From contig CAYVGC010000001.1 in NCBI GenBank assembly GCA_964449815.1, positions 15,361 to 79,360 on the forward strand: a stretch of DNA of 64,000 bases, in the 5' to 3' direction. This DNA comes from an uncultured Bifidobacteriaceae bacterium (GTDB lineage: Bacteria; Verrucomicrobiota; Verrucomicrobiia; Limisphaerales; UBA11358). The position numbers and the translations under genes were made by a program. Shown piece after piece: positions 1-64,000 of this stretch. Positions within the stretch are counted from its first letter, which is position 1, and each line of letters starts with the position of its first letter. A model generated the notes under the pieces. It did no database searches, was not told where the DNA came from, and saw only the letters and a program-made list of their open reading frames with translations.

Positions 1-96
1 AGTTGATTTATTAAGCTGCTTCGCAACTTGAATCAAATCATCAAGCAACTCCTGATTTGAAGCGCTGCGTGAATCTGGTTTTAATTCAAATTTCAC
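1..96 (-). CDS. Partial CDS (N-terminus only, continues past the left window edge); hypothetical, possibly a homing-endonuclease-associated-repeat type N-terminus
   Basis: The reverse strand reads GTG(96..94)-KFELKPDSRSASNQELLDDLIQVAKQLNKST with no stop before position 1. The S-x-EELLDDL-x-VAK-x-L pattern resembles N-termini of HNH/homing-endonuclease-associated repeat proteins. Only about 32 codons are visible. Confidence 0.25.
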   Translation of the reverse strand, partial: MKFELKPDSRSASNQELLDDLIQVAKQLNKST

Positions 97-175
97 TTCG
101 GCATTTGCAACTTCACCTTCGCCGCCACCTGCGCCACGTCTTTGTCGCCGCGGCCGGAGAGGTTCACGATGATGA
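93..175. repeat. 83-bp direct-repeat copy of the trpB 3' end (distal copy)
   Basis: Hand alignment gives 81/83 identity to 597..679, the last ~27 codons plus stop of trpB. Mismatches are at 111 (C vs A) and 129 (C vs T). Confidence 0.9.
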
Positions 176-184
176 AATTATTTT

Positions 185-370
185 TCACGGTTCAGTAATT
201 CCCAAGTCCCGGCAGATTTTCCGGGCGAGAAACTTGTTGATCTCCGTGTGGCGCGGAACAGCGGAACGGAGATTTCTGGCCGGGTTGCCCCACCACGAAT
301 GATTGCCGCCTTCGCGGATGAGCACGCAACCCTGCGTTGCCAGATGCCGGATTAGCTCCCGCCGTTTCAC
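185..370 (-). CDS. hicA: Type II toxin HicA (mRNA interferase)
   Basis: 61 aa. The sequence REGGNHSWWGNPARNLRSAVPRHTEINKFLARKICRDLGI matches the HicA pattern (G-x-NH ... R-S-x-x-PRH-x-EI ... L-x-K-I-x-x-x-LG). The GTG start overlaps the hicB stop in a GTGA 4-nt overlap. Confidence 0.85.
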   Translation of the reverse strand: MKRRELIRHLATQGCVLIREGGNHSWWGNPARNLRSAVPRHTEINKFLARKICRDLGITEP

Positions 371-579
371 ACTAGGATGGCTTGTTCTTCGTAATCCTGT
401 TTGGCGGCAGCGAGCGCGTCCTCGCGGTTGAATTCCAATGCTTCTTTCAATGCCGAGCGAAGGTTCTTCAAAAGTTCGCCCCGGGTTTTACCCTGTGAAT
501 TGACGCCGGGAATTTCCTCCACCCAGCCAATCCACCAGCCTTCATCCTGTTTGATGATTGCATTAAACGTGCGTTTCAT
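367..579 (-). CDS. hicB: HicB-family antitoxin (UPF0150-like)
   Basis: 70 aa. The sequence FNAIIKQDEGWWIGWVEEIPGVNSQGKTRGELLKNLRSALKEALEF is a typical HicB/UPF0150 fold signature. It lies immediately upstream of hicA and is translationally coupled to it. Confidence 0.8.
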   Translation of the reverse strand: MKRTFNAIIKQDEGWWIGWVEEIPGVNSQGKTRGELLKNLRSALKEALEFNREDALAAAKQDYEEQAILV

Positions 580-596
580 GATTGAACTTTACTGAA

Positions 597-679
597 TCAC
601 TTCGGCATTTGCAAATTCACCTTCGCCGCCACTTGCGCCACGTCTTTGTCGCCGCGGCCGGAGAGGTTCACGATGATGA
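597..679. repeat. 83-bp direct-repeat copy (proximal copy, the genuine 3' end of trpB)
   Basis: Partner of 93..175. Together they bracket 176..596, which contains only hicBA. Confidence 0.9.
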
Positions 680-1811
680 GCGCGTCCTTGGGCATTTTCG
701 GCGCGCGCACCATGCACTCGGCCACGGCGTGGGCGCTTTCCAGCGCGGGGATGATGCCTTCCAGCCGCGCGAGTTTCATGAAGGCGGCGAGCGCCTGGTC
801 GTCGGTGGCGTAGGTGTATTCGGCGCGGCTGGCGTCGCGCAACCACGCGTGTTCCGGCCCGACGGCGGCGTAATCGAGTCCGGCGCTGACGCTGTGCGTG
901 GATTGGATCTGGCCGAATTCGTCCTGCAAAATGTAGCTGCGCGTGCCCTGCAACACGCCGAGCGAGCCGCCCTGAAACCGCGCCGCGTGCTGTTCGGGCC
1001 TGATGCCGAGGCCGCCCGCTTCCACGCCGACGAGCTTCACGGATTTGTCGTCGAGGAATGGATAAAACAGGCCGATGGCGTTCGAGCCGCCGCCGACGCA
1101 GGCGATGAGCATGTCCGGCAGGCGCTTTTCCTTTTCCAAAATCTGCGCGCGCGCCTCGTCGCCGATGATGCGCTGGAAATTCCGCACCATCACCGGATAC
1201 GGATGCGCGCCGTAAGCCGTGCCGAGAATGTAATGCGTGCTGCGGAGGTTCGTCACCCAGTCGCGCATGGCTTCGTTGACGGCTTCCTTCAAGGTTTTTT
1301 GGCCCGCGTGGACCGGCACGACTTCCGCGCCGAGCATCTTCATGCGATACACGTTGAGTTCCTGCCGCTGGCAATCCACCGCGCCCATGTAGATGACGCA
1401 TTTCATCCCGAACATCGCGGCGACCGTTGCGGATGCAACACCATGTTGCCCCGCGCCGGTCTCGGCGATGATGCGGGTCTTGCCCATGCGCTTGGCGAGC
1501 AGGATCTGGCCGATGGCGTTGTTGATTTTGTGCGCGCCGGTGTGGTTGAGGTCTTCGCGCTTGAGATATATCTTCGCGCCGCCGAGTTCCTTGGTCAGTC
1601 GTTCGGCGAAATAAAGCGGCGTGGGCCGGCCGACGAATTCGGTGAGATAATATGAAAGCTCGCGCTGAAATTCGGGGTCGTGTTGCGCGCGGAAGTATTC
1701 GGCCTCCAGCTCTTGCAACGGGTGCATCAGCGTTTCGGGCACATAACGTCCGCCGTAGGGACCAAAGTGGCCTTGGGCGTCGGGAAGATTCAAATTGGCA
1801 ACTGCGCTCAT
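597..1811 (-). CDS. trpB: Tryptophan synthase beta chain
   Basis: Contains [15 protein letters not shown] and the PLP-lysine motif [11 protein letters not shown], plus GGGSNAIG. The track ORF begins at a TTG at 1829. The ATG at 1811 ([17 protein letters not shown]) is the more likely start. Confidence 0.95.
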
Positions 1812-1859
1812 GGTTTCATTTTCACGCAAAGGCGCGAGGCGCGCAAAGAATTTTCCGGC

Positions 1860-2246
1860 TCAAAGCGAAAGGTTGCGGATGGCTTCCGCCAGGTTTTCGC
1901 AAGTGACGATCTGGGGATGATGCGGGTAATGAAATACGGTCAGGATGTTCATGCCGATGTCCTTGCCGGGATTGGGAATCACGCGGACGATCAAGCCCAC
2001 GCCGCTTTGGTCAATCAAATCCATTGTCCGGCCAATTTCCGTTGCGCATTCGGGATCCATGGATTCCACCTGGCTGAACTCCACCAGCAGGCGAAAGCCC
2101 GGCGACAAATCCGCGAGCAGGGTCTTGACGTCCTCCCGCGCAAGCTTCAACTCACCGGGCTGAACCCGCTGGATGTAATTCAAGCAGAGCAGCCGTTTGG
2201 TTTTGTTTGAGGTGGCCAGAAACATCCAGCCAGAGTAGTCCTTCAC
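1860..2246 (-). CDS. Hypothetical protein, possibly STAS/SpoIIAA-like
   Basis: 128-aa ORF with coding-like composition between trpB and dprA. The weak STAS-like resemblance is by eye only. The start is uncertain (GTG 2246 or ATG 2225). Confidence 0.4.
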   Translation of the reverse strand: MKDYSGWMFLATSNKTKRLLCLNYIQRVQPGELKLAREDVKTLLADLSPGFRLLVEFSQVESMDPECATEIGRTMDLIDQSGVGLIVRVIPNPGKDIGMNILTVFHYPHHPQIVTCENLAEAIRNLSL

Positions 2247-2436
2247 AAGTCAGACCGCAAATCTGGCGTGACCGGGGCTTCAGGTTTTTCTGCAATGCCG
2301 GCCTGTTTTGCGCGCGGCGGCTGAAGTGCCTGGGCGATTGCAGCAGTCGTAGCCGGATGCCGGTATAGTCCAGCAGAAAGAACATGTCGGCCGCAGATCA
2401 TGCTTCAACGCCTCACCTGCTCTACGAACGTGCAAC

Positions 2437-3546
2437 TTACCGGTTCCTCACGAACAATTTTCCGGGCAACTGTTTCACCAGTCGTTTCATTTCCAGACTG
2501 AACAGCGCCACGCTGACCATCGAGCTTGGCAGACCGCTCGCCCGGATGACTTCGTCAATCGTCGTCTCATCGTTGGCTGTTACGGCGTCGAAAACCAACT
2601 GTTCGTTCTCAGACAGTTCCAGCGCGGGCAGCACGCCCGTGTCGCCCGCCGACGGCGGCTTGTTGCTGGCCGGAAAGAGATACTCAAACTCGCTGAGAAT
2701 GTCCTCGACGCCTTCGCAGAGCTTCGCGCCTTTTTTGATGAGGTCGTGACAGCCCTTGCTGCGCGGCGAATCAATCCGCCCCGGCACCGCGAAAATCTGC
2801 CGGCCATACTCCGTCGCAAAATTCGCGGTGATGAGCGCGCCGCTGGAAAGGCTAGCCTCGACCACCACAGTGCCCAAAGTCATGCCCGCGACAATGCGGT
2901 TGCGGATCGGAAAAGATTGTTTGTCCGCCGGCCGGTTGAACGGAAATTGCGTGATCACCGCGCCGTTCGCCGCGATGCGCTCGAACAGTTCTGCATTTTC
3001 CGGCGGCGCGACGAGATTAATTCCGGTGCCAAGCACTACAATCGTCCGGCCCTTGCCGCTCAGCGCGCCCTGATGCGCCGCCGTGTCAATGCCGCGCGCC
3101 CCGCCGCTCACCACCGTCACGCCGGTGTAGGCGAGCTGATACGCCAGCTTGCGCGCCGTCTCGATGCCGTAATGCGTGGTCATGCGCGAGCCGACCATCG
3201 CCACGGCGTTTTTGTCCTTGGCGGTCAATTCGCCCTGGACGTAAAGCACCAGCGGCGGATCGTAAATTTCGCGGAGCAGCGCCGGATAATTTTCATCCGA
3301 CTGGATCAGGACGTGGCAGCCGAAATCCCCGATGCGCTTCAATTCCCCCGCGAGGTCCACGGCATTTTCCCAGCCGGAAATCTTCTCCGCCGTGTCCTCG
3401 CCGATGTTGCGGACGCGGAGCAACTCCGGTTTGGAAGCCGCAAGGATCTTAGGCGCGCCGCCAAAATGTTCCAGCAGCGACCGGGCGCGCACCGGCCCGA
3501 CGCCTTCGATCAAATTCAGCGCGATGAATGCTTCCCGCGAATCCAT
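2437..3546 (-). CDS. dprA: DNA-processing protein DprA (Smf)
   Basis: N-terminal HhH-like region, a Rossmann core (AMVGSRMTTHYGIETARKLAYQLAYTGVTVVSGGARGIDTAAHQGAL, with FPIRNRIVAG), and a C-terminal winged-helix-like tail. Confidence 0.9.
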   Translation of the reverse strand: MDSREAFIALNLIEGVGPVRARSLLEHFGGAPKILAASKPELLRVRNIGEDTAEKISGWENAVDLAGELKRIGDFGCHVLIQSDENYPALLREIYDPPLVLYVQGELTAKDKNAVAMVGSRMTTHYGIETARKLAYQLAYTGVTVVSGGARGIDTAAHQGALSGKGRTIVVLGTGINLVAPPENAELFERIAANGAVITQFPFNRPADKQSFPIRNRIVAGMTLGTVVVEASLSSGALITANFATEYGRQIFAVPGRIDSPRSKGCHDLIKKGAKLCEGVEDILSEFEYLFPASNKPPSAGDTGVLPALELSENEQLVFDAVTANDETTIDEVIRASGLPSSMVSVALFSLEMKRLVKQLPGKLFVRNR

Positions 3547-3682
3547 GCCGTTTGATAACGGCTGGCGAGAAAGGCTGCAAGCAATGTTTTCCGCGTCCGG
3601 CGGCCAGGAGGCGTCCGCCCTCGAAAGAGCGGCTCGCCGTCGCCCGGCTTTATGGCTGGTCAGCCGTTCCCGCAGCGGCTGG

Positions 3683-6232
3683 TCAGGTCAAACTTCCAAT
3701 TCGCCGCAGGCGCAAGGCTGGTCCGTTCAGCTTTCGGGACTGAGCCAGGTCCACCTCGAACTCAGCCACCCAATCGTTATGTGCTTCCGGGTCCACAAGC
3801 ATTTGTTGCACGCGCCAGGATTTTTTATCGTCGGCTGGCGTGACGTAGGTGTGGCGCGCATTGCGGGCATTCGGATCCAGGCAGAGCCGTTCATGGTCGG
3901 TTTCGTAAACTTCCATGATTTTGTCCAGGCGGTCAGAATTCCACGATGCGCCCGCGGCATCCAGCGGTGAATCCAGATTCGCGATGGCCGTTTCGTAATC
4001 GGCCACCACCAGTCCGCGCAGAAAAATAAAAATCCGGTTGCGGATTGCGGCGGTAAAATTTTTCACGTCGCGCGTAATGTCGGCGGCGGCTTCCTCGGCG
4101 CCGGGCGGCCGGACCTCCTTGGTTTCGCCGGGGCGATAATTCGTGTCGCGCATTTTCTCCCACTCATCAAGCAGGCTGGAATCCACCTGCCGGATCATCG
4201 TGCCGAGATAGAGTTCCATCTCGCGGACCTGGTCGTTCTTGGCGGTGTCGGGCACGGTTTGCGCGAGGACTTTGAAGACGCTGTTCAGATGCCGCAGCAA
4301 AATGCCCTCGGCGCGCTGCAATTCGTAGAGCTTGATGTAATCGGCGAAAGAGCGAAATTCCTCGAACATCTCCCGCGCGATGGATTTCGGATGAATGTTC
4401 TCCTCGCCCACCCACGGATGCCGCGCGGCAAAATCATTGAACGTGGAATACACAAACTCGCGGTTCGGCTTCGGGTGTTCCAGCTTCTCCAATTCTTCGA
4501 TGCGCTTGTCATATTCAATTCCTTCCATTTTCATCTCGGCCATCTTCTGATCCTTCACTTTGTCGAGTTGTTTACGGAGAATGATGTCCGGGTCTTCGAG
4601 AATGGACTCGACCAGCGTGAGCAAAACGAGCGCATAATCCGGCGCTTGCGGGTCCATGAGCGGAAGCGTTTCAATTAGATACAACGACAACGCCTGATCC
4701 ATGGAAAAATCGTCCTGCAACTCGACGTTCACGCGCAAATGCGCGCCATCTTCGGTTTTGGGAATAAACTCCACGATCTTGCGGTCCAGCAGCGAGCGGA
4801 ACAATTGCCACGCGCGCTTGAGGTGCGCCTGTTTCTGGCGCGGCGGTTCGTGGCAATCGCGAATGAGCTTCTGCATCGCGGCGCAGCCGTCGCCTTTCCG
4901 GCTGAGGACATTCAACAACATGCCATGCGTGACCTGGAAGCGGGAGGTCAGCTTTTCCGGCGGCGCGGCGATGAGACGGGCAAAAGTATTCTTGTCCCAG
5001 TTGACAAAATTCTTTTCCGGCGGCTGGCGCTTCACGGTTTTCTTGCCGTCGCGCGCTGTTTTCTCCGCGAGTTTGAGATTTTCGATCACATGCTCCGGCG
5101 CCTGCGCCACGACCCAGCCCTGGTCGTCAAAACCTTTTCGCCCGGCGCGGCCGCCGATCTGGTGAAAACCCCGCGCGGTCAGGATGCCGGTCTTCTGTCC
5201 GTCAAACTTGCACAGCCGCGTGAACAGCACCGTGCGGATCGGGACGTTGATGCCGACGCCAAGCGTGTCCGTGCCGCAAATGACCTTGAGCAATCCTTTT
5301 TGCGCGAGCTGCTCGACCAGCACGCGATACTTCGGCAGCAGGCCGGCGTGATGCAGGCCGATGCCGTGTCGCAACCATTTTTTTATTTCCGGGCCGTAAG
5401 GACTGGTGAACTTGAATCCTTCAAGCACGTTCGCGATCGCGGCTTTTTCGTTGCGTGTGCAAACATTGATGCTCGTAAAATCCTGCGCACTCTGCGCCGC
5501 CTCCAGTTGCGTAAAGTGGACGACATACACCGGCGCACGTCCGCTGGCGACGAGACTTTCCAGCGTCTTGGCCAGCGGCAGTTCTGAATACTCAAATGCC
5601 AGCGGAACGGGCCGGTCCGTGGAAATGACTGAAATGGTCGGCCGCCCGGTGAGCCGCGTGAGTTCCGCCTCAAAAAAAGTCGTGTCGCCGAGCGTCGCGG
5701 ACATCAGCAGAAAACGCGCCTGCGGCAGCGTCAGCAATGGCACCTGCCACGCCACGCCGCGTTCGCGGTCGGCGTAATAATGAAATTCGTCCATCACCAC
5801 GTCCTGCACGTTGGCCGCCGCGCCTTCGCGCAGCGCGATGTTGGCGAGGATTTCCGCCGTGCAGCAAAGGATGGGCGCGTCGCGGTTGACCGAAGCATCG
5901 CCGGTGCTCAACCCGATGTTGTCCGGCCCGAACTCGCGGCACAGCGCCATGAACTTTTCATTCACCAGCGCCTTGATGGGACAGGTGTAAATCGAACGCC
6001 GGCCCTTGGCGATGGCCTGAAAGTGCAGCGCCATGGCGACGAGCGATTTGCCGGAGCCGGTGGGCGTGTTGAGGATGACGTTTTTTTCGTCGAACAATTC
6101 CAGGATGGCGGATTCCTGCGCGGGATAAAGCTGCAGCCGCCGGCCCGCCGCATATTCCAGAAAGCGACCAAGCAGCAAATCATTGCTGACTTTTCCATCG
6201 CGTGGAATCAGATCGTAAAGTGTCGCTGCCAC
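3683..6232 (-). CDS. DEAD/DEAH-box (Ski2-like) helicase with a DUF3516-type C-terminal region
   Basis: Walker A TPTGSGKS, a DEFH box (VVMDEFHYY), SAT (MSATLG), and motif VI ([10 protein letters not shown]). The long alpha-helical C-terminus is typical of DUF3516 helicases. GTG start. Confidence 0.85.
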
Positions 6233-6381
6233 AAGACACGCACTTTATTGGTTATTGGCACGACTGAAAAGGAAGATGACAAATGGGAAGCAACACGATC
6301 ACCGCCAGAGCGGCGCCCGGATTCCTTGTAAAATGTCAACCTGGCGAATGGCTGCTCAGACAAGGCCGGGTTTTGAAATCA

Positions 6382-7650
6382 TTAGACGCCGCCAATCCAC
6401 TTGCGGTCTTCCCAAACGGCCCGGAGCGAAGTCAGGTTGCGCGAATCAAAGATATTTTTGGCAGCCGCCGCGATTTTGCCCTGTTTCAAATGGTTGAACG
6501 CGTCGCTGGCGCTGATGGCGACGAATTGCAGCACGCTCGGATCGCGGTAGCAGTCAATCATGCAGCGCGTGCAGCCGTCGCGGATGAGCTTCGAGTCGTC
6601 CCATTCCCAGACCTTGCACATCGGCTTCTCCCAGAAATGGCAGCGATACAAATCCAGCTTCCAGTCGAGGTAAAAATACTTGTGCCCGCCGAGGCAGCCG
6701 AATTTTTCCTTTTCGCCGCGCAGATGCCGCTGCATTTCGTCGAGGGATTCCCTTGGGTTCACGACGGGAAAACCGCTGTTCCGTTTCATCTGCTTGATTT
6801 TTTCGAACAGTTGAAGGAGTTCGTCCCTGGAAAAATTCACCAGGCCGCTGTCGCTGAAACTCAAATAGCTGCTCGCCAGCGATGTCAGCGGATAACTAAA
6901 CGTGCAGCTTCTGAAATCGAGCGATTCCAAAAACAGCGGCAACTTTTCAAAGTCGTCAATCAGCCGGCTGGCGGTGATGCTCGCCGTGGTTTGGATGCCG
7001 ACGGAATGGAAAAATTCGTTTGCGTGCTTGATTTTTTTGCAGACCGCCGGCAGGCCGCGGTTCGTTTCGTGCTTGGTGATGTCGTGCGCATCAATGGACA
7101 TGATGACACTGGTCAGACCGTCGCTGACGAGGCCGCGCATGTTTTCGTCATTCCACAAACCGCCGTTCGTGCAAATCATCGGATGAATCCCGCGCTCGGC
7201 AGCATAGCGCGTCATGGCACGCAAGTCGCGATGCACCATCGGTTCGCCGCCCACAAAGAGCAGATAGCCGATGTGATTTTTCAACGCGACGTCCACCACG
7301 CGCTTCGCCTCGTCGAGCGTCACGCTGCGGCGCGCTTTGGGATCAAACTTCGAGCGCGCGAAACCGCAGAAGCCGCAGTCGGCATTGCAGATGTTTGTAA
7401 TGGCAAACTGCAGATAGCCCGGTCCGCCGTGCTTCAAGACCTCTTTGAAAAGTGTGAACGTGCCTGTTTTTTTGCGAACCACCGGCACGGCGGAGTCAGT
7501 TGCCGGATTTTTGATTTCCGCCAAGTCCGGACTGGTTGTGGTTGAAATATTACTGGTCACAAACTGAGCCAGTTTGATGGCAAGAAAGGCTGCGGGCAAA
7601 CCATCTTTCACCTGCGAACCATTTCTGGCCGCGATTTTCGCTTTGCGCAA
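6382..7650 (-). CDS. Radical SAM protein with a Cys-rich (SPASM/twitch-like) C-terminus
   Basis: CxxxCxxC cluster in ITNICNADCGFCGFARS and a GGEP motif (FVGGEPMV). C-terminal cysteines lie in CLGGHKYFYLDWKLDLYRCHFW...GCTRCMIDC. There is no ATG near the 5' end, so the start is an alternative codon (TTG 7650 or an internal GTG). Confidence 0.8.
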   Translation of the reverse strand: MRKAKIAARNGSQVKDGLPAAFLAIKLAQFVTSNISTTTSPDLAEIKNPATDSAVPVVRKKTGTFTLFKEVLKHGGPGYLQFAITNICNADCGFCGFARSKFDPKARRSVTLDEAKRVVDVALKNHIGYLLFVGGEPMVHRDLRAMTRYAAERGIHPMICTNGGLWNDENMRGLVSDGLTSVIMSIDAHDITKHETNRGLPAVCKKIKHANEFFHSVGIQTTASITASRLIDDFEKLPLFLESLDFRSCTFSYPLTSLASSYLSFSDSGLVNFSRDELLQLFEKIKQMKRNSGFPVVNPRESLDEMQRHLRGEKEKFGCLGGHKYFYLDWKLDLYRCHFWEKPMCKVWEWDDSKLIRDGCTRCMIDCYRDPSVLQFVAISASDAFNHLKQGKIAAAAKNIFDSRNLTSLRAVWEDRKWIGGV

Positions 7651-7671
7651 GCACGGTGAAGAGTCTAGAGT
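7643..7671 (+). promoter_or_regulatory. Candidate sigma-70 promoter of tRNA-Gln
   Basis: TTGCGC (7643..7648), a 17-nt spacer, then TAGAGT (7666..7671). The -10 element ends 10 nt before the tRNA 5' end. Confidence 0.4.
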
Positions 7672-7681
7672 TAGGCTGGTT

Positions 7682-7755
7682 TGTCCGATGGTGTAATGGT
7701 AACACAGCGCCCTTTGGAGGCGTTATTCATGGTTCGAATCCATGTCGGACAGCCA
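7682..7755 (+). tRNA. tRNA-Gln (anticodon UUG), CCA encoded
   Basis: Hand-folded cloverleaf. Acceptor stem TGTCCGA/TCGGACA, D stem GTGT/ACAC, anticodon stem GCGCC/GGCGT with loop CTTTGGA (anticodon TTG), T arm CATGG-TTCGAAT-CCATG, discriminator G, then CCA. Total 74 nt. Confidence 0.9.
7730..7755. repeat. att core, tRNA-proximal copy (attL/attR)
   Basis: Identical to 14764..14789 over 26/26 bp. Confidence 0.85.
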
Positions 7756-7788
7756 ATTTTATCAATGAAAATGCGGGTTCTGTGGATG

Positions 7789-7808
7789 TTTGCACAGAAT
7801 TTGCACAG
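7789..7808 (+). promoter_or_regulatory. Two TTTGCACAG motifs spaced 11 bp apart (candidate integrase/Xis arm-type sites)
   Basis: TTTGCACAG at 7789..7797 and 7800..7808, between the att core and the integrase start. The same motif array occurs at the other island end. Confidence 0.5.
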
Positions 7809-7835
7809 CAACCGGCTCGACCTGCTGACCGTCGC

Positions 7836-9116
7836 GTGAGATTCCCTGTCACCATCCGACACCGCGCTAGCAGCGCGAAGATTTACGCGCCTGCCGGGAA
7901 GTTCGCCTACTACCGCGTCGCCTACGCCACGGCGGGCAAACGCCGGATGCAGACCTTCGCCGCCTATTCCGACGCCAAAGCCGCCGCCGAACGCATCGTG
8001 CGGGAACTGGCGAACGGATCACAGGCCGCCGCACTCAACGCCAGCCAGTCCCGCGACGCCCTTGCCGCCTTTGAACGGCTGGACGGCTTCTTCAAATCCA
8101 AAGGGAAGCGCGTCAGCCTCAATACCGCCGTGGCGGACTATCTGGATGCGGTTGGCAGGTTGAATGTCCCGTTGTCCGCAGCCGTGACGGGTTATTTGAA
8201 CACCGTGGCGACGGTCAAGCGCATGGACCTGGCCGCAGCCGTGAAAGAGTTTGTTGACGGGCGCGAGGCCGAGACAAAATCGGTGAACGGCAAGAGGCCG
8301 GAATTGAGCAAAAGCTATTTCCTCAATACGAAGCTCTGGCTTGGCTGGTTTGAAAAAACCTTTCCGGCAACGGCGGTTTGCGACCTGACAAGGGAGCATC
8401 TCGACTTGTTCATGGCCGGGCGCAGCCACCTTGCCGCCAAGTCCAAGAATCATCTTCGCGCCACGGTGAAGATGTTTTTGAACTGGTGCATCAAGAAAGA
8501 TTATTTGCCCGCGAACCACCGCTTGATGGATGCGTCTGGCATGAAGCGGCAAAAAGCCGACAGCGGCGAAACGGATTATTTCCGCCCGGCTGAATTGCGT
8601 GCCATGCTGGATGCGGCAGACGATACCATGCGACCGATTATCGCGCTGCAAGGTCTGGCCGGGATTCGACTGCAAGAAGCCCAGCGGCTGACGTGGCAGG
8701 ATGTTTTCAGCGTGGCGGGACACGTCGCCATTTCCGCCACGAAATCCAAGACCCGCAGCCGCCGCTTGGTTGAAATCTGCCCGGCATTGGCCGCGTGGCT
8801 TGAACCCTACCGCCAGCATGAAGGCGCGTTGTGGACACAGAGCCGCGACACCTACCACGCGGCGTTTGTCGAACTCCGCGAGTCCCAAAAAATCCCGGCG
8901 CGGAAAAATGGATTGCGCCACGGTTTTTGCACCTACCACTTCGCGCTGCATGACAATGAAAATTTGACGGCGGCACAGGCTGGAAACAGTCCTACCGTGA
9001 TTCATTCGGCATACAAAGGGCTGGCGACAAAAGCAGAGGCGAAAAAATGGTTCAAAGTTTTGCCGCCGAAGGCCGCCAAGAATGTGATTCCGCTGCCAGC
9101 GGCAAAAAATGCCTGA
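7836..9116 (+). CDS. Tyrosine recombinase / phage-type integrase
   Basis: The C-terminal catalytic region contains GIRLQEAQRLTWQDV (Arg), LRHGFCTYH (His/Arg region) and a terminal SAYKG (Tyr). The track ORF starts at 7656 and overlaps the tRNA, so an in-frame GTG at 7836 downstream of the tRNA is proposed. The start remains uncertain. Confidence 0.85.
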   Translation: MRFPVTIRHRASSAKIYAPAGKFAYYRVAYATAGKRRMQTFAAYSDAKAAAERIVRELANGSQAAALNASQSRDALAAFERLDGFFKSKGKRVSLNTAVADYLDAVGRLNVPLSAAVTGYLNTVATVKRMDLAAAVKEFVDGREAETKSVNGKRPELSKSYFLNTKLWLGWFEKTFPATAVCDLTREHLDLFMAGRSHLAAKSKNHLRATVKMFLNWCIKKDYLPANHRLMDASGMKRQKADSGETDYFRPAELRAMLDAADDTMRPIIALQGLAGIRLQEAQRLTWQDVFSVAGHVAISATKSKTRSRRLVEICPALAAWLEPYRQHEGALWTQSRDTYHAAFVELRESQKIPARKNGLRHGFCTYHFALHDNENLTAAQAGNSPTVIHSAYKGLATKAEAKKWFKVLPPKAAKNVIPLPAAKNA

Positions 9117-10188
9117 CACACCGCCGATGAACTCAAAAGCGAAAATGATTCGACGAAAGAAGCGCGGCGGTTTCGCCGAACGGCTACTTGAAAAAACTAC
9201 AGCGCCGGACTTGAAAAATGCACTTCCAACGAGCGAATGGAATTTTGATGAGACTAAAGTATCCGATACCGAGGTTGTGGCGTGCTGCCTGTGGGAATAT
9301 GCGCGTGAGTCAGCTACGCTAAAAAAATTGCGGCAGCAGTGCGAGATAGCCTGCCGCGCCGATGGCAACGCTGATTCGCTGGTTCCCGTTGTGGCGGGGA
9401 ACATCCGACACCGGCGCAATTCCGTGGAACTTTTTTTGCGGGAGATCGTGCTTCTGCCTCCGCCAGACTTATGGCAGAGCGCAGACGAGTCCAAGCCATT
9501 TTACTGGCCGCCTGATGCTGCCTTTCCACCGCGAACCAGCAGCTTCCCTGATTCCTGGCAATCAATGTCCCCGGATGAACGTGCTCGCCGGGCGGAGTCT
9601 GTAGATTTGAAAATGAAGCCTTACTTCGCGTTCAGTCGTGGCCGTTTGCGAGACGCGCAGGCCATCGTAAGGACAGTGATGGAACAGCGCAAAGTCGGAT
9701 TAAATCCCAAGATTGACCCCCTTGCAGTCAGTTTAATTGCCACGTCCATGCCGTTAGCGCCACACGCGCCGTTTGAATGGACTGATGATAATAACCGACT
9801 GCCGGGCGGGTTTGTGTATCCCGGCGGCACGGAGGTTTCGGTTGTGGAAATTGATTGGGCGCACTTCACTGACAAGGAAATTGCAGACGCGATTGCCCAA
9901 AGCCGGCCAAAGGAAATCCCTGAACCATCAGGGCGCGGGCGCGGAGATACAATCGCAGACTGGCGGGCAAAACTTGAACGGCTCGGAATCATGCGGTTGA
10001 TGCACCATCACTCGTTTGACGATTTGGGAAAAATCGTGCCGGGTGAATGGTTGAATCGGGAGAAGTATTCCACCAAGGCCGAGTGCAAAAATGAACACAA
10101 AAAAGCTCTTGATGACTTTCACGATTTGTTGCCGCTCCAGTCTGACGAGAAACCACTATCTTTCGAGCCGCTGACGGGCAATTGGTAG
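9109..10188 (+). CDS. Hypothetical protein (island orphan, no recognised domain)
   Basis: 359-aa ORF on the same strand as the integrase, overlapping the integrase stop by 8 nt. I recognise no motif. Confidence 0.6.
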   Translation: MPDTPPMNSKAKMIRRKKRGGFAERLLEKTTAPDLKNALPTSEWNFDETKVSDTEVVACCLWEYARESATLKKLRQQCEIACRADGNADSLVPVVAGNIRHRRNSVELFLREIVLLPPPDLWQSADESKPFYWPPDAAFPPRTSSFPDSWQSMSPDERARRAESVDLKMKPYFAFSRGRLRDAQAIVRTVMEQRKVGLNPKIDPLAVSLIATSMPLAPHAPFEWTDDNNRLPGGFVYPGGTEVSVVEIDWAHFTDKEIADAIAQSRPKEIPEPSGRGRGDTIADWRAKLERLGIMRLMHHHSFDDLGKIVPGEWLNREKYSTKAECKNEHKKALDDFHDLLPLQSDEKPLSFEPLTGNW

Positions 10189-10256
10189 CCACGGAACTTT
10201 TCGGAATCAAATCGCGGCGATTTGTTTCCTTGCTCCATGCGCAATGATGGTTGCGC

Positions 10257-10472
10257 ATGAGCGAAAACTTGAATCCAACGGCACCGCCGAGCGAAGCGGG
10301 GTTTATTGACGAAAAGCAACTGCTGGCGCGGCTTCCTGTGTCACGGCGAACCTGCTACGCGTGGGTTCAATCTGGAAAACTGCCCTGTTGCAAAATAAGC
10401 AGACGCAAACTGTATCACTGGCCATCGGTGGAAGCAGCGCTCCTGCGGATGCAACGAGGAGGCTGCCAATGA
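10257..10472 (+). CDS. Excisionase/AlpA-like helix-turn-helix DNA-binding protein (copy 1)
   Basis: GFIDEKQLLARLPVSRRTCYAWVQSGKLPCCKISRRKLYHWPSVEAALL matches the MerR-superfamily excisionase/AlpA HTH pattern. ATG at 10257 (the track start, TTG 10251, is also possible). Confidence 0.75.
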   Translation: MSENLNPTAPPSEAGFIDEKQLLARLPVSRRTCYAWVQSGKLPCCKISRRKLYHWPSVEAALLRMQRGGCQ

Positions 10473-10777
10473 AAACCACATCCGCCTGTTACGACGCGAT
10501 TGGCAACCTCGAATTATCTGCGTGGCTGGTGGCTCCCGGCGTGACGTGGATTCAGACCCGCTCACCACAGTTCGCCCGCAAACTTTCACAACGAAGCGAT
10601 TTCCGACTTGTGGCGCATGGTGTCGCGGGCGGTTATCTCCGCACCTTTGAATTTCAGCGCGGGCTGGCATGGGCGCGGCGTTTAATTGCGCGTTACACCA
10701 AAAACGAGACGGCGACTAATGTGCGGATAATTGCGCCAGCGCGCCCGCCCCGGCGTCGAATGGCTGAAGTCGGATGA
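10469..10777 (+). CDS. Hypothetical small protein (102 aa)
   Basis: The ATG at 10469 overlaps the Xis stop (ATGA), and its own stop overlaps the primase-like start (ATGA at 10774). It therefore looks like a coupled three-gene operon. Confidence 0.55.
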   Translation: MKTTSACYDAIGNLELSAWLVAPGVTWIQTRSPQFARKLSQRSDFRLVAHGVAGGYLRTFEFQRGLAWARRLIARYTKNETATNVRIIAPARPPRRRMAEVG

Positions 10778-11985
10778 TAGCGCCCATTGCCATCTCCGCA
10801 CCCGTTTCCTTTGGCTTGGACGTTCGCCGCCCAGGATTGCTGGAAACGCGCAGCACGGGTGACGTGTTGCTGGGCATCCAGTCCGGCGCATGGCTGGATA
10901 CAGTTGCGCTTGTCCGGTCGCTGCCGCATGACAGCGCAGAGCAAAAATCCGCCAAGCTCGCGCTCCCGTTTGCGACATGGGCGGGCGTGTTTTCGCGCCG
11001 TTCCATCTCCGGGCTTGTCTGGCACTCTGGGCAAATCGGCGTTGACCTAGACGACCTGGGCGAAGCCGCAGCCGTCGCCGTGTTGCAAACCGCCGTCGCC
11101 GACAGGTTTTGCTTGGCCGCATTTCGATCCGCCCGTGGTGAAGGTGTCCGGCTGATTTTCAGAATCCCGCCTTGCTCGCCAGAGAACCACTCCATCGCAT
11201 TTGAACAAGTCGCCGAACACGTCCGCAACACCTACGGGCGGGACGTGGACGAATCCGGCAAGGATGTTTGCCGCGCAAGTTTCGTCAGCTTTGATCGTGG
11301 TTTGTGGTTCAATCCGTCCGCTGGTGTTTTGCCGATACATCTGCCGGATGGCACACAGCGAGAGAATCCCTCTTACCGCTGTGTGCCATCGCCCTATGCT
11401 GGGGAATTGGCTTTAACCTGTTGGAATTGGTTTGGGCAGCACTTCGCCAACATCGCGCCCGTGTCAGGCGAGACGGTAAAAACGCACGGCAACATTTTGG
11501 CTTTGGGCAAGGCTATTGCTCTACATGCCGAACGGATAAAAGCGCCGGTGACTGCCCGGCTTATTGATTCGGCGTTTGATTCATGGTGGCGCGAGCACAA
11601 CCGGCAAGGTGTCCGTTTGCGTTGCTCGCCGAATGAATACCGGCGCGAGTTGCGCGACAGTATTGAAGGGGCGCGGCGCAAAAGTTGGTTCAAGTCCGCC
11701 GCTGAAAAATGGCTGCGATGGACACGGCACACAAATTTTCCGCACAGCGGATTCGAGCGAGTCTTTGGCCTTGGACAGTGCTTCTTCACGTTCGCGGATG
11801 GATTTTTCCCGCCCGGCAACGTCGAGGTCTTTTTGGGCCAGCCGATTTTCAAAATCACGGCGGGTGGATTCAATGAGCGGGGCAGCCAACGATTCCGTCA
11901 GCTTGATCTCGTTTTTGCATTTCGGACAGATGATGGTTGGTTCGGCCATAAGCATTCCTCTGGATTCAGTGTTTGCGCCCATTAA
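10774..11985 (+). CDS. Primase-like replication protein (BT4734/VirE N-terminal domain type); 3' end probably disrupted
   Basis: KLALPFATWAGVFSRRSISGLVWHSGQIGVDLDDL, FRSARGEGVRLIFRI and DESGKDVCRASFVSFDRGLWFNPSA match the BT4734-like/VirE_N pattern (KLP..t.sG.F..R...L..hSG...lD.D.l; F.S.sG.G.k; D.s.kD..R..f.S.D....N). The last ~235 nt are antisense to a DUF2130 gene fragment, so the true C-terminus is doubtful. Confidence 0.65.
   Translation: MIAPIAISAPVSFGLDVRRPGLLETRSTGDVLLGIQSGAWLDTVALVRSLPHDSAEQKSAKLALPFATWAGVFSRRSISGLVWHSGQIGVDLDDLGEAAAVAVLQTAVADRFCLAAFRSARGEGVRLIFRIPPCSPENHSIAFEQVAEHVRNTYGRDVDESGKDVCRASFVSFDRGLWFNPSAGVLPIHLPDGTQRENPSYRCVPSPYAGELALTCWNWFGQHFANIAPVSGETVKTHGNILALGKAIALHAERIKAPVTARLIDSAFDSWWREHNRQGVRLRCSPNEYRRELRDSIEGARRKSWFKSAAEKWLRWTRHTNFPHSGFERVFGLGQCFFTFADGFFPPGNVEVFLGQPIFKITAGGFNERGSQRFRQLDLVFAFRTDDGWFGHKHSSGFSVCAH
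11750..11949 (-). pseudogene. Truncated DUF2130-family gene (N-terminal ~65 codons only)
   Basis: MAEPTIICPKCKNEIKLTESLAAPLIESTRRDFENRLAQKDLDVAGREKSIREREEALSKAKDSLE resembles a DUF2130 N-terminus (Zn-ribbon-like CPxC followed by a coiled coil). Beyond about 11750 the reading frame looks like non-coding translation. Confidence 0.5.
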
Positions 11986-12136
11986 ATACAGAATCATCCA
12001 CCTTGTCGAAAGATTCTGGACGGCAGGGCGAATTTCTCGCGGTTGTCTTGCCCTTATCTACGGGCAATTTTTGGAAGACACCATCCCCTTAACCATTCGG
12101 CCAACGAAACGAGCCGCATCCGCACCAGTGTCAAAT

Positions 12137-12187
12137 TGCGGCAAAATGCGGCAACGAACTTGTCGCAATTTGCCGCCATTTGCCGCC
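12137..12187. repeat. Phased GCGGCAA motifs in an inverted arrangement (candidate operator or iteron)
   Basis: TGCGGCAA at 12137..12144 and 12147..12154 (10-bp phase), TGTCGCAA at 12161..12168, and then TTGCCGCC at 12170..12177 and 12180..12187 (reverse complement GGCGGCAA, 10-bp phase). Confidence 0.5.
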
Positions 12188-12204
12188 TTCAGCCGAAGGC
12201 TTTT
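12185..12204 (+). terminator. Candidate rho-independent terminator
   Basis: GCCTTC-AGCC-GAAGGC hairpin followed by TTTT. Confidence 0.4.
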
Positions 12205-12223
12205 ATCACACGGACGCCTTACT

Positions 12224-12246
12224 CCTTGGCTGAACCAAGGTTTTTT
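12224..12246 (+). terminator. Candidate rho-independent terminator
   Basis: CCTTGG-CTGAA-CCAAGG hairpin followed by TTTTTT. The orientation fits termination of the xis/orf/primase operon. Confidence 0.45.
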
Positions 12247-12498
12247 GTCCGCGCAACGGCCACGATCCGGCCCGCGTGTTGAACGGTGTTGACAGGTTCA
12301 ACGCAATTCAACATCGCGCATCCGCGCCAGGTATGCCTTCGGCTCCGCGTGAATCGCCCTGCGATTGTGTGGCTCGCTGCGCGTCGTCAAGGTAGTTTCG
12401 CCGTAATGCCCGGCGACTTCCACCTTGACGATGCTCGCTTCGCCGGGAGAAAGACGGGCGATTAAGGATTCACGCGGGAAGTGTCGCAGCCGTTGGCT

Positions 12499-12960
12499 GG
12501 GACATCACACGGGAAATGCGATACCGTGATGCGGACAGTTTCCGGCCAGTCCAAGTATCGGGACACGGACGGCCTATGGCCAGAACGCGGACATTCGCGG
12601 CACGGGCACGGTCGCGGACATGGACTTTTCACGGACACGGACTGTGCGCGACCACGGAGAAACAGCGGACGCGGATGCGGTCACGGACTGGATGCGGGCA
12701 CGGCGCGGTCGCGGACTGGACACGGCCCCGGATCGGACACGGACTGCCCGTGGCTACGGACAGCGGCGCGGCCATTTGGCCGGACAGATTGCGGATTCAC
12801 CGCGACTGTTTCGCGGACGCAAAAACCTCGTTTTGACGAGGAGTAAGGCTTGCCCCATCCAAAACCGGTAGGTTGCAACCATGCGGATGCCAATCCACTG
12901 CGGATCAAGTGTGGACTGATTTGCCTGCATCGCGGATGCGACTGGACAGATTACGAGGAC
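12499..12960 (+). repeat. Strand-specific degenerate short-motif array (core CGGAC, variants GGGAC/TGGAC/CGGAT)
   Basis: There are 14 exact CGGAC on the + strand, at 12532, 12566, 12588, 12615, 12632, 12638, 12666, 12684, 12712, 12734, 12740, 12757, 12781 and 12814. I saw no GTCCG on this strand in the same span. CGGACACGGACTG doublets recur at 12632 and 12734. GCGGAT variants continue to about 12940. Five overlapping stop-free frames are a compositional side effect. Confidence 0.75.
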
Positions 12961-13085
12961 ACTTTCCATTCCGGCAGCGTGTCAGCCGCTTTTGAAATCC
13001 TGCGTGCGTGACACACCCGCCCGGTCGCTGTTTAGCACAAAGTCTCCGGTGTATGAATGGTGAACTGAAAGATTTTTTGAGCGTC

Positions 13086-13334
13086 ATGCCGCCTGCCAGC
13101 CCGGATATACGGGACGTTGGTATCCGCGCTGAACAAAACCAAACATCGGCAGGCGAGGCTGGCTTCATTGACCAAAAGCAATTGCTGGCGCGGTTGCCAA
13201 TCAGCCGCCGCACGTTGTTCAACTGGCGCACGTCGGGCAAAATTCCCTGCGTGCGGCTGGGCGGGCGTCGCATCTTGTTTCACTGGCCTTCAGTCGAGGC
13301 CGCGCTGCTGCGTCACCAAAATCCGGCGGCGTGA
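13086..13334 (+). CDS. Excisionase/AlpA-like helix-turn-helix protein (copy 2, diverged paralog of 10257..10472)
   Basis: GFIDQKQLLARLPISRRTLFNWRTSGKIPCVRLGGRRILFHWPSVEAALL is roughly two-thirds identical to copy 1 over ~55 aa by eye. The start is uncertain (13008, 13053 or 13086). Confidence 0.7.
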   Translation: MPPASPDIRDVGIRAEQNQTSAGEAGFIDQKQLLARLPISRRTLFNWRTSGKIPCVRLGGRRILFHWPSVEAALLRHQNPAA

Positions 13335-13418
13335 TAATTCCCCTGATTGACACTTTGCCCGAATGACGCAATCTGTCCGCGACGTTTTTTGGATTTGAAA
13401 CCGAGATGATTCAATGGC

Positions 13419-14465
13419 ATGAGCGCGAATGAAAATAAACCCGGCGGCGAAGTGATCCTGTATCAGACCGAGGATTTACAGACTCGCGTGCAAGTGCGGC
13501 TGGACGGACAGACGGCCTGGCTGTCTTTGAACGAACTGGCGGAGTTGTTCCAGCGGGACAAATCAGTGATTTCCAAACATCTTAAAAATATATTTGAAGA
13601 AGGCGAACTGTCGACAGCGGCAACTGTTGCAAATTTTGCAACAGTTCAAAAGGAGGGCGGGCGCACGGTTGCGCGGAACATCGAGTTTTACAATCTGGAC
13701 GCCATTATCGCCGTTGGCTACCGCGTGAAATCGGCGCGTGGCACGCAGTTTCGCATCTGGGCGACGGCGCGGCTCAAGGAATATCTCGTCAAAGGCTTCA
13801 CGATGGATGACGAGCGGCTGAAAAATCCGCCGGGCAAGGGGCAGACGGATTATTTTGACGAACTGCTGGCGCGTATCCGGGACATCCGTTCCTCGGAACG
13901 GCGGTTCTATCAGAAGGTTCTGGATATTTACGCGACGAGCGTGGATTACACGCCGGATGCGGAGGTGTCGCAGAAATTCTTCGCCACGGTGCAGAACAAA
14001 ATGCACTGGGCGACGCACGGCCACACGGCGGCGGAGATAATCCATGAGCGGGCGGATGCCGGGAAACCGTTCATGGGGATGCTGACGACGCGCCCCGGCG
14101 GGCGCGTGCGGAAAGAGGACGCGGCGATTGCCAAGAATTACCTCACGGAAGACGAATTGCAGGTGCTTAACCGCATTGTGAATCTCTACATCGAATACGC
14201 GGAGTTGCAGGCGCTGGAACGCAAGCCAATGACGATGCGCGACTGGATCACGAAGCTGGACGAGTTCCTGAAAATCTCCGGGCGCAAGCTGCTGGATCAC
14301 GCCGGGACGATTTCCCACGAGCAGGCGATGATAAAGGCGGAACTGGAATTTTCAAAATTCCGCGCACTGGAAGATGCGAAACCGTCGCCGGTGGAAAAGG
14401 AATTTGAGGCGACGGTGAAAAAGTTGAAGCAATTGAAACCAGCGAAGGGAAAGAAAAAGCCCTGA
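13419..14465 (+). CDS. RhuM-family (virulence RhuM / Fic-DOC-associated) protein
   Basis: EVILYQTEDLQTRVQVRLDGQTAWLSLNELAELFQRDKSVISKHLKNIFEEGEL...NLDAIIAVGYRVKSARGTQFRIWATARLKEYLVKGF is the characteristic RhuM N-terminal signature. Confidence 0.88.
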   Translation: MSANENKPGGEVILYQTEDLQTRVQVRLDGQTAWLSLNELAELFQRDKSVISKHLKNIFEEGELSTAATVANFATVQKEGGRTVARNIEFYNLDAIIAVGYRVKSARGTQFRIWATARLKEYLVKGFTMDDERLKNPPGKGQTDYFDELLARIRDIRSSERRFYQKVLDIYATSVDYTPDAEVSQKFFATVQNKMHWATHGHTAAEIIHERADAGKPFMGMLTTRPGGRVRKEDAAIAKNYLTEDELQVLNRIVNLYIEYAELQALERKPMTMRDWITKLDEFLKISGRKLLDHAGTISHEQAMIKAELEFSKFRALEDAKPSPVEKEFEATVKKLKQLKPAKGKKKP

Positions 14466-14547
14466 CGCGCTTCACGTCGTTTTGAGTCCCGGATGCTGCC
14501 ATGAACCCTCCGGCGGTGATCGGGACGCGCCACGGCAGGCCAAAATC

Positions 14548-14632
14548 TTTGCACAAGGTTTGCACAGATTCCGGGGCGAGTTTGATTTGCACAAAGTTTG
14601 CACAGCCGGTTTCTCTGCACACGATTTGCACA
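14548..14632 (+). promoter_or_regulatory. Six (T/C)TTGCACA motifs as three 11-bp-phased pairs (candidate arm-type recombinase/RDF sites)
   Basis: Motif starts at 14548 and 14559, at 14586 and 14597, and at 14614 (TCTGCACA) and 14625. All share the orientation of the pair at 7789/7800. Confidence 0.55.
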
Positions 14633-14763
14633 CGTTTTTCTTCCCACCGCTTCCCAAAAATGAACAGATAATGCTTGCAAACATTGATTGTCTGTGTATA
14701 TTGAAGGGCAATGAATATACAACTAGAGGCAATCATGGGAAGCGGTGAGAACACCCTGAAAGT

Positions 14764-14789
14764 TGGTTCGAATCCATGTCGGACAGCCA
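14764..14789. repeat. att core, distal copy
   Basis: 26/26 identity to the tRNA-Gln 3' end. The upstream flank does not fold into a tRNA. Confidence 0.85.
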
Positions 14790-15018
14790 GTCTGGTTCTT
14801 TTGCGAACTCCGCTTGAAGTCCGTTGATTCATAAACTTCCATCGCCGGGTTGTCCGGCAAAGCGTTGTTTTTCCCAGCAAGCCTCGCATGGGTGTTATGC
14901 TTCATATACTGCGGCCTTCATTTCCTTGCCGGCTTTGAACTTCGGCCGTTGCTAAAAACGAAGTCAAGTCAACGCAAAAATAATTTGTGCCGCGCGGGAC
15001 AAGTTGTATTTTGGGGTT

Positions 15019-16005
15019 ATGAGCACCCGTTTCAACCGCCGGAGTTTCTTGAAGAAATCGGCGGCCGTGGCCGTGGCCGCGCCGCTTGTCGCCAGCCTGG
15101 AAGAATACAGGCTCATGGCGCAGGAATCCGGGGCGCCCGCGCCGGGGGTAGTCGGTGGAAAACCGGCCGCCATGCCGATGGGCACGATTGGCCATGTCAA
15201 GATGAGCCGACTGATCTGCGGCGGCAATCTGGTCAGCGGCTATGCGCACAGCCGCGATCTGATTTACGTTTCCAATTTGCTCAAAGCCTATTTCACCGAC
15301 GCGAAAATCATGGAGACGTGGGCGCTATGCGAGCAGAACGGAATCAACACGATGATTTTCAATCCATCGGATCAACACGCGCTGCGTGTTTACAGGGAAT
15401 ACTGTAAAAAGGGCGGCAAGATGCAGTGCATCGCGCAGCTCGATGCGCCGAAAGAAAACATGGAAGGCTGCATCAAGGAGGCAGTGGATGCCGGCGTGGA
15501 TGGAGTCGTTCTGGTCGGCAATCTCGGCGACAGCTGGTCGCGCGAAGGCGCGGTGGACCGGATCGGAAAATTCATCGAACTGGCGCAAATGAACGACATC
15601 ATCGCCGGCGTGGCCGGCCACGAATTGCACACGCCGATGGCGGTCGAGAAGGCCGGCATCAAGGCCGATTTTTACATGAAGACCCTGCACAACACCAACT
15701 ACTGGTCCAAGCGCCGGCCCGATCAGGTGCAAGAGGTCATTGATAATTATGGCGTTGACAATTACTGGTGCATGGATCCGGAGGGCACCATTGAATTCAT
15801 GAAAACGACGAAGCGTCCGTGGCTGGCCTACAAAGTTCTGGCCGCCGGCGCGATTCATCCGCGCGAGGGTTTCAAGCACGCGTTTCAGAACGGCGCGGAT
15901 TTTTGCGTGGTCGGCATGTTCGATTTCCAGGTGGCGGAAAATGTTTCGGTCGCCAACGAAGTTCTTCAGACGATTGAAAAACGAGAGCGCCGGTGGATGG
16001 CGTGA
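15019..16005 (+). CDS. Hypothetical exported protein with a twin-arginine (Tat) signal
   Basis: MSTRFNRRSFLKKSAAVAVAAPLVA is a Tat-type leader. I recognise nothing in the remainder. ATG at 15019 (track start TTG 15004). Confidence 0.7.
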   Translation: MSTRFNRRSFLKKSAAVAVAAPLVASLEEYRLMAQESGAPAPGVVGGKPAAMPMGTIGHVKMSRLICGGNLVSGYAHSRDLIYVSNLLKAYFTDAKIMETWALCEQNGINTMIFNPSDQHALRVYREYCKKGGKMQCIAQLDAPKENMEGCIKEAVDAGVDGVVLVGNLGDSWSREGAVDRIGKFIELAQMNDIIAGVAGHELHTPMAVEKAGIKADFYMKTLHNTNYWSKRRPDQVQEVIDNYGVDNYWCMDPEGTIEFMKTTKRPWLAYKVLAAGAIHPREGFKHAFQNGADFCVVGMFDFQVAENVSVANEVLQTIEKRERRWMA

Positions 16006-16152
16006 AGCAAGAACTTTCCCGCCCCAAACCTCGTCACCCGGCCAATCGCCGCCGGAAACAAAGCCAGCCGAAGCTTGCGCTATAGGAGCCAACTTGTAGC
16101 TTTGGATTGGATTCCAAAATCCATGAAACCAGAATGGGTTCGGCAAATCGCG

Positions 16153-17295
16153 TCAGGCCGGCGTGACATTTTTGCGCCCGAGATTTCCAAATTTGAAGAC
16201 GACCAAGGAGCAAGCAGCTCCGGCCACCAGCCCCAGAAAACCGCCGGCCACCGCGCCGATGAAAATATTCAACGGTTTGTTCGGCCTTACCGGCACACAA
16301 CCTGGTTCAGCTCGATCAACGATTTGAACTGTTGTAGATCTTGGGAGTTGCGCATCCAGTTTCACGGCCTCGATTGTTGAATTGAGCAACTCCTGTAGTT
16401 TGAGCAACTGTGATAAGTTATGCTTCGTGTCCCAATAAGGCTGTTCTTGTGGCGATTGGCTGGCGGAAGCATCACTCGCGATCTTGAATTGCTGGCGCAG
16501 AGATTCCACTTCGGCTTGCGCCCGTCGGATCTGATCTTTTTCCAATTCGGCGCGCGAGCTGACGCGGTAATCCCGGTAAGATTCGGCAATGGCATTGGCG
16601 ATCTGCGCAGCTTGGTATCTTTCATCGCTGTAAACCGTGATGGCGATGAGCTTGGTATTTTTAACCGGTGCAAGGCGCAGGCGGCCTTTGAGGATTTCCA
16701 GCGTCTCGCTGGTCTTAAGCGTCCGCCCGGAAAAATATTTTTTGCCCCAGTCAACATTCAACTTCAGCTTGTCTATGACCGTATTAAGCACGATTTGCGA
16801 CTGCATGATTTCAAACGTCGTCTGGATGAAATACGGGTCGTAAGGTGCTTGGATCGGCGCCCGAACTGAAACCGGCGACGTATCGGATTCCACCAAGATG
16901 TGCGCGGTGCTGGCATAGCCTTCCGGCAGGAGGAGCGTGATGACAACGCTCACCAACAGCACCGCCAAAAACACGGCGGTGAACACCGTGAAAAATCCGG
17001 TCAGCGGCGATGTGAGCGGACGAAACAATGCGGTCATTTTATCGGACATAGATTTCCTTGGGTTAAGAGCGGCAAGACGTTCGATTATCGAAGTGTTGAC
17101 CAAATCCGGCAGGACGCGCAGCCAGAGTTTCAACAGGCCCCAGTTGCGCGATTCATTCCAAGCATCGCGGCATTGGTCGCGGAACAGTTGCGCCATCGCC
17201 ACGCCGTATTCCATGCGGTGCCGTTGCGGATACGCGCGCAGCAAGCGTCCATAAATGCTTTGCGAAATTGAAAAGCTGGGAAAATCGTTTTTCAT
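16153..17295 (-). CDS. Polysaccharide co-polymerase (Wzz/GumC-like chain-length determinant) with a PadR-partner-type N-terminal extension
   Basis: TM1 (FFTVFTAVFLAVLLVSVVITLLL) followed by PEGYASTAHILVE, a long coiled-coil region, and a C-terminal TM (IFIGAVAGGFLGLVAGAACSLVVF), which together give the PCP topology. The N-terminus IYGRLLRAYPQRHRMEYGVAMAQLFRD resembles the cytosolic motif of membrane proteins encoded after PadR genes. The ATG at 17295 overlaps the PadR stop (ATGA). Confidence 0.7.
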   Translation of the reverse strand: MKNDFPSFSISQSIYGRLLRAYPQRHRMEYGVAMAQLFRDQCRDAWNESRNWGLLKLWLRVLPDLVNTSIIERLAALNPRKSMSDKMTALFRPLTSPLTGFFTVFTAVFLAVLLVSVVITLLLPEGYASTAHILVESDTSPVSVRAPIQAPYDPYFIQTTFEIMQSQIVLNTVIDKLKLNVDWGKKYFSGRTLKTSETLEILKGRLRLAPVKNTKLIAITVYSDERYQAAQIANAIAESYRDYRVSSRAELEKDQIRRAQAEVESLRQQFKIASDASASQSPQEQPYWDTKHNLSQLLKLQELLNSTIEAVKLDAQLPRSTTVQIVDRAEPGCVPVRPNKPLNIFIGAVAGGFLGLVAGAACSLVVFKFGNLGRKNVTPA

Positions 17296-17681
17296 GCGCA
17301 AGCTCCGGGCAACGAAACCAGCGCCGCCTTGCCAATCAGTTTTTTCCCGCGCGCGAGAGCCACGATGCCCTCATAGCGACGAGCCTCGGCCCGCACCACT
17401 TCTTCGCCCGCGCCGGTCAGCCGATAATAGCGTCGCCGGTCATCATCCAAATGCGGATCGGGACGCTCGTCTGATTCCTCGATCAATTGCGCTTCGAGCA
17501 GCCGCTTGACGGTGCCGTAGAGAGTTCCCGGGCCCATTTTGATCTGGCCCTCCGTGCTGGTGGCCACTTCCTGCATGATGGCGTAGCCGTGGCGTTCGCC
17601 GCTCGCGAGCGCGAGCAGCACGTGGAACACCGCCGGTGTGAGCGGCAGCAGGCTCTCAGGATCGATTTTGGGCTTTGCCAT
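17292..17681 (-). CDS. PadR-family transcriptional regulator
   Basis: Winged-helix signature LTPAVFHVLLALASGERHGYAIMQEV...GPGTLYGTVKRLLEAQLIEE...RRRYYRLTGAGEE. ATG at 17681 (track start TTG 17735). Confidence 0.85.
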   Translation of the reverse strand: MAKPKIDPESLLPLTPAVFHVLLALASGERHGYAIMQEVATSTEGQIKMGPGTLYGTVKRLLEAQLIEESDERPDPHLDDDRRRYYRLTGAGEEVVRAEARRYEGIVALARGKKLIGKAALVSLPGACA

Positions 17682-17750
17682 TTTAATGGATATATCTGTT
17701 GCGGATATATTGAATCCGAAGGCGGCTGTTGTCAACCCGGTTTTGGAGTT

Positions 17751-18389
17751 TTATTTCAACCTCTGCCGGAACTCCGCGCAGGCCTGGGCCGCGTCCGGCG
17801 CGTTTAGGATGGCGGAGACGACGCAGATGCGCCGCGCGCCCGCTGCGAGCACGGCGGCGAGCGTCTGCAAATTGATGCCGCCGATGGCAAACCACGGCAC
17901 GGACAAATGCGCCGCCGCCCAGCGGACATAGTCGAGCGTCACGGGTTTGGCCGTCGGCTTGGTGCCGGTGGCATAGATGGGGCCGATGGCGATGTAGTCC
18001 GCCCCGGCGTCGAGCGCGCGTCGCGCCTGGTCTGGCGCGTGGGTGCTCAAACCGATCCGCAATCCGCAATCCGCAATCCGCAATCCCGAAACATGCGTGT
18101 GGCCGGCGTTGAAAAAATCTTCCTGACCGAGATGGCAGAGGTCCGCACACACTTCACGCGCAATGGCCAGATGGTCGTTGATGACCAGGCCGACGTTGGC
18201 GCGGCGGGTGACGGGCAGGATTTTTTCGGCGAGGCGGCGGATGTCGTCGGGCGGGAAATTTTTGGCGCGGAGCTGGATCAAATCGCTGCCGCCGTCGCAG
18301 AGCTGTTGCGCAACGAGTTCGGGCGCGCGGCCATGGAGATAGGCCATGTCCACGAAGGTGTAAAGCCGGCAGTCGGCGAGCGGTTTCAT
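17751..18389 (-). CDS. thiE: Thiamine-phosphate synthase
   Basis: LIQLRAK, VINDHLAIA, CHLGQED, GLSTH, GADYIAIGPIYATGTK and FAIGGI. ATG at 18389 (MKPLADCRLYTFVD); the track start is TTG 18443. Confidence 0.9.
   Translation of the reverse strand: MKPLADCRLYTFVDMAYLHGRAPELVAQQLCDGGSDLIQLRAKNFPPDDIRRLAEKILPVTRRANVGLVINDHLAIAREVCADLCHLGQEDFFNAGHTHVSGLRIADCGLRIGLSTHAPDQARRALDAGADYIAIGPIYATGTKPTAKPVTLDYVRWAAAHLSVPWFAIGGINLQTLAAVLAAGARRICVVSAILNAPDAAQACAEFRQRLK
18056..18086. repeat. Heptanucleotide tandem repeat (TCCGCAA x4 plus a partial unit) inside thiE
   Basis: tccgcaa tccgcaa tccgcaa tccgcaa tcc, which encodes GLRIADCGLRI on the reverse strand. Confidence 0.9.
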
Positions 18390-18494
18390 GTCGTCAGTTT
18401 GCCGGAAAATTGAACTACAAACGAACGAAGGAACTGATGGCAAACGGAATTCCGGTTACACTGGTTGCTGGATTCCTTCGTGGTTCAGAAAGGA

Positions 18495-18524
18495 AACGGC
18501 GGCGGGAATTTCCCCGCCGCCGTT
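18495..18524 (-). terminator. Candidate rho-independent terminator after pfk
   Basis: A 12-bp GC-rich stem (AACGGCGGCGGG / CCCGCCGCCGTT) with a loop of about 6 nt. On the minus strand it is followed by TTTCCTTTCT. It lies 16 nt downstream of the pfk stop. Confidence 0.55.
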
Positions 18525-18539
18525 CGCGTAAATCGTTTT

Positions 18540-19829
18540 TTACTTCAGGCCGACGAGATAGCCGAAGCGGGCCTTGAATTGTTCCGGCTTCATCTTGACG
18601 ACGGCACCGAGCTTGGCGAGATGCTTGGCGTCCTCGAAGTCTTCGCGTTCGAGGCGGATCATGTAGGCCTGGGCGCATTCGAAGGCTTCACCGTCCACGT
18701 TCACGCGGCGGTTCTGCATGCGGCCGGTCTTGGGATCAAGCATCTTGTCGAACGGCAGCGGGTTCATCTTGCCGTCCACGAAGCTGATGATGGCGCCGTA
18801 TTTTTCGGCCTCAGGCGAGCGGAGGAATTTCACCGCGGCATAGCCGAGGTCGCGGGTGTATTCGGCGTCGAACGGGATCGGATCGGCGCAGCGCAGTTCG
18901 TAGCCAAGGTCCTTGTCAATGAAAGTCATCTTGATGCCGAGCTTTTCCAGGCGCGTGCTCAAAAGCTCTTTCATCAGGCGGCCGAATTCGATTTCACCGA
19001 GGCGCAGATGGCCGTGTTCGTCGCGGACGACTTTTCCGAAACGTTCCAACTGGCCGGCGGGGAGGGCTTCCACGAGGCCTTTTTCGCCAATCGCTTCAAT
19101 CAAGCCTTCCGCCAGCACCACCAGCCCGTAACGCGAGCCTTCGGCGGTGCGCTTGATGATGGAGCCGATGATGATGTCGCAGACTTCATCCACGGTGACG
19201 GGGCGGCCGCGAAATTCCTCGGAAATGATGGAGAGCGTGGCGGCGGAGGCCTTGGCGATGCCGAGCGCCAGATGCCCCGCCGCGCGGCCCATGCTGACGA
19301 TGAGATACCAGCGTGACGTGGTGCGCGCGTCTTCAATCAGGTTGCGGACAATCTGCACGCCGTAGTGGCGGGCGGTTTCATAGCCGAACGTCGGCGCGGT
19401 GCCGGGCAGCGGCAGGTCGTTGTCAATCGTCTTGGGCACATGCGCGACCTTGATTTTGCCCTTGCTATATTTGGAGACGTAGCTGGCGGAGAACGCTGTG
19501 TCGTCGCCGCCGATGCTGACGAGGGCGGTGATGCCGAGCTTCTCGAACACGGTGAAAATGTTGTTCATCTGCTCCTGCGACTTGGTCGGGTTGGTGCGCG
19601 CGGTGCCGAGAATCGAGCCGCCCTTGAGATGAATGTCCTTCACGTCGCGGATGGTCAGCGGCTTGATCTGTGTGGTGTCGCCCTGCGCGATGTATTTGAA
19701 GCCGTCGCGGAAGCCGATGACTTCATAGCCTTGGTTGATGCCTTCGATGGTGGCCGCCGCGATGACGCCGTTGAGTCCGGGGGCCGGACCGCCGCCCACC
19801 AAAATTCCGAGTCTGCCTTTATTGCTCAT
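18540..19829 (-). CDS. 6-phosphofructokinase (ATP- or PPi-dependent, PFK family)
   Basis: RLGILVGGGPAPGLNGVI, SIGGDDT, PKTIDNDL and MGRAAGHLAL motifs. Confidence 0.9.
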   Translation of the reverse strand: MSNKGRLGILVGGGPAPGLNGVIAAATIEGINQGYEVIGFRDGFKYIAQGDTTQIKPLTIRDVKDIHLKGGSILGTARTNPTKSQEQMNNIFTVFEKLGITALVSIGGDDTAFSASYVSKYSKGKIKVAHVPKTIDNDLPLPGTAPTFGYETARHYGVQIVRNLIEDARTTSRWYLIVSMGRAAGHLALGIAKASAATLSIISEEFRGRPVTVDEVCDIIIGSIIKRTAEGSRYGLVVLAEGLIEAIGEKGLVEALPAGQLERFGKVVRDEHGHLRLGEIEFGRLMKELLSTRLEKLGIKMTFIDKDLGYELRCADPIPFDAEYTRDLGYAAVKFLRSPEAEKYGAIISFVDGKMNPLPFDKMLDPKTGRMQNRRVNVDGEAFECAQAYMIRLEREDFEDAKHLAKLGAVVKMKPEQFKARFGYLVGLK

Positions 19830-19937
19830 GTATTTTGAATGTTAAGTTGATGTCTGCAAAGACGGCGTATCATGCCTGCAACAAAGTGAAATTTCAATTC
19901 CATTCTTGCCACAATCTGCCCACAATTTGCCAACTGA

Positions 19938-20498
19938 ATGAACCGAGCGATTTTTCTCGACCGCGACGGAACGCTGATCGCGGAAAAAAATTACCTGCAC
20001 CGGCCCGAAGACGTGGAAATTTTCCCCGGCGCGGGCGCGGCGTTGAAACGGCTGGCGGACACCGGATTCAAGCTCTTCATCGTCACGAACCAGTCCGGCA
20101 TCGGGCGCGGCTACTTCACGCTGGCGGAGGCGGAACGCGTGAACGGGCATCTTGCCCGCGAGTTCGCGCGCGACGGCGTGCACTTTGAGAAAACCTACAT
20201 TGCGCCGGAAGCGCCCGACCAGCCGAGCCGCGTCCGCAAGCCGTCGCCGCAGTTCCTGTTTGATGCGCGGGATGAATTTGCTTTGAACTTGGCGGAAAGC
20301 TTCATGGTCGGCGACAAATTGATTGACCTCGAATGCGGCTGGAACGCGGGCGTGAAAAGAAGTATTCTGGTCCGCACCGGCTACGGCGCGGAGGAGGAAC
20401 GAACGTCGCCAGACCTAATTTCACGCGCCGGGGTCGTGGATGATTTGAGCGGAATGGCAGCGTTAATTTTGAAACATCAATTCGCAATTCAGAAATAA
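19938..20498 (+). CDS. HAD-IIIA phosphatase, D,D-heptose-1,7-bisphosphate phosphatase (GmhB)-like
   Basis: FLDRDGTLI, VTNQSGIGRGYF, RKPSP and MVGDKLIDLECG. The Zn-binding Cys cluster seen in many GmhB proteins is not apparent. Confidence 0.75.
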   Translation: MNRAIFLDRDGTLIAEKNYLHRPEDVEIFPGAGAALKRLADTGFKLFIVTNQSGIGRGYFTLAEAERVNGHLAREFARDGVHFEKTYIAPEAPDQPSRVRKPSPQFLFDARDEFALNLAESFMVGDKLIDLECGWNAGVKRSILVRTGYGAEEERTSPDLISRAGVVDDLSGMAALILKHQFAIQK

Positions 20499-20501
20499 TT
20501 T

Positions 20502-22352
20502 ATGTGCGGCATCATTGGATACGTCGGGAAAAAGCCGGCCTCGCCCATCCTGCTGGAAGGCTTGCGGCGGCTGGAATATCGCGGCTACGACAGCGCGGGC
20601 GTGGCCGTGCTGTGCGGCGCGGAGCTGCTGGTGCGCAAAAAAAAAGGCAAGATAGACGAAGGTCTGGCACGGTTGCTGAAATCCGAACCGGCCGCGGGCA
20701 ATCTCGGCATCGGCCACACGCGCTGGGCCACGCACGGCGTTCCTTCCGACAAAAACTGCCATCCGCACCTCGATCAGACCGGCAAAATCGCCATCGTTCA
20801 CAACGGCGTCATTGAAAATTACGACGCCATCAAACAAAAACTGCTCAAAGCCGGGCACGCTTTCAAATCGGATACCGACACGGAAGTGCTCGCCCATTTG
20901 ATCGGCGAACACTACGCGAAACGCGCCGGCAACAATGGCGACTCGCTCACGCGGGCCGTTTCCGATGCGCTGCGCGAAGTCATCGGCACCTATGGTCTGG
21001 CGGTCATCTGCACGGATTTTCCGAACACGATTGTCGGCGCCCGGCGCGGTTCGCCGCTCATCATCGGCATCGGCCAGGACGAAAATTTTGTCGCCAGCGA
21101 CGCCAACGCCATTGTCGCGCACACGAAAAAGGTCGTTTACTTGAACGACTACGATGTGGCGACGATCACGCCGGGGCACTTTGACGTTTTGAATCTCGGC
21201 ACGAGCACGGCCAGCGTTCAAATCAGCAATCTGGAGTTTTCGCAGGAGGACGCGGCGCGCGGCAAGCACGCGCATTTCATGCTCAAGGAAATCTACGAGC
21301 AGCCGCAGACGGTGCTGAACGCGCTGCGCGGTCGTTTGGATTTTGAAGGTGCGACGGCGAAGTTCGGCGGTCTGAACATGACCGCCGCCGAGTTGCGCGG
21401 CATTGACCGCATCGTCATTGCGGCCAGCGGCACAAGCTGGCATGCGGCGCTCGTCGGCGAATATTTGATCGAGGAGCTGGCGCAACTGCCGGTCGAGGTG
21501 GAGTTCGCGCATGAATTCTGCTACCGCAATTGTCCGCTCGATAAAAACACCATTTTGCTCGTGCTCTCGCAATCCGGCGAAACGGCGGACACGCTCGCCG
21601 CGTTGCGCGAAGCCAAGCGGCGCGGCCACCGCGCGCTGGCCATCGTCAACGTCGTCGGCAGCACCATCGCGCGCGAATCCGACGGCGGCATCTACATGCA
21701 CGCCGGCCCGGAAATCGGCGTCGCCTCCACGAAGGCGTTCGTTTCGACGCTCACGATTCTGACCCTGCTCGCGATCCACCTGGGCCGGATGCGCCAGCTT
21801 TCGGCGAACCGCGCGCGGGAGATTCTGCGCGGGCTGGAAGCCTTGCCGATGCAGATTGAAAAAATTCTCGCGCAGAACGACCGGCTGAAAAAAACCGCGA
21901 AGAAATATGCGAAGGCGGAAGATTTCTTTTTTCTCGGCCGCGGCTATACGTTTCCGATTGCCCTCGAAGGCGCGCTCAAGCTCAAGGAAATTTCCTACAT
22001 CCACGCCGAGGGTTATTCGGCGGCGGAAATGAAGCACGGGCCGATTGCGCTGATTGATAAAAACACGCCGACGGTTTTTCTGGTGCCGCAGGATGCGATG
22101 TATGACAAGACGATGGCCAACCTCGCCATGATCCGCGCGCGCCAAGGCCCGATCATCGCGCTGGCCACCGAAGGCGACCAGGGCATCAGGAAAGTGGCGG
22201 ACGACGTGATTTACCTGCCGCAGACTCTGGACTTGCTCAACCCGATTCTGGCGAGCGTGCCGCTGCAACTGTTCGCTTATCACATCGCCGTGACACGCGG
22301 CTGCGACGTGGACAAGCCGCGGAATCTGGCCAAGAGCGTGACGGTGGAATAA
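20502..22352 (+). CDS. glmS: Glutamine--fructose-6-phosphate aminotransferase
   Basis: MCGIIGYVG N-terminal nucleophile, two SIS domains, and the C-terminal DKPRNLAKSVTVE. Confidence 0.97.
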   Translation: MCGIIGYVGKKPASPILLEGLRRLEYRGYDSAGVAVLCGAELLVRKKKGKIDEGLARLLKSEPAAGNLGIGHTRWATHGVPSDKNCHPHLDQTGKIAIVHNGVIENYDAIKQKLLKAGHAFKSDTDTEVLAHLIGEHYAKRAGNNGDSLTRAVSDALREVIGTYGLAVICTDFPNTIVGARRGSPLIIGIGQDENFVASDANAIVAHTKKVVYLNDYDVATITPGHFDVLNLGTSTASVQISNLEFSQEDAARGKHAHFMLKEIYEQPQTVLNALRGRLDFEGATAKFGGLNMTAAELRGIDRIVIAASGTSWHAALVGEYLIEELAQLPVEVEFAHEFCYRNCPLDKNTILLVLSQSGETADTLAALREAKRRGHRALAIVNVVGSTIARESDGGIYMHAGPEIGVASTKAFVSTLTILTLLAIHLGRMRQLSANRAREILRGLEALPMQIEKILAQNDRLKKTAKKYAKAEDFFFLGRGYTFPIALEGALKLKEISYIHAEGYSAAEMKHGPIALIDKNTPTVFLVPQDAMYDKTMANLAMIRARQGPIIALATEGDQGIRKVADDVIYLPQTLDLLNPILASVPLQLFAYHIAVTRGCDVDKPRNLAKSVTVE

Positions 22353-22791
22353 AAATCCGCCGCCGGTTCAAATATTTGTTGACGAAAAACAAAAAATCGA
22401 AATAAAAACAAAAATCCGAAATTTCATGGGGTGTGTTAGGCTGCTTTGCAGAATCGCCGCGTCTTTATTGGGGAAAGAACCGCCCCAATAATCACGACGA
22501 GTATGACTGCCGGTCATTTCAAAAGTAAATCTGGTTTACATTTGGCCCGCCATCGCCCTCCAAGTGGGCATTTTCCCCCAGCAAATGAAGGCAGAACAAC
22601 AGTTGCCGAATTTCTGAGTCTGGATTGACGGCCCTTCCGGACGCCGCACCACACGGCGCTCACCACATCAAACAGCCGTTCCGCCCCGGTCTTGGAGAAC
22701 GAAACGTAGCCCGCCCGTCAAGTGATCTGACGCTAAAAAATGGACGCGACCACGGTTGGGTTTTGCTGCGAAAAGAAAGCGCAACGGAACT

Positions 22792-22961
22792 ATGAGTAAG
22801 CGCAAGTTGAGCGAGGAGCAGATTTTGGGGATTCTCGGTGCGGACAAAGGCGATCTGTGAGTCAGGTGGTGTGTGCGCGTCATAACATCTGCGAGTCTGC
22901 ACACATTGCTGGAGCACTGCGGGTGCGTGAGGTGGCAAAATTGGGGCTGGTGCCGAAATAA
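22792..22961 (+). pseudogene. Degraded IS3-family transposase orfA fragment
   Basis: MSKRKLSEEQILGILGADKGDL, then a stop. A shifted frame continues VSQVVCARHNICESAHIAGALRVREV, which is comparable to MSKRKFSEEQ...V.ELCRKHGIS..TFY.W..KYGG. No orfB follows. Confidence 0.55.
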
Positions 22962-23256
22962 GTTTTCCGCTTTGGAAAGCTTTTTACGCTTTATAAGTCA
23001 GAAGTCCAATTTTGTTTATGCACAACAGGCACCTTCCACGTGAATCGTGGAGAAGCAGACATTGGCATCAAATGATGCGAACTCTTTAATATGAACAGTG
23101 CAAATAAAGCAAATCTACAAGCAATCTGCACGGTCGCCGGGCTGCATTCTTTTCGTCCGATGGCAGCATTAAAACCGGGTCTAGCAACCGCGCTGCTGTT
23201 CATGGCGACGGTTTTCGTGTCCTCGGCAGCCAATGTGACGCTGTGACATACCGCCG

Positions 23257-23397
23257 CGGCGCTGGGTGGTCGAACGTACCTTTGGCTGGTTGATGCATCA
23301 TCGGCGATTAGTTCGTGACTATGAAACCACCAACACCAACGCCGAGGCATTCATCTATATCGCTATGATCCGCATTCAACTCCGCAGGCTGGCCTGA
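23257..23397 (+). pseudogene. C-terminal fragment of an IS5/IS4-superfamily DDE transposase
   Basis: [46 protein letters not shown] followed by a stop matches the conserved R-W-x-VER-x-F-x-WL...RRL..dYE...a.iy.A.i...lRRL tail. There is no upstream catalytic region. Confidence 0.65.
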
Positions 23398-23743
23398 TTT
23401 TTTACAAAACATGAATTTAAAACAGTCTCTTAGCGTTCAGATGAGAGCTTTTCCAAGCGCCCTAATTGTGGTTGAAGTTCCTGCACGCTTCTGAAAAATT
23501 GTCAGAAGTCCGGGCCGGTAGATTGGCAATTTGACGCGAATTTGCTGGAGGAAATCGAAAATTTCGGATTATTCTTTTTCACCAACAATATTGTATTCAG
23601 GGAATAAAGACCGGCACCAAGCAATAAACATTGAATTTAACAAAGGGTTCCTGATTTCCCCGGTGGTGGATGGCAGCTCGCGCCCGACGGCGCTGGAATT
23701 TTGCCGCAGGCACGGCGCAGGCGGTTTATTCCAGCAATACGCA

Positions 23744-23773
23744 TTGACGCAATCGGTGTGGTTCCGTTATGCT
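23744..23773 (+). promoter_or_regulatory. Candidate sigma-70 promoter of tig
   Basis: TTGACG (23744..23749), an 18-nt spacer, then TATGCT (23768..23773). The track ATG at 23769 lies inside the -10 element, which favours the GTG at 23802 as the tig start. Confidence 0.45.
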
Positions 23774-23801
23774 GCACGGCTCGTTTAACTCATTTTTTAT
23801 T

Positions 23802-25112
23802 GTGAACGTATCCGTTGAAAATTTGGCCCCGTGCAAAAAACTCGTGCGGGTGGAACTGGACGCGGTCGCCGTGGACGCGGCGTTTGACGCCATCACGAAG
23901 GATTTCCAGAAGCAGGCGTCGCTGCCGGGCTTCCGTCCGGGCAAGGCTCCGCGCGCCATGGTCGTCAAGAAATACGACGCGGAAATCCAGGAGGAGGCCA
24001 GGCACAAGCTCATTGGTGAAAATTACCGCAAGGCGATCGAGGACAAGAAAATCCAGGTCGTCGGCCATCCTGACATCGAAGAAGTGCAGTTCGGCCGCGG
24101 CCAGGCGTTGCAGTTCACCGCGACGGTGGAGACCGCGCCGGAATTTCAACTGCCGGAATACAAAGGTCTGCCGGCGCAGCTCGAAACGAAGTCCGTGACG
24201 GTTGCGGACGTGGAACGCGCGCTGGAAATGCTGCGCGGCCAGCACGCCAAATTTGAAACGGTCGCGCGCCCGCTGGCCGGCGGCGACATCGCCGTGGTGA
24301 ATTACACCGGCGTCTGCGACGGCAAGCCCCTCACCGAACTCGCGCCGACGGCAAAAGGTTTGACCGAGCAAAAAAATTTCTGGGTGGAGACAACGGGCGG
24401 CTCGTTCATCCCCGGTTTTGCCGCGCAGCTTATCGGCGCGCAGGCCGGCGAGAAGCGCACGGTGAACGTGGACTTCCCGGCGGACTTCGTGACGCCGCAG
24501 TTGCAGGGCAAAAAGGGTGTCTATGAAGTCGAAATTGTCGAGGTGAAGGAAAGGATCTTGCCGCCGGTGGACGACGGGCTGGCGAAAAAATTCGGCGCGG
24601 AAAATCTGGAGAAGCTCAAGGAAGGCGTCCGCAAGGATTTGGAAAACGAGCTGAAATACTCGCAGTCGAAGGCGGTTCGCGCGCAGGCGGTTCGCGCGCT
24701 GCTGGGCCGGGTGAATTTTGACCTGCCGGAATCGGCGGTCGCCAGCGAAACGCGCAACGTGGTTTACGACCTCGTCCGCCAGAACACGCAGCGCGGCGTG
24801 GGGCGCGAGCTGATCGAGAAGCAAAAGGACGAAATTTATTCCGCCGCCGCCGTCAACGCGAAGGAACGCGTGAAGCTGGCGTTCATCGTCCAGCGCATCG
24901 CCGAGCAGGAAAAAATCACGGTGACGCAGGAGGACGCGGTGAAACGCGCGCAGCAACTGGCGATGATGTATCAGATGCCGTTCGACCAGTTCCTGAAGGA
25001 TTTGCAGAAGCGCAATGGGGTGAATGAAATTTACGAGCAGGTCTTGCACGAAAAAGTGCTGGATTTGATCGAAAAGAATGCCACCATCTCCGAAGGCACG
25101 CCGATAAGATAA
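23802..25112 (+). CDS. tig: Trigger factor
   Basis: N-terminal ribosome-binding motif GFRPGKAP, a central FKBP-like PPIase region, and a C-terminal helical arm. The start is GTG 23802 (VNVSVENLAPCKK) or the track ATG 23769. Confidence 0.9.
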   Translation: MNVSVENLAPCKKLVRVELDAVAVDAAFDAITKDFQKQASLPGFRPGKAPRAMVVKKYDAEIQEEARHKLIGENYRKAIEDKKIQVVGHPDIEEVQFGRGQALQFTATVETAPEFQLPEYKGLPAQLETKSVTVADVERALEMLRGQHAKFETVARPLAGGDIAVVNYTGVCDGKPLTELAPTAKGLTEQKNFWVETTGGSFIPGFAAQLIGAQAGEKRTVNVDFPADFVTPQLQGKKGVYEVEIVEVKERILPPVDDGLAKKFGAENLEKLKEGVRKDLENELKYSQSKAVRAQAVRALLGRVNFDLPESAVASETRNVVYDLVRQNTQRGVGRELIEKQKDEIYSAAAVNAKERVKLAFIVQRIAEQEKITVTQEDAVKRAQQLAMMYQMPFDQFLKDLQKRNGVNEIYEQVLHEKVLDLIEKNATISEGTPIR

Positions 25113-25155
25113 CCTTTCGGTTGTTCTGCGGCGGCGCGCGGCGTCTGGGTTTTCA

Positions 25156-26688
25156 ATGAAAAAAATCGGTGCCAGTTTGTTTTTTGCCGTCCTCGTGTCG
25201 GCGGCGGTTGCGCAGACCAACGCGCCGGTGACGCGCGCGCTGTCGTTGCAGGATTGTCTGGCGGAAGCGCTCAAGCACAACTTCGACGTGCGCGTGGAGC
25301 GTTACGAGCCGGAGAAATCTCTGTTCAATCTGCATGCGGCTTATGCGGGCTACGATCCGACACTGAGCCTTTCCGGCTCGCACAACCACAGCGACCTTGG
25401 CGGCCCAATTGCACCCGGCCAGATTACATATTTTACAAATTTCAACAACGTAGTTCTAACCAACATTTCGGGCAATGGCATTTCAGTTAATGACAACGAT
25501 TCTTTTAATACCAGTTTAGGCGGTTCGTTGCCGTCAGGAGCGACGTATTCCTTGGGCGGAAATGTCACGAAGAATTATGACACGGGCGGGGCGGACTATT
25601 CCTCCGGCAGCGTCGGCGCGCTGAACCTGTCCCAGCCGTTGCTGAAGAATTTTTGGATTGATGAAACGCGGCTGAACATCAGCGCCGCCAAAAACCAGTT
25701 GAAATATTCCGAACAGGGTTTGCGCCAGCAGCTCATCACCACGGTTGCGGCGGTGGAAAATGCGTTCTATGAACTCATCTATGCCCATGAAAATGTGAAG
25801 GTGCAGCAGGAGGCGCTGAATCTGGCGCAGACGCAGCTCGATGAAGACAATCAGCGGGTGCAAATCAAGGTGATCGCCGAACGCGGCGGGACGATTGAGC
25901 AGGACGAGGCGCAGGTGGCGCAGAGCCGCGCGAATTTGATCGCCGCGCAGTTCACGCTCGCCTCGGACGAAAACACGATGAAGAATCTGATCACGGACAA
26001 TTACATTCAAATGCATGGCGTGGACATCAAACCGGCGGCGACGCTGGAGGCCGTGCGGCAGCTATTTGACGTGCAGGACAGTTGGAGCAAGGGGCTGGTG
26101 GCGCGGCCGGATTTATTGCAGGCCAAGCTGACGCTGGAGCAACAGGGCATCCAGTTGAAATATGACCGGAACCAGCTTTTCCCGCAGCTCGACCTCACGG
26201 GCAGCTACGGCTACAACGGGGCCGGCCAGGGATTCGGCGATGCCTTGGACCAATACGGCGCGGCCAACCGTCCGTTTTACAGCTACGGCGGGCAGATGTC
26301 CGTGCCGTTGAGCCATGTCGGGGCGCGCAACGCTTTGAAGGCGGACAAGGCCGTCGAACAGCAAGATCTGCTCAAGCTCAAGCAGCTCGAACAAAACATC
26401 ATGGTGCAGATTGACAACGCGGTGAAACAGGCGCAGTCCGCCTGGGAAAGCGTGGATGCCACGAAACATCAGCGCATTTATGCCGAAGCCGCGCTCGACG
26501 CCGAACAGAAAAAATATGCCGTCGGCAAAAGCACCACGTTCACCGTGCTGCAACTGCAGAACAATCTCACGTCCGCGCGGTCGCAGGAAATCCGCTCGCT
26601 GGCCAATTACAACGAGGCGCTTTCCAATCTCGCCCAGCAGGAAGGCACCACGCTTGAGCGCCGGAATCTGGATGTGACGGTGAAATGA
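25156..26688 (+). CDS. TolC-family outer-membrane efflux protein
   Basis: Signal peptide MKKIGASLFFAVLVSAAVAQ, the LSLQDCLAEALKHNFD opening typical of the OEP family, and duplicated coiled-coil/beta-barrel repeats. Confidence 0.85.
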   Translation: MKKIGASLFFAVLVSAAVAQTNAPVTRALSLQDCLAEALKHNFDVRVERYEPEKSLFNLHAAYAGYDPTLSLSGSHNHSDLGGPIAPGQITYFTNFNNVVLTNISGNGISVNDNDSFNTSLGGSLPSGATYSLGGNVTKNYDTGGADYSSGSVGALNLSQPLLKNFWIDETRLNISAAKNQLKYSEQGLRQQLITTVAAVENAFYELIYAHENVKVQQEALNLAQTQLDEDNQRVQIKVIAERGGTIEQDEAQVAQSRANLIAAQFTLASDENTMKNLITDNYIQMHGVDIKPAATLEAVRQLFDVQDSWSKGLVARPDLLQAKLTLEQQGIQLKYDRNQLFPQLDLTGSYGYNGAGQGFGDALDQYGAANRPFYSYGGQMSVPLSHVGARNALKADKAVEQQDLLKLKQLEQNIMVQIDNAVKQAQSAWESVDATKHQRIYAEAALDAEQKKYAVGKSTTFTVLQLQNNLTSARSQEIRSLANYNEALSNLAQQEGTTLERRNLDVTVK

Positions 26689-26766
26689 AACTGGTGCCGG
26701 GCCGTTGCATCGAAAAGCGTTAAGGCGGGTGCGCTTTTCCGATTTAACAATTCAACAATTTGGCGT

Positions 26767-27474
26767 TCACCAAAAATTCCACGCGCCGCTCCAGACGACC
26801 CAGCAGCCGAGCAGAAAATTCGTGATGGCGTGCGCCGTCATCGCGTCGCCGAGCCGGTTTTTCCGCAGCACCAGCCATTGATACGCCAGGCCGCACAAGA
26901 TTCCCGCGAACCATTCGTTGTGCGAAAAGCCGAACACCGCCGCCGTCGCCAGAAATGGCAGCGGCAGAAAACGGTTCAGCGGCACGGCCAGAAAATTCTG
27001 GCTGGCGATGTAGCGATACAAAAACGAGCGGTAGAATATTTCCTCCAACGGCGGCACGATGAAGGTTGATCCGAGAATCCGCACCGCCACCAACAGCCAC
27101 GCGAGCGCGGAGCCGGCGCCGAATTGTTCGTTGGGATTCCACATCAACGCAGGTTTTGCCGGCGAATGCGAAATTCCGATTTTTATCCAGAGAGAATTCT
27201 GCGTCGTCCAGTCGCCGTTGACGCCAACCCAGATCACAAAAATTCCGCCTCCGATGAGCACCGCTTCCCAACTGAACGCCCAGCGCATTTCCGTGACAAG
27301 CGGGCGGATCTCACAAATGAGCCACAGCCCGGCGAGTGTTTTGGCCAGGTAAAACCAGTAGGCCGAGGCCGCGCCGAATTTTCCCTGCGCGGCGGTGAGC
27401 AGGAGGAAAATGACGAACGGCGCAACCCGCGCCGCCAGCGGCGAACTGGAAAGAGCTTTTCTCAACGGGGTCAC
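26767..27474 (-). CDS. CPBP-family intramembrane glutamic endopeptidase (CAAX protease-like)
   Basis: PPLEEIFYRSFLYRY (EExxxR), FGFSHNEW and AHAITNF motifs in a polytopic membrane protein. The GTG start lies 1 nt after the upstream gene's stop. Confidence 0.85.
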   Translation of the reverse strand: MTPLRKALSSSPLAARVAPFVIFLLLTAAQGKFGAASAYWFYLAKTLAGLWLICEIRPLVTEMRWAFSWEAVLIGGGIFVIWVGVNGDWTTQNSLWIKIGISHSPAKPALMWNPNEQFGAGSALAWLLVAVRILGSTFIVPPLEEIFYRSFLYRYIASQNFLAVPLNRFLPLPFLATAAVFGFSHNEWFAGILCGLAYQWLVLRKNRLGDAMTAHAITNFLLGCWVVWSGAWNFW

Positions 27475-27475
27475 G

Positions 27476-27967
27476 TCAATGGTCCAGGCCGATCTGGATT
27501 TCCTTCTTGTCCGGCCCGATGAACGTCACGGCGAATTTGGAAATGGACTTGACGTGATATTCGTAGAACTGGTCGCCGGGGCGGACGGTTTTGCCATTCA
27601 CGATTGCAGACGGGTTGGTGGGCGAATAGAAAATCCCCTGCAACTTGGGCACGAAAGGCGGGTTGGCCGGCGGCGGGGCGGCAGCCGGATGTGAAATTTG
27701 GGCGACCGTTTGCGTCGCTGCTGTCTGTGTCGCGATTGTTTGCGCGGCGACCGGTTCAGGCGCGTTGCCGGTGATGCGGACGGTGTGGTGCGCCACAGCC
27801 CAGCCGATGAAAAAAATCGCGGCCGCAATCAGGAGGATCACCATCGCCGCCAGCAGCCACGCGGCCACCGGCGCATCGGCGGCCGGCTGGAGCGGCGGCA
27901 GCGCGCTGGGCGTGTTGCGCGGCGGTGCTTTCCGCGCCTGCTTCAGGGCGTCGTTGATGAGGCTCAT
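27476..27967 (-). CDS. GspB/ExeB-like membrane protein
   Basis: MSLINDALKQARK N-terminus (compare MSYILDALRKAE of GspB), a single TM, a Pro/Ala/Thr/Gln-rich linker, and a C-terminal beta domain (PKLQGIFYSPTNPSAIVNGKTVRPGDQF...). The ATG at 27967 was chosen because the longer track ORF overlaps the exeA-like gene. Confidence 0.6.
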   Translation of the reverse strand: MSLINDALKQARKAPPRNTPSALPPLQPAADAPVAAWLLAAMVILLIAAAIFFIGWAVAHHTVRITGNAPEPVAAQTIATQTAATQTVAQISHPAAAPPPANPPFVPKLQGIFYSPTNPSAIVNGKTVRPGDQFYEYHVKSISKFAVTFIGPDKKEIQIGLDH

Positions 27968-28061
27968 GCGTTTTTGGAGTGAAAAGGTGCAGATTGAAGG
28001 TTGCCGACCGCACTGAAACCGGCAACCTTCAATCTGCGGCTTTGAACTTGCAACCGGTGTT

Positions 28062-28877
28062 TCATGTGTGAATGTTTCCTTCCAGTTCGCGGACGGCCCG
28101 TCCCACCATCCGGTAATTGATCCGGTGGCTGCGCTCGACGAACCCCGCGAGCAGGGCCTTGTCGCAAACCGCGTTGACGAGCCGCGGGATGCCGTGGCTG
28201 TATCCGAAAACGCGCCAGATGGCCGGTGCGGTGAAGGTCGGCATGCCATGCGAGCCGGCCAGCGCCAGCCGGTGGTGAATATACTGGCCGACCTCGTTCC
28301 GCGTCAACGGATTCAAATGATACCGCACGGTGATGCGCTGGCGCAGCTGCCGGAGCTGGTGGCTGTTCAAGCGGTCACGCAGTTCGGGCTGGCCCATCAA
28401 GACAATCTGCAACAGCTTGCGGTCGTCGGTCTCGATGTTCGAGATCAACCGCACCTGTTCGAGCAGGTCTTCCGTCAGATTTTGCGCCTCGTCCACGATC
28501 AAGACCGTTTCTTTGCCCGCCAGCGTCTGTTTCAGCAAAAAATCGCTGATGGCCGCGATGGTTTCCATCCGGTCAAGCCCTTTGACGTTCAGGCCGTATT
28601 CCGTCGCGATGGCCCGCATCAGCTCGTCGCCGTTCAGCACCGGGTTCATGATCAGCGCGGTGGAGTAGTGTCCGTCGAGCTGTTCCAGCAAGGCCCGGCA
28701 CAAGGTCGTCTTGCCCGCGCCGACCTCGCCGGTGAGCTGCACAAATCCCTTGCGCTCGCGGATGCCGTAGAGCAGATGATTGAACGCCTCGCGGTGCTTG
28801 GTGCTGTGAAAAAGGAAGCGCGGGTTCGGCGTGATGTCGAACGGCGATTGCTTCAATCCATAAAACTCCAGATACAC
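28062..28877 (-). CDS. ExeA/GspA-like AAA ATPase (PEP-CTERM-locus secretion ATPase type)
   Basis: FYGLKQSPFDITPNPRFLF opening, P-loop GEVGAGKTTL, and a VDEAQNL box. Confidence 0.85.
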   Translation of the reverse strand: MYLEFYGLKQSPFDITPNPRFLFHSTKHREAFNHLLYGIRERKGFVQLTGEVGAGKTTLCRALLEQLDGHYSTALIMNPVLNGDELMRAIATEYGLNVKGLDRMETIAAISDFLLKQTLAGKETVLIVDEAQNLTEDLLEQVRLISNIETDDRKLLQIVLMGQPELRDRLNSHQLRQLRQRITVRYHLNPLTRNEVGQYIHHRLALAGSHGMPTFTAPAIWRVFGYSHGIPRLVNAVCDKALLAGFVERSHRINYRMVGRAVRELEGNIHT

Positions 28878-28977
28878 GCTGGGTATTTAACAAAAAACAA
28901 TTGGCGCCGCAAAGGAAAGGTTTCCGGAGGCCCGGGCGGTCAATTGCCGAGGTGCTCGGTGACGGCGAAAATGGCGC

Positions 28978-30111
28978 TTACAAAAGCTTCCGCGCCGCCT
29001 TGACCAGCGCCGCCGCCTCCGCCGGCGTGCCAATCGAGATGCGCAGAAAGTCCTTCACCTCCGGCGCGCTGAACCAGCGCACCAGAATTTTTTTGGCGCG
29101 CAATTTTTGCAGCCAGTCCTCGGCCGTGGACGACGGAGGCCTGGCCAGAATGAAATTTGTCTGGCTCGGCCGCACAAGAAAACCCAGCGCCGTCAGCTCG
29201 CGCGTCAGCCATTCCCGCGTCGCGATGATCTTCTGAAAATTGGCCCGGTAATAATCCAGCTCGTCGAGCGTCGCCTCGGCGGCGATCTGGCCGAGGCCGT
29301 TTACGTTGTAGCTGTCGCGGATTTTGTTCAGCGCCGCGATGAGCTCGGCGTGGCCGACAAGATAGCCGACCCGCTGGAAGCACAGCGAATACGCCTTTGA
29401 AAACGTCCGCGCCACGAGCACCTGCGGATGTTTTACAGCCAGCGTCAGCGCGTTCTCCGCCGCGAAATCCACATACGCCTCGTCCAGCACCACGACGCCC
29501 CTTTTTTGCGCGCGGCAAAGCGTCTCCAGCGCGGAAGTTTTGTAGCCGCGCCCGCTGGGGGCGTTTGGCGTGGTCACCAGCGTGAGCGCCGCGCCAAAGT
29601 CCCACTGCTTGCCGCGTTTCAACTCCGCCAGGCCTGGCAAATCGAAATCCATTTTGAGCGGCACCCCATTTTTCGCCGCACCGTGGATGTCCGCCAGCAC
29701 CGGATACAGCGAATAGCTCGGTGTGAAATACTGCACCGTCGCCCTGGACCGGATGGCCTGTTTTCCGAAGATGGAGATGGCGTTCAGCCCCTTGTTCGGC
29801 TCCACAAACGCCCGCACCGCCAGCGCCAGCACTTCATCCGAGCCGTTGCCGACGAGGATGTTTTCCGGCTGGCAGCCGTGCAGCTTCGCCAGCTTTTCGC
29901 GCAACGCCTTCGCCGTCGGGTTCGGATACAGCCGCAGCCGGCCGTCCACCGCCGCCTTGACGGCCGCCAGCACGCGCGGCGCCGGCGGATATGGATTCTC
30001 GTTCGTGTTGAGCTTGATCAAGCCTTTGATCTTCGGCTGCTCGCCCGGCACATAGGCGTGCAGGCTGCGAACCAGCGGCCGGATCAAATCTTCTGGCGGT
30101 GGCGGTGACAT
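28978..30111 (-). CDS. hisC: Histidinol-phosphate aminotransferase
   Basis: LNTNENPYPP, NGSDE, and a class-II aminotransferase PLP region (TFSKAYSL). Confidence 0.92.
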   Translation of the reverse strand: MSPPPPEDLIRPLVRSLHAYVPGEQPKIKGLIKLNTNENPYPPAPRVLAAVKAAVDGRLRLYPNPTAKALREKLAKLHGCQPENILVGNGSDEVLALAVRAFVEPNKGLNAISIFGKQAIRSRATVQYFTPSYSLYPVLADIHGAAKNGVPLKMDFDLPGLAELKRGKQWDFGAALTLVTTPNAPSGRGYKTSALETLCRAQKRGVVVLDEAYVDFAAENALTLAVKHPQVLVARTFSKAYSLCFQRVGYLVGHAELIAALNKIRDSYNVNGLGQIAAEATLDELDYYRANFQKIIATREWLTRELTALGFLVRPSQTNFILARPPSSTAEDWLQKLRAKKILVRWFSAPEVKDFLRISIGTPAEAAALVKAARKLL

Positions 30112-30412
30112 GGAGATATTTCAAACGAAAAGCGGGGGAAAGTCGAGCTTGTGTCTGGCTTCCGCGAAAGCCACAGAGTTCTCCGCACCAGCGCCAGCCA
30201 GCGCCGCGAAGCTGCCGGCCTGAGGGAAGCCGGCCCGCCCGGAAAATCTGTTTGACCGGCCTTGACCGGAGCGTCATGCTCGAAAGAGTGATTCAGAAAA
30301 AATCGGCCATTCGTTTTGGAGTGATTTGCTGGATCGGACTCGAGATTTCAGTTCACGCTCAAATCTACAGCAATGGCATCCACCGCGGATTTCAACTGTG
30401 AGTCTCACGCTT

Positions 30413-31141
30413 TCAAATTTTCTCCCGGCCGCGATGCTGCCGCCACTCGTGCAGGCCACAGGCACCCAACAAGCTAATGGCGGAAATCACTCCGCATGTG
30501 GCGGGTTCAGGCACGGCGGCGATGCCGGTGATTTCAAAATCATCCACGCGCGACGTCCCGGTGGTTTTAACCGAACCGCCGCCGGCGGCGGCGGTGCTGG
30601 CATCAATCAGTTGGAAATAAACCGCACTGTCGTTGTTGACCGCCGCGATGGAGGACAGATCAAAGTCCAAGATAGTGGCCTTCTGTGTCCCACTGCTGCT
30701 GCTCCAATCGGTTGTGCCCACCGTGTAGGTATCACCTGCGATGTCAAAATAGGTTTTCCCGTCGGTGCTGTAAGCAAGCTCAAATGCCGATGGTCCCGTA
30801 GAACTGCTTGTTTGTTCAAATGTTACAACAATATCCTTGTAGCCAAGAGTAGTTGTCTTAAATTGAAAATAATCTGCAACCGCCCAGTGGTCAGCGCTGA
30901 AAGAATGGAGCGTTCCGCAATTGCCTTGAGGCGAAGACCAAAGGGTTGCCGAACTGGCGTGAAATCCCGATGCAGTGCTGGTGTCAGCATTGATCCCATT
31001 TTCCGCTGTGATTCCGCCAATCGCAGTTCCATATCCGTTCGGTGCGCTGGTATCAAACGTCCAATCTGCCATGACATCCGCCTTGGTCAAACCGGCCAGG
31101 CAGAGCAAACCGACCGCTGCCACAACTTTTTTCATAACCAT
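30413..31141 (-). CDS. PEP-CTERM sorting-domain secreted protein
   Basis: Signal peptide (MKKVVAAVGLLCLAGLTKA) and a C-terminal VPEPATCGVISAISLLGACGL followed by the basic tail HEWRQHRGREK, giving the PEP motif, TM and Arg-rich tail. The gene is lower in GC than its neighbours. Confidence 0.85.
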   Translation of the reverse strand: MVMKKVVAAVGLLCLAGLTKADVMADWTFDTSAPNGYGTAIGGITAENGINADTSTASGFHASSATLWSSPQGNCGTLHSFSADHWAVADYFQFKTTTLGYKDIVVTFEQTSSSTGPSAFELAYSTDGKTYFDIAGDTYTVGTTDWSSSSGTQKATILDFDLSSIAAVNNDSAVYFQLIDASTAAAGGGSVKTTGTSRVDDFEITGIAAVPEPATCGVISAISLLGACGLHEWRQHRGREKI

Positions 31142-31798
31142 TCCCCATCTCTTCTGATTAAATGCGCTTGGTTAACGTTCCACTTACTGCCAGCTTAATG
31201 GCTGGGGCTCCAGGCACGTCAACCTGCCGTTTCTAATCAGCTATGTTTAAGTTTTTACAGTTTCTGCACCTGAAACCACCTACTAAGATAGATAACAATC
31301 TTGCTCCCACCCCGCGAAAATTGCAACCATAAAACGAAGCGTCTTAAAAGTATAAGTCGTAAATATATTCAGGTTCATAAAATCTTTTCCGTGTGCTATC
31401 GGCTGGATGCATGGCGCAACTGTTCCGCAGCGTGGGGCTTGAGCATGATGGCAGCATTTGAAGTGTGTGAAGCATATTGGCTGGCCCCGTCCCCACACCC
31501 ATTGACGCCGGGGTCCCGCCGGGTTTCGTTTGCCGCCGGCGATCCCAGACCTGGGAAATTTCAGGCAGCTTTGCGCGCTTTTTACCGCCGCCTCGCTCCG
31601 CTCCGGCGGACCAGCGGCCAGTTCAGGCGTCTGATGCTTGGAAAGCTTGCGCGGCCGGCTGTCCAGCCTTAACATGCCCCTTGGAATTCACTTTTTTTGA
31701 ACATTTTTTCCGCAGCCTGTCTGATATGAAAAAAGTGTCTGACGATTTTGCGGCCATTGATTTTTTTGATGTCACACGTTTGAATAGTCACAATCGAA

Positions 31799-32755
31799 AT
31801 GATTAAAGTAGAGAATCTGACCAAGATATTCGGAACCAAGCGCGCGGTGGACGGAGTTTCCTTCACCGTGGGGCGCGGTGAAGTCCTGGGATTCCTCGGG
31901 CCGAACGGCGCGGGCAAATCCACCACCATGCGGATGCTTACCGGCTTTCTCCCGCCCAGCAGCGGGAAGGTGACCGTGGGCGGCTATGACCTGGCGGAGC
32001 ATCCCATCCCGGCGAAAAGGCTCCTCGGCTACCTGCCGGAAAGCGCGCCGGCCTACACGGACATGACGGTCTATGGCTTTCTGGATTTCGCGGCGGAAAT
32101 CCGCGGCCTGCGTGGCGACGCGAAGAAGTCCGCCATCAACCGCGTGGTGGATTTGTGCTTCCTTAAATCCGTCCTGCATCAAAACGTGGACACGCTTTCC
32201 AAGGGCTATCGGCACCGCACCTGTTTCGCACAGTCCATCATCCACGACCCGGACATTCTGGTGCTCGACGAGCCGACGGACGGCCTCGATCCGAATCAAA
32301 AGCACGAAATCCGGCAGCTCATCCGCAAAATGGGCGAAACGAAGGCGATCATCTTTTCCACGCATATTCTCGAGGAAGTGGATGCCGTCTGCACACGGGC
32401 GATGATCATTGATCGCGGCAAAATGGTGGCGAACGGCACGCCGGAGGAATTGCGGCGCAAGTCGGAATGGGCGGGCGCGGTGACGTTGCGCGTGCACGGC
32501 GTGGCGGCTACCGCCGTGCAGGAGAAATTAAATCATTTGCGTGCCGCCAAAAAAATTATGACTGCGACCAATGGCAATCGCGTGACGGTGACGGTGTTTC
32601 CGCGCACAGCGGGCGACGGCGATCTGACCCGCGAAGTCATCGAGGCCACGAACGGCTGGCAGGTGGAGGAATTACGCACGGAGGAAGGCCGGCTGGATGA
32701 AGTCTTCCGCAGCATCACCATGCCGGACACGGCCGGCAAGGAGGCAAAACCATGA
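31799..32755 (+). CDS. ABC transporter ATP-binding protein (GldA-like)
   Basis: Walker A GPNGAGKST, signature LSKGYRHR, and Walker B ILVLDEPT. Confidence 0.9.
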   Translation: MIKVENLTKIFGTKRAVDGVSFTVGRGEVLGFLGPNGAGKSTTMRMLTGFLPPSSGKVTVGGYDLAEHPIPAKRLLGYLPESAPAYTDMTVYGFLDFAAEIRGLRGDAKKSAINRVVDLCFLKSVLHQNVDTLSKGYRHRTCFAQSIIHDPDILVLDEPTDGLDPNQKHEIRQLIRKMGETKAIIFSTHILEEVDAVCTRAMIIDRGKMVANGTPEELRRKSEWAGAVTLRVHGVAATAVQEKLNHLRAAKKIMTATNGNRVTVTVFPRTAGDGDLTREVIEATNGWQVEELRTEEGRLDEVFRSITMPDTAGKEAKP

Positions 32756-33504
32756 ACGGACCGGGCATCATCAAGACCATCGCGAAACGCGAGCTGCTGG
32801 CGTATTTTTCATCGCCGGTGGCGTATGTGTTCATCGTCATTTTTCTGCTGCTGAACGGATTCTTCACGTTCATGGTCGGCGGCTTTTTCGAACGCGGCGA
32901 GGCGTCGCTGGCCAATTCGTTCTTCATGTGGCAGCCGTGGTTTTATCTGTTTCTTGTGCCGGCGGTCGGCATGAGATTGTGGGCGGAGGAACGGCGCGTC
33001 GGCACGCTCGAATTATTGCTGACCATGCCCATCGCGCCATGGGAGGCCATCGTCGGCAAGTTCATCGCGTCGTGGCTGTTTCTCGGACTCGCGCTGCTGC
33101 TCACATTCCCGGTGGTGCTGACGGTGAACTATCTCGGCAGCCCGGACAACGGCGTCATCTTCGCGGCGTATGTCGGGAGCTGGCTGATGGCGGGCGCGTA
33201 TCTGGCGGTGAGCTGCATCACGTCGGCCATCACGCGCAGCCAGGTGGTGAGCTTCATCATCTCGGTCGTGGCTTGCTTGTTTTTGATTCTCGCGGGCTTC
33301 CCGCCGGTCATCAATTTATTGCAAAGCCTGACGAACAACTGGCAATGGCTCGTGGATGTGATCACGTCGTTCAGCGTCATCACGCATTTTGAAGGCTTTC
33401 AAAAAGGCGTGCTCGACTCCCGCGACATCATTTTCTTTTTGTCGGTGATCGGGTTTTCGCTGTTCACCACCAGCGTGATTCTGCGCACGCACCGCACCAG
33501 CTAA
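32752..33504 (+). CDS. ABC-2 type permease (GldF-like)
   Basis: Six predicted TM helices. It opens IAKRELLAYFSSPVAYVFI, typical of ABC-2/GldF permeases. ATGA overlap with the ATPase gene. Confidence 0.8.
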   Translation: MNGPGIIKTIAKRELLAYFSSPVAYVFIVIFLLLNGFFTFMVGGFFERGEASLANSFFMWQPWFYLFLVPAVGMRLWAEERRVGTLELLLTMPIAPWEAIVGKFIASWLFLGLALLLTFPVVLTVNYLGSPDNGVIFAAYVGSWLMAGAYLAVSCITSAITRSQVVSFIISVVACLFLILAGFPPVINLLQSLTNNWQWLVDVITSFSVITHFEGFQKGVLDSRDIIFFLSVIGFSLFTTSVILRTHRTS

Positions 33505-33532
33505 TTTCGTCCCATGCAATTTCGTCCCATGC
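33503..33532. repeat. Perfect 15-bp tandem duplication spanning the gldG-like start codon
   Basis: aatttcgtcccatgc occurs twice (33503..33517 and 33518..33532), giving ATGs at 33514 and 33529. Confidence 0.9.
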
Positions 33533-35433
33533 AAAAGAAGTCGCTCGAAACCATTCTCTATTCGTCGGCCGGCATCATCGTGATGCTGGTCATCATCATC
33601 GCCGTCAACGTCATCACCGGCGTGAAACCGGTGCGCGTGGACATGACGCAGGAAAAAGCCTTCACACTCTCCGACGGCACGAGGGCAATCTTGAAGAAAT
33701 TGGATACGCCGGTGAAAATCCGTTTCTACTGCACACAAAGCGAAACCGCCACGCCGGAAACCGTCTATCTGAAGGACTACGCCCGAAAAGTGGAAGACCT
33801 GTTGCAGGAATACAAACAGATCGCCGGGAAAAATCTCATCATTGAGAAATATGATCCACAGCCGGACTCGGACGCGGAAGATTCAGCGAAGCTCGACGGG
33901 CTTGAACCGCAACAAATACAAGGAGTTGATCAATTTTATCTCGGCCTCGCCGTTTCGCTGGCGGACGAGCGCGTGGCGCTGCCGTTTTTGGAGCCGAACC
34001 GCGAGAAACTGCTGGAATACGACATCACGCGGGCGATTGCGCGCGTGTTCACGCCCGAAAAACCGACGGTCGGCATCATGAGCGCGCTGCCGGTGTTCGG
34101 CGAAATGAGCAATCCGATGATGCAGCAGATGGGCCAGCAGGGCGCCCCGGAGTGGACGTTCGTTCAGCAATTGCAACAGGACTTCAACGTCAAGCACATC
34201 GAGCTGACGGCGGACAAAATTGACGACGACGTGAAAGTGCTGGCGGTCATTTTCCCAAAAGACATCTCCGACCGGGCGCAATTTGCGATTGACCAGTTCG
34301 TTCTGCGCGGCGGCAAGCTGATTGCCTTTCTGGATCCGCAATCCGCCCTCGCCAGCCGCCAAAGAAATCCGATGTCCGGCGAAATGGGCGGCACGTCGGC
34401 GTCGCTCGACAAATTGTTGAAGGCTTGGGGCATTTCCCTGGACACCAGCAAAGTCGTGGCCGACCTGAATTTCAAGATGGAGTTGCGCGGCCAGAACGGC
34501 CAGCCGACGGAGGCGCCGGCGTTCCTCGCGCTCACGCCCGACGGCATCAACCGCGACGACATCGTGACCAGCCAGATTGACAACATCTGGCTGCCGCTGT
34601 GCGGCGCGTTCACCGGCGAACCGGTCGCCGGTCTCAAGGAAACCGTGCTGCTCAACAGCACGAAAGAAGCCGAGTTGGTGGATGGTTTCATGGCGAGCAT
34701 GGGCGGCGAAAGTATTTTGAATGGATTCAAACCGACCGGGGTGAATTACAAGCTCGCCATCCGCCTGACTGGAAAATTCAAGACCGCTTTCCCCGACGGT
34801 CCGCCGGAAGACAAGACGGACTCCAGCAACACCAACAGCGCCGCCAAAGCCAATGATTCGCTGAAAGAGTCGAAGGTTGAAACGTCGGTGGTGCTGTTTG
34901 GCGATTCCGATTTGCTGGCGGATGATTTTTCACTGCGCAAAATGGAAAGTCCGTTCGGCGCGATGGTCAGCCCGATGAATGCGAATCTGGACCTGGCGCA
35001 GAATCTCGTCGAGCAGATGGCCGGCGACAGCAACCTCATCGGCGTGCGCAGCCGCGCGGCGTTGAGCCGGCCGTTCACGCTGGTGAAAAAGATGGAGGCC
35101 GAAGCCGAGGCGACCGGCCAGGCCAAGATCACGGAATTGCAGCAGAGCTTGCAGGAAACGCAGCAGCGTCTGGGCGAATTGCAGCAGCAAAAGAAAGACA
35201 AGGACCAGCGGTTCATCCTGTCGCCGGAGCAGAAGGCCGAGCTGGAAAATTTCCGCAAGAAGCAGGCGGAGGTCAGCAAGGAACTGAAACAGGCGCAGAA
35301 GGATTTGCGCAAGGAAGTCGTGTCGCTGGAGACCCGACTCGAATGGCTCAACATTCTGGCCATGCCGCTGGGCGTGACGGCGGCGGGCATCGGCATTGCA
35401 ATGATCAAACGGAAAAAAACTTCGGCAAAATGA
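33514..35433 (+). CDS. GldG-like ABC-transporter auxiliary protein
   Basis: N-terminal TM, then VDMTQEKAFTLSDGTRAILKKLDTPVKIRFY, typical of the GldG/ABC_transp_aux family, and a C-terminal TM anchor. The start is 33514 or 33529. Confidence 0.8.
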   Translation: MQFRPMQKKSLETILYSSAGIIVMLVIIIAVNVITGVKPVRVDMTQEKAFTLSDGTRAILKKLDTPVKIRFYCTQSETATPETVYLKDYARKVEDLLQEYKQIAGKNLIIEKYDPQPDSDAEDSAKLDGLEPQQIQGVDQFYLGLAVSLADERVALPFLEPNREKLLEYDITRAIARVFTPEKPTVGIMSALPVFGEMSNPMMQQMGQQGAPEWTFVQQLQQDFNVKHIELTADKIDDDVKVLAVIFPKDISDRAQFAIDQFVLRGGKLIAFLDPQSALASRQRNPMSGEMGGTSASLDKLLKAWGISLDTSKVVADLNFKMELRGQNGQPTEAPAFLALTPDGINRDDIVTSQIDNIWLPLCGAFTGEPVAGLKETVLLNSTKEAELVDGFMASMGGESILNGFKPTGVNYKLAIRLTGKFKTAFPDGPPEDKTDSSNTNSAAKANDSLKESKVETSVVLFGDSDLLADDFSLRKMESPFGAMVSPMNANLDLAQNLVEQMAGDSNLIGVRSRAALSRPFTLVKKMEAEAEATGQAKITELQQSLQETQQRLGELQQQKKDKDQRFILSPEQKAELENFRKKQAEVSKELKQAQKDLRKEVVSLETRLEWLNILAMPLGVTAAGIGIAMIKRKKTSAK

Positions 35434-36587
35434 ACCGGAAACAATTCATCCTCCTCTTGGTGCTCGTCGTGGTCGTCGGCGCGGCGGGCCTGCTGGTGCG
35501 TGAACGCAGCAGCAATTCTTGGAAAAGCGCGACGGCCGCCATCGGCCAGAAACTGCTGCCCAATCTGGCGGTGAACGACATCGCGCAAATCACCATCAAG
35601 TCGGGCGCCGGCGAGTTGAATCTGGTGCGGCGCGATAATCGGTGGCGTGTGCGCGAACGCGGAGATTATCCGGCGAATTTCTCTCAAATCAGCGAATTGC
35701 TCATCAAGCTCGCGGATTTGAAAATCGCCCAAAGCGAGGAAATCGGGCCGTCACAACTGGGCCGGTTGGAACTGCAGCCGCCGGGCGCGGGAGCAAATTC
35801 CGGCACGCAGCTTGAGTTCAAGGATCAAGCCGGTAAAACGCTTGATTCGCTTCTGCTCGGCAAAAAGCACATGAAAAAGCCCGTTGGAAATTCGCAGCCT
35901 GGCGGCATGGGTGATGAAGGCTGGCCGGATGGCCGCTATGTGATGGCTGGTGCCGGCGCAAAAACAGTCGCCGTGATTTCTGATCCGCTGGACAGCGCCC
36001 AGCCCAAACCGGAGGAATGGCTGGACAAGGATTTTTTGAGCATCGAAAAGCCGCGCACGATCGCGGTGCAGTTTTCGGAGCCGACCAATTCATGGAAATT
36101 GTCGCGCGCCTCCGAGACCAACGACTGGCAACTGGCCGACGCCAAGGCGGACGAGAAAATTGACTCGTCGAAAATCTCCAGCGTTACCAGCGCGTTCAGT
36201 TCGCCCAGCTTCAATGACGTCACGGCGCTCAACACCAGCAGCACGGCCAGCAACTCCGTTGTAACGGTGGAAACCTTTGATGGATTCACCTATATTGCGC
36301 GGATCGCGCCCAGGCAAGATGACAATTATCCGGTCAGTTTCTCGGTGGCTGCCAGCCTCGCCACCGAGCGTCCAGCGGCCAAAGACGAGAAGGCTGAGGA
36401 CAAGGCCGGGCTGGACAAGGAGTTCAAGGGGCGGCAGTCCAAGCTCACCGAAAAACTCGCCAAGGAAAAACAGTTTGAGAACTGGGTTTATCAAGTGCCG
36501 GCTTACAGCGTGGACGAAATTCTGAAGCCCAGACAACAATTGCTGACGGAAACGAAGACGAATGCTCCGGCTGGAGAGGAAAAATAA
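35430..36587 (+). CDS. DUF4340-domain protein
   Basis: MNRKQFILLLVLVVVVGAAGLL anchor, then a DIAQITIKSG..ELNLVRRDNRWRV pattern typical of DUF4340 proteins that follow GldG homologs. ATGA overlap with the upstream gene. Confidence 0.7.
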   Translation: MNRKQFILLLVLVVVVGAAGLLVRERSSNSWKSATAAIGQKLLPNLAVNDIAQITIKSGAGELNLVRRDNRWRVRERGDYPANFSQISELLIKLADLKIAQSEEIGPSQLGRLELQPPGAGANSGTQLEFKDQAGKTLDSLLLGKKHMKKPVGNSQPGGMGDEGWPDGRYVMAGAGAKTVAVISDPLDSAQPKPEEWLDKDFLSIEKPRTIAVQFSEPTNSWKLSRASETNDWQLADAKADEKIDSSKISSVTSAFSSPSFNDVTALNTSSTASNSVVTVETFDGFTYIARIAPRQDDNYPVSFSVAASLATERPAAKDEKAEDKAGLDKEFKGRQSKLTEKLAKEKQFENWVYQVPAYSVDEILKPRQQLLTETKTNAPAGEEK

Positions 36588-36729
36588 TGCCAGCGCCAGC
36601 CTGGCGAATTGTTTCAACCGGATTGCCTCCCACACAGCACCGGTGTTCGTTCGGATTATCAAGGCCGTTGCTTCGCGCCTGTGAGCAAATAATTTTTGTG
36701 CTTTGGCGCACAGCGGCTACGATGCGCCC

Positions 36730-37641
36730 ATGTCTGCCGACTACCACCAACTGCTTGACGCGACGATTCAGCATCTCGAAGGCTTGAAATCGCGCGGCGT
36801 CCGTCATGTTGCTGTTGCGCCGGAAACGCTCCGTGCGCTCGCGCAACCCGCGCCGAGAACTGCCGCGCTGCCGCCAGAACCTCGTGGCAGCCGACGTGAA
36901 GAAGCGCAAATTGTTCAACCAACCGCCGCCAAACCGCCGCTGCAGGATATGCAGAGTCTCCTCACGTCGGCCGCCACAAACATCAGTTCGCCCGCCGCTA
37001 CCGCTCCGCTCAATTCCGAGGCCAAGGCGGCTGCTTTCGCCGCGTTGCGCGAACGGACGCTGGCGTGCGTAAAATGTCCGCATCTCGTTTCGTCGCGCAA
37101 AAATGTTGTGTTCGGCGTGGGAAATATTGACGCGCAATTGATGTTTGTCGGCGAAGCGCCGGGCGCGGATGAAGATGAACAAGGCGAACCGTTCGTCGGC
37201 AAGGCGGGACAGTTGCTCACGAAAATCATCCAGGCGACCGGCCTGCCGCGCGGCGACGTTTACATCGCGAACATTTTGAAATGCCGGCCCGACACGCCCG
37301 GCCAGTCCGCCGGCAACCGCAAGCCCACGCCGGCGGAGATGCAGACGTGCATTCCGTATCTGCACGAGCAGATTGATTTGATCCGGCCCAAAGTCATCAT
37401 TGCCCTCGGCGCTACGGCGGTGGAAGGCTTGCTTGGCAAGACCGTCGGCATCACGAAGCTGCGCGGCCACTGGCAGACGTATCGCGGCACGCCGCTGATG
37501 CCGACATATCATCCGGCTTATCTGCTGCGCAACCAGGCGGTGAGCGAGAAGCGCAAAGTCTGGGAGGACATGCTGGCCGCGATGGAAAAACTCGAAATGC
37601 CGGTCAGCGAGAAGCAGCGGAATTATTTTTTGAAGGCGTGA
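36730..37641 (+). CDS. Uracil-DNA glycosylase, family 4
   Basis: CVKCPHL, VFGVGNIDAQLMFVGEAPGADEDEQGEPFVGKAGQLL, NILKCRP and HPAYLLR motifs. It has a long low-complexity N-terminal extension. Confidence 0.85.
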   Translation: MSADYHQLLDATIQHLEGLKSRGVRHVAVAPETLRALAQPAPRTAALPPEPRGSRREEAQIVQPTAAKPPLQDMQSLLTSAATNISSPAATAPLNSEAKAAAFAALRERTLACVKCPHLVSSRKNVVFGVGNIDAQLMFVGEAPGADEDEQGEPFVGKAGQLLTKIIQATGLPRGDVYIANILKCRPDTPGQSAGNRKPTPAEMQTCIPYLHEQIDLIRPKVIIALGATAVEGLLGKTVGITKLRGHWQTYRGTPLMPTYHPAYLLRNQAVSEKRKVWEDMLAAMEKLEMPVSEKQRNYFLKA

Positions 37642-37875
37642 AATGAAAACCATCCACGGCGCGGCTGCAATCCAAATCCGCCGCCGCCACGTCCGCGAGT
37701 TTTGAATGGCCGCCGGCCGCCTGAGCCGGGAAATTGACTGGCTGACGACGGACTGCCCGACCACGATTATTTTGCCCAAAACGCGAGGGGCTGGCGCTCG
37801 CCCGATTGAAAATTTGCCACGCGCGAATCTTGCCGCTGCCGTCAACTTGTGGCTTAATGCGCGCCGCTTTTGATC

Positions 37876-39993
37876 ATGTCAGCCAAACGCAAAAAAGAAT
37901 CCGGCCAGCCTGAATTGCCCATCGCCGCCGCGACACCCGCCGCACCGGTGGAAAAAAAATCCGCCGCGCCCAACGGCAACGGCGCGGATCATGTCGTCGC
38001 CGAAACGGTTGAAACCTCGGTGGTTCACCGACCGTTTGACCCGAAGAAGCTCGGCGTCGGTCTGCACACGCGCGTGGACCGCGGGTTTCTGGATTACGCC
38101 AGCTACGTCATCCGCGACCGCGCGATTCCGAATCTCGCCGACGGCCTGAAGCCGGTGCAGCGGCGCATTCTTTGGGCGCTGCACGAGAAGGACGACGGGC
38201 GCTTCATCAAGGTCGCCAACGTCGTCGGCCACACGATGCAATATCATCCGCACGGCGACGCGTCCATCGGTGACGCGCTCGTGGTGCTGGCGAACAAGCG
38301 TTACCTCATCGAAGGACAGGGAAATTTTGGCAACATCTTCACCGGCGATCCCGCCGCCGCCGCGCGTTACATCGAATGCCGCTTGACGGAACTGGCGCGC
38401 GCGGAAGTTTTCAACGATTCCATCACCGATTTTGTGCCGAGCTACGACGGCCGCAACCGGGAACCCGTCGCCCTGCCCTGCAAATTGCCGCTCACGCTCA
38501 TGCTCGGCACGGAAGGCATCGCGGTCGGCCTGGCGGCGCGGATTCTGCCGCATAATTTCCCCGAACTGCTCCAGGCGCAGATCGCGATTCTGAAAAAGCA
38601 GCCGTTCAAATGCCTGCCGGATTTTCCGACCGGCGGCCTGATGGACGCGCGCGATTATCAGGACGGCAAAGGCTCGGTGAAGGTCCGCGCCCGCATCAAG
38701 GTGAAGGACGAATCCACCGTCGTCATCACGGAGATTCCGCCGACGACCACGACGGATTCGCTCATCGGCTCGATCGAGGACGCGACGCGCAAGGGCAAGC
38801 TCAAGGTGAAATCCATCAACGATTTCACGTCCGAAAATGTTGAGATCGAGATCAAATGTCCCGCCGGCGTGGACGCGGAAAAAATGGAGGAAGCGCTCTA
38901 CGCCTTCACCGACTGCGAGACGACGATTTCCAGCCGCATCGTCGTCATCAGGAACAACCGTCCGGTGGAGCTGACGGTTTCGGAAATTCTGCGCGAGAAC
39001 ACCGACCAGCTCGTCGCCATTCTCAAACGCGAATTGGAGTTGCGCGAGAAGCAACTGCTCGACGAGCTGCATTACCGCACGCTGGAACGCATCTTCATCG
39101 AGGAGCGCATTTACAAGCTGATTGAGAAGTGCAAAACGAACGAGGCCGTCACCGCGGCGGTTTACGACGGGTTCAAGCCGTTCAAAAAGGAATTGATCCG
39201 CGACATCGCGGACGCGGACGTGGAAAAACTGCTGCAGGTCCGCATCCGCCGGGTTTCGCTTTTCGACATCAACAAGCACCGCGAGGAGATGGAGAAGACA
39301 AAGGCGGAACTCGACGCGACGCGGAAAAACTTGAAAGGGCTGACGAAATACGTCATCGGCCATCTGGAAGCATTGCTGGAAAAATATGGCCCGCAGTATC
39401 CGCGTCTGACCACGAAATCGGCGCGGCACGAAGAGGTGGACGTGAAGGCCGCGGCGTTCAAGGCGTTCAAGGTCAGCTACGACCGAGAGAGCGGCTACGT
39501 CGGCTACAAGGTCAACGGCGAGGAGTTCAAGCTCGAATGCACGAAGTTTGACAAAATCCTGCTCGTGTCCAGGGACGGCGCCTACAAGGTCACCGAGCTG
39601 CCGGAGAAATTTTTCGTCGGGCAGGAATTGTTTTACTGCGGCCTGCCGGACCGCGGCCGCGTGTTCACCTGCGCCTACACCGACCGCGACGCGAGCTACC
39701 TCAAGCGGTTCACGTTCGGCGGCACGATTTTGAACAAGGTCTATTCGTGCATCCCGGAAAAATCGCGCATCCTCTACTTCGCGCCGGACACGCCCAAGCT
39801 GCTTTACGTCCGCTACAAACCCGCGCCGCACCAAAAAATCAGCCAGCAGACGTGCGACCCGTCACAGGTCGAGGTGAAAAACCCGCGCACGCTGGGCCGG
39901 CAGATTTCCATCAAGGATATTTCCTCCGTCACCGCCGAGCCGACGCGCGGCTGGGATGAAACCGCCGCGACGACGAAGATTGTTTTTGCGTAA
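37876..39993 (+). CDS. parC: Type IIA topoisomerase subunit A (topoisomerase IV ParC-like)
   Basis: YASYVIRDRAIPNLADGLKPVQRRILW, HPHGDASI, and the active-site region AAARYIECRL. The short C-terminal domain fits ParC rather than GyrA (inference). Confidence 0.8.
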   Translation: MSAKRKKESGQPELPIAAATPAAPVEKKSAAPNGNGADHVVAETVETSVVHRPFDPKKLGVGLHTRVDRGFLDYASYVIRDRAIPNLADGLKPVQRRILWALHEKDDGRFIKVANVVGHTMQYHPHGDASIGDALVVLANKRYLIEGQGNFGNIFTGDPAAAARYIECRLTELARAEVFNDSITDFVPSYDGRNREPVALPCKLPLTLMLGTEGIAVGLAARILPHNFPELLQAQIAILKKQPFKCLPDFPTGGLMDARDYQDGKGSVKVRARIKVKDESTVVITEIPPTTTTDSLIGSIEDATRKGKLKVKSINDFTSENVEIEIKCPAGVDAEKMEEALYAFTDCETTISSRIVVIRNNRPVELTVSEILRENTDQLVAILKRELELREKQLLDELHYRTLERIFIEERIYKLIEKCKTNEAVTAAVYDGFKPFKKELIRDIADADVEKLLQVRIRRVSLFDINKHREEMEKTKAELDATRKNLKGLTKYVIGHLEALLEKYGPQYPRLTTKSARHEEVDVKAAAFKAFKVSYDRESGYVGYKVNGEEFKLECTKFDKILLVSRDGAYKVTELPEKFFVGQELFYCGLPDRGRVFTCAYTDRDASYLKRFTFGGTILNKVYSCIPEKSRILYFAPDTPKLLYVRYKPAPHQKISQQTCDPSQVEVKNPRTLGRQISIKDISSVTAEPTRGWDETAATTKIVFA

Positions 39994-40056
39994 ACCAAAC
40001 GAGACCCCGGCGAGAGAAACTTTGAACTTCAGGCGCAAAACGGCTACCGTGACCAA

Positions 40057-41400
40057 ATGTTCGATTCGTTAACCACCAAGCTCCAAAATGCCTTCAAGAA
40101 CCTGCGCGGCCTCGGGAAAATTTCCGAGAGCAACGTCAGTGACGCGTTGCGCGAGGTGCGGATGGCCCTGCTCGAGGCTGATGTGAATTTCAAGGTCGCG
40201 CGCGATTTCATCGAGCGCGTCAAGACCAAGGCGCTCGGCGCGGAGGTCGTCGCCAGCGTCCAGCCCGGCCAGCAGATCATCAAGTTTGTCAGCGACGAGT
40301 TGGTCGCGCTGCTCGGCTCCCAAAATGCCGCGCTCAATCTTTCCAGCAATCCGAGCTGCGTGATGATGGTTGGTCTGCATGGCTCCGGCAAAACCACTTC
40401 GAGCGGCAAGCTCGCCAAGCTGCTGGCGAAACAAGGTCGCGCGCCGCTGCTCGTGGCGGCGGACGTTTACCGCCCGGCGGCGACGGACCAGCTGGAAACG
40501 CTGGGCAAACAGATTGGCGTGCCGGTTTTTTCCAAGCATGGTGAGACGGACGTTTTGAAAATTGCGCGTGAGGCGCTGGCGTTTGCCAACACGAACGGGC
40601 GCAACGTCATCATTTTCGACACCGCCGGCCGTCTGCAAATTGACGAACCGCTCGTGCAGGAACTGGTCCGCCTGCGCGACCTCGTGAAGCCGCAGGAAAT
40701 TCTGCTCGTGCTGGACGCCGCGACCGGCCAGGAAGCGGTGAACGTCGCCACGCATTTCGACCAGGCGCTGAACATCACGGGTTCCATTTTGACGAAGCTG
40801 GATGGCGATGCGCGCGGCGGCGCGGCGTTGAGCCTGAAGTCCGTCACCGGCAAGCCGATCAAGTTCGCCGGCGTCGGTGAAAAGCTCGACGAGTTCGAGC
40901 CGTTTCATCCCGAACGCATGGCCTCGCGTATTTTGGGCATGGGCGACGTCGTCAGCCTCGTTGAAAAAGCCGCCGAAGCCGTCAGCGAAAATGAGGCGAA
41001 GCGCATGGAGGAAAAGATGCGCAAGGGCGAGTTCACGCTCGAAGATTTTTTGGAGCAGTTGCGCGCGATGAAAAAACTCGGCTCGCTGGAAAGCATCGTG
41101 AAGATGCTGCCCGGCGGCGGCGATGCGCTGAAGCAGATGGACGTCGGCAAGCAGGAAAAGGAATTCAAGCGCATGGAAGGCATGGTCTGCGCGATGACCG
41201 TGAAAGAGCGCCGCAATCCGACCATTCTCAATGCCAGCCGCCGGCGCCGCATCGCCGCCGGCAGCGGAGTGACGGTGACGGAGCTGAACACGATGCTGAA
41301 CAAATTCTTCCAGATGCAGACAATGATGAAAAAAATGGGCAAGATGTCCCGGATGATGGGCAAGATGGGCGGCGCGATGCCGGGGATGTTCCGGCGATGA
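40057..41400 (+). CDS. ffh: Signal recognition particle protein Ffh
   Basis: NG domain (GLHGSGKTTSSGKLA, DTAGRL, TKLDGDARGG) and a Met-rich M domain. Confidence 0.97.
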   Translation: MFDSLTTKLQNAFKNLRGLGKISESNVSDALREVRMALLEADVNFKVARDFIERVKTKALGAEVVASVQPGQQIIKFVSDELVALLGSQNAALNLSSNPSCVMMVGLHGSGKTTSSGKLAKLLAKQGRAPLLVAADVYRPAATDQLETLGKQIGVPVFSKHGETDVLKIAREALAFANTNGRNVIIFDTAGRLQIDEPLVQELVRLRDLVKPQEILLVLDAATGQEAVNVATHFDQALNITGSILTKLDGDARGGAALSLKSVTGKPIKFAGVGEKLDEFEPFHPERMASRILGMGDVVSLVEKAAEAVSENEAKRMEEKMRKGEFTLEDFLEQLRAMKKLGSLESIVKMLPGGGDALKQMDVGKQEKEFKRMEGMVCAMTVKERRNPTILNASRRRRIAAGSGVTVTELNTMLNKFFQMQTMMKKMGKMSRMMGKMGGAMPGMFRR

Positions 41401-41498
41401 GAATTTTTACTATGTGACATCCGCTTGTCTGCTGAACGGTCCGCTCGCTTTGGCCCTGACCATCCGTCCTGATCCCATGCCGGTTTCAATCCAGGATG

Positions 41499-41520
41499 GC
41501 CCCGCAAACGGGGTTATTTT
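41499..41520 (+). terminator. Weak candidate terminator downstream of ffh
   Basis: GCCCCG-CAAA-CGGGGT hairpin followed by TATTTT. It overlaps the stop region of the convergent efflux gene. Confidence 0.35.
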
Positions 41521-42974
41521 CCTGTCGGCTGCCACCCGCCTCCGAGAGATTTGATCAGATTGATGGAAGTCACCAGCCGTGCGCCCAGCAGTTGAACGGC
41601 GTTGCGTTCCTGAGTCAAAGCCTCGGTCTGGGCCGTCGCCACGTCGAGATAAGTCACCAGACCGGATTGGTATCGGTTATTGGCGATTTCCAGCGCGTGA
41701 CGCGCGGCGGCGACCGCCTTGTTTTCGGCGTTCCATTCCCCGGCCAGCAATTGTTGCGCGGCAAGTTCATCCGCCACCTCACCAAAGGCGCCCAAAACCG
41801 TCTGGCGATAGCCGGCGACCGTTTCATTGTAGGCGTCGCGGGCGGCGGCGAGGTTCGCCCGGTTTAACCCGCCGGTGAACAGCGGCAGTTCGAGCGACGG
41901 GCCGACCGCCCAAAACCGGCTCGGCCAGTTGAACCACGAACTGAAACCGACGGATTGAAAACCGGCGAGCCCGTCAAATTTCACGGCCGGAAAAAACGCG
42001 GCCTTGGCGACGCCGATGTCCGCGTTGGCGGCGGCCATGCGGCGTTCTGCGGCGGCGATGTCGGGACGATGCTCCAGTAGTTCACTTGGCAAAATCGGCG
42101 GGACGCTGGGAACAATCGCCGTCGCGGTTTTCGTTGAAATGGAAAAATCAAGGGGCGACCGTCCGCACAAAATGGCGAGCGCGTGCAGCGTTTGCGCGCG
42201 GCGCAATTCGATGTCCGGCAGTTGCACCTCGGCAACGTGCAGTTGCGTTGCGGCCTGCGCGACATCGAGATCCGAAACGACGCCGCCACGGCGCCGGTTT
42301 TGGGTCAGATCCAAGGAACGCCGATATGCCACGATGGTGTTGGCAACGAGATTGTATTCCTCGTTCAAAGTCTGCGCGTCGAAATAATCAGCGGCGACTT
42401 CAGCGGCAACGGCCAGCTTGGCGGATTCAAAATCATCCGCGCTGGCGGTGAAGCGCGCGTGCGCGGCTTCGGAACCGCGCCGGACCCGGCCCCACAAGTC
42501 CATTTCCCAGCCAAGATAAACCGGCGCGGTAAACGTGTCGTAAGTGTGCGCCGCGCCGGCCGGCAGGCCCAACTGCGGCTGGTTGACGCTGGTGCGCTGG
42601 CGGGTGACATCGCCGTTCGGCGTGCCGCCCGCCGCGAGCTGCGGATAAAATTCCGAGCGCGCGGCGGCGGCCAGTTCGCGGGCCTGCTCAAACCGCGCGG
42701 CGGCGGCCACGAGATTCTGGTTGTTTGTCAGCGCCAGCGTTTCCAGCCGGTTCAGTTCCGCGTCATCGAACATTTTCCACCATTCGCCGCGCGGCAAATT
42801 TGCGGACGGCCCGGCAATTTTCCAAATCGTGGCGTTGGTTGGATTGTTGTCGCTGAATTTTTCCGGCAACGGCTGGCCGGGCAGCGCGGCGGCATGGTGA
42901 TAATCCGGCCCGACGGCGCAACCGGCCAAAACCGCCGCCAGCGCCGTGGCGCTGCTGAAAATAAAATTTTTCAT
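41514..42974 (-). CDS. RND efflux outer-membrane lipoprotein (NodT family)
   Basis: Lipobox LAGCAVGPDY and the duplicated OEP repeats. ATGA overlap with the adaptor gene. Confidence 0.9.
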   Translation of the reverse strand: MKNFIFSSATALAAVLAGCAVGPDYHHAAALPGQPLPEKFSDNNPTNATIWKIAGPSANLPRGEWWKMFDDAELNRLETLALTNNQNLVAAAARFEQARELAAAARSEFYPQLAAGGTPNGDVTRQRTSVNQPQLGLPAGAAHTYDTFTAPVYLGWEMDLWGRVRRGSEAAHARFTASADDFESAKLAVAAEVAADYFDAQTLNEEYNLVANTIVAYRRSLDLTQNRRRGGVVSDLDVAQAATQLHVAEVQLPDIELRRAQTLHALAILCGRSPLDFSISTKTATAIVPSVPPILPSELLEHRPDIAAAERRMAAANADIGVAKAAFFPAVKFDGLAGFQSVGFSSWFNWPSRFWAVGPSLELPLFTGGLNRANLAAARDAYNETVAGYRQTVLGAFGEVADELAAQQLLAGEWNAENKAVAAARHALEIANNRYQSGLVTYLDVATAQTEALTQERNAVQLLGARLVTSINLIKSLGGGWQPTGK

Positions 42975-44137
42975 TTGGCCGCCGAATTGGTTGCCGCCGG
43001 TGGCGCAATCTGCACGGTCATGCCGTCGGCGATGGAATCCGGCGGATTGACGACGGCGCGGTCGTTCACGTCCAGTCCGCTCAAGATTTCGACGAAGTTG
43101 CCGAAATCGCGGCCAATTTTAATCGAGCGCATCTGCACTTTGTTGTCGCTGCCGACAACGGCTACTTGTGACCCTTGCGCGTGGAAAATCAGCGCGGTGT
43201 CCGAAAGCGTCAGGCCGTGCTGATCGGCGGCTTCCGTGAAGCGCACTTGCGCGTAGCTGCCCGCGAGAATTTCGCCGCGTGGATTGGGCACCTGCAATTC
43301 CACCTGCAGCGTGCGCGAACTCGGTTCCACCGCGCCCGCCGTGCGCGTGACCGTCGCGACAAACGTGCGGCCGGGCAGTTCCTGAAATATCAGCTCGGCT
43401 TTCTGGCCGGGCGTGATGGCGTGAACCAGCGGCTGCGGCACGCGGACATAGACGCGCAGCGGATCAGTTTGCGCGAGGCGAAACAGTTCGGGGCCGCTGT
43501 CGGCGGCGATGAGCTGCCCGATGTCCGTATTGCGCATCGTGACCGTGCCGGCGAACGGCGCGGTGACGCGGTCGAAAATTTTCAAGTCCTCCAGGCGGCG
43601 CAGGTTCGCGCTCGCAGCCTCAACATTCGCCTGCTTCAAGATGTAATCCGCCGTTTTTTCCGCCGTTTCCTGTTCGCTCACGCTCGCGGTTTTGAGCAGG
43701 CCCGTCCAGCGGTCGGCGGTGGTTTTGGCCAGATCCAGCGCGGCGTTGGCCTGATCCAGTTCGGCTTTGGTCTGCGCGAGCTGCTGGTCCAGTTCCGGCG
43801 TGTCAATTTCCGCAAGCACCTGTCCGTTGGTGACGTTTTCGCCGATGTCCACAAACCAGTTTTTCAAATAGCCGCTCGCCCGCGCGTGAATTGAGGCTTG
43901 CACGAACGCCTGCACTTCGGCGGGCAACGGCGTGCCCAAATCCGGTTTGGCGGCGACCGGCGAAACGACATCCACCGTCGGAATGGAATCCGCGCGCGTC
44001 TCCGTGACCAACTGGCGCCGGTGCAGCCAGCGCGGCACGAAACCAATGAGCAGGCCGATGAGGACGAGCACGATCACGGTTTCAGCGACACGCCGCAATC
44101 GGACCGGCGGCGTGGAAGAAGGGGGATTTGAATTCAT
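42971..44137 (-). CDS. RND efflux periplasmic adaptor (MFP/HlyD family)
   Basis: N-terminal TM, then lipoyl, hairpin, beta-barrel and MP domains (GYLKNWFVDIGENVTNGQVLAEID...). The ATG at 44137 was chosen because the track TTG at 44206 overlaps the RND gene. Confidence 0.9.
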   Translation of the reverse strand: MNSNPPSSTPPVRLRRVAETVIVLVLIGLLIGFVPRWLHRRQLVTETRADSIPTVDVVSPVAAKPDLGTPLPAEVQAFVQASIHARASGYLKNWFVDIGENVTNGQVLAEIDTPELDQQLAQTKAELDQANAALDLAKTTADRWTGLLKTASVSEQETAEKTADYILKQANVEAASANLRRLEDLKIFDRVTAPFAGTVTMRNTDIGQLIAADSGPELFRLAQTDPLRVYVRVPQPLVHAITPGQKAELIFQELPGRTFVATVTRTAGAVEPSSRTLQVELQVPNPRGEILAGSYAQVRFTEAADQHGLTLSDTALIFHAQGSQVAVVGSDNKVQMRSIKIGRDFGNFVEILSGLDVNDRAVVNPPDSIADGMTVQIAPPAATNSAAK

Positions 44138-44141
44138 GGCG

Positions 44142-47100
44142 TTAAGCTGTTTTGACGGGCGTGTGTTGATGATGCCGGTGCATGAAGCTGAAAACGATGG
44201 GCACAAAAAACAACGTGGCGCCGGTGGCGAAAACCAGCCCGCCGATCACCGCGCGGCCGAGTGGCGCGTTTTGTTCGCCGCCTTCGCCAAGGCCGAGGCT
44301 CATGGGCAACATGCCGATGACCATTGCCAGCGCCGTCATCAAAACCGGACGGATGCGCCCGACGCCGGCTTCGAGCGCGGCGGCAATCGGGTCGAGGCCG
44401 CGCTGCAAATTTTCCCGCGCGAAGGTCACGACCAAGACGGAGTTCGCCGTGGCCACGCCCATGCTCATGATCGCCCCCATCAATGCGGGCACGCTCAGAG
44501 TGGTCTGGCACAGAAACAATCCCCACACGACGCCGGCCAGCGCGGCGGGCAGCGCGGTGATGATGATGAACGGATCCAGCCAGTTTTGAAAATTGACCAC
44601 GAGCAGGAAATAAATCAGCACAATCGCGCCGATCAAACCGACGGCGAGGCCCAGAAAACTGGAACGCATCGTTTCGGCCTGGCCGCGCACCACGATGCTG
44701 CTGCCGCGCGGCAGATCTTTTTTGACTTTTTCCACAAGCGGCTGAAGGTCGCCCAGCACGCCGCCAAGATCGCGCCCATCCACGTTTCCGAAAACATCAA
44801 TGACCGGCATGACGTTGTAGTGCGAGACGACCGGCGCGACGTTCACGCGCGAAATGCCCGCCAGATTTTCGAGAATCTGCGCGTTGTTCGCGCCGCCCGC
44901 GCCCGGCAGGCTGGGACTGACCGGCATCGCGTTGAGCTGCTGCACGGAATCCATTGCGTATTCCGTTGCGCGCACGTTGATGAGATATTGCACGCCGAAT
45001 TTCGGGTCAATCCAGTAGGCCGGCTGCACCTGGCTGCTGCCGCTCAAGCCGAGCAGCACGGAATTGGCGACATTTTGTTCCGTCAGGCCGAGATCCGCCG
45101 CCTTGGAGCGGTCCACGAAAATGCGAAATTGCGGCCAGTTGTCCGGCTGCTGCACGCGCACGTCCGTCGCGCCGGGAATTTTCTTGATCTGCACGGCGAG
45201 CTGCACGGCGACGGCGCGGCTGGCGGCCTGATCGCGGCCAACAATCTGCACATCGAACGGCGCGGGCAGGCCAAAATTCAACGTCTGGCTCACGATGTCC
45301 GCCGGCAGAAAATAAAACGTCGTGCCGGGAAACTCACGGCTCAACCGTTCGCGCAACTGACGGACATAATTTTCCGTTGGCGCGTGACCGGGTTTGAGCT
45401 GGACCAGAATGTCCGCGTCGGCCGGGCCGATGACGCCGCTGGTGTTGTAGCTCAGATTGATCGAGGAATTTGGAATGCCGATGTTATCCAGAATGCCGGC
45501 GATTTCGCGCGCCGGAATTTCCGCGCGAATGGCGTGATTGATCTGGTCGGCCAGCCGCTCAGTTTCCTCAATGCGCGTGCCGGTGCGGGCGCGCATGTGC
45601 AGCAAAAATTGTCCGGCGTCCACCGCCGGGAAAAAATCCCGGCCGAGCGCCTCGGTCAGCAGCCACGACGCGACGCAAAACAGGAGGAAGAAAATCGCAA
45701 ACGGCTTGCGATGTTCAAAACAGCTTTTCAGCAGGGCGCGGTAGCCGTTGCGAAAACGATCGAAGCTGCTTTCAAAACCACGTTGAAAATTGACAAATGG
45801 CAACAGCCAGACGGGCACCTTCGCCTCGTCAATGTGTTCGCCGTGCAGTTTCACGTTGCGGTAAAACCACATCACCAGCGTCGGCACGAGGGTCCGTGAA
45901 AGCACATAGCTGGCGAGCATTGCGAACACCACGGCTTCCGCCAGCGGCACGAACAGGAACCGCGCCACGCCGGTCAGAAAAAACATCGGCACGAACACGA
46001 TGCAGATGCACAGGGTCGAGACAAACGCCGGCAGCGCGATTTCCTGCGAGCCGACGATAATGGCGTCTTCCAATTTTTCGCCAGCCGCCATGTGGCGATG
46101 GATGTTTTCAATCGCCACCGTGGCATCATCCACCAGAATGCCGACCGCCAGCGCGAGGCCGCCAAGTGTCATCAAATTGATCGTCTCCCCGAGCGCACTC
46201 AAAGCGGCGATGGAGCAAAGCACGGACAGCGGAATGGAAAGTGCGATGATGATGGTGCTGCGCCACGAGCCGAGAAACAGCAGAATCATCAGCGCCGTCA
46301 GCGCGGCGGCAATCGCGCCTTCGCGCAAAACGCCGCTGATGGCCGCGCGCACGAACAACGACTGGTCGGCAAATTCCTGGACGTGCAAATCCGACGTCAC
46401 CGTGGCCATGATGCGTGGCAGGGCGGCCTTGATGTCGCGCACGACATCCAGCGTCGAAGCGGAGCCGGTCTTCATCACCGTCAGCAACGCGCCGCGCACG
46501 CCGTCCTGGCGCACGGCGTTTTGCTGCGGCGTGAAGCCGTCGTGAACCTGCGCCACGTCGCTCAAATAAATGGTCGCGCCGTTCACAACTTTGATTGGCA
46601 GACGGTTCAAATCGTCAATCAGGAGCGGATTGGAATCCACCGAAACGTCGTATTCGGTGCCGCCGATTTTCGTCGTGCCGCTGGGGAGAATCAAATTCTG
46701 CGCGTTGATGGCGTTGACGACATCCTGCGCGATCAGGTTTTTCGCCTTCAGCGCGGGCAGGCTCAAGTCCACCGCGACGACGCGCGTTTTGCCGCCGTAA
46801 GGCCACGGGATCATCGAGCCGCGCGTGGTGGCCAGCCCGATGCGAACCTGGTTGGCGGTTACGTCAAACAGTTGCTGTTCCGACATTTTTGGGCTGCTGA
46901 AACTGTATTGCAAAATCGGCACCGTGGAGGCGTTGTATTGGATGACCAGCGGCGGCTGCATTCCAGGCGGCATCGAATGCAAAACCGTCTGGGCCGAGGC
47001 GGTGATCTGCGCGACGGCGGCATCCACGGAAGCGCCGGGCTGCAAAAAAACTTTTACGATGGAGATGCCGTTGTAGGAAGTGGATTCGACGTGCTCCATG

Positions 47101-47330
47101 TTGTTGACCGTTATCGTGAGGAGACGCTCATGCATGTAAGTGATGCGCTGCTCAAACTGCTGGGAATCAAGGCCGTCGTAGCGCCAGATAACGCTGATGA
47201 CCGGGATGTTGATGGCCGGGAAAATATCCGTCGGCGTCCGCAGCAAAATGAGCGGTGTCGACAACACGAGCAGCAGCGCGGCCACTACAAAGGTGTAAGG
47301 CCGGCGGAGAGCCAACAAAACAATCCACAT
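44142..47330 (-). CDS. RND efflux transporter permease (AcrB/CzcA superfamily)
   Basis: 1062 aa with 12-TM architecture. It opens MWIVLLALRRPYTFVVAALL and has conserved TM4 and TM10 regions. Confidence 0.95.
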   Translation of the reverse strand: MWIVLLALRRPYTFVVAALLLVLSTPLILLRTPTDIFPAINIPVISVIWRYDGLDSQQFEQRITYMHERLLTITVNNMEHVESTSYNGISIVKVFLQPGASVDAAVAQITASAQTVLHSMPPGMQPPLVIQYNASTVPILQYSFSSPKMSEQQLFDVTANQVRIGLATTRGSMIPWPYGGKTRVVAVDLSLPALKAKNLIAQDVVNAINAQNLILPSGTTKIGGTEYDVSVDSNPLLIDDLNRLPIKVVNGATIYLSDVAQVHDGFTPQQNAVRQDGVRGALLTVMKTGSASTLDVVRDIKAALPRIMATVTSDLHVQEFADQSLFVRAAISGVLREGAIAAALTALMILLFLGSWRSTIIIALSIPLSVLCSIAALSALGETINLMTLGGLALAVGILVDDATVAIENIHRHMAAGEKLEDAIIVGSQEIALPAFVSTLCICIVFVPMFFLTGVARFLFVPLAEAVVFAMLASYVLSRTLVPTLVMWFYRNVKLHGEHIDEAKVPVWLLPFVNFQRGFESSFDRFRNGYRALLKSCFEHRKPFAIFFLLFCVASWLLTEALGRDFFPAVDAGQFLLHMRARTGTRIEETERLADQINHAIRAEIPAREIAGILDNIGIPNSSINLSYNTSGVIGPADADILVQLKPGHAPTENYVRQLRERLSREFPGTTFYFLPADIVSQTLNFGLPAPFDVQIVGRDQAASRAVAVQLAVQIKKIPGATDVRVQQPDNWPQFRIFVDRSKAADLGLTEQNVANSVLLGLSGSSQVQPAYWIDPKFGVQYLINVRATEYAMDSVQQLNAMPVSPSLPGAGGANNAQILENLAGISRVNVAPVVSHYNVMPVIDVFGNVDGRDLGGVLGDLQPLVEKVKKDLPRGSSIVVRGQAETMRSSFLGLAVGLIGAIVLIYFLLVVNFQNWLDPFIIITALPAALAGVVWGLFLCQTTLSVPALMGAIMSMGVATANSVLVVTFARENLQRGLDPIAAALEAGVGRIRPVLMTALAMVIGMLPMSLGLGEGGEQNAPLGRAVIGGLVFATGATLFFVPIVFSFMHRHHQHTPVKTA

Positions 47331-47646
47331 ATTTAATTTTTATTTCCGGATTAAGGGGCCGGCCCGTCTGGCAATTCGATAAATTTCATAAGCCGACGGC
47401 GCAAACCGCCCACGCAGGTTCCGCGGCTGCATTTCAGCGGCGGGAAACCTGACGGGCGGGGTAATTTGCCCGATCCGGCCGACACCATGGATTTCAATGT
47501 CCCAGGCTTGGATTTGTCCAAGGCGAAATTTCCTGGCCACGACTCCGCCGCCTCAGCAGGTCATTATTTAAATCGGGCATAATCAACATTCAAATACCTA
47601 AAATAAACCAGGGGCCACGCCAAAAAACATGCCTCCGCCAGGAATG

Positions 47647-48711
47647 CTAGTTGTGTCTTTCATCGCGGCCTTTGTGGGCGTCAAAATCTCCACGCCCTTG
47701 AGGGCGGACGTCATGAATGTCCCGCTCGATTCTGACATCATGATGCGTCAAAGCCGCCATGTGGTCATGGCCCAAACCTTCCATCACAAAACGGCCATGA
47801 TCCATACGATAGCCGTTGGCAATCCGGCTGCCGCGGAACACCAGTTCCAGCCGGTCGTGCGGCAGCAAAAACGGACGATAATCATTATCCCAAAAGTGAT
47901 CATACGCCACGAATGTAAAGGCCTCAAATCCGAGGCCGAAGTCCATGTCCACCGCCACTTGCCCGTTAAAAAACAGGCCGACGCCAGCCGTGAAGGTGGC
48001 GGCAGGCGGCAAAGGGGCCCAGCCGCAGTAACCATCCGCCTCCCGCCAGCAAACCCAGGCTGGAGCGTAGTCATAACCCGGCACCCAGACCCAGCGCGCA
48101 TCCGCGCGGCACCACCGGCCATAATGGAAAACGATGTTGCCCCACGCATAATCTGATTGCCAGGACCAGCCGGCATCTGTGTAAATCCAATGGCCCTGGT
48201 TAAAATACGGACGCCAGGAAAGGTCGGTCACGGCCACCGCCGGTTGCCAGCACAGGCCGTAACCCGGCACTTGCATCCAATTTCCGTAGGGCGCGAGCTG
48301 GGCCTGGAAACTGTCCAGACTGACGGCCGGCGCGACAGAAGCAGGAACTTGAACCGCCGGCGGAGCCGGGGCCACTGCCAGCGGAGCGGCGGGCGCGGGA
48401 CTGGCGGCCGGGAGCGGAGCCGCGCTGCCGGACAGCAAGGCTCTGATCACCGGTTGTGAAACGCCTTGGCTTTTCAGCAGAATAATTTGGTCCGCTGTCA
48501 GGCTGTAGATGGCACCGTTGTTTTTTATCTGGTTGAGAATGATGTCATCCGAGATGCCCGCTTGCGCGAGCTTGACGACGTCTTGAACTCCGGGTGGAAG
48601 GGCCTGCGCGCGGCTGATATTTGCGCCTGCACCCAACAGCACCGCTGCAGCCATGCCTGCGGCCAGCGTGGAGACAGATTTCCGTGTAATGATTGGAAGG
48701 CATGTTTTCAT
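47647..48711 (-). CDS. Secreted protein with YXWGXW/DUF6600-like aromatic repeats
   Basis: Signal peptide, an N-terminal repeat (VVKLAQAGISDDIILNQIK / IILLKSQGVSQPVIRAL), then W/Y-rich repeats (YGNWMQVPGYGLCWQP, WSWQSDYAWGNIVFHYGRW, WVWVPGYDYAPAWVCW). Confidence 0.6.
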   Translation of the reverse strand: MKTCLPIITRKSVSTLAAGMAAAVLLGAGANISRAQALPPGVQDVVKLAQAGISDDIILNQIKNNGAIYSLTADQIILLKSQGVSQPVIRALLSGSAAPLPAASPAPAAPLAVAPAPPAVQVPASVAPAVSLDSFQAQLAPYGNWMQVPGYGLCWQPAVAVTDLSWRPYFNQGHWIYTDAGWSWQSDYAWGNIVFHYGRWCRADARWVWVPGYDYAPAWVCWREADGYCGWAPLPPAATFTAGVGLFFNGQVAVDMDFGLGFEAFTFVAYDHFWDNDYRPFLLPHDRLELVFRGSRIANGYRMDHGRFVMEGLGHDHMAALTHHDVRIERDIHDVRPQGRGDFDAHKGRDERHN

Positions 48712-48751
48712 AAGCTCAATGTTATTTATATTGATTTTTCTGCCAAGAATT

Positions 48752-50185
48752 TCAAGCCGCCTCGTCGTTTTCCGTTCCGGGATGAAAGCCGAACTGAACC
48801 AGCTTGGCCTTCATGGTGATGCGGGAAACGCCGAGCCAGCGCGCGGCCTTGGCCTGGTTGCCGTGCGCCAGTTCGATGGCGCGGCGGAACAATTCCCGCT
48901 CGGCGGATTCCAGAACACGCGCGTGAACCTCCGTCAATTCTCCGCGCTGCGCGGCGGCGAGCAGATCGCCGATAAATTCGCCCAGCGATTGGTTCGCGGA
49001 GCCGGCCTGGCCGGCGTCCTTGTTTAGAGCGGCGCGCACATGATCCGCGTTGATGGTGTAATCTTGGGCCAGCAGCAACGCTTTGCGGACGGCGTTTTCC
49101 AGTTCGCGCACGTTGCCGGGCCACGAGTGCGCCTGGAGAAATTCCAACGCCTCGGAATGAATGGACGGTTGCGCATTGCCGAGTTCCGCTCCGTATTTTC
49201 CCAAAAAATAACGGACAAGCTCGGGAATGTCTTCCTTGCGCTGGCGCAGCGGCGGCAAGATGAGCGCCACCACGTTCAGCCGGTAGAACAGGTCTTCGCG
49301 GAACAATTTCTGGCGGATGGCCGTTTCTAAATCGCAATGCGTGGCGGCCAGCACGCGCACGTCCACCGGAATAGTTTCGTGGCCGCCGAGCCGCTGCAAA
49401 GTTTTTTCCTGCAGCACGCGCAGTAGTTTTACCTGCGTGCCGAGCGTGATGTCGCCGATCTCGTCGAGAAAAATGGTGCCGTGGCCGGCCTGTTCAAACC
49501 GGCCAATCCGCTGCGCCGTCGCGCCGGTGAACGCGCCGCGTTCGTGGCCGAACAATTCGCTTTCCAACAAGGTCTCCGGAATCGCCGCGCAGTTGATCGC
49601 GACGAACGGCGCGTCGGCCCGCTCGCTGTGCTGGTAGATCGCGCGCGCAATCAACTCCTTGCCGGTGCCGGTTTCGCCGCGGATGAGCACGTTCACCGGC
49701 TTGCCGGCAATGCGGCCGATTTCTTTGTAAAGCGCCTGCATGGCCGCACCCTGGCCGACAATCGCGTCGCGCGCCGCGCCGGGTTCGCCCAGGGTGACCG
49801 GTTCGGACATCAGGCGGTTGCTGTCCACGGCGCGGCGGATCAGGTCGAGCAGTTGCGGGATTTCAAACGGCTTGAGCAGATAATCGTAAGCGCCAAATTT
49901 TGTCGCCTCAATCGCGGTTTGCGTGGTGCCAAACGCCGTGATGAGAATAATCGGCAGCCGCGACCGCGCGGCGTGCAGCCGGCGCACCAGCTCCAGCCCG
50001 TTCAAGCCGGGCAATTTCAAATCCGTGATGACGGCGTTGAAAGAGTCTTTGGCGGCGCGGGCCAGCCCGTCATCACCGCGCTTTTCCACGGTGACTTCGT
50101 AGCCTTCGTCGGCCAGCACGCGATGCAGGGTGTCGGTGATTCCGGCATCATCGTCAATCAGCAAAATTTTGGCGGCGGTGCTCAT
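48752..50185 (-). CDS. Sigma-54-dependent response regulator (NtrC family)
   Basis: REC domain (LLIDDD...D...K), AAA+ domain (GETGTGKE, GAFTGA, ESELFGHE), and a C-terminal Fis-type HTH. Confidence 0.92.
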   Translation of the reverse strand: MSTAAKILLIDDDAGITDTLHRVLADEGYEVTVEKRGDDGLARAAKDSFNAVITDLKLPGLNGLELVRRLHAARSRLPIILITAFGTTQTAIEATKFGAYDYLLKPFEIPQLLDLIRRAVDSNRLMSEPVTLGEPGAARDAIVGQGAAMQALYKEIGRIAGKPVNVLIRGETGTGKELIARAIYQHSERADAPFVAINCAAIPETLLESELFGHERGAFTGATAQRIGRFEQAGHGTIFLDEIGDITLGTQVKLLRVLQEKTLQRLGGHETIPVDVRVLAATHCDLETAIRQKLFREDLFYRLNVVALILPPLRQRKEDIPELVRYFLGKYGAELGNAQPSIHSEALEFLQAHSWPGNVRELENAVRKALLLAQDYTINADHVRAALNKDAGQAGSANQSLGEFIGDLLAAAQRGELTEVHARVLESAERELFRRAIELAHGNQAKAARWLGVSRITMKAKLVQFGFHPGTENDEAA

Positions 50186-51543
50186 TCGGTCATTTGCGGC
50201 AGCACGATACCAAAAGTGGTGCCATGGTTCACGCGCGTTTGATACTCCAGCACGCCGCCATGCTTTTGCACAATCCGCGCAGCGATGGACAAGCCCAGGC
50301 CGGTGCCGTTTTCCTTGGTGGTGAAAAACGGATCGAACAGTCTTTTCTCCGCCTCGGCGGAAATGCCCCTGCCCGTGTCCGTGACTTCGAGAATCACGGC
50401 GTTTTTTTCGCCGCCCGGCAACGCTCTTTTTGTCTGGCTCGCCCGCAAGGTGATGGTGCCGTCGCGGCCAATGCTGTCGGCGGCGTTTTTCACCAGATTG
50501 ATCAGCACCTGTTTGATTTGCGCCGGGTCCACTTTGACGCGCAAGGGCGCCGACGCCTCCTGGTTCACCCGGATGTTTTTGTCGGCCAGTTGCGGTTCAA
50601 GCAGAAGTTTTGCCTCCATCAACAGCAGGTCGGCGGCGATGACGGTGAGTTCCGGTTCGGCCGGCCGGGCAAACTTGAGAAAATCATCCACGATCCGTTC
50701 GAGACGCAGAATTTCGCGCTCCACCACCCTGGCATCGGCCAGTTCCGGCGAGCCGGCCGGGAATTTTTTTTGCTGGGTGAACAGCGCGGCTTTGACGGCG
50801 GTGAGCGGATTGCGGATTTCGTGCGCCAAACCGGCGGCAAGCAAGCCGAGCGCGGCGAGTTTTTCATTTTGCTCCACCCTCGCCTGGGTCGCCATCAGCT
50901 TGCTGCGCAACGGCGCAATCATGTCGCGATAAACCATCGCCGCCAGCGCGAGGCCAAACAAGAACAACAGCGCCAGCGCGCCAAACACGGACAGCCGGAG
51001 CTGCGTGAGGGTCTGGTGCGCTTCCGCGAGCAGTTGTTTTTTCAATTCCAAATGCGCCTGCGACAGTTCCTGTCCCAGATCAAACAACCGCCGGCGCGTC
51101 TGGCTCAACGTGTCGGTCAAATCAGCGGGCAGACTTGCATTCGCGCCGGGCGCCTCAACTTTTTCCTGCCATTCGCCGGCAGCCCGGGAGTAATCCGCCA
51201 GGGCCGAATTCATCTGTTTCAAAATCTCTTTTTCGCGCGGCGTGTCCGGCTTGCCGGCCTGGCCTTGAATCCACGCCTCAAGCTCACTGCTGGCCTTGAG
51301 ATAATCCTGCCAGACGGCCGGCTCGCGCGTGTTACGGTAACGCGTCAGCTTGTCGCTCACGTCGCGGAGCATGTCCTTGAAATGCTCGGCCAGACCAAAA
51401 CTTTCAGCGTCCACCTGGTTTAGTTTGAGGCGCAAATCCGCGCCTTGTCGCTGGGAATTCAGAGTCACCAAAACGATCAACGCTCCCATCAGCGCCGCCG
51501 CCAGCCCCAGGAGCGCCAGCCGCCATTTGATTGCGGAATACAT
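50182..51543 (-). CDS. Sensor histidine kinase (periplasmic helical sensor, HisKA, HATPase_c)
   Basis: Two TMs flank a helical sensor of about 170 aa. H-box LAHEIRNPL and N/G boxes (NLVKNAADS, DTGRGI, GTGLGLS). ATGA overlap with the regulator gene. Confidence 0.88.
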   Translation of the reverse strand: MYSAIKWRLALLGLAAALMGALIVLVTLNSQRQGADLRLKLNQVDAESFGLAEHFKDMLRDVSDKLTRYRNTREPAVWQDYLKASSELEAWIQGQAGKPDTPREKEILKQMNSALADYSRAAGEWQEKVEAPGANASLPADLTDTLSQTRRRLFDLGQELSQAHLELKKQLLAEAHQTLTQLRLSVFGALALLFLFGLALAAMVYRDMIAPLRSKLMATQARVEQNEKLAALGLLAAGLAHEIRNPLTAVKAALFTQQKKFPAGSPELADARVVEREILRLERIVDDFLKFARPAEPELTVIAADLLLMEAKLLLEPQLADKNIRVNQEASAPLRVKVDPAQIKQVLINLVKNAADSIGRDGTITLRASQTKRALPGGEKNAVILEVTDTGRGISAEAEKRLFDPFFTTKENGTGLGLSIAARIVQKHGGVLEYQTRVNHGTTFGIVLPQMTE

Positions 51544-51663
51544 AAAACGGTGGTTCAGCTTAGGCGGGAAACGCCCGGCCGCGAGCACCAACCCGGAGGC
51601 GGTTCGCGATTGTCTGCCCGCCGGAAACCCGGGTTGCGGCTGAACTTATCACAAACCTCATTT

Positions 51664-51680
51664 TGCATTTGCCGTGCCAA
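51664..51680 (-). promoter_or_regulatory. Near-consensus sigma-54 (-24/-12) promoter upstream of the kinase/NtrC operon
   Basis: The minus strand reads TTGGCACGGCAAATGCA against the consensus TGGCACG-N4-TTGCW. The GG and GC are correctly spaced and the only mismatch is A for the first T of TTGC. Confidence 0.55.
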
Positions 51681-52110
51681 CCGGGCCCGGGCCGGGGAAT
51701 TTGCGCAAATGGTTTGCCGAGGCGTCTGCCAGCCGCCTGATTGCAGCGGTCGGGCCGGAAACGCTGTCCCATGCGGCCAGGCTTTGAATCAAGCCTCCCG
51801 GCGGGCGCAGCAAAAATAGTTTGCTGGCCGGCAAAGTCATTAAGCTGTCCACGGTATTTTCGCCGCCGCCAGACCGGGAATCCAGCGCAAAGGATCCAAA
51901 ACATCTTGACGCAAAAATTACCGCCCGGCAAAAACTGAGGGAAAATCAAAATGGACTGTGAAACGCAGGGCTGGTGTTTACTTGCCGGCCTCAACGTCAC
52001 TCGGATCAAGAAACCGGGCGGAGGCGAGCCGGTCGGGGCACCTGCCAGATAATCAGCTAATAGAATTTTTATGATAAATCATTCTGCTTTGTCGGATCTT
52101 CCTCACCGGT

Positions 52111-53091
52111 TCACGGCACGGGCACGGCGTTGAATACCTTTTTGATGATGGCATCCGTCGTCACCGCCTGCGCCTCGGCCTCGTAGGTGAGGATGATCCG
52201 GTGGCGCAGCACGTCCGGGCCGATGCTTTTCACGTCTTCGGGAATCACATAGTCGCGGCCTTGCAGCAGCGCCCAGGCCTTCGCGGCGAGTGTGAGAAAA
52301 ATCGTCGCGCGCGGCGACGCGCCGAACTGGATGAAATGTTTCACGTCCAGCTTGAAATCCTGTGGCTTGCGTGTGGCAAAAACAATTTTCACGATGTAAT
52401 CGCGGATTTTTTCATCCACATGGATTTGGTCCACCAGCTTGCGCGTCTCCAAAATTTCCTCGAGCGAGACGACGGGCTTGACCGGCGTTTCCGGGCTGGT
52501 GAACGCCATGCGATCCAGAATTTTCCGCTCCTCCGCCTCGTTCGGATAATCGAGGATCACCTTGAACATGAAGCGGTCCACCTGCGCTTCGGGCAATGGA
52601 TACGTGCCTTCCTGGTCAATCGGGTTTTCCGTGGCGAGCACGAGGAACGGCGACGGCAGTTTCATCGTTTCGCCGCCGAGCGTGACCTGCCGCTCCTGCA
52701 TTGCTTCAAGCAAGGCGCTTTGGACTTTCGCCGGGGCGCGGTTGATTTCGTCGGCCAAAACAAAGTTCGCAAAGATCGGGCCGCGCGTGGCATGATATTT
52801 TCCATCCTGCGGATTGTAAATCAGCGTGCCGACGATGTCCGCCGGCAGCAGATCGGGCGTGAACTGGATGCGGTGAAAATTCGCCCGCACCGCCGCTGCG
52901 AGCGTGCGGGCGGAAAGTGTTTTGGCGAGGCCGGGCACGCCTTCGAGCAGGACATGGCCGTTCGCCAGCAGGCCGACGAGCAGCCGGTCCACGAGCGGTT
53001 CCTGGCCGACGATGACGTGGGCGATTTCTTCGCGCAGCTTGCCAATCCAAACGGACGTGGCCGCGACTTGATCTTTCAACGAAGCGTTCAT
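52111..53091 (-). CDS. MoxR-family AAA+ ATPase
   Basis: VGQEPLVDRLLVGLLANGHVLLEGVPGLAKT, ADEINRAPAKVQSALLEAMQE and ATENPIDQEGTYPLPEAQVDRF. Confidence 0.9.
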   Translation of the reverse strand: MNASLKDQVAATSVWIGKLREEIAHVIVGQEPLVDRLLVGLLANGHVLLEGVPGLAKTLSARTLAAAVRANFHRIQFTPDLLPADIVGTLIYNPQDGKYHATRGPIFANFVLADEINRAPAKVQSALLEAMQERQVTLGGETMKLPSPFLVLATENPIDQEGTYPLPEAQVDRFMFKVILDYPNEAEERKILDRMAFTSPETPVKPVVSLEEILETRKLVDQIHVDEKIRDYIVKIVFATRKPQDFKLDVKHFIQFGASPRATIFLTLAAKAWALLQGRDYVIPEDVKSIGPDVLRHRIILTYEAEAQAVTTDAIIKKVFNAVPVP

Positions 53092-53249
53092 GCAGCGGGA
53101 ATTTATGTCGCGCCGCACGGCGACTCAAGCGCCGGGTTGAAAATTCATCATGGTCAGGCCGGGGAAGGCGGTTTGCGCCGGATCATTTTCCGCTTTTCCT
53201 AAACGGCAGGAACGGCGAGACTGCCGGGACATATCCATTTTTGACTTTT

Positions 53250-54134
53250 ATGAAAAGTGGCCCGACCACCGCCGGCCGCAGCAGCACGCCGGATTTTTTT
53301 TCGACCCAGGTGTCGCAGGCGCGGCGTTTTTATCTGAACCTGAAGCCGTCACCCAAGGCAAAGCTGCAGGTGGTCTGCGGCGGCGTGGAGCATTGCGCGT
53401 CCGATTACGCCATCCGCCGCGCGTCGTTCCCGTTTTATTCGATTGAATTTGTGGTCCAAGGCGGCGGTCGGTTGAAGTTGAACCGCGCGGAATTTGAACT
53501 GCAACCCGGCAGCGTTTTTTCCTACGGTCCAGGCGTTGCGCAGGAAATCCTCAACAGCCCGCGCCAGCCGCTGGTGAAGTATTTTGTGGATTTCGCCGGC
53601 ACCGGCGCAGCCCGTCTGCTGGCCGGCTGCCGGCTTTGCAGCGGCACCGTGGCGCAGGTTTTTCCGCCGACGGAAATCCAGCCCCTGTTTGACGAACTCA
53701 TCCGCAACGGTCTGCGCGGCACCCACCAGACGCCGGAAATCTGTGTCCGGCTGCTGGAGGGCCTGATGTTGAAGATTCTGGATGCGCGCGCGCCGCTGCC
53801 CGGCCACGAAACGCTGGCGTTTGCCACCTACCAGCAGTGCCGGAATTTCATCGGCCAGCATTTCCTCCGGCTGCGCTCGCTGGACCAGGTGGCGCGCGAA
53901 TGTCATCTGGATGTGGCCTATCTTTGCCGGCTGTTCCAGCAATATGACCACCAGACGCCCTACCGGCTGTTGCTGCGCCTGAAAATAAATTTTGCCGCCG
54001 AGCAGTTGCAGTTGCCCGGGGCCATGGTCAAACAAGTCGCCGAGCTGGCGGGCTTTGCCAACCCGTTTCATTTTTCGCGGGTGTTCAAATCCGTCCTGGG
54101 ACTTTCCCCGCGCGCTTTGGTCAAGCTCCGGTGA
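53250..54134 (+). CDS. AraC-family transcriptional regulator
   Basis: N-terminal cupin-like sensing domain and a C-terminal double HTH (VARECHLDVAYLCRLF...VAELAGFANPFHFSRVFK). Confidence 0.85.
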   Translation: MKSGPTTAGRSSTPDFFSTQVSQARRFYLNLKPSPKAKLQVVCGGVEHCASDYAIRRASFPFYSIEFVVQGGGRLKLNRAEFELQPGSVFSYGPGVAQEILNSPRQPLVKYFVDFAGTGAARLLAGCRLCSGTVAQVFPPTEIQPLFDELIRNGLRGTHQTPEICVRLLEGLMLKILDARAPLPGHETLAFATYQQCRNFIGQHFLRLRSLDQVARECHLDVAYLCRLFQQYDHQTPYRLLLRLKINFAAEQLQLPGAMVKQVAELAGFANPFHFSRVFKSVLGLSPRALVKLR

Positions 54135-54139
54135 GACTT

Positions 54140-54592
54140 TCAGTTGGTCTGCTGGATGCGGCTGCGATCCAGTTTTTTGAACGCCAGGGTGTCCAGCGAA
54201 AACAATCCGCCGCCCGCGATCACCAGCACCACGAAGCCCGCGAGATAAAGAAACGCCAGCTCGCCGCTGCCCTGCCCGGTCAACGCCGTTTTATGCACCA
54301 TCAAAAACGCGACGAACATGTCAATCACCAGCACCGCCGCCGCCAGCCGCGTCACCAGGCCGACCGTCAACAGCAATGCCCCGACCACTTCGGCCAGAAT
54401 CACCATGATCAGGCTCGCCTCCCGGCCAAACCCCAGCGGGTCCTGGAAACTGCCCACGATGTCGTTGAAATGCGCCAGCTTGTCAAAGCCGTGGTTGAAC
54501 AGCATCGTGAGGCCGAACCACAACCGCGCCACCAGCAGCGCCATGTTGGTGAGATCCGAATCATTCGAGGGAACAAATATTTTTTTGAACAT
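54140..54592 (-). CDS. DoxX-family membrane protein
   Basis: Four TM helices with LVARLWFGLTMLFNHGFDK typical of DoxX. Confidence 0.85.
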   Translation of the reverse strand: MFKKIFVPSNDSDLTNMALLVARLWFGLTMLFNHGFDKLAHFNDIVGSFQDPLGFGREASLIMVILAEVVGALLLTVGLVTRLAAAVLVIDMFVAFLMVHKTALTGQGSGELAFLYLAGFVVLVIAGGGLFSLDTLAFKKLDRSRIQQTN

Positions 54593-54694
54593 GAAATCAC
54601 ATTAGCAGAAGCGCTTTTATTTTCCAATCAAAAAATTAATGCTTCTGCCGCGATTTTTCACCACAGCAGAAGTCAAAACCAGTTCAAGCCGCGG

Positions 54695-55342
54695 TCAAAT
54701 CACACGCACCAAATCGGCGGTTTGATAACGGACTTTGGCCAGACGGGCGTATTTGTCGCCGGCGGCGCGATAGCCGAGCGCGCAGGCCACGACCGTTTTG
54801 TAACCGCTGCCTTCGAGTTTCAAAATCTGGTCGTATTCGGCGGGCGCCAAACCTTCCATCGGACAGGCGTCCACGCCGAGCACGGCGGCGGCGGTCATCA
54901 GATTGCCCAGGGCGATATAAGCCTGCCGCGCCGCCCATTCATGCGCGGTTTTTCCACGCGGACCGTTCACCACGTCACCCAGCATCATGCCGCGATAGGC
55001 ATTGAGCGCGTCGGCGGGCAGCTTGCGAAGCTCCCCCGTGCGTTTGATGAGTTTGTCCACGTCCGCCTCCTTCATTTCCGTCCGCGCCGTGAACACGACG
55101 AAATGCGAACAGTCCACCACCTGTTTCTGCCCCCACGAATGCGGCAGCAGCGCCGCGCGTTTCGCCGCGTCCTGCACGATCAGAAATTGATACGGCTGCA
55201 GGCCGTAACTCGTTGGCGTCAGCACCAGCGTTTTTTCCAGCGCGGCCCACATGTCGGCGGGAATTATTTTGGTCGCGTCAAAAACTTTGGTGGCGTAACG
55301 CCATTCCAGTGCTTTCAGCAGTTCAGTAATTTGATTGCTCAT
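54695..55342 (-). CDS. Nitroreductase-family NAD(P)H oxidoreductase
   Basis: ALEWRYATKVF, TPTSYGLQPYQF and a fold-typical C-terminus. Confidence 0.85.
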   Translation of the reverse strand: MSNQITELLKALEWRYATKVFDATKIIPADMWAALEKTLVLTPTSYGLQPYQFLIVQDAAKRAALLPHSWGQKQVVDCSHFVVFTARTEMKEADVDKLIKRTGELRKLPADALNAYRGMMLGDVVNGPRGKTAHEWAARQAYIALGNLMTAAAVLGVDACPMEGLAPAEYDQILKLEGSGYKTVVACALGYRAAGDKYARLAKVRYQTADLVRVI

Positions 55343-55433
55343 AATTTATAAAAACTGTCCGCGCAAATTGACATGGCCCGGCGGAAATGCAAATTTTTCT
55401 TCTCGCCGGGAAAATTTATTCCAGAATCAGGCC

Positions 55434-56045
55434 ATGTCCCAACTGCACATCCGCCGCGCTACTGTGGATGACCTGCCCGCGCTCAAGGCGCTGTGGCTTG
55501 CGGCGAACCTGCCGGTGGACGAACTCGAAAGTCGGCTCACGGAATTTCAAGTCGTCGAGGCCGGCGGTGTTTTTGCCGGCGCGCTGGCATTGCAAATCCT
55601 GCGGCAGCACGCCCGGCTGCACTCCGAGGACTACGCGGATTTTTCCGTCGCCGACGCCGCGCGCGCGTTGTTTTGGGACCGCATCCAGAACCTGGCCGCC
55701 AACCACGGCGTCTTTCGCATTTGGACGCAGGAAACCTCGCCGTTCTGGACGCGCTGGGGATTTCAGCCGGCAAAGACGGAAATCCTTGCCCGCCTGCCGG
55801 ACGAATGGAAAAAACTCGAAGGCCGCTGGCTGACGCTGGAATTGAAAAACGAGGACGCCATCAATGACGCGCTGAAAAATAAATTCGTCAGTTTCATGGA
55901 GGTCGAGAAAAAACAGACTGCGCAAATTGCCAGCCGGGCGCGTCAGATCAGAACGCTGTTCACCATCATTTTTTTCGCGATCGGCCTCATCTGCTTTGCC
56001 TTCGCCGTCTGGCTGCTGCTACGTCATCCGCCAACCGCCCGCTGA
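55434..56045 (+). CDS. GNAT-family N-acetyltransferase with a C-terminal TM helix
   Basis: IRRATVDDLPALKALW opening, a GNAT core, and a terminal hydrophobic segment (LFTIIFFAIGLICFAFAVWLLL). The 3' end overlaps the convergent lipA by about 27 nt. Confidence 0.7.
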   Translation: MSQLHIRRATVDDLPALKALWLAANLPVDELESRLTEFQVVEAGGVFAGALALQILRQHARLHSEDYADFSVADAARALFWDRIQNLAANHGVFRIWTQETSPFWTRWGFQPAKTEILARLPDEWKKLEGRWLTLELKNEDAINDALKNKFVSFMEVEKKQTAQIASRARQIRTLFTIIFFAIGLICFAFAVWLLLRHPPTAR

Positions 56046-56966
56046 CGGCGCGCTGAACTCGTCGGCGTGATAGGAGCTGCGCACCAGCGGGCCGCTCGCG
56101 ACGTGGACAAAACCCATTTCCCCGGCGAGCACTTTGTATTCCGCAAATTTTTCCGGCGAAACAAATTCCTTTACTGGCAGCAACTTCAACGACGGCTGCA
56201 AATACTGGCCGAGCGTGAGAATGTCGCAGCCTGCTGCCCGCAAATCCCGCATCGCCGTTAAGACTTCAACCTCCATTTCGCCGAGGCCGAGCATCATTCC
56301 GGATTTGGTGAAGATCGTTTTGCCGCGCCTGTCTTTCACTTTTTTCAGCACGCTCAACGAGCGGTCGTAAGTCGCGCGATGCCGCACTTCCGGCGTCAGA
56401 CGACGGACAGTTTCCAGATTGTGATTGAAAATATCCGGGTTTGCCGACAGCACCTTTTCGATGGATTCATCGCTGTCTTGAAAATCCGGCACCAGCACTT
56501 CGATGACCGTTTTCGGATTCAGCCGGCGGACTTCTTCAATCGTCTGCCGGAAATGTTCCGCGCCGCCGTCCGCGATGTCGTCGCGCGCCACGGCGGTGAT
56601 GACGACGTGCCGCAATTTCATCCGGCGCGTCGCCTCGGCCACGCGCAGCGGCTCGTCGGCTTCGAGCGTGAACGGCTTGGCGGTGCTGACCGCGCAAAAG
56701 CCGCAGGCGCGCGTGCAGCGGTCGCCGGCGATCATGAAAGTCGCCGTGCCTTTTTCCCAGCATTCCCAATGGTTCGGGCACTGCGCGCTTTCGCAGACGG
56801 TGTGCAGCTTGAGTTCGCCCAGCAGGTTGCGCGTCTGCGCGAAGCTGTCCGAAGTCGGCAGCTTGATGCGCAGCCATTCGGGCAGACGGGGGCGTGAACC
56901 GTCGAATCGTCGAATCGTTGAATCGGCTGGCGATTTCGCGTCTGGCAGTTTGGGCGATGTAACCAT
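56019..56966 (-). CDS. lipA: Lipoyl synthase
   Basis: CESAQCPNHWEC and CTRACGFCAV clusters. ATG at 56966 (the track start at 57056 overlaps the glutaredoxin-like gene). Confidence 0.92.
   Translation of the reverse strand: MVTSPKLPDAKSPADSTIRRFDGSRPRLPEWLRIKLPTSDSFAQTRNLLGELKLHTVCESAQCPNHWECWEKGTATFMIAGDRCTRACGFCAVSTAKPFTLEADEPLRVAEATRRMKLRHVVITAVARDDIADGGAEHFRQTIEEVRRLNPKTVIEVLVPDFQDSDESIEKVLSANPDIFNHNLETVRRLTPEVRHRATYDRSLSVLKKVKDRRGKTIFTKSGMMLGLGEMEVEVLTAMRDLRAAGCDILTLGQYLQPSLKLLPVKEFVSPEKFAEYKVLAGEMGFVHVASGPLVRSSYHADEFSAPSAGGWRMT
56902..56925. repeat. Octanucleotide tandem repeat (TCGAATCG x2 plus the imperfect TTGAATCG) in the lipA 5' region
   Basis: tcgaatcg tcgaatcg ttgaatcg, which encodes part of ADSTIRRFD upstream of the conserved PEWLRIKLP. 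Confidence 0.85.
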
Positions 56967-56982
56967 GCGACAATTTACCGGT

Positions 56983-57228
56983 TCATGGTTTCTGTTCCAG
57001 CTTTTCCCAAAACTTCGCCAGTTCGTCCGGCCCGAAATCGGCGAGGATTTTACCATCCGCCTCCATCACCGGCGCGAGTGTCTGGCCGGAGAGGTTGGCC
57101 ATTTCCGTCATGGCCTCGCTGTCTGAAATCACATCAAGCGTTTCGTATTGGATGCCACGCTCGTTGAGCCAGCGCTGTGCCTTGCGGCACCACGGGCAAT
57201 ACGGCTTGATAAACAAACGAACTTTCAT
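56983..57228 (-). CDS. Glutaredoxin-like protein
   Basis: 81 aa with a CPWC active site in KPYCPWCRKAQRWL and a thioredoxin-fold length. Confidence 0.8.
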   Translation of the reverse strand: MKVRLFIKPYCPWCRKAQRWLNERGIQYETLDVISDSEAMTEMANLSGQTLAPVMEADGKILADFGPDELAKFWEKLEQKP

Positions 57229-57324
57229 TCAATAAAGATTCACCCGCCAACGCACATTTCGGAAACCTTTTGCCCGGCACCAGTTGATCCGGTGGGATAT
57301 TGTGCCAGCGTGAACCGGCTGGCG

Positions 57325-58431
57325 CTATTTCCGGTCCTGAAAGAGCAGCGGCGCGAACGCGGCAAGGTTGCGCCGCCACACTCGGAAGCTGTGTTCCCCG
57401 GGTGTTTCAATCCATGTGGGCCGCAGCCCCTTCGAGTTGAGCCAGTCAACGAATTTCTGATTGTTCTCGACCAGCCGATCGTCCTTGCCGCAGGCGATCC
57501 AAAGCAGGCGCAATTGTTTGTCGGCCTGCGCGTCCAGCGTCGGGAACTGCGCGGCATAATTGGTGTTCAGGCCGCCCGAGCTGAAAGCGCCGATCCACGC
57601 GAAGCGGTCGAGATTGTTCAGTCCGACCGTCAAAGATTCCGCGCCGCCCATCGAAAGGCCGGCGATGGCGCGGGCGGCGCGGTTCGGCAAAGTTTTATAG
57701 TCCTTCTCCACTTGCGGCATGACCTCATCCAGCAGCGTCCCGCGGAATTTGTCCGCATTGCGCTGCCACAATCCGGGATCACGCACGCGTGACCAACCGC
57801 CTTTGACGACGTCCATGGTGCCATAGCCCAGCGGCATGACGACGATCATCGGTTTCGCCTGGCCGCGCGCGATGAGGTTGTCGAGGATGACGTTCGCCAA
57901 ACCAACTGCGGACCAGGCGGTGGTGTCGTCGCTGTAGCCGTGCAACAGATAAAGCACCGGATACCGCTTCCGCGCCGCCGGATTGTAGCCGGGCGGCGTG
58001 TAAACCATGAAATCACGTTCGTCATCCGCCACGGTGGACTTGTAAAAATGCCGGTGCAATATCCCGCGCGGCACGTCATTGAGTTCCCACGGCAGCGATT
58101 TTGGGCCGGGCACCTGCACCTGGCTGTCGGTGTTCAGCAGGTTGTATTTCAAGAGCGGGTTGGCCGGATCAATCACATGCAGACCGTCCACATTGAATGA
58201 ATAGACGTAGATGTCCGGCTCCAGCGGATCGGTGGTGAACGACCAGACGCCTTGATCGTCTTTTTGCATCGCCGAGCTGCTCACGCCTTCGCAGTGCAAT
58301 TGCACCTCTTTGGCGCCAGGCGCTTTCAGTCGGAATACAACCCGGCCGTCAGGCTGGACTTCTGGCGAGACGATTTGCTGGGCAAACGCGGGCGCGGCCA
58401 GCAACAACAAAACAAACAAGAAGAATTTCAT
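57325..58431 (-). CDS. Secreted esterase (esterase D / enterochelin-esterase-like alpha/beta hydrolase) with an N-terminal E-set/CBM48-like domain
   Basis: Signal peptide MKFFLFVLLLLAAPAFAQ, YPVLYLLHGYSDD, and GLSMGG (nucleophile elbow). Confidence 0.8.
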   Translation of the reverse strand: MKFFLFVLLLLAAPAFAQQIVSPEVQPDGRVVFRLKAPGAKEVQLHCEGVSSSAMQKDDQGVWSFTTDPLEPDIYVYSFNVDGLHVIDPANPLLKYNLLNTDSQVQVPGPKSLPWELNDVPRGILHRHFYKSTVADDERDFMVYTPPGYNPAARKRYPVLYLLHGYSDDTTAWSAVGLANVILDNLIARGQAKPMIVVMPLGYGTMDVVKGGWSRVRDPGLWQRNADKFRGTLLDEVMPQVEKDYKTLPNRAARAIAGLSMGGAESLTVGLNNLDRFAWIGAFSSGGLNTNYAAQFPTLDAQADKQLRLLWIACGKDDRLVENNQKFVDWLNSKGLRPTWIETPGEHSFRVWRRNLAAFAPLLFQDRK

Positions 58432-58647
58432 AATTACGCAACTTGATACTCCAGCGCCAGACAATGTCCAATGGAAAAAATGCCCCGGCGCGTAAAAAAT
58501 CCCACGAACGGTGCATCTGAATTCACGAACGAAGACTCGGAGGAGGCGTTGACGGCTTATGGTTTCAACGTGATGGTGGATTCGGCCAAAACGCCGGCGC
58601 CCGCTGCACCGGCGAAACCAAAGCGATGGGTTGGCGGGAAATCGTAT

Positions 58648-60492
58648 TTATTCCTCCACCGGCACGACGAGGCTGTCCATGATGTAGTCCTTCCGCTCCG
58701 GCGTGTTTTTGCCCATGTAAAAGTCGAAAATGGGCGCGGCTTCGGCGACCGGTGCGTATTCGATTTTGCTCAGGCGCATCTGCCTGCCGATGAACTGGGC
58801 GAATTCCTTCGGGCTGATTTCGCCAAGACCCTTGAACCGCGTGATCTCCGGCTTGCCGCCGAATTCCCGGGTCGCGTTGTCGCGCTCGGCTTCGCTGTAG
58901 CAGTAAATGGTTTTCTCCTTGTTGCGCACTCGGAATAGCGGCGTTTCCAGAACGAAAACGTGGCCGTCGCGGACCAGCCGCTCGAAGAACTTGAAGAAAT
59001 ACGTGATCATCAGGTTGCGGATGTGCATGCCGTCCACGTCCGCGTCGGTGGCGAGAATCACCTTTTCGTAGCGGAGACTGTCGGTGGTGTCCTCGATCTG
59101 CAACGCCTGCATGAGGTTATACATCTCGTCATTTTTATACATCACGTCGCGCTTGAGGTCCCAGACGTTGAGCGGCTTGCCCTTGAGCACGAACACCGCC
59201 TGGTTGTTCACGTCGCGGCAGCTCGTGATGGAGCCGGCGGCGGACTGGCCTTCGCAGATGAACACCATCGTGCCCTGGCCTTTGCCCTTTTTCTGGTCGA
59301 AGTGATGCTTGCAGTCCTTCAACTGCGGGATGCGCAGCGTGATGGCCCTGGCGCGTTCGCGCGCGAGCTTCTTCACGTCCTGCAATTCCTTCCGCAACTG
59401 CTCGGTGTCCGTCACCTTCGCGATGATTTTTTCAGCGATCTCCTTGTTGCGGTTGAAAAAGTGCAGCAGCTCCTCGCGCACGCTTCCAACCAGCTCGGTG
59501 CGGATCTCCGTGTTGCCCAGCTTGTTTTTTGTCTGCGACTCGAACACCGGGTCCTGCAACCGGATCGCCACCGCGCCGACCATGCACTCGCGCACGTCGT
59601 CGCCGTCGAACTTGCCGTTGCAATACTCATTGACGGCTTTCAGCAGGCCCTCGCGGAACGCGCTCAAGTGCGTGCCGCCGTCGCTGGTGAACTGGCCGTT
59701 GACGAAGGAATAAAACGTCTCGCCATAGCGCGAGTTGCTGTGCGTGAAACAAAACTCCAGCGTCTTGCCGGCGTAATGCAGCGGCGGGTAAATCGGCTCG
59801 CTGCCGTCGCTGGCGAGGTCTTCCATCACCAGATCCATCAGGCCGTGGCGCGACTGGAACGTTTCCGGCTCCGCGCCCGCGAAATTCAAAACCAATTTCA
59901 GCCCGGTGTTGAGATAGCTGTAATGCCGCAGCCGTCGCTCGACGTGTTCCAGCTTGAATTCGCTGTTCTTGAAAATCTCCGGGTCCGGCTCGAATTCGAT
60001 GAGCGTGCCGTTCGGCTCCTTTGTTTTGCCGGTGTCCTCTTTTTTTAATTTTCCGATCTTGAAGCCGGCCTCGGCGAACTCGCCGTCGCGATGGCTGCGC
60101 ACGAAAAAGCTTTTTGACAGCGCGTTGACCGCCTTGGTGCCGACGCCGTTGAGGCCGACGCTGAACTGGAACACCTCGTCATTGTATTTCGCGCCGGTGT
60201 TGATCTTGGAAACGCAGTCCACGACCTTGCCGAGCGGGATGCCGCGCCCGAAATCGCGCACGCTGACGCGGTTGCCGTCGATCTTGATGTGGATCTCCCG
60301 GCCGTTGCCCATGATGAACTCGTCAATCGCGTTGTCCACGACCTCCTTGAGCAGGATGTAACAGCCGTCGTCCGGGTGCGCGCCGGAGCCGATGCGCCCG
60401 ATATACATGCCCGTGCGCAGCCGGATGTGCTCCAGCGAAGACAGTGTCTTGATCTTGCTCTCGTCGTAAATGTGCTTTGTGTTTTCCGCCAT
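58648..60492 (-). CDS. parE: Type IIA topoisomerase subunit B (topoisomerase IV ParE-like)
   Basis: LEHIRLRTGMYIG, GHKL ATPase (EVVDNAIDE, GLNGVG), Toprim (CEGQSAAG, LATDADVDG). The 614-aa length fits ParE (inference). Confidence 0.88.
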   Translation of the reverse strand: MAENTKHIYDESKIKTLSSLEHIRLRTGMYIGRIGSGAHPDDGCYILLKEVVDNAIDEFIMGNGREIHIKIDGNRVSVRDFGRGIPLGKVVDCVSKINTGAKYNDEVFQFSVGLNGVGTKAVNALSKSFFVRSHRDGEFAEAGFKIGKLKKEDTGKTKEPNGTLIEFEPDPEIFKNSEFKLEHVERRLRHYSYLNTGLKLVLNFAGAEPETFQSRHGLMDLVMEDLASDGSEPIYPPLHYAGKTLEFCFTHSNSRYGETFYSFVNGQFTSDGGTHLSAFREGLLKAVNEYCNGKFDGDDVRECMVGAVAIRLQDPVFESQTKNKLGNTEIRTELVGSVREELLHFFNRNKEIAEKIIAKVTDTEQLRKELQDVKKLARERARAITLRIPQLKDCKHHFDQKKGKGQGTMVFICEGQSAAGSITSCRDVNNQAVFVLKGKPLNVWDLKRDVMYKNDEMYNLMQALQIEDTTDSLRYEKVILATDADVDGMHIRNLMITYFFKFFERLVRDGHVFVLETPLFRVRNKEKTIYCYSEAERDNATREFGGKPEITRFKGLGEISPKEFAQFIGRQMRLSKIEYAPVAEAAPIFDFYMGKNTPERKDYIMDSLVVPVEE

Positions 60493-60778
60493 AGAAATTG
60501 TGCGGCGGGGAAGATGAAACAAAGCGGATGAAATTTCAACGCAAAGAAAATCTTTGCGGCCCGGATCAACCGGCTGAATGCAAATTTAATGGCGCAAAAG
60601 TCTGCGTCTTGGGTTTGAAAAATGGTCAATCGCAGCGATGCGCCAGTTGACGGCAAACCTGGCAGGTTTCCGGCAGCAATCTTGTGGGACATGACCCGCA
60701 AAAACCGGGACAAAGACGTTCAAATTCCCGGAAGACTTTTCAAAATTGCGGCGGCGGTTCAGATTTGCAGCATCCGTT

Positions 60779-63700
60779 TCAATCTTCTGAAAAAAGATAT
60801 TCCAAATCCACGGACGTGAGACTGCGGGCGAAACCTTCTTCGCCAAGCACGTCGGCGATCGTTTTGGCCTTGCTCTGCTGCAGCTCCCAGATTTTTTCCT
60901 CGACGGTGCCGGGCGCGATGAGGCGGTAGGCGTTCACGGTCTGCGTCTGGCCGATGCGGTGCGAGCGGTCAATGGCCTGCGCCTCCACCGCCGGATTCCA
61001 CCACGGATCGTAAAGCACCACGTAGCTGGCGTTGGTGAGGTTCAGGCCGGTGCCCGCCGCGCGCAGGCTCAGCAGGAAAACACACGCGCCGGTCTCCTGC
61101 TGAAAGTCGCTGACGACCTGCTGCCGGTTTTTCGTCTGGCCCGTGAGGATGTGCGTGTGGATGTTGCGCGCGCGGCATTCCCGTTCAAGAATCTGCAGCA
61201 TCTGCACGAACTGCGAAAAGACGAGCACCTTCTGGCCGTCGGCCACGAGCGTGTCGAGCAGTTCAAAAAGCGTCTCGGTCTTGCCGCTGGCGGTGTCGCT
61301 GCCGACGAGCGACGGATGGCAGCAGACCTGCCGCAGGCGCGTGAGCGCGGCGAGGACGTGCATCTTGCTCTTGTTGAGGCCCTGTTCGGCGACGGCGTGC
61401 TGGATCTGATCGCGGCTGCGGCGCAGTTCGGCGAGATAAAGCTTGCGCTGTTCCTCGCCCAGCGGGCAGTCGCGGCGCGTCTCGATGCGGTCGGGCAAAT
61501 CTTTTGCAACGTGCTTTTTCAAACGGCGCAGCAGCAGCGGCCGCAGCTTGGCGGAAAGCCGCTTGCGCGCGATGCGCTGGACGGACTCGGCGTTTTCGCC
61601 GTTGCCTTTCGGCTCATAGGTTTCGAGGAAGTGTTCCTGGTTGCCGAGGTAGCCGGGCTGGATGAAATCCACGATGCTCCACAAATCCAGCAGCCGGTTT
61701 TCCAGCGGCGTGCCGGTGAGCGCGATTTTGTTCTCGCACTTCAACTGCTTCACGGACTGCGTGACCTGCGCGCCGGGGTTCTTGATGAACTGCGCCTCGT
61801 CGAGAATGATGGCGCGGAAGGAGAATTTCTGGAACTCCTCCAGATCGCGCCGGAGCAGCGCGTAGTTGGTGACGATGATGTCGTGCTGCGGAATCTGCCT
61901 GCGCAAATTATGCCGCGCCGCGCCGCTTTCAAGCACGAGCACTTTCATGCCGGGCGTGAACCGCTCGGCCTCGCGCCGCCAGTTGTGCAGCACGGACGCG
62001 GGGCAGATGACGAGCGACGGCTTGGGGTTTTTCGTGTGGCGTTCCTTGAGCCACGCGAGCCACGTCAGCGTCTGGAGCGTTTTGCCGAGGCCCATGTCGT
62101 CGGCGAGAATGCCGCCGAGTTTCACCTGCACCAGATGCGCGAGAAAATCGAATCCCTCTTTTTGATACGGTCGCAGCTCCGCATTCAATGTCTTCGGCAA
62201 ATCCACCGCCGGAACGCCCTTGAAATCGCGGATGCGTTCGCGCAAGGCGTGCGCCTCCGGCGAATCGGCGAAACGTTGCAGCCCTTCCTCGTCGAGGTGT
62301 GCGACGTGTTCCAGCCCGACTTTTTGCGGCACGGCGATGAGGCCTTCCACGCCCATTTCGGCCATCGCCTCGTGCGCGCCCTGCACGGCGTTCGTGTCGA
62401 GCTCCACCCAGCCGGAGTTCGGCAGCTTCACGAACCGGCCGGTCGCGGCGGCGAGGCGTTCGAGATCGGCCTTGGACAACTTCATGCCTTCCGCCTCCCA
62501 TTCGGCGGAGACGGCGAGCCAGTCAATGCCGCTGCCCTTGACCACGAGGCGCGGCTTCAACGCTCGCGGCGTGAGAAACAGGCGATGGAACGCGGCGTTG
62601 CCGAGAAACTCCGCCTCGGCCGGGCGCGTGGCCCAGGCCTCGGCGAGCGAGCCGAGAAAGTTTTCGTTCGCGTCGCCAGTCCACAGGCCCGGCTCCTGCA
62701 TGAACCAGTCCAGCTTGCGCAGCCATTGCACGGTGGGGTCGAGGCGCGGATCGTCAAGGATTTCCGGCTTATCTCCGGGCTTGATGACGCGGTCGTGCGG
62801 CGACCATTCGTGGCCGTTCCAGATCCAGGTGCTCTGGTCGCGGGCGCTGGTCGCGAGCAGGCGCAGGCGCACCGTGTCGTCGAGCAGTTCAAAAACAAAC
62901 TGCGGCGCCGCCGGATGCGCCACGCAAAGCTGGTCCCAGTCCACGCCGTGATTGGCCTGCGACTTGCGCAGGTGCAGCAGCAGCCGGTGGCTCAATTTGC
63001 GCACGGGCACGGACGGTTTCAGCGCGAGATATTTCAGCACGCCGGCGGGCGGCGCGTTGCGCAGCAGGAAAAATTCATTGCCGACGAGCGCGACCGGCGA
63101 CTGGCGGTTGAAAAACTTTGCGTCGGCCACGGAATGATTGACGCCGTCCGGCAGCGCGATGCGATGCGTGAAGGAAAGCTCCTTGTCGCCGTTTTCCAAG
63201 TGCGGCGCGAGCGCGACGATGTGGCCGTGGAAATGGAGCGGCTGGCCGTTCGCGGCGGATTCGAGGCGGTTCGTGTGCCCCCAGCGCGCGAGCCATTGCA
63301 GCAGTTCGGCGTCGGACAGCAGGAGCGAGGTCTCGTGGCCGGCGCGTTCGCGGTGCGTCTCGTAAATCCACTGGATGAACTCCCAGTCCCACGGCGTGAA
63401 CAGTTCCTGCTCATGCGCGGCGCGGACGACAAGATCCACGAGGTCGTGGAGCGAACGCGCTTTTTCGCCAGTGCGCGGACGGAGCAGAAGAAACTGCACG
63501 ACGAGGCGGAAGCGCGCCGGCTCCAGTTCATCCGGCTGCGGCTGGCAGACCACGCGCAGGGTGGCGCGCGGCGTGTCGAGGTGCAGCGGCGCGGGCGGCG
63601 ACAGCCAGTTTTCCAGCTCCTTCACCAGCCGCGATTCCTGCTCGGCCTCCTCGGCGCGGGCGAAACGGTCGGGGCTGGCGTGCGGCTGAAGTTCCGGCGG

Positions 63701-64000
63701 GACGGAGCGTTTGGCGCGCAGAAATAAAAACGCCAGTTCCTCCAGCCGCGCCTTGCCCGTCGTGGCCAGCAGTTTCGGCCACCAGTCCGTCGCGGGAAAA
63801 TCGCGGCGCGAGAGCGCCAGCTTTTCAAAATAATCCTCCAGCGCCAGCCACGCGCGTTGCGAGTCCAGGCAGGTGGCGAAATTTTTCAGGATGTCCTCGC
63901 GTTCGTTGACGGTGCTCTTGGAATCGGAAAGTTCGCGGCGCAGATCGGCGAAGGCCCCGTAAGTCTGCGACAAAACCTTGTGGTGCGCGTCATATTTGCT
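60779..64000 (-). CDS. SNF2-family helicase (RapA/HepA-like), with the N-terminus possibly beyond the window
   Basis: LRPYQKEGFDFL, LADDMGLGKT, DEAQFIKN, and helicase C motifs (FSQF..., LSLRAAGTGLNLT, DPWWNPAVEAQAIDRSHRIGQ). The frame stays open from the first in-window start (TTG 63973) to position 64000. Confidence 0.85.
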   Translation of the reverse strand, partial: SKYDAHHKVLSQTYGAFADLRRELSDSKSTVNEREDILKNFATCLDSQRAWLALEDYFEKLALSRRDFPATDWWPKLLATTGKARLEELAFLFLRAKRSVPPELQPHASPDRFARAEEAEQESRLVKELENWLSPPAPLHLDTPRATLRVVCQPQPDELEPARFRLVVQFLLLRPRTGEKARSLHDLVDLVVRAAHEQELFTPWDWEFIQWIYETHRERAGHETSLLLSDAELLQWLARWGHTNRLESAANGQPLHFHGHIVALAPHLENGDKELSFTHRIALPDGVNHSVADAKFFNRQSPVALVGNEFFLLRNAPPAGVLKYLALKPSVPVRKLSHRLLLHLRKSQANHGVDWDQLCVAHPAAPQFVFELLDDTVRLRLLATSARDQSTWIWNGHEWSPHDRVIKPGDKPEILDDPRLDPTVQWLRKLDWFMQEPGLWTGDANENFLGSLAEAWATRPAEAEFLGNAAFHRLFLTPRALKPRLVVKGSGIDWLAVSAEWEAEGMKLSKADLERLAAATGRFVKLPNSGWVELDTNAVQGAHEAMAEMGVEGLIAVPQKVGLEHVAHLDEEGLQRFADSPEAHALRERIRDFKGVPAVDLPKTLNAELRPYQKEGFDFLAHLVQVKLGGILADDMGLGKTLQTLTWLAWLKERHTKNPKPSLVICPASVLHNWRREAERFTPGMKVLVLESGAARHNLRRQIPQHDIIVTNYALLRRDLEEFQKFSFRAIILDEAQFIKNPGAQVTQSVKQLKCENKIALTGTPLENRLLDLWSIVDFIQPGYLGNQEHFLETYEPKGNGENAESVQRIARKRLSAKLRPLLLRRLKKHVAKDLPDRIETRRDCPLGEEQRKLYLAELRRSRDQIQHAVAEQGLNKSKMHVLAALTRLRQVCCHPSLVGSDTASGKTETLFELLDTLVADGQKVLVFSQFVQMLQILERECRARNIHTHILTGQTKNRQQVVSDFQQETGACVFLLSLRAAGTGLNLTNASYVVLYDPWWNPAVEAQAIDRSHRIGQTQTVNAYRLIAPGTVEEKIWELQQSKAKTIADVLGEEGFARSLTSVDLEYLFSED

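Follow-up and report, generated by a model that had tools for sequence, protein, structure and literature searches.

Duplicated trpB 3′ ends flanking a hicBA toxin–antitoxin pair in Verrucomicrobiota: a possible scar of integrase-free cassette insertion

The window, a 64-kb stretch of DNA from an uncultured member of the Verrucomicrobiota, opens with a series of genes that are all encoded on the minus strand: trpB, hicB, hicA, a 31-codon open reading frame (ORF), and a further ORF that starts from a GTG at position 96 and continues beyond the edge of the window (table 1). The trpB product matches TIGR00263 with 633 bits (cut-off of 392) as well as PF00291, and shares 83–91% amino acid identity with the TrpB proteins of Verrucomicrobiota MAGs. 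The last 83 nt of this gene are present a second time beyond hicA, and a repeat search of the window shows that the two direct copies are 98% identical (81/83) with mismatches at positions 111/615 and 129/633. A BLAST comparison of the window with itself identifies this pair as the sole repeat longer than 41 nt across the 64 kb (E value of ~1e-34 to 1e-39), and the window contains exactly two copies of the trpB 3′ end. These results confirm the anatomy described in the original prediction, that is, repeats with hicB and hicA between them, trpB homology that halts at position 175, a complete 3′ end retained by trpB with a second copy beyond an insert composed of hicBA only, and no recombinase gene between the repeats.

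Table 1. Features of the trpB–hicBA region, in window coordinates
Feature	Position	Strand	Description
HNH_repeat + HNH endonuclease gene, homing-endonuclease-like	1..96	-	First 32 codons; 309 aa in full
Repeat copy A, remnant trpB 3′ end (displaced or duplicated)	93..175	-	81/83 identical to copy B
31-codon ORF	93..188	-	MKNNF + C-terminal 26 residues of TrpB
Junction of hicA end and trpB remnant	176..184	-	AAAAATAAT, then T at 175; hicA stop codon immediately precedes
hicA toxin gene	185..370	-	61 aa, GTG start; PF07927
hicB-like antitoxin gene	367..579	-	70 aa, RNase H-like/UPF0150 fold, without DNA-binding domain
Spacer, trpB stop to hicB ATG	580..596	-	17 nt
Repeat copy B, functional trpB end	597..679	-	Last 26 codons + stop; terminates exactly at stop codon
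trpB (tryptophan synthase beta), complete	597..1811	-	404 aa from ATG; 410 aa from upstream TTG at 1829
Zone of strain SNP clusters inside trpB	684..1504	-	Comparison of same-species contigs

The window hicBA genes constitute an intact predicted toxin–antitoxin pair. HicA matches PF07927 over the whole domain (41.3 bits, cut-off of 27; residues 4–58 on profile positions 2–58 of 58) and contains a GGNHSWW stretch, the histidine of which presumably occupies the catalytic position of HicA. The HicA family is composed of RNase-type toxins and not of DNA endonucleases. The HicB-like protein scores below the cut-off of PF21748 (23.1 and 27.3 bits, respectively) and has no DNA-binding domain at its C-terminus, where one is usual; NCBI and JGI label proteins 93–100% identical to it as HicB-family antitoxin or HicB nuclease, and near-identical variants (≥87% identity) number roughly 2000 in metagenomes. 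The two genes are adjacent and co-oriented, the hicB stop and the hicA start overlapping in a GTGA at 367–370, and the hicB ATG is found 17 nt past the trpB stop. No terminator or promoter is predicted in this spacer, terminator and promoter scans of the locus gave results at chance level only, and an Rfam search of window positions 1–2500 returned no match. PADLOC assigns neither hicBA nor its combination with the neighboring HNH gene to a defence system.

At the two variable sites of the repeat, copy B has AAT (Asn) and CAA, where AAG (Lys) and CAG are found in copy A and in related trpB ends; copy A thus agrees with related ends (those of L113 and of the L010 remnant, described below) at both sites, a comparison that comprises only two SNPs. 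The proximal edge of the repeat is exactly the trpB stop codon. The GTG start of the 31-codon ORF overlaps the hicA stop (GTGA at 185–188) and its stop overlaps the GTG of the next gene, and this ORF is annotated as a gene in several metagenome contigs. We considered the remnant ORF as a conserved translational-coupling device and rejected this idea: the overlap of hicA stop and remnant start is conserved, yet selection on the hicA stop suffices to account for it, and coupling to the following gene is confined to the window lineage. Neither repeat copy folds better than shuffled sequence on either strand (z-scores of +0.9 to +2.6). The trpB–hicBA–trpB′ structure has been assembled in contigs from several samples in ENA and JGI, which rules out an assembly artefact.

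Near-identical contigs from peat metagenomes extend the window, and we read the leftward sequence from one of them (L001), which belongs to the same species, differs from the first 10.6 kb of the window by about two dozen substitutions that are mostly within trpB, and aligns at 10488–10579 with window positions 1–92. Exact-protein look-ups gave contigs for HicB and for the upstream 121-aa protein and none for HicA or TrpB. The gene that the original prediction saw starting inside the distal copy is indeed present in full in L001 (10484–11413), where its product matches PF18780, PF01844, and PF14279. Its GTG start (96..94) is built of the final bases of the remnant (AAG TGA) and overlaps the remnant stop. 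The GC content is 37% over window positions 1–100, ~43–45% across the HNH gene in L001, and 60–70% in trpB. The HNH protein has an intact nuclease domain with two CxxC pairs and a DH...N motif, and three N-terminal HNH_repeat units. The gene resembles those of free-standing phage HNH homing endonucleases (T4 Seg/Mob-like, I-HmuI-type) in its HNH domain, its two CxxC pairs, its patchy presence among close relatives, its position between conserved genes, and its use of host expression signals; however, matches in the phage database cover solely the HNH catalytic domain in the C-terminal ~80 residues, and the HNH_repeat units form a distinct, mostly cellular family. PADLOC returned generic nuclease matches only for this protein, and a literature search under "homing endonuclease associated repeat" found no paper.

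Relatives of the HNH gene directly follow conserved genes on the same strand, 2–24 nt past the stop of metH, mqnE/mqnC-like, and uvrD-like genes, and another is located on the same strand 215 nt downstream of purN. Ectopic copies bear a short piece of the 3′ end of their former host gene. Given that HNH proteins of 62–80% identity are found behind unrelated genes, no trpB specificity is evident, and the search for HNH homologs showed the same context only and no empty site. In L001, the HNH gene is followed by a decayed remnant of the 3′ end of a TIR gene, a response regulator, and housekeeping genes. The ≤10 kb of leftward sequence contain neither an integrase gene nor a third copy of the repeat, and no further trpB-like sequence is present in the window or L001 except a 32%-identical PALP paralog elsewhere. 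The distal copy is not part of a decayed second trpB paralog, the case that the original prediction had named as its refutation. The window also includes a separate and genuine integrase island, in which the integrase adjoins the att site (tRNA-Gln at 7682–7755, with a 26-bp repeat at 14764–14789); the sole integrase in the region belongs to this island.

The gene content behind trpB varies among contigs of the same species. The HNH gene is absent from L113, in which a pentapeptide-TIR gene follows trpB, and other genes follow it in L114. The 150 nt directly past the HNH stop are a remnant of the L113 TIR gene, to whose 3′ end they are 83% identical. Strain differences span positions -908 to -1 of the trpB stop, i.e., only the 3′ two-thirds of the gene, and five of them are at most 16 nt from the repeat boundary (684–695); the same-species contigs compared have no differences from this zone up to ~1.5 kb upstream of trpB. 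We conclude that the SNP zone is the recombination border of a variable region and that the region behind trpB is hypervariable within the species and a hotspot. We did not find an empty site in the form of a trpB–HNH allele, and the alternative alleles L113 and L114 differ in content.

The trpB–hicBA–trpB′ module is present with the same anatomy in two further Verrucomicrobiota lineages, in which HicB proteins 96% and 90% identical to that of the window are encoded directly after trpB (contig groups L131–L138, of which L137 begins at hicB, and L139–L148). Nucleotide identity to the window is 88% and 81.5% for trpB and 84% and 82% for hicBA in L131 and L139, respectively. In both lineages hicA is intact and conserved, its stop overlaps the start of a trpB remnant ORF (31 and 38 codons), and the far side of the remnant is occupied by a gene for a DUF4238 or TPR protein in place of HNH. 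The junction varies in length and sequence by lineage: it is ATGAAGCAACCGC in L131, and in L139 the trpB-derived stretch is 34 nt longer. The order in L131 is trpB–Uma2–remnant–hicBA–remnant, that is, three copies of the trpB end that separate two cassettes; the Uma2 gene between trpB end copies encodes a putative restriction endonuclease (PF05685), and its remnant is identical to the resident copy across the last 59 nt. The L139 remnant has 3–4 differences in 68 nt from the window clade and 12 in 68 from its own trpB. In the window and L131, by comparison, both copies show the signature of the host lineage and no element-type copy is shared. The three hicBA lineages may reflect either vertical descent or transfer; the L139 remnant is nearer to the window clade although its hicBA is only 82% identical.

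A third cassette at trpB occurs in L010 (TrpB 91% identical, no hicBA), where trpB is followed by a 314-aa ORF and then by a 423-nt copy of the trpB 3′ end. The 314-aa ORF has no Pfam match and is not a recognizable nuclease, and no HNH gene is found at this duplication. In both L010 and L139, the resident copy ends 15 nt before the point reached by the remnant copy downstream, and the GTDB relatives L015 and L016 have the same short trpB end without an insert. Across cases, the remnants start at about -77/-86, -83, -117, and -423 relative to trpB, and at three loci (the window, L131, and metH, see below) the proximal edge of the duplication is exactly the stop codon. Among 82 trpB loci, 80 of which come from a scan of GTDB species, only L010 has a trpB 3′ duplicate besides the same-species L001, and the phenomenon is therefore limited in its clade distribution; the contrast between three cassettes (hicBA, Uma2, and ORF314) that are all at trpB and 78 further trpB loci of GTDB species without duplication hints at a site preference. 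No integrase is encoded in the cassettes of L010, L131, L139, or the metH locus L100. Given this recurrence in related soil bacteria and the lack of an integrase in or near the cassettes where contigs reach, the trpB end looks like a recurring landing pad for small selfish genes.

A parallel arrangement is found at metH. In L100 and L101, metH is followed by a DUF4160/DUF2442 pair, which is toxin–antitoxin-like, a 219-nt copy of the metH 3′ end, and an HNH gene; in the relatives L097 and L098 the HNH homolog directly follows metH. The two metH end copies are 85% identical, with 33 differences of which most are synonymous given that 7 of 73 residues are changed, and this pattern indicates that each copy was a functional gene end while the two diverged in separate lineages. 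Both are equidistant from relatives. All three differences between L100 and L101 in the resident metH copy are remnant-type bases, and gene conversion between the copies is thus visible.

We hypothesize, with moderate confidence, that the 83-bp repeat is the scar of an integrase-free recombinational insertion of a promoter-less hicB–hicA cassette behind trpB. In such an event trpB would have retained its complete 3′ end or gained a new one (copy B), and the second copy (A) would have been left beyond hicA. The most likely origin would be a recombination event with two unlike ends, the left anchored by ordinary homology within trpB and the right formed by an illegitimate join, either as homology-facilitated illegitimate recombination or as repair of a break by copying from another allele. 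Homology-facilitated illegitimate recombination may yield duplications rather than deletions. The event would set two alternative downstream-of-trpB cassettes in tandem, and the trpB part shared by both alleles would be duplicated. The remnant could then serve as a portable right-hand homology arm, such that ordinary RecA recombination might introduce the block of trpB 3′ end, hicBA, and trpB′ into any related trpB allele irrespective of its downstream sequence; additional cassettes would stack by the same route, and copies within one genome would be partly homogenized through gene conversion. We propose that a portable arm and stacking would make the trpB end the border and landing pad of an accessory-gene hotspot. 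The HNH gene beyond the remnant would be a later and separate arrival.

Several observations bear on this proposal. The boundary differences of L010 and the other cases are counted in its favor, as independent events that each have their own boundaries. The conservation of the module next to unlike far-side genes, the stacking in L131, the parallel design and gene conversion at metH, the hotspot character of the site, the lack of an integrase and of a third copy in the leftward sequence, the absence of hairpin folding, and the contrast with the genuine tRNA-Gln island also speak for it. The original prediction suggested that the pair could be lost by simple recombination between the repeats; such a loss (92 joined to 680) is not seen among the contigs retrieved, and the module is conserved across 81–88% trpB nucleotide identity. 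We propose that the cassette persists despite its flanking repeats because deletion of a toxin–antitoxin pair would be counter-selected (addiction). Against insertion by recombination with unlike ends, the parental alleles (trpB–hicBA without a remnant and trpB–HNH without hicBA) are missing among the contigs retrieved, and the exact stop-codon edge and extreme compactness, with the hicA stop supplied by the junction, do not follow automatically from random illegitimate joins and need selection or a more specific mechanism. The clustering of three cassettes at trpB, with its hint of a site preference, and the conflicting affinities of the L139 remnant and hicBA also count against it. Integrase-free chromosomal hotspots exchange their content through homologous recombination within the core genes that flank them. 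The locus resembles these in having accessory and defence genes (TIR, HNH, toxin–antitoxin) between conserved genes, alternative alleles that coexist in one species, and SNP mosaics limited to the flanking core gene; in contrast, a duplicated 3′ end of the flank between successive cassettes is not usually described for them.

The original prediction likened the repeat to insertion of a site-specific element into a gene end, and one rival reading is a decayed integrative element (of the e14/phage 21-at-icd or CIME type) that carried its own trpB 3′ end and lost all but the addictive hicBA, with copy B as attL, copy A as attR, and later tandem accretion. The element e14 is 15 kb in size and is taken to encode its own integrase. 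The anatomy is as for e14 at icd, a site-specific integration in which the element supplies a second 3′ end that keeps the target intact, a 163-bp pseudo-icd fragment remains at the far end, and synonymous differences between the copies can occur (PMC6379469), as they mainly do at metH. The three copies that part two cassettes in L131 likewise recall CIMEs, integrase-less segments between attL and attR that form tandem additions at an att site including a gene end (PMC5704250). Direct repeats that include the target gene 3′ end (83 nt, to the trpB stop), an edge exactly at the stop codon, and a copy A with the states of related trpB ends next to an odd copy B, as expected if B were element-borne, all fit. 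However, the window insert is 421 bp of hicBA only, and no tyrosine or serine recombinase is present between the repeats, in the ≤10 kb of L001, or in any of the four cassettes (hicBA, Uma2, ORF314, and DUF4160/DUF2442), whereas CIMEs (ICESt1/ICESt3 family, streptococcal IMEs) are recognizable ICE/IME relics that need a related integrase in cis or trans. Given that the remnant lengths differ (~77–86, 83, 117, and 423 nt) and that the L010 resident copy ends 15 nt short of its remnant, one fixed crossover site does not fit, and we found none common to the independent insertions. The repeats are 74–423 nt of coding sequence rather than a short core, the hicA stop codon is made by the junction and there is therefore no non-coding att arm, and the window and L131 copies bear host-lineage signatures instead of a shared element type. 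Four separate decays to 0.4–1.2 kb that left no recombinase relic would be required. Overall, we consider the decayed-element reading quite improbable. The related suggestion of a larger or tandem island holds insofar as L131 contains a tandem array, and not as regards a larger island to the left, for which L001 provides neither an integrase nor a third copy. The earlier interpretation is thus only partly supported. The integron, with its small, promoter-less, packed cassettes (including the toxin–antitoxin cassettes of chromosomal superintegrons), similar repeat units, and upstream expression, was rejected as a model: the locus has no intI or attI, and its repeat is a coding 3′ end with no attC-like hairpin in either copy.

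An unlikely alternative is a nuclease-driven element comparable to the mORFs (mobile ORFs) of fungal mitochondria. An endonuclease would cut a trpB or metH gene that lacks the element, close to where the inner edge of the repeat lies, repair would copy the gene 3′ end and cargo from a donor, and the native 3′ end would stay downstream. The neighboring HNH enzyme would drive the process, or the Uma2 nuclease in the case of the L131 cassette, and hicBA would hitch-hike. Fungal mORFs, known from Allomyces and Glomus, bring in a foreign C-terminus of atp6, atp9, cox2, or nad3 in a layout of gene core, inserted C-terminus, endonuclease ORF, and native C-terminus, with copies that diverge mainly at synonymous sites and indicate lineage-to-lineage transfer (PMC3630166). 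The L131 series of trpB, copy, Uma2, and copy shows this layout, and the mostly synonymous divergence is shared as well. An HNH_repeat/HNH gene abuts the remnant in the window and at metH, its relatives are found behind co-oriented conserved genes and keep 3′ pieces of former hosts when ectopic, and strain SNPs cluster 5–16 nt from the repeat edge, the pattern expected of a co-conversion tract. However, hicBA and its remnant exist without HNH in L131 and L139, on which ground we give less weight to an HNH-driven origin of the hicBA duplication, and L010 has a duplication without HNH or a recognizable nuclease. The cargo of mORFs is the driving endonuclease, whereas on this bacterial chromosome it is a toxin–antitoxin pair (Uma2 in L131), the HNH gene is outside the repeats with only hicB and hicA between them, and the HicA family is RNase-type. 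Moreover, the HNH proteins behind unrelated genes appear to have no trpB specificity. In mORFs the gene-proximal copy is foreign and the distal copy native; here the signals are mixed, in that copy A of the window matches related trpB ends at its two variable sites, the distal copy of L139 is the one unlike its own trpB, and the metH copies are equidistant from relatives. An ordinary local event without mobility, such as a small dispersed duplication, a decayed trpB paralog, or an assembly artefact, would be consistent with the spontaneous origin of short duplications and the near identity of the copies in the window genome. It is already contradicted by independent assembly from several samples, by homology that ends after 83 nt with no other trpB-like sequence bar the PALP paralog, and by recurrence of the architecture with other cassettes and at another gene, and we regard it as extremely improbable.

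Beyond a scar of integrase-free insertion, we offer more tentatively, as a rather unlikely extension, that the duplicated trpB end has an active role in a mobile cassette system that needs no recombinase of its own and transfers "gene end – cargo – gene end" blocks. The cargo in such a system may be small selfish genes (toxin–antitoxin pairs, nucleases); because both homology arms would target the same highly conserved stretch of an essential gene, RecA alone could insert, stack, and exchange blocks in any related genome, and the reverse deletion may be blocked by toxin–antitoxin addiction. In a stronger version, an unrecognized enzyme may target the codons for a 12-residue stretch; if this is true, the ~2000 HicB variants would mark a widespread family of trpB-linked cassettes in Verrucomicrobiota.

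The transfer between bacterial chromosomes of toxin–antitoxin pairs and other small selfish or defence genes that lack a transposase or integrase is poorly understood. This locus provides a repeatable anatomy, a cassette behind an essential gene followed by a copy of the last 80–400 bases of that gene, which is seen for three cassettes at trpB and one at metH. In practical terms, finding a gene end duplicated in an "att-like" manner is not sufficient evidence for an integrase island. If the repeat is only an old scar, the locus is a well-documented example of hotspot evolution and involves no new principle. If the repeat is a portable homology arm, it would explain both the integrase-free accretion of genes at hotspots and the stability of a toxin–antitoxin pair between direct repeats.

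In the first 1.8 kb of the window, a chain of minus-strand genes (table), the last 83 nt of trpB (597-679) recur beyond hicA (93-175) with 81 of 83 positions identical. The resident copy and the remnant differ by a synonymous CAA/CAG exchange and by AAT/AAG (Asn/Lys), and the proximal repeat ends exactly at the trpB stop codon. The repeat is the sole one longer than 41 nt in the 64-kb window (E ~1e-34 to 1e-39) and has exactly two copies. The original prediction was thus correct in every observed detail, namely the repeat, the hicBA pair between its copies, the GTGA overlap, and a gene starting at GTG 96. A terminator scan found none between trpB and this last gene, which encodes an HNH homing-endonuclease-like protein, and a promoter scan returned a single promoter-like site, at chance level; judged from the sequence, the whole chain from trpB to the HNH gene is probably read from the trpB transcript. 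The locus has no Rfam matches. An integron was considered and rejected because the repeat forms no hairpin in a folding test and there is no intI.

Features of the trpB locus and of the tRNA-Gln island in the window
Feature	Position	Strand	Remarks
trpB	597..1811	minus	TIGR00263, 633 bits (cut-off 392)
hicB-like gene, 70 aa	367..579	minus	ATG 17 nt past trpB stop
hicA	185..370	minus	PF07927, 41 bits (cut-off 27)
hicB stop/hicA GTG overlap		minus	GTGA
31-codon ORF	93..188	minus	MKNNF plus last 26 TrpB residues; GTG overlaps hicA stop
Further ORF (HNH gene)	GTG start 96..94	minus	Overlaps stop of 31-codon remnant ORF; leaves window
tRNA-Gln(ttg)	7682-7755		
Tyrosine-integrase-like gene	~7837-9116		PF00589, 28 bits (cut-off 27.1); directly after tRNA-Gln
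359-aa ORF			In tRNA-Gln island, after integrase gene
BT4734-like primase N-terminal domain protein	10774-11985		

Peat-metagenome contigs found by an exact HicB protein match include a 37.9-kb contig (L001) that differs from the first 10.6 kb of the window by some two dozen substitutions, the majority in trpB. In this contig the HNH gene encodes 309 aa in which three HNH_repeat units (PF18780) are combined with an HNH nuclease domain (PF01844, PF14279), has a GC content of 43-45% versus 60-70% for trpB, and is followed by a response regulator and housekeeping genes. The main check on the original prediction was negative because L001 contains neither an integrase nor a third copy of the 83-bp repeat within 10 kb to the left; instead of the larger island proposed there, a homing-endonuclease-like gene lies in a variable hotspot. 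Phage HNH enzymes in a phage database match the protein over its catalytic ~80 residues only. The first 150 nt past the HNH stop (L001 11416-11564) are what is left of the 3' end of a TIR gene, 83% identical to its counterpart in a same-species contig (L113), and the HNH gene is therefore predicted to have replaced most of a TIR gene.

Same-species contigs were found via a 121-aa protein encoded upstream of trpB. In L113, trpB (TAA stop) is directly followed by a gene for a 372-aa pentapeptide/TIR_2 protein (6652-7770) with defense-type PADLOC matches; this gene resembles a defense gene, and the window's allele keeps its 150-nt 3' remnant only. In another contig (L114) the 3' two-thirds of trpB are diverged and other ORFs lie behind. 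All differences between the window and seven same-species contigs fall at positions -908 to -1 counted from the trpB stop; the first 300 nt of trpB and the 1.5 kb upstream are free of them. Five SNPs between the window and L001 lie 5-16 nt from the inner repeat boundary. From these alignments, the SNP distribution is the expected signature of recombination breakpoints inside a core gene flanking a variable region, and the region behind trpB is a hypervariable hotspot bordered by that gene. The window strain also has its own trpB patch of 12 third-codon-position differences, at -852 to -594 from the stop (window 684-1449 versus L001 and L112-L118), at which all other same-species contigs share the alternative state; the patch looks like an imported conversion tract.

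The module of hicBA plus trpB remnant recurs in other lineages. Among ~2000 HicB homologs in the protein collection, the best 120 are 87-100% identical. Contigs were retrieved for two of them, P0132 (96% identity; L131-L138) and P0208 (90%; L139-L148), each from several samples. Wherever such a contig extends far enough upstream, trpB precedes hicB, either directly or with a Uma2 cassette in between. In L131 and L139, hicB and an intact hicA overlap as GTGA, and the hicA stop overlaps (ATGA) the start of a trpB-derived ORF of 31 and 38 codons, respectively. The gene beyond the remnant encodes a DUF4238 protein in L131, a TPR protein in L139 and the HNH protein in the window, and the upstream neighbors likewise vary. 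Nucleotide identity to the window is 88% for trpB and 84% for hicBA in L131, and 81.5% and 82% in L139. Given this conservation with differing neighbors, the module would be either old and co-inherited with trpB or moving together with the trpB end. The L113 allele does not have it, and 14 GTDB species whose TrpB is 82-91% identical lack it as well. Identical P0208 HicB proteins occur in L139 and L145 behind trpB genes that are 92.9% identical in nucleotides, with different upstream neighbors (pntB in L139; trpF, a LOG-like gene and a 135-aa ORF in L145). In L001 these genes are found beyond the hotspot and inverted, so that rearrangement breakpoints seem to gather at the trpB locus. Over 68 comparable nucleotides, the two trpB-end copies cluster by genome in the window (two differences) and in L131 (three), whereas the L139 copies differ at 12 positions, the L139 remnant having three to four differences from the window clade. 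Both concerted evolution and transfer seem to act on these copies. At both variable positions, copy A of the window, the remnant, has the base found in related trpB ends (L113 and the remnant of a close relative, L010), leaving the resident copy B as the odd one.

The tandem arrays envisaged in the original prediction exist in relatives. L131 (2252-3487) carries three trpB 3'-end copies in the order trpB, Uma2, remnant, hicBA, remnant, in which Uma2 (PF05685) has a putative restriction-endonuclease fold. The Uma2 remnant is identical to the resident trpB end over the last 59 nt, which indicates a recent event. In L022 (7238-7793) a frameshifted Uma2-like gene lies right behind trpB, and no remnant was detected there. 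The closest GTDB relative (L010 6791-8796; JBAOIL010000025.1, a Verrucomicrobiota MAG; TrpB 91% identical) is without hicBA; its trpB is followed by a 314-aa ORF with no Pfam, NCBIfam or PADLOC match and then by 423 nt that repeat the trpB 3' part (residues 264-404), the first 300 of them at 98% identity. Among 82 trpB loci tested, only those of L010 and L001 have a 3' duplicate. The resident trpB ends 15 nt earlier than its own remnant in L010 and L139, and the same short end occurs without any insert in two GTDB relatives (L015, L016). Across loci, remnants start at about -77/-86, -83, -117 and -423.

The same design occurs at metH. HNH homologs follow conserved genes on the same strand, starting 2-24 nt past the stop at metH, an mqnE/mqnC-like radical-SAM gene and a uvrD-like gene, and 215 nt past it at purN; at proS a toxin-antitoxin pair lies in between. 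No gene end is duplicated around this AF2212-like/PemK pair (L110 567-1071), and downstream is a ParE-like gene. Elsewhere (P0014 contexts; L128 1500-2166), a Phd/PIN pair on the opposite strand comes just after an HNH gene that follows a UvrD-like helicase gene. The HNH gene directly follows metH in L097 and L098. In L100 (3785-5657) and L101 (1176-3047), metH is followed by a 63-aa ORF, DUF4160, DUF2442, a duplicate metH 3' end of 219 nt and an HNH_repeat/HNH gene whose ATG overlaps the TGA of the remnant. The duplication ends exactly at the stop codon. Identity between the copies is 85%, and 7 of 73 residues differ; since the differences are mostly synonymous, each copy evidently evolved as a working gene end in a lineage of its own before transfer brought the two together. 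Over 6.9 kb, L100 and L101 are told apart by six positions, every one of which falls inside the resident copy or just past it; at the three inside, the L101 resident copy carries remnant-type bases, which we read as direct evidence of gene conversion. Ectopic HNH genes in unrelated contexts (L090, L093, L094, L096; 62-80% identical to the window's) are preceded by a 9-16-codon ORF from the 3' end of the mqnE/mqnC-like gene (..K[MV]LE[DE]..A*), which homologs in L099 and L092 directly follow. The HNH genes are thus predicted to travel along with a piece of a former host gene.

The reading we favor, at roughly even confidence, is integrase-free recombination. The mechanism we infer is an event with a homologous anchor in trpB at one end and an illegitimate join at the other, which would set two alternative downstream cassettes in tandem and duplicate the shared gene end. 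The remnant could afterwards serve as a right-hand homology arm, so that one crossover in trpB and one between the remnant and a recipient trpB end would insert the cassette whatever lies downstream. This fits the different far-side neighbors, the stacking in L131, the variable boundaries, the trpB-confined SNP mosaic and the lack of a recombinase, but random joins sit less comfortably with repeats that end exactly at stop codons and with three cassettes all at trpB. No parental alleles were found among the contigs retrieved. Toxin-antitoxin addiction plausibly explains the stability of hicBA between direct repeats.

A nuclease-driven element like the mORFs of fungal mitochondria, which bring a foreign C-terminus along so that the native one ends up downstream (PMC3630166), is unlikely: the Uma2 cassette has such a layout and HNH genes adjoin two of the duplications, yet the HNH gene lies outside the repeats and hicBA with its remnant also occurs without it. 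A decayed integrase element we consider quite unlikely. The anatomy matches that of e14 at icd (PMC6379469) and CIME accretion (PMC5704250), but neither a recombinase nor a fixed crossover position was found. The window itself holds a classic tRNA-integrated island (7682-14789), unlike the trpB locus in layout, in which the last 26 nt of tRNA-Gln (7730-7755) recur without mismatch at 14764-14789, the presumed attR; inside the island there is also a 41-nt direct repeat (85% identical; 10291-10331 and 13153-13193). Of the original interpretation, a rebuilt gene end with displacement of the old one stands, whereas nothing points to an integrase island. Plain local duplication, a paralog remnant or an artefact is hardly credible, being contradicted by independent assemblies and by the recurrence of the design.

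Duplication of a 3' end around an insert is already known from integrase elements and mitochondrial mORFs; new here is that bacterial chromosomes show it with no recombinase present, with toxin-antitoxin genes as cargo and more than once at trpB. The finding would gain weight should the repeat turn out to function as a homology arm or to be targeted by an enzyme not yet recognized.

What the first reader, a model, noticed from the sequence alone, without database searches (positions are those of the whole stretch)
7789..14632. Phased TTTGCACA sites at both ends of the island (2 and 6 copies, 11-bp phase, same orientation)
TTTGCACAG occurs twice, 11 bp apart, between the att core and the integrase gene (7789 and 7800). 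It also occurs as three 11-bp-phased pairs 130 to 215 bp inside the other att core (14548/14559, 14586/14597, 14614/14625). Helical-turn phasing, clustering near both att sites and a shared orientation are what is expected for arm-type integrase or recombination-directionality-factor binding sites in lambda-like recombination. This defines a testable intasome architecture for this element.
Basis: partly seen in the sequence, partly recalled or inferred. Interest (0 to 1): 0.55.

Follow-up and report, generated by a model that had tools for sequence, protein, structure and literature searches.

The report
Integrase arm-type sites flanking tRNA island
The phased TTTGCACA repeats are real and are most likely the distal "arm" docking sites of the integrase of a 7-kb island inserted in a tRNA-Gln gene; this is a known mechanism in an unstudied Verrucomicrobial element family, where the left pair of sites also lies inside a reading frame that joins the integrase gene only when the island is excised as a circle.

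Summary
There are 2 + 5 exact TTTGCACA copies plus one 1-mismatch copy (TCTGCACA at 14614). All are on the + strand, arranged as four 11-bp pairs inside a 7,034-bp island bounded by a 26-bp tRNA-Gln repeat. Shuffled sequence gives 0.05 such pairs.

In 79 related Verrucomicrobial loci the same layout recurs:
- One pair lies 47 nt (or 47±3n) before the int start.
- Three pairs lie about 142-220 bp before the far att core.
- Positions hold to within ±2 bp, whichever of at least 7 tRNA genes is targeted.

The 5' triplet of the site differs between lineages (TTT-, CCC/ACC-, CTG-) but is the same at both ends of each island. It tracks the integrase N-terminal domain: 74-91% vs 35-64% identity, p=7e-10. 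It does not track the core-binding or catalytic domains, or the two Xis-like proteins. I conclude these are arm-type integrase sites, not RDF sites. Binding itself is untested.

Beyond the finding, the int frame stays open across the reconstructed attP in 22 of 23 loci. It runs back to a conserved ATG behind a conserved outward-facing promoter in the right arm, with frame-compensating indels. This suggests a circle-specific long integrase isoform, which is inferred, not shown.

The parts
7682..7755 (+). tRNA-Gln(ttg), the integration target. Its 3' 26 nt (7730-7755) form the attL copy of the core repeat.
   Evidence: ARAGORN; Rfam tRNA 64 bits; direct repeat D10
7756..7835 (+). P' arm, the int leader: 80 nt with no stop codon in the int frame. 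It is translated if initiation occurs upstream.
   Evidence: The int frame is open >=35 codons upstream in 73/75 loci, against 1/75 and 45/75 for the other frames. Length variants are all multiples of 3.
7789..7797 (+). Arm-type site L1 (TTTGCACAG)
   Evidence: at +56 from the T-loop TTCRA in all mapped loci
7800..7808 (+). Arm-type site L2 (TTTGCACAG)
   Evidence: at +67 from the T-loop in all mapped loci
7836..9116 (+). Tyrosine integrase, short form (GTG start, 426 aa). Codons 1-66 (7836-8033) form the N-terminal beta4-alpha domain proposed to read the sites.
   Evidence: PF00589; AF2 pLDDT 88.6, with full-length lambda Int as top PDB matches; the start codon is GTG (59) or ATG (17) at the same position in relatives
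10251..10472 (+). Xis/AlpA-like HTH_17 protein, paralog 1
   Evidence: PF12728; its identity does not follow the site class
13008..13334 (+). Xis/AlpA-like HTH_17 protein, paralog 2 (maximal ORF; the true start is probably internal)
   Evidence: PF12728; repeats D4/D6 with paralog 1; no association with site class
14548..14556 (+). Arm-type site R1 (TTTGCACAA)
14559..14567 (+). Arm-type site R2 (TTTGCACAG)
14586..14594 (+). Arm-type site R3 (TTTGCACAA)
14597..14605 (+). Arm-type site R4 (TTTGCACAG)
14614..14622 (+). Arm-type site R5, degenerate (TCTGCACAC). Close relatives have CTTGCACA here.
14625..14633 (+). Arm-type site R6 (TTTGCACAC)
14641..14751 (.). Inverted repeat (16-nt arms at 14641-14656 and 14736-14751) that brackets the promoter and covers the second ATG
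   Evidence: I20. An inverted repeat at the same place, with different sequence and paired changes, occurs in relatives.
14675..14702 (+). Sigma-70-like promoter TTGCAA-16-TATATT. It faces out of the island toward attR, and toward int once the island is circular.
   Evidence: a TTGnnn -16/18- TAnnnT element is at the aligned position in about 20 of 23 right arms (read by eye)
14711..14789 (+). Right-arm part of the attP-spanning ORF. ATGs at 14711 and 14735 are in frame with int across the junction (53 or 45 extra codons).
   Evidence: Contig L080 carries such a junction with an intact 492-aa ORF.
14764..14789 (+). attR copy of the 26-bp core repeat (displaced tRNA 3' end)
14778..14796 (+). 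Terminator-like hairpin plus T-run just after attR, probably the native tRNA terminator displaced by the island
   Evidence: no terminator-like site lies between the tRNA and int

Best explanation
The eight sites are arm-type binding sites for the N-terminal domain of the island's own tyrosine integrase. Together with the tRNA-derived core they define an attP of about 295 bp. The layout is a P arm with three site pairs (R1-R6, 216-132 bp before the core repeat), the core, and a P' arm with one pair (L1-L2, 33 nt after the tRNA end), followed directly by int.

Each 11-bp pair would seat two integrase N-domains on one DNA face. The core-binding and catalytic domains of the same protomers hold the core, bridging arms and core as in lambda and mycobacteriophage L5 intasomes. 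That step is inferred.

The site's 3' half (G/A)CACA(G/A) is common to the family. Its 5' triplet sets lineage specificity and has co-evolved with the N-domain.

Two further consequences are inferred. First, the right-arm sites lie just upstream of a conserved promoter that faces out of the island. The left pair lies downstream of that promoter once the island is circular. Integrase bound to its arm sites would therefore also sit on its own circle-specific expression unit. Second, the left pair is read as codons (Cys-Thr-Glu-Phe-Ala-Gln) in an N-terminally extended integrase that can only be encoded by the excised circle.
For: What the sequence shows:
- There are four phased pairs in the window against about 0.05 by chance.
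- In 1.26 Mb of window plus 79 related loci, the generic pair pattern occurs 120 times. Of these, 76 are at the int-proximal position, 36 are in mapped right arms, and 8 are elsewhere. Seven of those 8 look like right arms without a mapped attR (L031, L037, L059) or a second island in tandem (L062); one inverted pair in L007 is unexplained. Chance expectation is about 5.
- L1/L2 sit at +56/+67 from the T-loop, and R3-R6 at -181/-170/-153/-142 (±2), in all site classes. R1/R2 sit at either -219/-208 or -208/-197, a shift of one helical turn.
- This geometry holds for islands in tRNA-Gln, Leu(tag), Leu(gag), Met, Arg, Asn and Pro.
- The same 5'-triplet variant is found at both ends of each island.
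- Among 63 loci whose catalytic domain is <66% identical to the window's, N-domain identity is 74-91% in TTTGCACA islands (n=18) and 35-64% in the others (n=45), p=7e-10. The core-binding and catalytic domains and both Xis paralogs do not separate in this non-overlapping way.
- Site class and tRNA target reassort. The window and L021 both use tRNA-Gln but differ in class; L030 and L039 both use Leu(gag) but differ in class.
- The integrase model has a separate N-terminal four-strand-plus-helix domain ahead of lambda-Int-like core-binding and catalytic domains. Full-length lambda Int (1z1b, 1z1g, 5j0n) gives the best PDB matches, over about 410 alignment columns.

From the literature: lambda Int binds arm-type sites through its small N-terminal domain and bridges arms and core (PMC4880445).
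Against: - No binding or recombination data exist.
- The N-domain matches no Pfam family, even at E<=10.
- The N-domain has no significant PDB neighbour when searched alone. The best hit is E=0.19, and an AP2 domain scores only E=1.9.
- hhalign against lambda Int aligns only the Arg-I region.
- The co-variation of N-domain and sites could partly reflect co-inheritance of two adjacent DNA segments (they lie about 30 bp apart) rather than recognition. However, the far-end sites, 6-11 kb away, carry the same variant.
- All eight sites share one orientation. I could not check this against characterised systems here.
Confidence: 0.8

Rival explanations
1. The sites bind the recombination directionality factor, one or both of the Xis/AlpA-like HTH_17 proteins, which would bend the arms and set the direction of recombination.
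For: Two HTH_17 genes are in the island, and homologues occur in most related islands with enough sequence. Direct repeats about one helical turn apart are typical of Xis sites in lambda (own knowledge; Xis sites X1, X1.5 and X2 are named in PMC4880445).
Against: Xis1 and Xis2 identity does not follow the site class (p=0.095 and 0.21, with overlapping ranges). For example, Xis2 is 86% identical in a CTGACACA island (L029) and 82% in a TCCGCACA island (L045), but only 45% in the TTTGCACA islands L005 and L019. The sites lie on both arms, whereas RDF sites are normally confined to one arm.
Confidence: 0.05
2. The sites are operators or activator sites for a transcription regulator other than integrase. 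This regulator would control the outward-facing right-arm promoter and int, and the sites would have no direct role in recombination.
For: R5/R6 centre about 80-90 bp upstream of the likely start of the promoter at 14675-14702. L1/L2 lie in the int leader. In S. aureus phages an identical TTTGCACAA-N2-TTTGCACAA pair sits between rinA and the HNH/terminase genes, where a regulatory role looks more likely than recombination.
Against: Integrase and the HTH_17 proteins are the only proteins found in most islands with enough sequence. orf2, the BT4734-like protein and RhuM are each found in only a few loci. The site class follows the integrase N-domain. What is conserved is the distance to the att core, across different tRNA targets. 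A regulatory side-effect of integrase binding is compatible with the main explanation.
Confidence: 0.07
3. The sites are host DnaA boxes, or iterons of a replication origin used by the BT4734-like primase-type protein after excision.
For: nTTTGCACA matches the relaxed DnaA box TTWTNCACA at 8 of 9 positions (own knowledge of the consensus). The island encodes a protein with a BT4734-like N-terminal domain.
Against: Sister lineages carry CCCGCACA or CTGACACA at the same positions, and these do not fit a DnaA box. Two classes occur in tandem in one genome (L062), which argues against a single host factor. Only 6 of 79 loci give any BT4734 match, and just 2 of those cover most of the protein, yet all keep the sites. 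The sites keep a fixed distance to the att core, not to any replication gene. A separate GC-rich repeat region (12540-12790) is a better origin candidate.
Confidence: 0.03

Closest known systems
Bacteriophage lambda Int / attP (arm-type sites P1, P2, P'1-P'3)
   Same: A heterobivalent tyrosine integrase with a small N-terminal domain plus core-binding and catalytic domains. Repeated sites distinct from the core lie on both arms of an attP of a few hundred bp, and neighbouring sites are about one helical turn apart (PMC4880445).
   Different: There are eight sites as four pairs (2 + 6) rather than five sites, and the site sequence is different. The N-domain has four strands and shows no detectable sequence or Pfam relation to lambda's. 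The target is a tRNA 3' end. int is transcribed away from the adjacent att site, and the P' arm lies in its leader.
Mycobacteriophage L5 Int / attP (arm-type sites used as adjacent pairs; tRNA-Gly target)
   Same: Integration is into a tRNA gene, arm-type sites are organised as adjacent direct-repeat pairs on both arms, and a small Xis of the HTH type is present.
   Different: The site consensus and the number of pairs differ. No sequence relation was tested. L5 attP is not known to lie inside an int reading frame.
ICEclc Pcirc promoter (Pseudomonas)
   Same: An outward-facing promoter at the int-distal end of a tRNA-inserted element is placed upstream of int only when the ends are joined by excision (PMC5812530). 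The window has a conserved promoter-like element in the equivalent place.
   Different: In ICEclc the fusion is described as transcriptional only. Here a start codon also lies in the far arm and the frame stays open across attP into int. The promoter is embedded between the arm-type sites and the core. Promoter activity is untested.
SSV-type ('suicidal') integrases of archaea
   Same: The recombination site lies inside an int-frame ORF, so integration separates the 5' part of that ORF from the rest (PMC8371274).
   Different: Only a 45-53-codon, poorly conserved N-terminal extension is detached. A complete integrase ORF with its own conserved GTG/ATG start remains next to attL, so the gene is not destroyed. 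The host is bacterial, whereas the review states that self-disrupting recombinases are exclusive to archaea.

Membership tests
Arm-type sites of heterobivalent (lambda-type) tyrosine integrases | The element encodes a tyrosine recombinase with core-binding and catalytic domains | tested here: met
   PF00589, 28.5 bits against a cut-off of 27.1. The AF2 model's best PDB matches are lambda Int, XerA, integron integrase and Tn1549 Int. Invariant R278, K305, R361, H390 and Y393 in 61 relatives.
Arm-type sites of heterobivalent (lambda-type) tyrosine integrases | The integrase carries an additional, separate N-terminal DNA-binding domain | tested here: met
   The model shows strands at 5-9, 12-17, 26-32 and 35-41 plus a helix at 44-59, with pLDDT 89-94, followed by a low-confidence linker. 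Full-length lambda Int chains align over about 410 columns.
Arm-type sites of heterobivalent (lambda-type) tyrosine integrases | The N-domain belongs to a described arm-binding domain family (lambda Int N-domain, Tn916/AP2-like, Pfam Arm-DNA-bind families) | tested here: inconclusive
   No Pfam hit at E<=10. Foldseek on the N-domain alone gives no match below E=0.19, and an AP2 domain scores E=1.9. hhalign against lambda Int aligns only the catalytic region. The topology (beta-sheet plus C-terminal helix) is of the same general kind.
Arm-type sites of heterobivalent (lambda-type) tyrosine integrases | Repeated sites, different from the core sequence, lie on both arms of attP within a few hundred bp of the crossover | tested here: met
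   L1/L2 are at +56/+67 and R1-R6 at -219 to -142 from the T-loop. None lies in the core repeat.
Arm-type sites of heterobivalent (lambda-type) tyrosine integrases | Site positions relative to the core are conserved in related elements | tested here: met
   About 75 of 78 loci have the left pair, and 23 loci with both ends have the right pairs, at positions constant to ±2 bp across 7 tRNA targets.
Arm-type sites of heterobivalent (lambda-type) tyrosine integrases | Site sequence co-varies with the integrase N-domain | tested here: met
   N-domain identity is 74-91% against 35-64% by site class, p=7e-10. No comparable separation is seen for the other domains or for Xis.
Arm-type sites of heterobivalent (lambda-type) tyrosine integrases | The N-domain physically binds the sites, and the sites are required for recombination | not testable with these tools
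   This needs EMSA or footprinting and recombination assays.
RDF (Xis) binding sites | Sites are confined to one arm and their sequence follows the RDF | tested here: not met
   The sites are on both arms. Xis1/Xis2 identity is unrelated to site class.
Replication iterons / DnaA boxes | Sites are linked to a replication gene or are invariant for a host factor, independent of att geometry | tested here: not met
   Lineage variants CCCGCACA and CTGACACA occupy the same positions. Two classes occur in one genome (L062). A BT4734-like match is found in only 6 of 79 loci, just 2 of them covering most of the protein. The distance to the core is fixed.
SSV-type self-disrupting integrases | The att site lies inside the int reading frame | tested here: met
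   The int frame is open >=45 codons across the reconstructed attP in 22/23 loci, against 0/23 and 6/23 for the other frames. The frame combinations (2,1), (1,2) and (0,0) always sum to 0 mod 3.
SSV-type self-disrupting integrases | Integration splits the enzyme so that no intact integrase gene remains | tested here: not met
   A complete 426-aa ORF with all three domains stays next to attL. Its start codon is GTG or ATG in 76 of 80 sequences; of the rest, one is TTG and three read ATC because the alignment is one codon off, with GTG directly upstream.
Pcirc-type excision-activated int promoter (ICEclc) | An outward-facing promoter at the int-distal end is placed upstream of int by circularisation | tested here: met
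   At sequence level only. TTGCAA-16-TATATT at 14675-14702, with an equivalent -35/-10 element at the aligned place in about 20 of 23 right arms. Promoter activity is not testable here.

The most novel reading that the evidence does not exclude
In this bacterial family the integrase gene is built across attP. A promoter and a start codon in the far (right) arm are joined in frame, through the tRNA-derived core and the left pair of arm-type sites, to the integrase gene, but only in the excised circle. The circle would make a longer integrase (45-53 extra residues) from a good promoter and ribosome-binding site. The integrated island would be left with the short form, which starts at a GTG with no obvious Shine-Dalgarno sequence and is probably fed by read-through from the tRNA gene. 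The arm sites would then serve at once as intasome sites, as codons, and as autoregulatory operators of this unit. This would be a non-suicidal bacterial counterpart of the archaeal SSV-type arrangement, and a built-in switch between integration and maintenance.
Probability: 0.55. Interest if true: 0.72.

Novelty: new variant of a known kind. Interest (0 to 1): 0.55.

Why it matters
The arm sites themselves are ordinary biology in a new family. Three things give the case value.

- It provides a natural specificity series. At least three site classes are paired with three N-domain classes on otherwise similar integrases, and they reassort independently of tRNA target. This could be used to work out, and re-engineer, how an undescribed arm-binding domain reads DNA.
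- It gives a precisely defined attP of about 295 bp for a widespread group of Verrucomicrobial islands, with positions conserved to ±2 bp. This makes in vitro reconstitution straightforward.
- If the attP-spanning reading frame is expressed, it is a new way for a bacterial element to couple integrase supply to its own physical state. A review describes integrases with the att site inside their own gene as restricted to archaea (PMC8371274).

Tried and rejected
- **N-domain family.** I tried to place the N-domain in a known family using Pfam at E<=10, a PDB sequence profile, Foldseek on the domain alone and hhalign against lambda Int. None gave a usable match.
- **Excised circles.** Two junction patterns were each scanned in metagenome and viral contigs, and a third pattern in viral contigs only. 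They returned only one short contig (L080), which cannot separate a circle from a tandem array.
- **Over-long N-termini.** The over-called N-termini of database integrase homologues all read through the tRNA, so they come from integrated copies, not circles.
- **IMG/VR motif scan.** A scan for TTTGCACAR-N2-TTTGCACAR gave at least 120 hits. None encodes a detectable relative of this integrase's N-domain, although a few carry a remote tyrosine-recombinase match (24-26% identity, E 3e-4 to 7e-3). The largest group is S. aureus phages, where the pair lies between rinA and the HNH/terminase genes. I treat this as unrelated reuse of a similar sequence, not as family evidence.
- **DnaA box idea.** I rejected it because sister lineages carry non-DnaA variants at the same positions.
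- **Iteron idea.** I rejected it because the replication-type gene is mostly absent from relatives.
- **Rfam.** It finds only the tRNA in 7000-15500.
- **Chance.** Rejected by the shuffles.

Full report
**1. Observation**

Exact TTTGCACA occurs nine times in the 64-kb window. Seven copies are on the + strand at 7789, 7800, 14548, 14559, 14586, 14597 and 14625. The 9-mer TTTGCACAG is present only at 7789, 7800, 14559 and 14597.

Allowing one mismatch, the window holds four same-strand pairs at 11-bp spacing. Sixty dinucleotide-preserving shuffles gave a mean of 0.05 and a maximum of 1.

tRNA-Gln(ttg) lies at 7682-7755. Its last 26 nt are repeated exactly at 14764-14789, which bounds a 7,034-bp island. 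The left pair begins 33 nt after the tRNA end and 47 nt before the integrase GTG at 7836. The right sites lie 216-132 bp before the attR repeat. One-turn phasing holds within pairs only; the pairs are 38 and 28 bp apart.

**2. The island**

Its genes are:
- a tyrosine integrase (7836-9116, PF00589);
- an unknown ORF (9109-10188);
- two HTH_17 Xis/AlpA-like paralogs (10251-10472 and 13008-13334);
- a protein with a BT4734-like N-terminal domain (10774-11985);
- a RhuM-family protein (13419-14465).

No terminator-like site separates the tRNA from int. A terminator-like hairpin follows the attR repeat. The tRNA's native terminator was probably displaced by the insertion, so int may be co-transcribed with the tRNA (inference).

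**3. Relatives**

The integrase has more than 1,000 homologues. The few that carry organism names are from Verrucomicrobia or Limisphaerales. A genome scan returned 79 loci with integrases 49-97% identical, nearly all in records titled Verrucomicrobiota.

In about 75 of 78 loci with enough upstream sequence, a pair of 11-bp-spaced direct repeats lies at the same place before int. The generic pattern NNN[AGT]CACAR-N2-NNN[AGT]CACAR occurs 120 times in 1.26 Mb:
- 76 at the int-proximal position;
- 36 in right arms with a mapped attR;
- 8 elsewhere. Seven of these look like right arms without a mapped attR or a second island in tandem; one inverted pair in L007 is unexplained.

Chance would give about 5.

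In 25 loci (including the window) the search found a tRNA-end direct repeat of 20-40 bp at both ends. The islands are 6.2-11.1 kb. They sit in tRNA-Gln, Leu(tag), Leu(gag), Met, Arg, Asn or Pro.

Measured from the T-loop TTCRA:
- L1/L2 are at +56/+67 in all mapped loci.
- R3-R6 are at -181/-170/-153/-142 (±2) in all lineages.
- R1/R2 are at -219/-208 or at -208/-197, a shift of one helical turn.

Such constancy relative to the crossover region, whatever the target and cargo, is what a recombination architecture predicts.

**4. Which protein reads the sites**

The 3' half of the site, (G/A)CACA(G/A), is shared across the family. The 5' triplet differs between lineages: TTT; CCC, ACC or TCC; CTG or GCG; and others. 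Each island carries the same variant at both ends.

The integrase N-terminal sequence falls into matching classes. I took the 63 loci whose catalytic domain is <66% identical to the window's:

| Protein or domain | TTTGCACA islands | Other islands | p |
|---|---|---|---|
| Int N-domain | 74-91% (n=18) | 35-64% (n=45) | 7e-10 |
| Int core-binding domain | 45-52% | 37-58% | 0.076 |
| Int catalytic domain | 52-61% | 54-65% | 0.018 |
| Xis1 | 35-71% | 37-76% | 0.095 |
| Xis2 | 46-89% | 42-86% | 0.21 |

Only the N-domain ranges fail to overlap. Site class also reassorts with tRNA target: the window and L021 share tRNA-Gln but differ in class, and L030 and L039 share Leu(gag) but differ in class.

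orf2, the BT4734-like protein and RhuM are each missing from most relatives. Two site classes occur in tandem in one genome (L062), which argues against a host factor.

The AF2 model (pLDDT 88.6) has an N-terminal four-strand-plus-helix domain. It is followed by domains whose best PDB matches are full-length lambda Int chains, over about 410 alignment columns.

Two limits apply. The N-domain matches no Pfam family and no PDB domain significantly when searched alone. No binding data exist.

**5. How it most likely works**

Shown:
- the anatomy of an attP of about 295 bp: a P arm with three pairs, the core, and a P' arm with one pair;
- its conservation across the family;
- the co-variation of sites with the N-domain.

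Inferred:
- Each pair seats two N-domains on one DNA face.
- Integrase protomers bridge arm and core as in lambda (PMC4880445).
- Different subsets of pairs, together with the Xis-like proteins, serve integration and excision.

A segment resembling CCGGnnCGA follows both L2 and R2 (family D3). It could be a site for a further factor.

**6. Beyond the finding: an ORF across attP**

The right arm carries three conserved features between R6 and the core:
- a sigma-70-like promoter facing out of the island. In the window it is TTGCAA-16-TATATT at 14675-14702, and an equivalent element is at the aligned place in about 20 of 23 right arms (read by eye);
- an ATG. In the window there are two, at 14711 and 14735. 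In distant lineages the context is AAAGGCAAT(T)ATGAGCAAC;
- an inverted repeat that brackets the promoter, with paired changes between lineages.

The int frame is stop-free for >=35 codons upstream of the canonical start in 73 of 75 loci. The other two frames manage this in 1/75 and 45/75. In attP junctions reconstructed from the two ends, the int frame is open >=45 codons in 22 of 23 loci, against 0/23 and 6/23. It reaches the right-arm ATG.

The distance from the left pair to the int start takes the values 44, 47, 50, 53, 56, 59 and 62 nt, all in one phase. Spacings in the right arm vary by single nucleotides. The residues mod 3 of the ATG-to-T-loop and T-loop-to-int distances are (2,1) in most loci, (1,2) in L013 and L025, and (0,0) in L032 and L048. 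They always sum to zero.

The canonical start is GTG in 59 sequences and ATG in 17, with no other Val codon, so it is also a genuine start. One metagenome contig (L080) carries such a junction with an intact 492-aa ORF. Whether it is a circle or a tandem array cannot be told.

My reading is that the circle encodes a longer integrase from its own promoter, and the integrated island encodes only the short form. This resembles ICEclc Pcirc (PMC5812530) with a translational fusion added. It also resembles SSV-type integrases without their self-destruction; a review describes those as exclusive to archaea (PMC8371274). The extension peptide is poorly conserved, so the frame may matter for expression rather than for protein function.

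**7. Rivals**

- **RDF sites.** Disfavoured by the lack of co-variation and by the sites lying on both arms.
- **Operator for another regulator.** No candidate protein is found in most islands. Regulation by bound integrase is compatible with the main view.
- **DnaA boxes or iterons.** nTTTGCACA fits TTWTNCACA at 8 of 9 positions. Sister lineages with CCCGCACA or CTGACACA at identical positions, the mixed classes in one genome, and the scarcity of the BT4734-like gene all argue against.
- **The same pair in IMG/VR.** It occurs in at least 120 viral contigs, but none encodes a detectable relative of this N-domain. In S. aureus phages it lies between rinA and the HNH/terminase genes. I treat this as coincidental reuse.

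**8. Verdict**

The arm-type reading is supported (confidence 0.8) and the RDF reading is not. The arm sites are a new member of a known kind. The attP-spanning reading frame with its circle-specific promoter makes the system a new variant of known kinds, pending experiment.

Noticed in passing
window 14711-14789 joined to 7756-9116 (reconstructed attP); loci L001-L063; L080:1313-2791: The int reading frame stays open across the attP junction back to a conserved ATG in the right arm (22 of 23 loci). Indels are multiples of 3 and frame shifts on the two sides of the core compensate each other. One metagenome contig carries such a junction with an intact 492-aa ORF.
   Followed up: yes
window 14675-14702 (+): A conserved sigma-70-like promoter faces out of the island toward attR. 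After excision it would point into int, as Pcirc does in ICEclc. The first ATG lies 8 nt after the -10 element, so the transcript may be leaderless.
   Followed up: partly
window 14641-14656 / 14736-14751; same place in L012, L025, L041, L039: An inverted repeat brackets the right-arm promoter and covers the leader ATG. Its sequence differs between lineages with paired changes, for example GTTGCTCATAGA/TCTATGAGCAAT in L012 against GTTGCCCATAGA/TCTATGGGCAAT in L025. It could be an RNA stem in read-through transcripts or a two-part operator.
   Followed up: partly
window 12540-12790, flanked by 12216-12264 / 12801-12849: A GC-rich region of degenerate GCGGAC / 28-bp repeats lies between the arms of a 49-nt inverted repeat, in the non-coding gap after the BT4734-like gene. 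It is a possible replication origin of the island.
   Followed up: no
window 7756-7835 and 14778-14796: No terminator-like site lies between tRNA-Gln and int, whereas a terminator-like hairpin follows the attR repeat. The integrated int may be transcribed by read-through from the tRNA promoter. The canonical GTG has no obvious Shine-Dalgarno sequence.
   Followed up: partly
L062:19882-19901 (34 bp after attR at 19820-19848); L007:6923 (- strand): In L062 a pair of a different site class (ACCGCACAA x2) starts exactly where a left arm would, right after the attR of a CTGACACA island. This indicates tandem islands of two specificity classes at one tRNA-Leu. L007 has an extra inverted TTTGCACA pair 3 kb upstream of int.
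   Followed up: partly
loci L013-L041 against the window (integrase domains): The integrase is mosaic. Within the TTTGCACA class the N-domain is 74-91% identical while the core-binding domain is only 45-52% identical. Arm specificity and tRNA target reassort independently, which suggests that domains are exchanged as modules.
   Followed up: yes
L084:4642-4661 and about 60 other IMG/VR loci; JQ779023.1 178-878: An identical TTTGCACAA-N2-TTTGCACAA pair is conserved in many S. aureus phages between rinA and the HNH endonuclease/terminase genes. It may belong to the late-gene control region and is unrelated to this integrase family.
   Followed up: partly
window 7809-7820 and 14568-14579: A segment resembling aatCCGGnnCGA follows the second site of both the left pair and the first right pair, making a 35-nt repeat unit. 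It recurs in relatives and could be a site for a further factor such as Xis.
   Followed up: no

What the first reader, a model, noticed from the sequence alone, without database searches (positions are those of the whole stretch)
12499..12960. Dense, strictly strand-specific CGGAC motif array in the non-coding centre of the island
Fourteen exact CGGAC pentamers lie on one strand within 287 bp (12532..12818). I saw none on the opposite strand. GGGAC, TGGAC and CGGAT variants extend the array to about 460 bp. My rough base-composition estimate gives under 1 expected occurrence. The unit CGGACACGGACTG recurs at 12632 and 12734, with a near copy (GGGACACGGAC) at 12560. The array is not a CRISPR, since it has no constant repeat with unique spacers. 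It does not look coding, since five frames are open simultaneously and give only RT/HG/TD dipeptide noise. It lies downstream of the primase-like gene. In satellite P4 the alpha primase-helicase binds arrays of short iterons at ori and crr, so one hypothesis is an origin or iteron field, or another protein-loading array such as a centromere-like or RDF/regulator binding field. I do not recognise the motif from any described system.
Basis: seen in the sequence. Interest (0 to 1): 0.72.

Follow-up and report, generated by a model that had tools for sequence, protein, structure and literature searches.

The report
Conserved repeat array of verrucomicrobial mobile elements
The CGGAC cluster is real and belongs to a previously undescribed non-coding repeat module shared by conjugative elements and small integrative islands of peat-bog Verrucomicrobiota. 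It is most likely a protein landing pad next to a transfer origin, not the replication origin of the neighbouring primase-like gene.

Summary
There are 14 exact CGGAC on the + strand in 12532-12818 and none on the - strand, against 0.4-0.7 expected. With one-base variants there are 27, against 3 opposite.

It is not coding. It is also not tied to the primase-like gene: 15 related islands that carry that gene lack the array.

The array is one copy of a widespread module. An exact-pattern scan of metagenomes returned at least 118 loci, and 79 of them carry a strand-pure array. Read as GTCCG, the array starts 2 nt after a conserved terminator-like hairpin. It is a degenerate 17-nt tandem unit (about GTCCA-GTCCGY-RNCCGY).

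It occurs in three settings:
- conjugative elements: TrwC relaxase | two small genes, hairpin, array, 143-aa protein, TraL-like ATPase, coupling protein;
- islands with integrase, hairpin, array, excisionase-like gene, primase;
- the window's type, where the array abuts a 90%-conserved structured element and an excisionase-like gene.

The conjugative layout copies R388 oriT-stbDRs-stbABC.

Best reading (confidence about 0.4): a cis-acting DNA array for a small relaxosome or partition protein, present in this 7-kb tRNA-Gln island as an orphan copy. Protein binding is untested.

The parts
12499..12960 (+). CGGAC array (GTCCG on the - strand). The core 12532-12818 has 14 exact copies. It is a degenerate 17-nt tandem unit built from 5-6-nt sub-repeats.
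   Evidence: Searches give the counts. Autocorrelation peaks at 17 and 34 nt. It is homologous to arrays in 79 metagenome loci.
12821..12849 (-). Right hairpin. On the - strand it reads GCCTTACTCCT (12849-12839), stem-loop 12841-12826, then TTTTT (12825-12821). It is intrinsic-terminator-like and faces into the array, which starts 2 nt after the T run.
   Evidence: The terminator scan found it and it forms one arm of a 49-nt inverted repeat. In 36 distinct hairpins the family members keep a 6-bp stem through at least 8 different fully Watson-Crick inner triplets.
12216..12246 (+). Left hairpin. It has the same GCCTTACTCCT, stem-loop and T6, and faces right into the element. Only a stub of a GTCCG array follows it (12247-12275).
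   Evidence: In relatives L146 and L234 the equivalent hairpin is followed by a full GTCCG array.
12254..12495 (+). Central structured element (conserved core 12335-12495), with nested long hairpins.
   Evidence: Folding z-scores are -4.1 (+ strand) and -6.1 (- strand). Mean identity is 90% across 21 distinct copies, with a 1-nt indel and hairpin-tip replacements that rule out coding. One-sided changes are mostly G-U compatible on the + strand.
12364..12374 (+). ATTGTGTGGCT, the best-conserved stretch of the central element. The decamer TTGTGTGGCT/TTGTGTGCCT recurs in the relaxase-proximal intergenic region of the conjugative relatives. From memory it resembles the R388 nic core ATTGTCT/A and the F nic core GTGT/GG.
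   Evidence: 28 of 29 hits in 0.9 Mb lie in these two homologous positions, which amount to only two independent occurrences. This is a lead, not a demonstration.
12024..12215 (+). Left flank of the conserved module. It holds two further + strand terminator-like hairpins (12048-12067, 12185-12200) and a palindromic TTGCGGCAA/TTGCCGCC repeat block (12132-12186).
   Evidence: About 24 loci share it, with variable left junctions at 12024, 12055 and 12072.
12850..13052 (.). Right flank between the array and the HTH gene, conserved in the window-type loci. It contains the perfect palindrome GGTTGCAACC (12871-12880).
   Evidence: A 1-nt indel among copies argues against the 53-aa ORF 12850-13011 (sequences).
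13053..13334 (+). HTH_17 / excisionase-family gene (93 aa). In window-type loci it is always divergent from the hairpin, 235 nt from the array.
   Evidence: Pfam HTH_17, NCBIfam 'excise', PHROG 'excisionase and transcriptional regulator', positions.
10774..11985 (+). BT4734-like (VirE_N, primase-like) ORF. Homology to its family ends at about aa 325 (nt about 11750), so the conserved C-terminal tail is missing.
11749..11957 (-). Inverted 5' fragment (about 67 codons) of a DUF2130 gene. It marks a rearrangement junction.
   Evidence: 88% identity to L140 over exactly this stretch.
7730..14789 (.). The host island, about 7.06 kb, bounded by a 26-bp direct repeat (7730-7755, the 3' end of tRNA-Gln, and 14764-14789). 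Integrase lies at 7836-9116.

Best explanation
The array is one copy of a conserved, non-coding, cis-acting DNA module of Verrucomicrobiota mobile elements. The module is a terminator-type hairpin followed by 250-400 bp of degenerate 17-bp direct repeats, whose sub-repeats carry GTCCG (CGGAC on the window's + strand).

I propose that it works as double-stranded DNA, as a multi-site landing pad for a small DNA-binding protein of the conjugation/partition 'leader operon'. The candidate binder is the 143-aa protein encoded directly downstream of the array in conjugative relatives, followed by a TraL/StbB-type ATPase and the coupling protein. This would parallel StbA on the stbDRs of R388, TraK on the RP4 oriT and TraM on the F oriT.

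The 7-kb tRNA-Gln island in the window has no such protein, relaxase or ATPase. Its copy would therefore be an orphan site, possibly paired with a nic-like central element, that lets a co-resident conjugative element recognise the excised island for mobilisation, positioning or regulation.

Shown: the array itself, its family, its three genomic settings, its repeat lattice, motif-biased conservation, and insulation by inward-facing terminators.
Inferred: that a protein binds it, which protein, and what the island gains.
For: 1. Family. An exact scan for the hairpin flanks returned at least 118 metagenome loci. Of these, 79 carry an array of at least 7 copies per 400 nt. In 40 non-redundant arrays there are 477 CGGAC against 9 opposite. 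The arrays align as homologous sequence across settings.

2. Setting R (21 loci): TrwC relaxase, divergent p92-p83 operon, hairpin 10 nt after the p83 stop, array, p143 start, ATPase, p124, T4CP.
- The ATPase's best NCBIfam hit is TraL (8e-15, full length, below cutoff).
- Its 353 plasmid homologues are annotated TraL or MobD, and 313 of them sit on conjugative or mobilizable plasmids.
- This is the R388 layout. There the stbDRs lie around the stbABC promoter next to oriT, StbA binds them, and TraK is its RP4 homologue (PMC3098194).

3. As with the stbDRs, which recur in twos or threes at other R388 promoters, two motif copies 11 bp apart sit in the relaxase/p92 divergent promoter region.

4. 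Repeat content tracks the p143 clade:
- 11-17 GTCCG when p143 is at least 91% identical to the reference;
- 3-7 in the 73-75% clade;
- 0-4 in a 36-46% identical clade, where CGCAA and CTCGC are enriched instead.

5. Motif bases are 91-95% conserved against 70-82% for non-motif bases, for the WIN reference. In strain variant L004, 10 substitutions in 71 nt hit none of the 5 exact copies and create a new CGGAC plus a TGGAC.

6. The array is shielded from transcription. Terminator-like hairpins face inward on both sides in the window, with two more on the left. No sigma-70-like promoter was found in 11500-13600. No Rfam family matched.

7. It is not coding. Motif phases are unlocked (median share of the commonest phase 0.45), and 56 of 73 alignment gap blocks are not multiples of 3.
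Against: - No binding has been shown.
- p143 has no Pfam, NCBIfam or PDB sequence match. Its model is mediocre (pLDDT 64), and Foldseek found nothing significant, including no StbA-like hit.
- The window and all 38 window-type and 13 integrase-type loci lack p143, the ATPase and a relaxase in the DNA held. A trans-acting partner is therefore assumed, not seen.
- The 17-bp unit with a 5.7-bp sub-lattice is not the 11-bp one-face phasing of the stbDRs.
- The clade-versus-repeat correlation could be simple co-divergence.
- Concerted evolution of tandem repeats could preserve motifs without selection.
- Every family member was retrieved through the hairpin flank, so the hairpin-array association is partly by construction.
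- Array orientation relative to the nic-like decamer differs between the window and setting R.
Confidence: 0.4

Rival explanations
1. The array acts as RNA. In the GTCCG direction it would be a long leader downstream of a leaky or regulated terminator. Read-through might be controlled by the neighbouring AlpA/excisionase-like HTH_17 protein acting as an antiterminator. The (UCC N2-3)n or (GGA N2-3)n lattice would then bind an oligomeric RNA-binding protein, in the manner of TRAP or CsrA.
For: - In settings R and I the array lies between a terminator and the next operon in the sense orientation.
- An HTH_17 gene is adjacent in 51 of 79 loci.
- The 5-6-nt sub-lattice resembles the triplet-plus-spacer pattern of TRAP sites (own knowledge). 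The commonest exact spacing, 17 nt, is near the roughly 18-nt optimum I recall for a CsrA dimer (own knowledge).
- One-sided changes in the central element are mostly G-U compatible on one strand only.
Against: - There is no terminator at the 3' end in the CGGAC direction, and in the GTCCG direction the terminator comes before the array.
- No promoter-like site was found and no Rfam match.
- The array folds only modestly (z -2.6 on +, -1.5 on -).
- GGA is always flanked by C, unlike the A-rich context of CsrA sites.
- In window-type loci the array is bracketed by inward-facing terminators.
Confidence: 0.2
2. The array is a selectively neutral minisatellite. A 17-nt unit expanded by slippage next to a conserved terminator and hitch-hikes with it. 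Motif uniformity is kept by unequal exchange and gene conversion, and its only effect is to provide homology for recombination between elements.
For: - The spacing lattice is strict and array length changes by block indels.
- The clustered multi-base change in L004 looks like conversion between units.
- Arrays are decayed in some clades.
- The surrounding DNA in the window is visibly rearranged.
Against: - The array is retained in the same position in three unrelated backbones and in at least 79 loci.
- Positions of individual motif copies are conserved in the first 125 aligned columns.
- Paired copies recur at a second promoter in setting R.
- Orientation and distance to the hairpin are constant.
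Confidence: 0.15
3. One reading: an origin of replication or iteron field bound by the island's primase-like (BT4734-like) protein, as in P4 ori/crr or SaPI ori.
For: - The array lies 0.5 kb downstream of the primase-like ORF.
- It consists of direct short repeats.
- It is transcriptionally insulated, as origins often are.
Against: - The array is absent from 15 related islands encoding the same protein, including L006 with otherwise near-identical backbone genes.
- It is present next to unrelated replication or transfer genes.
- There is no A+T-rich stretch.
- The primase-like gene here is truncated and separated from the array by a foreign fragment.
- A better ori candidate for that protein family (GTTGCC repeats plus an A+T-rich stretch) is seen in L013.
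Confidence: 0.05
4. A strand-specific single-stranded DNA signal used during or after conjugative entry or rolling-circle copying, for example a priming or loading array. The two arrays on opposite strands in L146 and L234 would act like the paired ssi sites of RSF1010.
For: - Strand purity is strict.
- In L146 and L234 inverted arrays flank the central element.
- The central element tolerates G-T type changes on one strand only.
- On the - strand many units read GTGTC, CAGTC or GCGTC, which contain the GTC triplet used by T7-type primases (own knowledge).
Against: - Strand purity is the automatic result of tandem duplication.
- There is no experimental or comparative link to any primase.
- The array occurs with several unrelated primase types.
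- Its orientation relative to the nic-like site is not constant.
Confidence: 0.07
5. A real or decayed repeat-protein gene (RT/HG/TD-type dipeptide repeats).
For: Several frames are stop-free over the array. Unrelated (GGACNN)n coding repeats exist in viral contigs.
Against: - Motif phases are spread 5/5/4 in the window (coordinates), and no array is frame-locked.
- The unit is 17 nt.
- 56 of 73 gap blocks are not multiples of 3.
- No Pfam hit for the ORFs.
- No gene was called there in four independent assemblies.
Confidence: 0.01

Closest known systems
R388 (IncW) stbDRs / StbA-StbB-StbC next to oriT
   Same: - Direct-repeat array around the promoter of a leader operon transcribed away from the relaxase gene.
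- Gene order is a small DNA-binding protein, then a Walker ATPase, then a third small protein.
- Extra motif copies in twos at another promoter.
- The array is the first DNA after oriT.
(PMC3098194; setting R.)
   Different: - The stbDRs are 2 x 5 copies of a 9-bp unit at an 11-bp period. Here there are about 15-24 copies of a degenerate 17-bp unit with 5-6-bp sub-repeats spanning 250-400 bp.
- p143 shows no detectable sequence or fold similarity to StbA.
- A terminator hairpin precedes the array.
- The window's copy has no adjacent stb-like genes.
RP4 (IncP) TraK-TraL-TraM leader operon and the TraK-oriT complex
   Same: - The ATPase next to p143 matches TraL best.
- TraK binds an extended region between nic and traK (stated in PMC3098194). 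Own knowledge: about 180 bp is wrapped.
   Different: - No defined short repeat is known to me in the TraK region.
- The relaxase here is MOBF (TrwC type), not MOBP.
- p143 is not demonstrably TraK-like.
F-plasmid TraM sbmA-C sites in oriT (own knowledge)
   Same: - A 5-bp motif (GANTC) is repeated at fixed spacing between nic and the accessory-protein gene.
- The binder couples the relaxosome to the coupling protein. The T4CP here carries a weak 'TraM recognition site of TraD/TraG' match (PF12696).
   Different: F has far fewer sites, TraM is a ribbon-helix-helix tetramer, and the motif and spacing differ.
Type Ib/II plasmid centromeres (parC of pB171, R1, pSK41): arrays of direct repeats bound by small RHH proteins
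   Same: Many head-to-tail short repeats upstream of a partition operon with a small ParA. They act as both centromere and operator (bioRxiv 10.1101/2022.04.29.490116).
   Different: - No RHH protein has been identified here.
- The ATPase is of the conjugation-associated TraL/MobD type.
- The array also occurs in integrative islands that have no ATPase.
P4 ori/crr and SaPI ori iterons
   Same: Short repeats in a satellite-like integrative island that encodes a primase-like protein.
   Different: The array is not co-inherited with the initiator gene, has no A+T-rich region, and the same array occurs with unrelated initiators.
TRAP-binding (G/U)AG repeats and CsrB/RsmZ GGA-rich RNAs (own knowledge)
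   Same: A trinucleotide core (GGA/UCC) recurs every 5-6 nt on one strand.
   Different: There are no signals for a discrete transcript, the motifs are not placed in hairpin loops, there is no Rfam match, and the array is far longer than a TRAP site.

Membership tests
StbA/stbDR-type (or TraK-type) oriT-adjacent binding array | Direct-repeat array lies between the relaxase/oriT side and a leader operon transcribed away from it. | tested here: met
   Met in the 21 setting-R relatives. Not met in the window itself, which has no relaxase or leader operon.
StbA/stbDR-type (or TraK-type) oriT-adjacent binding array | The first gene after the array encodes a StbA/TraK-family DNA-binding protein. | tested here: inconclusive
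   p143 is helical with an HTH-like N-terminal domain, but it has no Pfam, NCBIfam or PDB match and no significant Foldseek hit. The R388 record was not available for a direct comparison.
StbA/stbDR-type (or TraK-type) oriT-adjacent binding array | The second gene encodes a StbB/TraL-type Walker ATPase. | tested here: met
   Best NCBIfam hit is TraL (8e-15, full length, below the curated cutoff). Pfam gives CbiA/ParA. Plasmid homologues are annotated TraL or MobD.
StbA/stbDR-type (or TraK-type) oriT-adjacent binding array | Repeats are phased at one helical turn (11 bp) so that the proteins sit on one face. | tested here: not met
   The fundamental period is 17 nt, with sub-peaks at 6, 11, 22-24 and 28.
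StbA/stbDR-type (or TraK-type) oriT-adjacent binding array | Specific binding of the protein to the repeats. | not testable with these tools
   Needs EMSA, footprinting or DAP-seq.
Iteron-type replication origin (P4 ori/crr, SaPI ori, plasmid oriV) | Iterons are co-inherited with, and specific to, the adjacent initiator gene. | tested here: not met
   Absent from 15 islands with the same BT4734-like gene. Present with unrelated genes.
Iteron-type replication origin (P4 ori/crr, SaPI ori, plasmid oriV) | An adjacent A+T-rich unwinding element. | tested here: not met
   G+C is 0.60-0.65 across 12200-13000.
CRISPR array | Constant repeats of 24-48 nt separated by unique spacers of similar length. 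| tested here: not met
   Only degenerate 5-6 and 17-nt units with no spacers.
Protein-sequestering GGA-rich small RNA (CsrB/RsmZ type) | A discrete transcript with its own promoter and terminator, and GGA in hairpin loops. | tested here: not met
   No promoter-like site, no terminator downstream in the CGGAC direction, no Rfam hit, and modest folding.
Protein-coding repeat gene | A conserved reading frame with indels in multiples of three. | tested here: not met
Intrinsic terminator (the two flanking hairpins) | A G+C-rich stem-loop followed by a T run, at the 3' end of a co-directional gene. | tested here: met
   The hairpin plus T5/T6 is present. The stem is kept through compensatory changes. 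It follows the p83 stop by 10 nt and the integrase stop by tens of nt in settings R and I. In the window no co-directional gene precedes either hairpin.
MOBF-type oriT nic region (central element) | A nic-core sequence next to an inverted repeat, recognised by a TrwC/TraI-type relaxase. | tested here: inconclusive
   The decamer TTGTGTGGCT is shared with the relaxase-proximal region of setting R. It resembles the R388 and F nic cores as I recall them. There is no clear IR2-like hairpin immediately 5' of it. Cleavage is not testable here.

The most novel reading that the evidence does not exclude
Small integrative islands of Verrucomicrobiota, which lack any transfer genes, carry a portable 'recognition cassette' copied from conjugative elements. 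It consists of a long landing array of 17-bp repeats for the conjugative element's accessory protein and, in the window type, a nic-like structured element, all insulated by inward-facing terminators. With this cassette the islands would hijack a helper's relaxosome or partition machinery. This would be a new kind of repeat-array-based oriT/centromere mimicry, and a new repeat architecture (a 17-bp unit with a 5.7-bp sub-lattice) implying an unusual protein-DNA filament.
Probability: 0.25. Interest if true: 0.7.

Novelty: new variant of a known kind. Interest (0 to 1): 0.55.

Why it matters
If the reading is right, the array marks a cis-acting site that links three classes of mobile element in an abundant but uncultured peat-bog lineage: a MOBF conjugative element, primase-bearing tRNA islands, and the window-type islands. 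It would show how tiny islands without transfer genes could be moved or maintained by a helper.

It also supplies a simple sequence signature for finding such elements in metagenomes: GCCTTACTCCT, hairpin, T5, then (GTCCG)n. Several hypotheses become directly testable, namely that p143 binds the array and that the TrwC-like relaxase nicks at TTGTGTGGCT.

For annotation it has two practical consequences. These arrays should not be called genes, although several frames are open. They also should not be read as the origin of the neighbouring primase-like gene.

Tried and rejected
- Rfam on the window and on five related loci: only tRNAs.
- Array-pattern scan of viral contigs: at least 120 hits, but the dense ones inspected were unrelated hexamer or 36-nt coding and tandem repeats. 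The hairpin pattern gave nothing in viral contigs.
- BLAST of 11750-13050 against plasmids and phages: only the DUF2130 fragment matched.
- Relatives found through the BT4734-like protein: none has the array. This killed the primase-origin idea and exposed the rearrangement.
- The DUF2130 fragment's homologues showed that the short proteins are N-terminal pieces of split DUF2130 genes. Their upstream DNA is unrelated to the array.
- A periodogram on the window's array alone was only marginal: 5.6-nt power 7.9 against a 95% null of 7.0. The lattice became clear only across the family.
- RNA folding of the array on either strand was unremarkable.
- The p143 structure prediction and fold search were inconclusive.
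- The R388 record was not in the plasmid collection.
- I considered Chi-like or KOPS-like polar motifs. The pentamer shows no excess or strand skew elsewhere in the window: 91 on + against 107 on - outside the array.
- I considered DnaA boxes. The motif fails at the conserved A7 and A9 positions of the box (own knowledge).
- The small ORFs 12286-12465 and 12850-13011 are rejected because copies differ by 1-nt indels.
Full report
**1. Observation**

The + strand of 12532-12818 carries 14 exact CGGAC. The - strand carries none between 12251 and 13375. Outside the array the pentamer occurs about 1.4 times per kb per strand with no strand bias (91 on +, 107 on -). About 0.4 copies are therefore expected in 287 bp. 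From the local base composition I compute about 0.7.

No other pentamer reaches this density anywhere in the 64-kb window. Counting [CGT]GGA[CT], there are 27 copies on + between 12499 and 12947 and 3 on -. The 13-mer CGGACACGGACTG is at 12632 and 12734.

**2. Not coding, not CRISPR, not a known RNA**

Motif starts fall in codon phases 5/5/4 (coordinates). The ORFs over the array have no Pfam match. Four independent assemblies of the same genome called no gene there. Repeat finders see only degenerate 6-, 27- and 28-nt units with no spacers. Rfam gives nothing at gathering or at permissive thresholds.

**3. Surroundings in the window**

The host is a 7.06-kb island bounded by a 26-bp direct repeat, 7730-7755 (the 3' end of tRNA-Gln) and 14764-14789. 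Its contents, in order:
- a tyrosine integrase;
- a 353-aa ORF;
- an excisionase-like HTH;
- a 102-aa ORF;
- a BT4734-like_N, primase-like ORF;
- the non-coding region;
- a second HTH_17 gene (13053-13334);
- a RhuM gene.

The primase-like ORF matches its large family (144 hits) only up to about residue 325. The family's conserved C-terminal tail is missing. At about 11750 it abuts an inverted 5' fragment of a DUF2130 gene (11957-11749).

The array is bracketed by a 49-nt imperfect inverted repeat, 12216-12264 and 12801-12849. This repeat is two terminator-like hairpins facing inward. Both have the form GCCTTACTCCT, stem-loop, T5-6. Two more + strand terminator-like hairpins lie just to the left. 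Between the left hairpin and the array lies a 245-nt element with nested long hairpins; folding z-scores are -4.1 on + and -6.1 on -. No sigma-70-like promoter was found in 11500-13600.

**4. The primase-origin idea fails**

Fifteen genomic loci encoding relatives of the BT4734-like protein (50-80% identity, Verrucomicrobiota MAGs from bogs) have no CGGAC array. The closest, L006, shares integrase (94%), the 102-aa ORF, the HTH gene (85%), RhuM (96%) and even the TGCAC repeats near attR. However, it has unrelated genes in place of window 11750-13050. The region is 60-65% G+C with no A+T-rich stretch.

**5. The array belongs to a widespread family**

I scanned metagenome contigs for the hairpin flanks (GCCTTACTCCT N9-13 AGGTTTTT). 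Almost all come from peat or bog samples.

In 79 of them the hairpin is followed by a strand-pure array of 7-18 exact copies per 400 nt. Read as GTCCG, the array begins 2 nt after the T run. In 40 non-redundant arrays there are 477 CGGAC against 9 on the other strand. The arrays are homologous in sequence, not merely in motif.

Caveat: because loci were retrieved through the hairpin, the hairpin-array association is partly by construction. Hairpins without arrays also exist.

**6. Repeat architecture**

Spacing between successive exact copies falls on a sharp lattice: 6, 11, 17, 22-24, 28, 33-34, 39-41, 45-46, 51 and 57 nt, with empty bins between. Sequence autocorrelation peaks at 17 nt and its multiples. 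The array is therefore a degenerate tandem repeat of a 17-nt unit made of three 5-6-nt sub-repeats, roughly GTCCA-GTCCGY-RNCCGY.

The flanks of the motif are weakly constrained (Y R CGGAC W). Array length varies by block indels; 56 of 73 gap blocks are not multiples of three, and no array is frame-locked.

**7. Signs of constraint**

Motif columns were defined on one reference and scored on the others. With the window as reference, motif bases are 91-95% conserved against 70-82% for other bases; four other references gave the same direction. A motif-driven alignment and shared ancestry inflate this figure.

A strain variant (L004, 99.7% identical over 8.4 kb) has 10 of its 22 differences inside 71 nt of the array. 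None touches the five exact copies there. Three of them together create a new CGGAC and turn TGGAT into TGGAC. This fits either selection or conversion between units.

**8. Three genomic settings**

*Setting R (21 loci).* The order is: TrwC-type relaxase, divergent p92 and p83 genes, hairpin 10 nt after the p83 stop, about 400 bp of array, start codon of a 143-aa helical protein (p143), a Walker ATPase, a 124-aa protein, and a TrwB/VirD4-type coupling protein. The ATPase's best NCBIfam hit is TraL. Its 353 plasmid homologues are annotated TraL or MobD, and 313 of them sit on conjugative or mobilizable plasmids.

*Setting I (13 loci).* The order is: tRNA, integrase, hairpin, array, HTH_17 gene, further HTH genes, then a CHC2-zinc-finger/DUF3987 primase.

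*Setting W (38 loci, including the window).* An HTH_17 gene lies divergent, 235 nt from the array; then come the hairpin, the array and the structured central element. In L146 and L234 a second array in the opposite orientation lies on the other side of the central element. The full form is thus hairpin, array, centre, inverted array, inverted hairpin. The window has lost most of the left array.

No W or I locus carries p143, the ATPase, the coupling protein or a relaxase in the DNA held.

**9. Comparison with known systems**

Setting R reproduces the R388 organisation. There, MOB genes and stbABC diverge from oriT. Two sets of five 9-bp direct repeats (the stbDRs, 11-bp period) surround the stb promoter. 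StbA binds them to control both segregation and conjugation, StbB is a Walker ATPase, and the RP4 homologue TraK binds between nic and traK (PMC3098194; bioRxiv 10.1101/2022.04.29.490116).

Two further parallels:
- Two motif copies 11 bp apart lie in the relaxase/p92 divergent promoter region of setting R. In R388 the stbDRs likewise recur in twos or threes at other promoters.
- Repeat content follows the p143 clade (details). There are 11-17 GTCCG in the clade at least 91% identical to the reference and 3-7 in the 73-75% clade. The 36-46% clade has 0-4, and there CGCAA and CTCGC are enriched instead.

Membership of p143 in the StbA/TraK family could not be shown. It has no Pfam, NCBIfam or PDB sequence hit, its AlphaFold model has pLDDT 64, and Foldseek found nothing significant. 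The 17-bp unit also differs from the 11-bp phasing of the stbDRs. So this works like that kind of site in layout, but it is not a demonstrated family member.

**10. The central element**

Twenty-one distinct copies are 90% identical, much more conserved than the arrays. A 1-nt indel and replaced hairpin tips that keep pairing exclude coding. In the consensus fold, one-sided changes are mostly G-U compatible on the + strand: 16 variable cells plus two near-invariant G-U pairs, against 7 C-A/A-C cells. This hints that the + strand folds, as RNA or as transferred single-stranded DNA.

Its best-conserved stretch, ATTGTGTGGCT (12364-12374), shares a decamer with the relaxase-proximal intergenic region of setting R. 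From memory it resembles the R388 (ATTGTCT/A) and F (GTGT/GG) nic cores. PMC4176350 confirms the hairpin, single-stranded stretch and purine-after-nick architecture, but does not print the sequence. These are only two independent occurrences, so it is a lead for an oriT-like function and nothing more.

**11. Mechanism proposed**

I favour double-stranded DNA acting as a multi-site landing pad for a small relaxosome or partition accessory protein of the conjugative elements, with p143 as the candidate. In the window it would be an orphan copy, insulated from transcription by inward-facing terminators. It would let a co-resident conjugative element recognise the excised island.

Confidence is about 0.4. 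Binding, the identity of the binder and the benefit to the island are all inferred.

Rivals:
- an RNA leader or protein-binding RNA (0.2);
- a neutral minisatellite hitch-hiking with the terminator (0.15);
- a single-stranded DNA signal (0.07);
- the primase origin (0.05);
- a coding repeat (0.01).

**12. Verdict**

The finding is real. Its favoured interpretation (origin for the primase) is not supported, while its fallback (another protein-loading array) is the best current reading.

The family appears undescribed. It has no Rfam family, I recognise no matching motif, and I ran no literature search for the motif itself. I class it as a new variant of a known kind of element and give it moderate interest (0.55).

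Noticed in passing
window 14548-14640: Six direct TTTGCACA repeats lie just inside attR (14764-14789). The same TGCAC cluster sits after the RhuM gene in related islands L006 and L009. They are probably integrase arm-type sites.
   Followed up: partly
window 10774-11985 and 11749-11957: The BT4734-like (primase-like) ORF loses homology to its family after about residue 325. Exactly there it meets an inverted 5' fragment of a DUF2130 gene. The island's replication gene is probably defective.
   Followed up: yes
window 12132-12186: A palindromic block of TTGCGGCAA(A) / TTGCCGCC repeats lies between two terminator-like hairpins and is conserved in about 24 related loci. It looks like an operator for a dimeric regulator.
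   Followed up: no
window 12871-12880: The perfect 10-bp palindrome GGTTGCAACC lies between the array's right hairpin and the HTH_17 gene and is conserved in window-type loci. It is a candidate autoregulatory site of the HTH_17 protein.
   Followed up: no
L013 8540-8700: About 1.5 kb downstream of the BT4734-like gene, a related island has six or seven GTTGCC(A) direct repeats at a 9-12-bp spacing next to an A+T-rich stretch. This is a more conventional origin candidate for that protein family.
   Followed up: no
L157, L163, L191, L206, L208 (400 nt after the hairpin): A sister group of conjugative loci has the same hairpin and a p143 homologue 36-46% identical. Its roughly 400-nt spacer is enriched in CGCAA and CTCGC instead of GTCCG and shows only weak 11-nt periodicity.
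   Followed up: partly
window 10293-10454 and 13053-13334: The island carries two paralogous HTH_17 / excisionase-like genes (71% identical over 55 aa), one on each side of the primase-like gene.
   Followed up: no
L140 6001-7233 and L141 6001-7279: Many database 'proteins' of about 100 aa with an almost invariant N-terminus (EPTIxCPxCKxEIKLTESLAAPL) are N-terminal pieces of DUF2130 genes split by frameshifts. The conservation spans several phyla.
   Followed up: partly
L042 3240-3470; L068 700-1070: Viral contigs hold long perfect (GGACNN)n hexamer arrays and 36-nt tandem repeats containing CGGAC. They are unrelated to the family studied here.
   Followed up: partly
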